DNA of 64,000 nucleotides. Source: Schmidtea polychroa (Eukaryota). The first letter of the stretch is position 1. Each line of letters begins with the position of its first letter. This document shows, in pieces, positions 1 through 64,000 of this stretch. The stretch spans positions 11,100,001 through 11,164,000 of the forward strand of contig CM097885.1 of NCBI GenBank assembly GCA_044892525.1. Direction: 5' to 3'. Below the pieces are notes generated by a model, which made no database searches, had not been told where the DNA came from, and was given only the letters and a program-made list of their open reading frames with translations. The position numbers and the translations under genes are program-made.

Positions 1-7
1 AGGTAGT

Positions 8-1330
8 ATGAAGGAGAAAAGAAATTGGCTTGAATATTCACCAACAAATCAAAAAATGCATTGCCAAGCTTACTGGTTATTCGCTGATTGTAAAACTGAA
101 AATTATAGCAAGAAATGGTCCGACCCAAAATTTGGAGTTTATGACTGGAAAAAAGGCATGGAAAAGATCGCTAAACATGAAACTTCCAATCAACATCAAA
201 GTGCAATATGTCAATATTTGCTGGCTAAATATCGCATTTCAAATGATAAAACTGTGATATCTGGTTTGATCTGTCAGGAGCGTTATCAAGTGGAAAAAAA
301 TAGAGAAGTTTTGAAACGAATGGTAGATGCAACGTTGTTTTTAGAAAAACTAGGTTTGCCATTTAGAGGACACAAGGAACATTCTGGCTCTGACAGGTGT
401 AGTAATACTAGAAATTTTCGTAAATTGCTATTTTTATTGGCTAAATATGATTCCACTTTGGATAATCATCTAAAGTTTGAAAGGAAAAATGAACTTTATT
501 TATGAACTTTATTTATGACCTAATTCAATCACTTGCTTCAGAATTATCCGCAAATATTGATAATGAAGTTAGGTCTGCACAATTCCTTTCTCTAATTGTT
601 GATTCAACAATTGATATCTTCAGAGTTGATCAGATGTCAGTTTCTTTAAGATTAGTGTTAAAATCAGGACAAGTTGTTGAACGATTTATAGGCTTCTACA
701 TATTGGAAAACAGTAATGCTGCAGCATTTTCTGATATATTATTAACGGAGTTACAAAAGCAAAACAGTGACATTACACTTTGTAGAGGACAGGCATATGA
801 TGGTGCCTCTGTGATGTCTGGGATTAAAAATGGTCTTCAAACTAAGATAAAGACACTTTCACCAAATGCCATCTTTGTTCACTGTTGTTCTCATGCATTG
901 AATTTGGTGACTTTTGAAGCAATGTCTCTTAACAGTGATGTTCAGTTGTTTTTTGGTACAACAGAAAAGTTGTATACTTTCCTTACATCAAGTCTACCAC
1001 GACTACATATCCTCGAAGAACATCAGAAGTCTCGATATGAATCGACAGTAGATACTCTAAAACGACTTTCTGATACAAGATGGGCAAGCCGAAAGCATGC
1101 AGTTGATGCAGTTGTTGGATCATTCGCCGCTATTATATCTACTCTAGAAGATATAAATTTTGGGGAATCAAAAGAATACAAAGGAAGTGTCAGAGCAGAA
1201 GCTATGGGACTATTTATTTTAATAACAAAATATTCTTTTGTTTTTCTGATGCTATTTCTACAAAAGCTGTTAGATAATATCTTTGTGTTATCAAACTATT
1301 TGCAACGAAAGGACATTGATATTGCGTTTC
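8..1330 (+). mobile_element. hAT-family (ZMYM1/TTF-zinc-finger-like) transposase, 5' part; frameshifted near 500 and interrupted at ~1330
   Basis: ORFs 8..505 and 502..1392 carry hAT motifs: GLPFRGH, LIVDSTIDI (first catalytic D), GQAYDGASVM (second D), HCCSHALNL (CxxH), TRW and LSNYLQ. Similarity stops after DIDIAF, where minus-strand gag sequence begins. Confidence 0.9.
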
Positions 1331-1650
1331 CAAATTTGTATAGCAGTAAATCTCCTTGTATCCACGTAAGTGACATCTCTGGCATTGAATAGTTGAACAT
1401 TCTCGCCGTACGTGGCCTTCAACTTCGCGTGCAAAACACGTCATTTTTCATTTGGCATTCTCGATTAATATGACCAGTTTTCTTGCATGTCAAGTAATGT
1501 TGTAGTTAATATTACTTGCATCCTAATTGTTGTTTTTGTCGCCCCAAAAAACCTTTGACAATCCCTGATAAAATTTTCTAGATCATCGCCTTTGTGAAAT
1601 TTCTCAGGTAATAGTCTGCTTATCAATAAATCAGTGGTCGTGGTCGCCAT
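1330..1650 (-). mobile_element. Degenerate, internally deleted Gypsy-type gag with CCHC zinc knuckles
   Basis: The minus strand reads MATTTTDLLISRLLPEKFHKGDDLENFIRDCQRFF, then in shifted frames CKKTGHINREC, CFAREVEGHVRREC and CQRCHLRGYKEIYC. Confidence 0.7.
1638..1649 (-). other. Primer-binding site (TGGCGACCACGA), tRNA-Arg type
   Basis: The minus strand reads ...GTCTAACA|TGGCGACCACGA, i.e. TGG immediately after a CA end. It is complementary to the 3' end (...UCGUGGUCGCCA) of metazoan tRNA-Arg(UCG) as I recall it. Confidence 0.6.
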
Positions 1651-1938
1651 GTTAGACGCAATTAAATTCAAATCTTCTTCAAGCATTTATTTTTTATAAC
1701 AACTTCAAAACTGTCTCGTTTACTAGCGTATTTAAACCCCGAGGTGTGATAATTATAATTATTAATGTAATTACTGGTCATACATTTAATTTATTTAATT
1801 TAATATAATTTAATATAATATGATATAATTTATTATAGAATTTAAATATAAAAATTTAATAGAAATAATTATTTCTACTAACTGATCTCACTTCTACCAT
1901 TTAACCATAATAATCTTATATAGGAGTTTACTAACTCC

Positions 1939-2343
1939 TTACACACCCCATCCGCCATTGGCTTCTATCCACGGAGTAAATTTGGATTTGATTATCTAAA
2001 AAATGAATATTATTAAAATATAGATTATAAAATAAATTACTTCTTGAGACCACTTGTAGTAATGTTCTGAGTCCCATAAACTTTTTTCGATGATAATTTT
2101 CATATAAGTGAATCCTACAATTATTCGGGTCCACTTCATTTCTTCGTCGAATAGGCAATTGAAGATTCGATTAAAATAAAACTTCTTTGTTTCAAGGCAT
2201 TCCATATCCATCATGTTCTGGCAGTCGATATGGTTACCTTTAATAATTTGTTCAGTCCGATTGATTAGGAAACTGAGGCTTTCCGTAATGTTTTTGCTGA
2301 CGATCTCTTTTAGGAAGTTGTCAATGAAATTAGGTTTTGACAT
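1939..2343 (-). CDS. Bcl-2-family-like protein, 119 aa, two exons (2343-2041, 1995-1939), no C-terminal TM
   Basis: Exon 1 has BH1-like FNRIFNCLFDEEMKWTRIIVGFTY. A 45-nt GT-AG intron (2040-1996, phase 0) joins it to IIKSKFTPWIEANGGWGV*, containing the BH2 motif WIxxNGGW. Confidence 0.8.
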
Positions 2344-2372
2344 TTTTACAGTAATTTAAAATATAATGTTTT

Positions 2373-2412
2373 ATTTATACTACAGAATTGTGTGCCTTAT
2401 GATTCTGATTGG
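2373..2412 (-). promoter_or_regulatory. CCAAT box (2408-2412) and TATA box (TATAAAT, 2373-2379) upstream of the Bcl-2-like ATG
   Basis: Minus strand: CCAATCA...TATAAATAAAA, then ~30 nt to the ATG at 2343. Confidence 0.55.
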
Positions 2413-2611
2413 TTGATAGACTATATGAGTTTTTGCTACAATATTTCTATTGATACCCTTGTGAGCTGTTGAGTGTGAGCAGTACCCTCATGGGGGACTG
2501 AATATCTTGTCGGATAAACTCAAAGTACTACCGTGCGCGTAATAGCAGTTATATGGTTTATATCGATGGTAAAATAATTTGGGAATTCAAATTTAAAATA
2601 TTTTAAATATT

Positions 2612-2737
2612 TGACCCCAGGTTGACCTTACTGTGACCTTACCATGACCATAAGTTGACCCTTAAATTTGACCTAAAAATATCCCTACCACGAGTGTTAT
2701 GACGTAATATGTATATATTGCGTCATATATGACGTCA
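2612..2737 (-). promoter_or_regulatory. Array of RGGTCA-like half sites (11-bp period) plus CRE/ATF-like sites
   Basis: TGACC occurs on + at 2612, 2623, 2634, 2645, 2656 and 2669. TGACGTAA is at 2700, TTGCGTCA at 2718 and TGACGTCA at 2730. Confidence 0.5.
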
Positions 2738-2768
2738 TACGTCTTTGTTCCCGGGTCGACATGTTACA

Positions 2769-3303
2769 TTACTAACTTGCACGGTTGAATGATCATTTAG
2801 CACACTGAGAAGAGTCAAAACGTGGCTAAGGGCAAGAATGTATGAAAATAGACTTTCTGGACTACATGATGAGTGTTCATTGTGACAGGATCAATGACAG
2901 TAAAAAAAGCGAAAAATAATCGACAAAGTGATTAATAAATTTGGTCAAGATCACAGACGTTTACAGTTTCTTTTCACAAAGTAATATTTATGAATAAGTC
3001 TGTAATTTTGTTTTATAATTGAATAAATAATTATGGATAATATACAACAAAAAATTTTTTTTACGTTTTTGATTCTGTTTATTCCTAAAATCACATTAAT
3101 GTTTCAACGATAAAAATGACTTTAATTGAAACCATCAATATACTGTTATTAATCTGAATGTATATAGTAAAAATATTTTTTTCATAAATGAGCATAACAA
3201 GAATTTAAATGATACTTGTATGTTTAAGTATTACATTAACATCTAGAAGTTCTTTACTTTGATTTTTTTGCCTCCCCTAGAAAAATTTCTGTGGACGCCC
3301 ATG
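2769..3303 (+). mobile_element. hAT C-terminal dimerisation domain remnant and 3' terminus
   Basis: Reads CTVE*SFSTLRRVKTWLR...ENRLSGL...IDKVINKFGQDHRRLQFLF. It ends in GGACGCCCATG, the reverse complement of the CATGGGCGTCC terminus seen at 10558. Confidence 0.75.
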
Positions 3304-3904
3304 CAATGAAATATTTTAAATTAATCAATTAGACAGGCTTAATAATTTCATTAAAGTTCTCATCATTTATGTTAATCTACAAATTATTATTATGTTTTAA
3401 AATTTTATAGATTGTGTTTGTTCCTATTATTCCGAGAAACTGAATAGATTTTGTTGACGTTATACATTGATCATACTTATAAATCGGAAACCATATTTAT
3501 AAAATCGCAAACTAACTTGCGTTATGAAGAGTTTCCACTAATTGTCAAAAATTTCATTTCAAATGCAAACATCTCCAATAAAAAAAATCACAGTATATAC
3601 AACTGATCAAACTTAACATATATGTCAGATAAAGTAAACACATCTCGCATGTTAATCAACCCAAAACTAAAATAATTTTCTGTCAATTTAACTTGATAGA
3701 ATAAACCTTAATTTACAAATATCATCTAGTCTCTTACGTTTTCCCCTAGGAAATGCAAAATTACACCAAAACACTAAATTATGTCTATGATAACATAGTG
3801 GGCAATTTATGCTGTCACAAAATCTTTTTCCATCATCTATTTATGCAAAATCTTATACTGTGTTGGGTTATGAATTTGCTCTATTTCAGTTATCTATTCC
3901 AGAT

Positions 3905-4012
3905 ATCGATTGTTGAAACTGCTTATTCATCAATTATTCAATTTAATTGTTGAAACTATTTACTCATTAATTATTCGATTTAATTGATGAAAATATTTAT
4001 TCGTTAATTATT
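3905..4012. repeat. ~37-bp imperfect tandem repeat (about 3 copies)
   Basis: Unit approximately attgttgaaactatttattcattaattattcgattta. Confidence 0.55.
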
Positions 4013-4349
4013 GTGCTAGTGTTTTGTTAAATTCGATTTTATCTAATATGACTCGTGATCGATACTGATGTGCCGAACGTCAGTTACGTCTTCTCTATAC
4101 AAGATTGTATTATGTTTAAAATCAATGAAGCATCTGTGTCTTTTACTGATATTTGAAGCTCTCAACCAATACTAATAAACCGAATTTTGGTCATACTTTT
4201 CCGATCTATTTCATTCAAATTGCTTCAAATTAAAATATTTTACCAAAAGATCGAAATTGTATTATGTTCTTAAAATTTTAATTTGTTCATATCCCTCTAC
4301 ATACTGGACTTCGTCGAGGAGAATGCTTAGTGTTATATAGTGTTATATA

Positions 4350-6435
4350 TCCGCACCATCAACGTTTCAAAAACTTATGACATTAATAATTGGAGATCTG
4401 ATGTGGAATGAAGCATCAGTCTATTTAGAGGACATATTAATCTTTTCGAAAACTATTGAAGAACAAAAAGAAAGAATAAATAAACTTTTCCTTAGAATTA
4501 GGAAATCGGGACTAAAAATTTACCCTGAGAAATGCAAGTTCTTAGTACCTGAATTAAAGTTTCTTGGACATATAATTAATGAAAAGGTATCAAAACAGAT
4601 AAAACTAAGATTGAAACAATTAAAAATGTGAAGCAGCCTAATTGTGTGAAACATCTTAGGAGTTTTTTAGGATTGTATAATTACTATAGAAAATTTATTC
4701 AAAACGATTCAAAAATAGCTAGGCCATTTGAATCTTTGATTGGAGGTAAAAACAAAAGTATTATTTGGACATCACAATGTGAAAAAGCTTTTGACGAGTT
4801 AAAACATAGTTTGATCAGTGCACCATCAATATGCCATCCGGATTTTAATAAAACGTTCATTTTAGATACCTATGGTAGTTTTGATTGTATTGGCGCTGTT
4901 TTATCGCAAAGAGATTACAATAATGAAGAAAAGATAATCGCATATAAGTCAAAAAGTATGATTAAACATGAAATTGGGTACTGTATAACAAGGAAGGAAT
5001 TATTATCTGTTTCCATTTTAGACAGCATTTTAAACATTATCTCTACGGGAAAAAATTTATTTTAAGAACTGATCATAAGGCAATCACATTTATGTTAACT
5101 ACTAAAAAACCAATTACCGCTCAGTTTCAAAAATGGCATAAATTTTTTAAGTAGTTTGGGCTTGAAATTAGAATATCGCAAAGGTGAGTCACACAAAACA
5201 CGCACTATCACGACTGATATAGGAAATTGCACACGTCAGATGAATCATATTGATGCTAAAGAGTAAAAAATTAAAACTAAAATTTTAGCAATGTAGAAGA
5301 TCAAACATTTAAATGGAAAAATAATTCTGAAGAAATAAAGAAAATAAAAGAAAATATACAGAACGGCAAAACTGAAGATTGTTATGTGGACAATGGAATT
5401 ATTATGACTCATAATAATAAAATATATATTCCTTCATATATGAAAAACGATTTTATTCTAGAAATCCATAGAGAATTGTGTCATACAGGAATCAACATAA
5501 CTACAAATTACATAAAGAATTATTACAATTTCCAAGAAATGGATAAAAGTATCAAGAGAATTATCACAACTTGTGAAATTTGCCAGAAACGTAAAACATT
5601 CACTGGGAAAACAAAAGAAGTTATTGAAAAATTAATTGCGCGTGAACCATTTGAAAAAATATATATTGATTTTTGTGGCCCCTTTAAAATGACACCATCT
5701 GGCAAAAGATATGTGATGGCTATAATAGATCATTTTAGTGAATATATAGTATTAAAAGCTGTAAGAACACAAGAAGAAAAGACATTAATTGATAATGTGA
5801 AAAGTTCGTGGATAATGAAGTTTGGACTGCCAAAGGAAATTCATGTTGATAAAGGAAAATGTTTCGAATCCCAAGTTTTTAAAAATATGGCAGTAAAGTA
5901 TTACTTGAAAATAGTTTATTAAAGCATTTATCATCATCAATCTAATGGACAAATTGAAAGACAATTTAGAACGCTAAGAGACTGGATTTCATGCTGTCTG
6001 GAAGAGAAAAAAATTAAGACATGGGAAGAAGCATTACCTCATATAGAATTTGCAATGAATTCAACAATACAATCAAGTATAAAAGTTAGTCCTGTTGAAG
6101 TAATATATGGAAAGAAATTTTGCAAAGAGCGTTTTACTAATGGTCCAGAAATTGATACTAAAGAATCAAAGAAGCATGAAATAGCATTGAATATTAAATC
6201 ATTGAACCGTATAAATAATTATAATCAAGAAAATCTAATACATAGATCTTTCAGAGTTAGTGAATTGGTACTCGTCAAGGAAGATATCAGAAACAAGCAA
6301 GATAACGGGTATTGCGGACCTTTTGAAATGATGGGAAAATATAATAAAAATAGTTATTTATTAAGGAATGCTGGTAATAAATGTATTACTAGAAATGTGG
6401 AATGGCTAAAGTCATTTAAAACGAAGGGTATGTGA
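4350..6435 (+). mobile_element. Ty3/Gypsy pol fragment (RT C-terminus, RNase H, integrase); 5'-truncated and frameshifted
   Basis: YLEDILIF (mutated YLDD), EKCKF...LKFLGH, LRSFLGLYNYYRKFI, FILDT..S...IGAVLSQ, YCITRKELL, integrase HHCC zinc finger, IDFCGP, IDHFS, D.GKCF, HHQSNGQIER and GPF motif. Confidence 0.95.
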
Positions 6436-6667
6436 TGTAATTATAATGGGATATTTGATTTCCCTAACCTTTACCCTATATTATTTAATGCCTGCATGTG
6501 TGATTTATTATTTTTGATTGTCTGGATCCTCAAATTATGTCACTGATTATTATTTCCCTAAAAGCTATTGCTGATTGTGTTGGTGTCAACACATCGGGTA
6601 CAATAAATAGTACCACAATTTCTTAAATAATGTTTTTGGAATTTATCAATTATTCTTATTCGTTACA
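6431..6667 (+). mobile_element. Probable 3' LTR of the Gypsy element (TGTGA...TTACA)
   Basis: Follows a short purine tract (GAAGGGTA) at the end of pol, has TG...CA ends and contains an internal AATAAA. Confidence 0.55.
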
Positions 6668-8219
6668 CTGCTCATAAACACAACACATACTACACAATAC
6701 AATCAAACTTTTGATCTATAGTAACTTTATTTCAGACAATTTTGAGAAAAAATGAATCGCTGAAACCTTTTAAAACTCTTTTTATGAAGAAACTACGTTA
6801 TTTTGTCATGAAAATGACAAAATATCAACTAGAGATTTAAATAGAAATTGAGTTAAATAGAAATAGAAAGAAGTAACAATTGTAAAAATTTCATTTCATT
6901 TCATTAAAAAGTATAAAAACTTTACTATATTTGTGGACCAGTAGGTATCCCGGTTGGCCAGTCCAGCACTGCTTAAAGTTTACTTAAATAAAAAAATTAC
7001 CTGAAAGCTATTTCTAAAATGGCTAAATACAAATAGTTAAAATAGCTAAAATAGTACACTAACCATTCCAAAAAATTCCATCATAAATAATGACGCATCT
7101 ATAATTAGTTATACACACCAGCCTATATTATAGACGCGTTTGTTCACTGCAAACAGGTGTACTAGAAACTGATATGGTTTATTTAAGGTTGGTTGACAGT
7201 CACCTATGTTATTTTCTAAATGCATATATCTCGACAGCTGTCAGAGATTACGGAATGCCAATGGGAAAAGTGGGAAAAAGAATGAATTTTAAATATGTTC
7301 CATCAGATGAAAAAGTATAAAAACCGAAGACAAATTAATAGAAAGAAAGAAAAATTGGAACGAGAGAAAAAATGCTTCTAGAAAAACAAAAAAGGGAAAA
7401 TTTGTTAGAAAGAAATTTGTGAAAAATTTGTATTCACGAGGAGAGTAAAATAAAGTGTTGTGAATAAGGAAACAGTTGAAAGAAACTTGTGTATTAAATT
7501 AATGAATAAGAGGTTGTTAAAAGCAACCAGATCAATTTTGCGAATTGCCCATTACCGATAGTAGTCAAGCAGCCATGTTCTTAGAGGATTGATATTGTTG
7601 TGCTATTCTTTCTGGAGGGTCGTAATAAGCATTTGAAACATTTGAGGTGTGTTCGAAATCGGTATCGTTGAATTCGTTGTAATAAATTGTGATAATTAAG
7701 TTTTACGTCGTTGAGATTTGACATTGTCGTTATTAAATAGCACGCTCGGAGTCAGGTCAGTTAATAGCAGTTAACACTCACCAACCAACTACAATATACC
7801 CAACAAGTTTATCATTGAAATCGAGTTGCCTTGGTTACTTAAACGCGTAGTATCTTTTGGATTAATATAGTGCAAGTCGTCTTAATCGTTACTCTAGCTA
7901 TAGAACCTAACACATACATAACTATTATTATTTATTTATATTTATTATTATTTACAGTGAAAGCTTTTAGTATTATGACAATCATTCTGGATTGTTTATA
8001 AAAATTTCAACATGCAATTAAAATACCAATCATCATTCAATTAATATAATAATAAATATAAACTAATATCTCAAATATTATTATTAATAATTAGATAATA
8101 AAAAAAAGAAAATTTGATAGAGAAAAAACAACTGAATAAAAATTATAATACAAACATTTATTTATTCTAACAATCAAAATTATTCATTAATAAGTGTTAT
8201 AAGGCAGCAGTATTATCTT

Positions 8220-54675
<46,456 letters not shown>

Positions 54676-55213
54676 CGTCGTTTTGATAACTAATTTCAAT
54701 TCTAATTATATATAAAGGTTAGAATTTAGAAATAATATATTTAAACAAATCACATTTTCGTTTGAACTATATATTAATTCGCTTTAAACATTAAAAACTA
54801 TTAATTTACATATTAATAGTGATATGAAAGTTTTAAAATTATAATTAAAAATATATAATGAAACATATTAGCATATGAATATAATTACATAGTTTTTAAA
54901 AATTAAAATTATACTTAATTATTTTCATTGTGTCTTTTATCAAATTGAGAAAATGGGTTTCAAAACTTTTTCAGTGAGTGTATTCCTGAAACCAGGGACG
55001 TAGCTAGGGAAGGGGCAAGTGCCCATCCCTGCCCCTAAAATGAAAATTAATTTTTAGGCATTTTAATCGAGACTTAAAAATCTTTTGACTATAGAATGAG
55101 TTTCAGATTGGCATTCAACCAAAAAATATTAATAATAATTATAAAAATAACCCTAATCACCCAGAAAGATTGTTCTCATGTCAAATATGTTATGGTGTCA
55201 TAGTCCTCAAGAT

Positions 55214-55592
55214 CAGTGCTCGAAGTGGAACAAAATATGTGCCGGGATAGGCATGCTGTGGCACCCGGGATTCCAGGCTTTTATGCAGAAATTTTCAGTT
55301 GGGGGTGTTGCAAAACTTGGGGGGGGGGTGTCCAACAAATACCTACCTATCCATTACTGCTGCTTGGGAAATTCTTAATTGAATAGAGAATAGAGAATAA
55401 AGAATATATATATACATACATATATGGATGTACTATGTGTGACCTTAATTGCAGTATTTGTGTGCCTATAAAATGAAATAAGTACCGGGATAAACCTATA
55501 GATTATATGAAATGAAGTGCCGGGATGCAATTCCGCCTACATAATCAATGCCGGGATAATATCCCGGCTATCCCGCCTCACTTCGAGCACTG
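55214..55592. mobile_element. hAT MITE, TIR CAGTGCTCGAAGTG, exact 8-bp TSD CTCAAGAT
   Basis: It is nested in a larger element starting CAGGGACGTAGC at 54993 and has repeated CCGGGAT subterminal motifs. Confidence 0.92.
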
Positions 55593-56109
55593 CTCAAGAT
55601 ACTCTACTTATGTATACCATAAACTGACTTATGTTCAATGAAAAGAGAGCATCAATTGTTTATGGTTGACATTGTGTTTGCAGAACATAACGATGTCACT
55701 GACATGGTAATTAAATTTTTGGTGGGTTACAGATAAACGAAATTTTATCTTTCATGATATTTCCAGCATAACCCAGTAATTTTATACCACTCAAAACCCA
55801 TTGAGTGAACAACGTTAGTAATTTGTCGAATGGGGAAATATTCACAAAATGTGAGTGCAATTTTGTAGACGATTTTTATTATTTATTTATTTCTCAATTT
55901 TTGATACTTTATTTAAATTTATTAATTGCGACTCTATGATGGATTTCGCATTTTCGTTTGAGTTTTCCATTATTCTTTGATTATTTCTTGTTTCTTTTCA
56001 TTTTTCTATTATTTTACTAAATATAATGGAATTTGAATAATTTGAATAATAAATAATAATTTGAATATTTGTCAGTAATAATAATAGACTTTTGAAATTA
56101 TAATAGTAT

Positions 56110-57201
56110 TGTTGGGATAAAAACTGTTTTCTCAATTGGATTGTATATTTCTCCACCGGCGACGGCCTCCGCCGAATAGGCGTGTTCCAACTGTGTTGCC
56201 CGTAGGTTAAAATGTACATTTGTTTATTTTTATTATTCTGGAAACACCGGTTGCGTTGATGGTCTATAACCACCCTACAGGGCATAATAAATACCTAATT
56301 AACACTAACTAACAGCTTTTATTTTTCATCCTGTGGGTGTGTGCGCGGTTATCTGTGTGTATTTGTGCAAGTTTCTGCGTGTTTGCATAAGTCTATTGCG
56401 TCGTGGTGTTGTACTGAACAGCTTGGTGAGGTGCATCGGTGCGTCCCACTCAAAATATTTTGCTTTTTGAATATAAGAATTACAAATAATTTAAGCAGTT
56501 ATCATAATATTTTCGACATAGAAAGGTAATGTTCAAACGACACCTAATTACGATATATAAAAGTTTTTATAATACACCTTGGTGTGCACATCAGTTGAGT
56601 TGATCCAGTATTTATGAGAAAATGAAATTTGTAACTTCATTTAATCAATTTTAGAAATGACTGGCATGTAAGTTTTTAATTTTAAGTATAGTTAAAGGCT
56701 TGAATTTTGATTTTATTTAATTTTGAGAGTTCTTATTTAAGACCCGAGCAATACGTTAATAGAGATATTTTGAGCCCTAGTCAATGGTAAACAAATTAAA
56801 ACAATTAGAAAACATTCAAATATTGATTTAGGATTCCTGGGGAAATAATTGATTGCAATTCTATAGATAATTGGTCTCTCAGAAACAGTATAAAAGGAGA
56901 GCTCAGAAATGAGCAAACCGCCATTTGATTGAAGAGAAATAAAGAGAGAAGAGAAGCAGAAGTCCGGCGACCAGTAATCGAAAGTAAAAATCTAGTAATT
57001 CAAAAAAGGTAATACAAGAAAAAGTGATCGCCCATTGGGTTTTCTACCTTATCGAGTGGAAAGAGAAAGGTGCAAATAGTGAGAAATTGTAATTGTGATA
57101 ATGATTAAATAAAATTATTCTGTGTTGGATTTTGATTTATTTGGTTGAATAAGAACACGATGTGTCAGAGAGAAAACCAACTTTCAAATAAAAACCTAAC
57201 A
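56110..57201. mobile_element. Probable solo LTR related to 62664-63422
   Basis: TGTTGGG...CCTAACA with flanks GTAT/ATAT. Segment 56740-57200 resembles 62945-63420. Confidence 0.55.
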
Positions 57202-58129
57202 ATATACTCTCATTTATTTTGCAGCTAATTCGACTCTAATTTTGTGCATGATAACTGTTTAAAATTCGAAATTGTTTAATTTTTCTAAATTTTGTTTTTC
57301 CACATTTTTAAGTTGTTTAGCAGTTTTTATATCATACATTTATAAATTTTATGGAGTCTTGTTCATTTTCATTTTTCTATGCATACTTGGAAATAACGTG
57401 GAAATGGTATACCTCTAATCATGCTTGCAAAACCCACGAATCTATAGGTCGGCTCTCATTTTGTATCTTAGTCAATGTGATTTCTCTTTCTTTGCTTAAA
57501 TGTTTTTATGTTTAACACATACCTTTAAAAGTTTTTACTGCTTTTACCGATTCCTATTTAAACCTGTAGTTTGTGAATATAGTTGTGTATGGTCACTTAT
57601 TTGTTTAATCTTCCTGTTTTAAGTATAAGTATGGTCGAAAAGTTTTCATATCATTCCTTATACTTTGTTGAAGATTTTATCCAGTGTGACAAGGCAGTTC
57701 AGTGTTGCACATCAAAATATAAAATTTGATAGTAAACTATTACACCCACTGAATAATCGAGAATGAAACAGTTTCATAGTTTAAATTCATAGAAAATCGT
57801 AGAAGCTTATTTTTGTTTATTCATTTCACATAATCACATCGCAAGTGATAATAATGTCGAAATGTTTATATCATTATCAAATTTGGTCTTGATGCATATT
57901 AGAAGCTGCTAACACATTTTCTAAATTATTTTTTAAAACCGGTTCAAAAGTTAACGTCATAATTCCAAGTATTTATTTAATTTCAATATTGTATAATTTC
58001 CAAACAAATTTCCAGCGTCGAATAAAATATTTTAAAAACCATTTTCTAAAATTTCGATATTTAAAATATATTTATTTAAAAATGATTTAAAAGTATAAAA
58101 TGATGATTGCTTGGTAGCAGCATTTATTA

Positions 58130-58311
58130 TTTAAAACAATAAAATGATAATTTAAGCCTTTTGCTGCAAATAATGTATTTAATGAAAGAATTTTCGACTA
58201 TACGATAATCCTTGACAAGAGATTGACAAGGACTATCGTATAGTCGAAAATTCTTTCATTAAATACATTATTTGCAGCAAAATGCTTAAATTATCATTTT
58301 ATTGTTTTAAA
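58130..58311. mobile_element. Foldback/MITE palindrome with ~85-bp arms
   Basis: Near-perfect inverted repeat around ~58220. Related partial copies lie at ~10060-10220 and ~33750-33890. Confidence 0.8.
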
Positions 58312-58490
58312 AATGATTTACTAATGAAAAGCTTTTTTAATTTAAAAATTTAAGAATTTCAATTTAAAAATGTTTTTAAAAATTATTTTAAATAATCAAT
58401 TATTTATCATTTAATTATCATTATTTATCATTATTTTAATAAATTATTGAAATATTTAATTCTCAGCTGAAAATACCTCACAATTATTAG

Positions 58491-59150
58491 TAGGGCAAGT
58501 AATATGCAAAAAAATACAAAATAATGCAAAATTCATATTATAAATGCAAATATTATTTGCATTTATAAAGTTTCAGTAAAACGTTATTTGTTTGAATTTT
58601 AACGATATTCAATTCTTTTTAAGTTTTTTGCCCATGATCGAAAACAAAAAAACGGTCCTCGACAATATTAAACGATTTGTGCGCGAATTCGAAGGTGCGT
58701 TTTCTTGTCATCCGACACAAAAATTGTTTTGCAACTTGTGCAGCATATTTGTAGATCACAGTCGTAAAACTTCTGTCGATAGCCTCCGTAAGTCAAAGAT
58801 GCATACACAACTTGCTTCTATACAAAATCAAATAGGGACTCAGACATTTTTACAGCTTTGAGAATAAACAATTTTTAAATTTGGTCGTGAAAACATTTTT
58901 ATCTGCTGACATACCGCTTTTAAAACTTAACAATCCAGAATTCAAAGAATGTTTTGCGTACAATGGGCAGAAATTAATTTCGGAAAGAACAGCACAAAAG
59001 CATGTGTTGACAAACATGAAACTAGAAATGCACAACTCTATATGTGAATTGATTTGCGATCAAAAGTTGTACGTTTATTTTGATGAAACTGAAATCAACT
59101 GCACAAAGTATTTCAATGTTCTTGCAAGTACCATAGGAACACCTTATTAT
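58491..59150 (+). mobile_element. Truncated DNA transposase 5' end (CGGBP/hAT-like zinc finger)
   Basis: LFCNLCSIFVDHSRKTSVD...KSKMH, FLSADIPLLKLNNPEF and YVYFDET. Frameshifted and truncated. Confidence 0.7.
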
Positions 59151-60585
59151 GATTGTTTAGTGCTATGTTTATTATTATTTTTATTTATCAAAGTTCTTCG
59201 TTTGTGTTATCAGAAATTTGTGAGAACCCAGCAGAGTCTCCTTTAAAACTTGTTTTGGGACTGCTGGGGTATTTGTATGTAAAGTACTTGTGGGGGAGGG
59301 GTAGTAGAATTAAAATTAATATTTAAAAGAATACTTTAAATAACAAAATTAATTTAACCGAAAAAGTTTTTATTAACTAGATAAAAAAAGACCTTTAGTC
59401 TATTTAAATCAGTTATAATGTTAATCCAACAATATCTCGATCACAATTTTATTTTCTTGCATTTCGTTAGTAAATTTTTTTTCGTTAGGTTTTTCTTTTT
59501 AATTTTTTGCATTGTGAGCAATTTTTTTCTCGCCGTCTTTATTCCTCCCTTTAGTTTTTTTAATTTTCGATTTCTCTTCGTTTCCTTGTTTTCAATTTTT
59601 GTATTGATTTGTTATTTGATTTTGTTATTTTGTAATTTCTCTATAGCAAATGATTATTATAGAGAATTACTATATAGTTTCTTTTGGTGGGGATTTGGTA
59701 AGAGTATGCCTCAAATGAAAATATTGATTATCATTCGTAGTTGCGTTCACAAAATTACATAAAAAATAACATTACACTACACACCTAAAGACATTTCTGC
59801 ATTGTTATCATGTTGAAGAATGTTGCTCAATAACCGAAAAAAACTCTAACTTAAACTTTTGTGGATCTTCTTGGGTTTAATGTATTTTATGGAGATGACA
59901 ATTCCCGAATCTGCGGATTTCACTGCAAATATTGTAAACAATAGCAGTTTCAATTACAGGCTGTAAGCGGTCGTTCATCAACTGAAACTTATTTTGTCAT
60001 ATTTGCTTGCTCTAATGGAACATGATAGTTTCATCTATCTGGCTCTTTTTAGCGTTGAAAGGGAAAAATAGAAAAATCATATTTTGATTACGTAATTGAC
60101 AAGTTTGCGACTGAAAAATAAATCTTTTTTAGAATATGTAAATCATTTACGACAGTAAATGAGTGGGCAATGTACTATAATTTTTATAACTTTACTTCTT
60201 TATATACAGTGTTTTATTAAAATTAAAATTGTTTTTCCTTAATAAACGGGGAGAAGTCAGGGCATCAATTTTATAGTTCGCCCCGATACATCATATCTAC
60301 ACCTCTGGTTTACGAAGATTATTTTGATTCATAAGTTAAAGCGAAAACATAATAAAAAGCCACTAACATGAAATATGATTTTTTTATAAATACTCTAGAT
60401 CAAAAGGATTGAAAATAATAAATTTAGTTTTATACATAAGTAATGAAAGTTTAAGTTTTTTCATTATTTAAATAATAATAATTTTTTTATTTGTAAAATA
60501 TATAGATATATGAGATATTTCGTAAATTGAATTTACATTATTGTAAGTTTGTTTTAATATTATATATTTTTGACAAAAATTTAAA

Positions 60586-61315
60586 ATGCCATATAATGAA
60601 GGTAAGATTTTTTATATTCTACTAGTTATTATTAAAATATTTACTATTTGGAATTTTCACACACGAGTTATCTTAATATATATTACAAAAAAATAATATT
60701 TTACAAAAAATCTTTATAATTTTAGTTCGTCGTAATAGATCAAGAACGAAGTCGAAATCATATTCTCCTGAGGCCAGAAATCATTCATATAACAGATCTG
60801 ATCATAAACATCATTATAAGGATAAACATGAAAAGATGGTACCGGTGAAGAAAGAATTTGTGAATATGCGTCTAACTGGATTATTAGCCGAAGAAACTAA
60901 TATGTATAAAGGAGTTAAAATAGTATACAACGAACCGTCAGAAGCTGCTATTCCAACTGTTAAATGGCGGTTGTATAGTTTTAAAGGAGATGAATCCTTG
61001 CCAACAATTCACCTCCATCGCCAGAGTGCTTATTTGATTGGAAAACACAGGGGTATTTGCGAAATCCCAATGGATCATCCAAGCATCAGTAAACAACATG
61101 CTGTTATTCAGTTCAGACAAATAGACGCTGGCGTCAAACCGTATTTAATTGACTTGAAGTCGACTAACGGCTCGTTTATAAGCGGAATAAAAATTGAGGC
61201 TCAGAAATATTATGAACTAAGGGAACAAGATGTTTTGAAATTCGGATTTTCAACTCGAGAGTACGTTTTACTAACAGACAAATCACTCGCCTCTGATGAC
61301 GAAGAGGATTCTTGA
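60586..61315 (+). CDS. SNIP1: Smad nuclear-interacting protein 1 / Pml1 (RES complex FHA protein), 2 exons, 201 aa
   Basis: Exon 1 is 60586-60601 (MPYNE), followed by a GTAAG...TTTAG intron and exon 2 at 60726-61315 with an RS-rich start. Motifs: YNEPSEA..P...WRLY.FK, HRQSAYLIG, DHPSISKQHAVIQFR, PYLIDL.STNG and DVLKFGFSTREYVLL. Confidence 0.93.
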
Positions 61316-61465
61316 AATATTTTTCATTTTTGTAAATAGATTTTGTTATTTTTTCTTTGAATTTTTATATTTAATATAAATTTATAAAAATCAATTATCA
61401 AGTCGCGATTCAAAAAATATTTATTTAGATAATATTCATATAAAACAATTGCTATTTATTTATCA

Positions 61466-62100
61466 CTAGCTTGGGTACCCTGCGTTGCCCGGGGCAATAT
61501 AAATTTTGTTGTAAAATTGTTTCAGTAAAACGCACAATTTTTCCCAAAAGTATTTATAAATATTTTCAAAATTTATCATATGTTATTAACATTTCAAAAA
61601 TACTTTAATATTAATTTTAAAATGATCTTGTCAACCTGACATTTTAAGAAAGTGCTTCTTGATAAATTATGTCTATTGATGTGGTGCAAAGATGAAGAGG
61701 TTTCTCGTTGAACCAATTGTGGAGTAAAACACTGCTCCTACAGGTTAATTCCTGCCACTTTTAGTGAATGCCACTGGGCTTTGTTGATGGATATGGCAAA
61801 AGCAAGGCGTTTTATCAGGTTGTAACCTAACTTGTTCGGGTGTGGGGCTGTTAAAAAAGCATGAACATTTTTTTATTCAAACCCACCCCAAGAAACACTT
61901 TTTGTCCCTGATAATTATCTGAATTATTACTGGTACTTTTCTTAGTAACCAGTAAAAAAGGATCAGTAAATAAGCAGTAACTTATAATCTCGTCCTGGAC
62001 AAAAGAGGAACCTGTTCAAAAATTGGTTGAGATATCTTCAGAAATTTGGATTTGTATAGCGGACATACAGACAGACACACATTCAAGATTATATATTAGA
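61466..62100 (-). mobile_element. Non-autonomous Helitron with PIF1-helicase remnant
   Basis: The minus strand runs A|TC...CTAG|T with a subterminal GC hairpin (CCCGGGCAACGCAGGG). Internal RLAFAISINKAQ.HSLKVAGINL lies at ~61740-61810. Confidence 0.85.
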
Positions 62101-62663
62101 TTAAATTAAAAGTAAATATTTTTATTCCGTAAATGTATTTCTTATTTGTCTAGTGGTTATAACAACATGCTAACAATGGGGATAATTTTACATATAGCAG
62201 ATTGAATTTGGCGTCGATCTGGGAATAAACGAATGTCAGTCAGGATAAATTTAAAACGACAATTAAAATGGAAATGTATATGATCTGAGTTAGAAACCGA
62301 GTTGCATAGTTGGATAATTGAATAAAAATCTAAACGGTAGTAGATACTGTTACGGAAGATTAAAAAATGTTGCAACATTAGAAATAAATTATTTTAAAAA
62401 TTCTAACCATTATGCTTATAAATTTATGCAGCAAAATAATTTTGTTAGAGAAGCAGCATCTTCAGTTGGGCAAAAAAAAGTCATTACATTTTATTATTTG
62501 TTTTACTTAAAGAACACTTGGAGTCAGATTAACAGTTGCCAATTTAAAATTTCATCGACAAATCCTAACAAACGATTTTCTTTGTCTGAACTGAATAATT
62601 GTGATTTTTCCTGGCAAAACTGACTCAACTATCTCTACGCAAGGCATACTCAGATGATGATAT

Positions 62664-63422
62664 TGTTGGGGTTAGCGGAAAAACCAAAAAAAAATTATAT
62701 ATAAATAATGGTAAAATCAATAAAAATACAAAATTAATTAAAATTTACTAAAAATCAAAAATCAATATCGGGTATCGGGTATGGTTGAACGCCAAATTGA
62801 TAGACGAGTTCAAAAAAATATAATAAAAATTTAATAAGGTGTTCACAAGGAAAGTTAATGCGAAAAAACAAATTAATTAATCGGTAATGAAAAACCCGAG
62901 CCAATGGGAAACCCGAGCGCCATAGGAAACCCGATTTGCAGTGAGACCCGAGAAGCGAGATAAAAATAGGAATATTTTGAGCCCTAATCAAGGGTAAACA
63001 AATTAGAAACCAAAAAATATTGATTTAGGATAATTTAGCGCAATTTTCTAGATAATTGACTTCTGATGAAAAGTACAAAAAGAGAGCTCGGAAGTGAACA
63101 AGCAGCCAGTTTGTCGACGAAAAGAAAACTCAAAGTTCAGACAGAGTAACAAGAAAACCGTGAAGTTAGTATCAATTGAATAACTTAAATCGAACGTACT
63201 AGAAAAGGACATCTCCCATTGGAAGAGTCATCCCTACGTGAGATTTCCCGTAGTATTGAATGGTGCAAAAAGTGGTTGTATCAAGTGTGGTGAAATCATT
63301 AAAAGTGTAACAAAAGTGTAATTGTATTAGTTTCAAATATAGATTTGTGTTGGGTGTTTAATTTATTTTCATAGGGCACGAAGGAGTCAGACAGTGATAC
63401 TGACTTGCATTAATACCCAACA
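62664..63422. mobile_element. Solo LTR (759 bp), TGTTGGG...CCCAACA, exact 4-bp TSD ATAT
   Basis: Perfect 7-bp terminal inverted repeat and TSD at 62660-62663 and 63423-63426. Confidence 0.88.
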
Positions 63423-64000
63423 ATATGCATAAATTTGTTATCAATTATATAACAAGTATATTTTATAAGTTTATAATATCATTGTCATATATATGTGAAT
63501 AATATTGTTTGTCGGAACAAAAATAACTTCCTGGCCTACATCAGTCATGTAAAGGTAACATGAGTCACCTTTGTTGTTTAGAGCTTAGATGAAAAAACTA
63601 CTCAAAAAGATATCAATATAATTTAACGACAAGATTTGATAATTGCAGTTGGCGAGATAATTACATAAAAAATTATAGAAATATGGACGAAATAGTAATC
63701 ACATGTTAAAAATAATGAAGATATTGTTTGATGTTTAAATTTGGTTTCCGTCAATATTACTTTTACAAAGATTTTAGGGGACACGAAGTTATTTTTATTT
63801 TATTTAATAAAGTGATTTTAAGTATAGGGTCGAAGAAACAGAAATGAAAGTATAGTCAAAGGGAGTAAAAGTGAATTTAAATTAGTGCCAACCAAATCGT
63901 TTTGAATCTCGCTTTAGTACTCCTGTCCTCCCCAACAGGTCCGGCCGCCTGGTCGGTGCTATCCTATAGCCGTGAATAGAAGCTGCGATCTTGATACAGA

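What the first reader, a model, noticed from the sequence alone, without database searches (positions are those of the whole stretch)
1330..2768. LTR-retrotransposon-like element carrying its own Bcl-2-like gene inside the LTR-like segment
Seen on the minus strand, in order: a TGTAAC start at the exact hAT junction (2768), an enhancer-like array, CCAAT/TATA, a spliced 119-aa ORF with BH1-like LFDEEMKWTRIIVGF and BH2 WIEANGGW, a TAACA end, PBS-like TGGCGACCACGA and a zinc-knuckle gag. Established: large DNA viruses carry compact Bcl-2 homologues that block apoptosis, and some retroviral LTRs encode accessory ORFs (HIV nef, MMTV sag). Bcl-2 is not standard Gypsy cargo. Inference: this is a retroelement family that captured an apoptosis regulator, possibly to keep alive the cells in which it transposes. 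The Bcl-2 ORF is intact while the adjacent gag is decayed.
Basis: partly seen in the sequence, partly recalled or inferred. Interest (0 to 1): 0.9.

Follow-up and report, generated by a model that had tools for sequence, protein, structure and literature searches.

The report
Bcl-2-like gene in Maverick transposon end
The supposed LTR is the cut-off end of a virus-like Maverick/Polinton DNA transposon that carries a small cell-death-regulator (Bcl-2-like) gene in its terminal inverted repeat, and a separate retrotransposon has landed in that gene.

Summary

- **Window 1944-2773 (minus strand)** is the outer 830 bp of a terminal inverted repeat (TIR), not an LTR. Its true end is AGTAATGTAAC at 2773.
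- **The insertion** is one 8,039-bp element running from 5.3 kb upstream of the window to 2773. It has a 6-bp target duplication, confirmed against nine uninterrupted copies of the flanking repeat, and it encodes an rve+chromo-type integrase. Sister elements with the same TIR encode a protein-primed DNA polymerase B, so this is Maverick/Polinton-like.
- **The gene** has two exons and a 160-aa product with a membrane tail anchor. The Pfam Bcl-2 model covers positions 6-100 of 100: 30.5 bits for the window copy and 32-34.5 bits for sister copies (cut-off 31.4).
- **The window copy is not intact.** An unrelated high-copy LTR retroelement (1331-1943, with its own LTR, PBS and gag) cuts off the last 42 residues.
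- **Selection:** dN/dS is about 0.1 between subfamilies. Of 28 polymerase-bearing ends, 7 carry the gene and 18 do not.
- **Precedent:** Bcl2 homologues in adintoviruses, and a BCL2-like motif in planarian Burro retroelements, are already published.

This is a new member of a known kind.

The parts
1944..2773 (-). Outer 830 bp of the right terminal inverted repeat (TIR) of a Maverick/Polinton-like element. The whole insertion is G000:C1:11094735-11102773 and starts 5.3 kb upstream of the window.
   Evidence: 98.3% identical over 830 bp, in inverted orientation, to L031:4735-5564. 84-91% identical to more than 20 other copies, all starting at the same terminus.
2763..2773 (-). Element terminus AGTAATGTAAC. 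The family form is AGTAGGGTAAC.
   Evidence: 15 of 15 termini found with the motif have unrelated DNA outside it. Window flank shown.
2774..2779 (+). Right copy of the 6-bp target-site duplication (AACTTG; the left copy TAATTG is at L031:4729-4734).
   Evidence: The left flank (L031:4380-4734) and right flank (window 2774-3100) map contiguously, overlapping by exactly 6 bp, in 9 other copies of the flanking hAT-family repeat.
2612..2674 (-). Subterminal array of six DGGTCA motifs with an 11-bp period.
   Evidence: The array is present 90-245 bp from the terminus in 17 of 17 family-A termini, with 1-10 units.
2730..2737 (-). TGACGTCA palindrome (CRE-like; the name is recalled, not from a call).
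2372..2412 (-). CCAAT box (2412-2408) and TATAAATA (2379-2372) upstream of the ATG.
   Evidence: Homology among subfamilies A, B and C starts about 80 bp upstream of the ATG and includes both motifs.
2041..2343 (-). Exon 1 of the Bcl-2-like gene (101 aa, carries the BH1-like KWTR segment).
1996..2040 (-). 45-nt GT..AG intron.
   Evidence: 29 of 32 copies have GT..AG. Lengths of 44 and 46 nt in subfamilies B and C shift the frame, so splicing is needed to read exon 2. An intronless paralogue is colinear across the junction. No RNA evidence.
1944..1995 (-). Truncated exon 2 (17 codons, BH2 WIEANGGW). The last 42 codons, including the tail anchor, are missing.
1331..1943 (-). 5' fragment of an unrelated high-copy LTR retroelement. 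LTR at 1943-1650 (TGT...ACA), PBS-like TGGCGACCACGA at 1649-1638, and a gag fragment with an internal deletion of about 470 bp. It supplies the TAA at 1941-1939 that ends the window ORF.
   Evidence: 1,622 candidates in the genome. All 39 other listed copies begin at query position 1-2, and 3 of 3 fetched copies have unrelated DNA beyond.
1..1334 (+). hAT-like (DUF4371) repeat nested inside the Maverick. It begins at L031:9405.
   Evidence: PF14291 at E 3e-10. 3 of 3 other copies end at window 1334.
2780..3100 (+). Older hAT-family copy (C-terminal coding part) into which the Maverick inserted.
   Evidence: Its reading frame PVSN|CTVE*SFSTLRRVKTWLRARM continues from L031:4734 to window 2780. 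Contiguous in paralogous copies.

Best explanation
Window 1944-2773 is the outer part of the right TIR of a degraded 8-kb Maverick/Polinton-like (adintovirus-like) DNA element. The family's TIR is about 2 kb long. It holds a self-contained cellular-type gene made of a CCAAT/TATA promoter, two exons and a 44-46-nt intron. The product is a 160-aa tail-anchored Bcl-2-family protein, so a complete element carries two inward-facing copies.

Inferred mechanism: when the element is transcribed or replicating, the protein sits in the mitochondrial or ER membrane and blocks the intrinsic apoptosis pathway. That keeps the host cell alive, as viral Bcl-2 homologues do.

The window copy is dead. An unrelated LTR retroelement inserted at codon 118, and the element's polymerase region has been lost.

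Shown here: element architecture, target duplication, gene structure, Bcl-2 homology, and purifying selection between lineages. Inferred only: splicing in vivo, expression, and anti- rather than pro-apoptotic activity.
For: **Architecture**
- Five inward-facing inverted pairs lie 8-12 kb apart.
- TIR homology reaches about 1.95 kb in L034.
- The terminus AGTAGGGTAAC is conserved, with unrelated flanks in 15 of 15 cases.
- There are perfect 6-bp duplications at two pairs: AATAAT and TATAAT.
- For the window's own element, nine empty-site paralogues overlap the two flanks by 6 bp.

**Element genes**
- Sister elements with the same TIR (L032, L034) hold an ORF of about 1,400 aa. An intact relative of that ORF hits PF03175 at E 7e-29, 101 bits.
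- The window's element keeps an integrase ORF. Its homologues (E 7e-36 to 7e-30) carry PF00665 + PF00385.
- It also keeps a weak A32-like ATPase ORF.

**Bcl-2 identity**
- PF00452 covers HMM positions 6-100. The window copy scores 30.5 bits and sister copies 32-34.5 bits, against a cut-off of 31.4.
- 12 of 14 PDB profile hits are BFL-1/A1, a schistosome Bcl-2, BAK or BAX, aligned on the BH1 region.
- 18 of 30 nearest Atlas clusters are PF00452.
- The tail anchor is LATGVAILYIICRFL.

**Selection**
- dN/dS is 0.09-0.11 between subfamilies (dS 0.9-1.7) and 0.7-1.4 among old family-A copies.
- At least 2,370 candidate exon-1 matches exist. 135 of the 150 scored have no stop.
Against: - No RNA evidence for expression or splicing.
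- The window copy scores 0.9 bits below the Pfam cut-off, and exon 1 alone scores only 18.5 bits.
- Structure prediction was low-confidence and gave no significant fold match.
- BH1 reads KWTR rather than NWGR.
- Capsid and protease genes were not examined, and the window's own element has no polymerase left.
- 18 of 28 polymerase-bearing ends lack the gene, so it is dispensable for spread.
- Only 4 of 19 family-A copies are intact.
- One inverted pair (L034) has no matching target duplication.
Confidence: 0.8

Rival explanations
1. One reading: an LTR retrotransposon whose LTR (about 1650-2768) encodes the Bcl-2-like ORF, followed by its own PBS and gag.
For: In the window the ORF, TAACA/TGGCGACCACGA and a gag-like ORF lie in that order on one strand. 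Burro LTR elements of a planarian are reported to carry a BCL2-like motif (PMC6431247, section 7, passages read).
Against: - The LTR/PBS/gag family starts at window 1943 in all 39 other listed copies and in 3 of 3 fetched copies, with no Bcl-2 sequence.
- The Bcl-2 unit occurs in inverted pairs with 6-bp duplications.
- In other copies the Bcl-2 unit continues past the junction into the rest of the gene.
- The gene keeps a sense-strand intron.
Confidence: 0.02
2. The ORF is a small helical tail-anchored protein with only chance or convergent resemblance to Bcl-2. Its role for the element has nothing to do with apoptosis.
For: - E-values for exon 1 alone are marginal: Pfam 0.003, PDB 0.065-0.9.
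- No relative outside the family turned up in 1.8 billion representatives.
- Fold searches were non-significant.
- BH1 is non-canonical.
Against: - The Pfam model spans positions 6-100 across both exons and passes the curated cut-off in sister copies.
- The 14 control genomes gave no hits in that search.
- BH1 and BH2 fall in the right order and spacing, followed by a tail anchor.
- Top hits in three independent searches are Bcl-2 proteins.
- An intronless paralogue passes Pfam at 32.7 bits.
Confidence: 0.08
3. It is a Bcl-2-fold protein that is pro-apoptotic (Bax/Bak-like) or has a non-apoptotic role, for example innate-immune signalling inhibition as in some poxvirus Bcl-2-like proteins (recalled).
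For: BAK and BAX are among the weak PDB hits. An Atlas cluster with Poxv_Bcl-2-like is among the neighbours. No functional data exist.
Against: The best hits are the pro-survival proteins BFL-1/A1 and a schistosome Bcl-2 and Bcl-xL for the paralogue model. No clear LxxxGD BH3 motif is visible in exon 1 (motif recalled). The published adintovirus precedent calls them anti-apoptotic homologues (PMC8502044).
Confidence: 0.1

Closest known systems
Bcl2 homologues among adintovirus / Maverick-Polinton accessory genes (Starrett et al. 2021, PMC8502044; passages read, supplementary figures not seen)
   Same: A virus-like element of animals with protein-primed PolB and a retrovirus-like integrase that carries a Bcl-2-family accessory gene.
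   Different: Here the gene lies inside the TIR, so there are two copies per element. It has its own CCAAT/TATA promoter and a spliceosomal intron. It sits in an endogenous family with thousands of copies, and it is present in some sublineages and absent in others. The paper gives one sentence, and I could not check gene position or hosts there.
BCL2-like motif of Burro giant Gypsy LTR retrotransposons of Schmidtea mediterranea (Grohme et al. 2018, as cited in PMC6431247; passages read)
   Same: A mobile element of a planarian-type genome carrying a Bcl-2-like sequence. This genome also has Bcl-2 domains inside open frames of 1,000-3,090 aa.
   Different: In Burro it is a domain inside a giant ORF1 polyprotein of a retroelement. 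Here it is a stand-alone two-exon gene in a DNA element. The sequences are only distantly alike: the BH2 region is 58% identical over 12 aa, E 4e-4.
Adenovirus E1B-19K and other viral Bcl-2 homologues of herpes-, pox- and asfarviruses (recalled, not from a call)
   Same: A small anti-apoptotic Bcl-2-like protein encoded near a genome end of a protein-primed linear dsDNA virus. An Atlas neighbour cluster carries Adeno_E1B_19K/Bcl-2 annotations and is mostly Preplasmiviricota.
   Different: No detectable specific sequence relationship. The element is endogenous and germline-transmitted, and function is untested.

Membership tests
Bcl-2 family (Pfam PF00452) | Match to the family HMM at or above the curated cut-off (31.4 bits) | tested here: met
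   Sister copies with the same gene score 32-34.5 bits over HMM positions 6-100: the two L034 arms 33.8, L012 33.4. The window copy itself scores 30.5 bits (E 2.7e-4), which is 0.9 bits short, and that alignment carries 15 intron-encoded residues. Exon 1 alone scores 18.5 bits.
Bcl-2 family (Pfam PF00452) | BH1 and BH2 segments in the right order and spacing (motif names recalled) | tested here: met
   KWTRIIVGF aligns with NWGRIVTIF of BFL-1/A1. WIEANGGW follows 28 residues later in the spliced product. The BH1 Gly is replaced by Thr.
Bcl-2 family (Pfam PF00452) | Helical-bundle Bcl-2 fold | tested here: inconclusive
   The exon-1-only model has pLDDT 66 and no significant match. The model of the intronless paralogue L075 has pLDDT 50; its listed Foldseek rows (to rank 50) are all Bcl-xL, Bcl-2 or BAK, but at E 0.07-0.8. 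The spliced protein could not be submitted.
Bcl-2 family (Pfam PF00452) | C-terminal membrane tail anchor (typical of the family, not universal) | tested here: met
   The full-length copy ends ...KLATGVAILYIICRFLNKN, with mean Kyte-Doolittle hydropathy 2.07 over 15 residues. The window copy has lost it.
Bcl-2 family (Pfam PF00452) | BH3-groove binding / control of apoptosis | not testable with these tools
   Needs binding or cell-death assays.
Maverick / Polinton (adintovirus-like) elements | [quoted passage not shown] | tested here: met
   PF03175 at E 7e-29, 101 bits, on L046:1-2400. The same ORF lies between Bcl-2-bearing TIRs in L032 and L034. It has been lost from the window's own degraded element.
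Maverick / Polinton (adintovirus-like) elements | Retrovirus-like (rve) integrase | tested here: met
   The ORF L031:8106-8789, inside the window's element, has four homologues of 402-414 aa (E 7e-36 to 7e-30) that carry PF00665 + PF00385. Direct Pfam on the decayed ORF gives only E 0.021.
Maverick / Polinton (adintovirus-like) elements | Long terminal inverted repeats with 5'-AG ends and a 6-bp target-site duplication (features recalled from Kapitonov & Jurka 2006) | tested here: met
   TIRs of about 1-2 kb. AG terminus in 15 of 15 cases. Of 5 pairs, 3 show the 6-bp duplication: two perfect and the window's own, now matching 4 of 6 bases, by nine empty sites. One pair is not assessable and one has none.
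Maverick / Polinton (adintovirus-like) elements | A32/FtsK-type packaging ATPase | tested here: inconclusive
   L031:7571-8116 matches Pox_A32 at E 0.031. It is 25% identical over 105 aa (pairwise E 6e-5) to the PF04665-positive ORF of viral contig L076.
Maverick / Polinton (adintovirus-like) elements | Double and single jelly-roll capsid proteins and an adenain-like protease | not tested
LTR retrotransposon with the ORF inside its LTR | The ORF-bearing segment occurs as direct repeats flanking PBS-gag-pol and shares the LTR's boundaries | tested here: not met
   Copies are inverted pairs. The PBS/gag family's LTR starts at window 1943 and lacks the ORF in all 39 other listed copies and 3 of 3 fetched copies.
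Burro giant Gypsy elements | Bcl-2-like domain embedded in the giant ORF1 polyprotein | tested here: not met
   Here it is a 160-aa stand-alone gene. Bcl-2 domains in open frames of 1,000-3,090 aa form a separate class in the same genome.

The most novel reading that the evidence does not exclude
At least three unrelated repeat families in one flatworm genome carry Bcl-2 sequences independently: the Burro-type polyprotein domain, this Maverick TIR gene, and a multi-copy intronless 144-aa gene. On this reading, blocking mitochondrial apoptosis is a general requirement for mobile elements to spread in this host's damage-sensitive stem cells. The hundreds of intact Maverick copies would be expressed and would measurably shift the host's apoptosis threshold.
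Probability: 0.2. Interest if true: 0.7.

Novelty: new member of a known kind. Interest (0 to 1): 0.45.

Why it matters
It corrects a chimeric reading. What looked like one retroelement with an exotic LTR gene is a nest of three repeats.

The real carrier is a virus-like Maverick/Polinton family that keeps a Bcl-2-like gene under strong purifying selection inside its TIR. That gives a concrete, high-copy example of the anti-apoptotic accessory genes so far mentioned only briefly for adintoviruses.

It also gives a natural comparison, since sublineages exist with and without the gene. That comparison could be used to ask whether blocking cell death helps such elements spread.

The two-exon structure, with an intron more conserved than silent codon positions, is an added oddity.

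Tried and rejected
- **RNA evidence:** no RNA holder was listed. Contigs of four runs of unknown kind (X1-X4, one study) cover the gene but show no joint across 5468/5514, and some bridge the intron unspliced. This says nothing on expression.
- **Folding:** the exon-1 model (pLDDT 66) and the model of the intronless paralogue (pLDDT 50) gave no match at E <= 0.001 in Foldseek. VIA-align returned only generic helical bundles, Z <= 6.9.
- **Homologue searches:**
  - A profile search of 1.8 billion representatives found only the family's own ORF.
  - The word-index search found three exon-1 ORFs on short contigs.
  - No relative of the 144-aa paralogue was found.
  - No Bcl-2 relative was found in viral contigs.
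- **PDB searches:** the polymerase and integrase ORFs gave nothing.
- **An intronless copy that could be folded whole:** the 167-aa open frame at C1:67803471 turned out to be exon 1 running into a (TAT)n expansion inside the intron.
- **Donor of the gene:** comparison with two host-type Bcl-2 genes and one giant-ORF domain gave only weak, similar scores (E 7e-4 to 0.1 for exon 1), so no donor can be named.
- **Same hAT on both sides of 1331-2768:** rejected. The DUF4371 repeat ends at 1334 in 3 of 3 copies and is not the repeat that flanks 2774.
- **Literature:** searches for Polinton + Bcl-2 (3 papers, none about cargo) and Maverick + Bcl-2 + integrase (1 paper, about Burro) found no description of this gene. 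Searches were badly framed and uninformative. One search (adintovirus + 'Bcl-2') found nothing because the paper writes 'Bcl2'.
Full report
**What is in the sequence.**

- An ATG at 2343 and a 101-aa first exon.
- A 45-nt GT..AG intron and a second exon that reads IIKSKFTPWIEANGGWGV*.
- CCAAT and TATAAATA upstream of the ATG, and a TGACGTCA palindrome.
- Six DGGTCA motifs at 2612-2674, spaced 11, 11, 11, 11 and 13 bp on one strand. The whole 64-kb window has only 42 such motifs, against 40 expected.
- Downstream, TAACA, TGGCGACCACGA and a decayed zinc-knuckle-like ORF.

The error is in treating all of it as one element.

**Three repeats, not one.**

A search of the window's own 781-Mb assembly with 1650-2768 gave 45 scored matches from 5,226 candidates. 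In none of them does homology go past query position 826, which is window 1943.

The remaining stretch, 1331-1942, belongs to a different family with 1,622 candidates.
- All 39 other listed copies start at query position 1-2.
- All 3 fetched copies have unrelated DNA beyond that point.

That family's own LTR is therefore 1943-1650 (TGT...ACA). It is followed by the PBS-like TGGCGACCACGA and a gag fragment that has lost about 470 bp relative to its sisters. It contains no Bcl-2 sequence.

Window 1-1334 is a third repeat, a DUF4371 hAT-like element. It ends at 1334 in 3 of 3 other copies.

**The Bcl-2 unit is a terminal inverted repeat.**

The copies come as inward-facing inverted pairs 8-12 kb apart, with five pairs. 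The partner of the window copy lies 5.3 kb upstream of the window (L031:4735-5564) and is 98.3% identical over 830 bp. Other copies are at most 91% identical.

All copies begin with AGTAGGGTAACATGTGGACC, and the DNA outside that terminus is unrelated in 15 of 15 cases. The window reads AGTAATGTAAC starting at 2773.

Evidence for a 6-bp target duplication:
- Two pairs have perfect duplications: AATAAT and TATAAT.
- For the window's own pair the flanks are TAATTG and AACTTG, matching at 4 of 6 positions.
- The two flanks are the two halves of one hAT-family coding sequence, PVSN|CTVE.SFSTLRRVKTWLRARM.
- In nine other copies of that repeat the left and right flanks map contiguously with exactly 6 bp of overlap.

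So G000:C1:11094735-11102773 is a single 8,039-bp insertion. Of the other two pairs, one could not be assessed because a terminus is truncated. The other (L034) is a large palindrome without a matching duplication.

**What kind of element.**

Between Bcl-2-bearing TIRs, L032 and L034 hold pieces of one long ORF with DNA polymerase B motifs. A search with its C-terminus found 12,995 candidates, and many of the 129 scored lie in open frames of 1,350-1,410 aa. An intact 800-aa stretch hits PF03175 (organellar/viral type-B polymerase) at E 7e-29, and Endonuclease_7 at 23.9 bits.

The window's own element has lost the polymerase. After its left TIR it still has two ORFs:
- One with a weak Pox_A32-like match (E 0.031). 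It is 25% identical over 105 aa to a PF04665-positive ORF of a viral contig.
- An integrase ORF whose four homologues (E 7e-36 to 7e-30) carry rve plus a chromodomain.

The nearest polymerase relative in IMG/VR (33% identity over 758 aa) sits on a 21.6-kb contig that also has an rve integrase and an A32-type ATPase.

The polymerase, the integrase, the long TIRs, the AG termini and the 6-bp duplication are the Maverick/Polinton hallmarks.

Three earlier notes of this scan on the same genome also call the polymerase family Maverick/Polinton. I treated them as leads and tested the polymerase and integrase myself.

**The gene.**

The partner copy shows the full gene. Exon 2 continues ...GGWGLLNQLARNAKEIDEHKIKFKNYIKLATGVAILYIICRFLNKN*, which gives 160 aa ending in a hydrophobic tail anchor. 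The window copy is cut after codon 117, and its 'V*' is read from the foreign LTR. It is therefore a truncated pseudogene, not an intact 119-aa ORF.

The intron is supported by four observations:
- 29 of 32 copies have GT..AG.
- Lengths of 44 and 46 nt in two subfamilies would shift the frame if the intron were not removed.
- Both exons are under selection.
- A multi-copy intronless paralogue (L075, 144 aa) is colinear across the junction.

No RNA evidence could be obtained.

**Is it Bcl-2?**

Exon 1 alone is marginal: Pfam PF00452 at 18.5-20.4 bits. The PDB hits have E 0.065-0.9, but 12 of 14 are BFL-1/A1, a schistosome Bcl-2, BAK or BAX, aligned on the BH1 region.

The six-frame Pfam search of the whole genome reads through the in-frame intron and aligns HMM positions 6-100.
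- The window copy and its partner score 30.5 bits.
- The two L034 arms score 33.8 and L012 scores 33.4.
- Other rows of the same form reach up to 34.5, against a cut-off of 31.4.
- The 14 control genomes gave no hits.

In the protein Atlas, 18 of the 30 nearest clusters are PF00452. The intronless paralogue passes Pfam at 32.7 bits. Its low-confidence model retrieves only Bcl-xL, Bcl-2 or BAK in the listed rows (to rank 50), at non-significant E.

I take family membership as established by sequence and the fold as not yet shown.

**Evolution.**

At least three subfamilies of the gene exist. Exon 1 is 73-84% identical in protein between them.
- Between subfamilies, dN/dS is 0.09-0.11 with dS 0.9-1.7.
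- Among old family-A copies, dN/dS is 0.7-1.4.

This pattern is expected if the protein matters while a lineage is active and decays after insertion.

Intact ORFs among the copies examined:

| Subfamily | Intact | Examined |
|---|---|---|
| A | 4 | 19 |
| B | 3 | 6 |
| C | 5 | 7 |

Partial copies L001, L017, L019, L023, L024 and L055, and the duplicate L002, were dropped before this count.

The exon-1 search found 2,370 candidates, and 135 of the 150 scored have no stop.

The gene is accessory. Of 28 polymerase-bearing ends:
- 7 carry it just downstream of the polymerase.
- 18 reach the terminus without it.
- 1 is odd and 2 are undetermined.

**How it probably works (inference).**

The cassette carries its own promoter near each end of the element. 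It would deliver a tail-anchored Bcl-2-like protein to mitochondrial or ER membranes and blunt the intrinsic death pathway in cells where the element is transcribed or replicating. This parallels viral Bcl-2 homologues and adenovirus E1B-19K, a gene next to that virus's terminal repeat (recalled). Pro-death or non-apoptotic roles are not excluded.

The 11-bp DGGTCA array is present in 17 of 17 family-A termini, with 1-10 units. It is more likely a subterminal protein-binding array of the TIR than a gene enhancer. This is untested.

**Known or new.**

Starrett et al. [quoted passage not shown]

Burro LTR elements of Schmidtea mediterranea are reported to contain a BCL2-like motif in their giant polyprotein (PMC6431247, passages read). 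This genome also shows Bcl-2 domains in open frames of 1,000-3,090 aa.

Searches for Polinton or Maverick together with Bcl-2 found no description of this gene.

The finding is therefore a new member of a known kind. Its specific features are the TIR location, the intron, strong selection, a very high copy number, and presence/absence among sublineages.

Noticed in passing
window 1996-2040 (-); L031:5469-5513; L028, L046: The 44-46-nt intron is 93-95% identical between the three subfamilies, while third codon positions are only 56-69% identical. High DNA identity spans gene positions about 286-390. The cause could be nucleotide-level constraint or recombination. In another subfamily the intron holds a long (TAT)n expansion (L074).
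   Followed up: partly
L075:128-559 (-) = G000:C1:15405777-15406208; at least 8 near-identical places: A multi-copy, intronless 144-aa Bcl-2-like ORF with a tail anchor: PF00452 32.7 bits, BH2 WIKENGDW. It is 25% identical to exon 1 of the Maverick gene and has a similar AACCAATCA motif upstream. Its carrier element is unknown.
   Followed up: partly
G000:C4:89948841-90831822: Seven near-identical canonical Bcl-2 domains (68 bits, NWGR and GGW in one ORF, L078) lie within 0.9 Mb. This looks like a tandem or segmentally duplicated host-type cluster.
   Followed up: no
L031:6137-7003: An 866-bp insertion in the left TIR of the window's element carries a proteasome-subunit ORF on the minus strand (PF00227, E 1e-25). 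It is absent from other copies.
   Followed up: no
L034+L035 = G000:C1:203691029-203703030: Two polymerase-bearing element halves are joined head to head into a near-perfect palindrome of about 9.4 kb, with rve/RNase H-like fragments at its centre and no matching target duplication.
   Followed up: no
L031:5756-5998 (-) and L031:7124-7552 (-), inside the TIR: Two further conserved TIR ORFs with no Pfam match: an 81-aa acidic protein ending in a Cys-rich tail, and a 143-aa protein.
   Followed up: no
window 4341-6435 (+): Frameshifted Gypsy-type pol (RT, RNase H and integrase-like ORFs) on the opposite strand to the gag fragment. It is not part of the same copy.
   Followed up: no
L076 (IMG/VR contig, 1-18391): The nearest viral-collection polymerase relative lies with a GIY-YIG ORF, an rve integrase, an A32 ATPase and two NUMOD4-HNH-AP2 ORFs.
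   Followed up: partly
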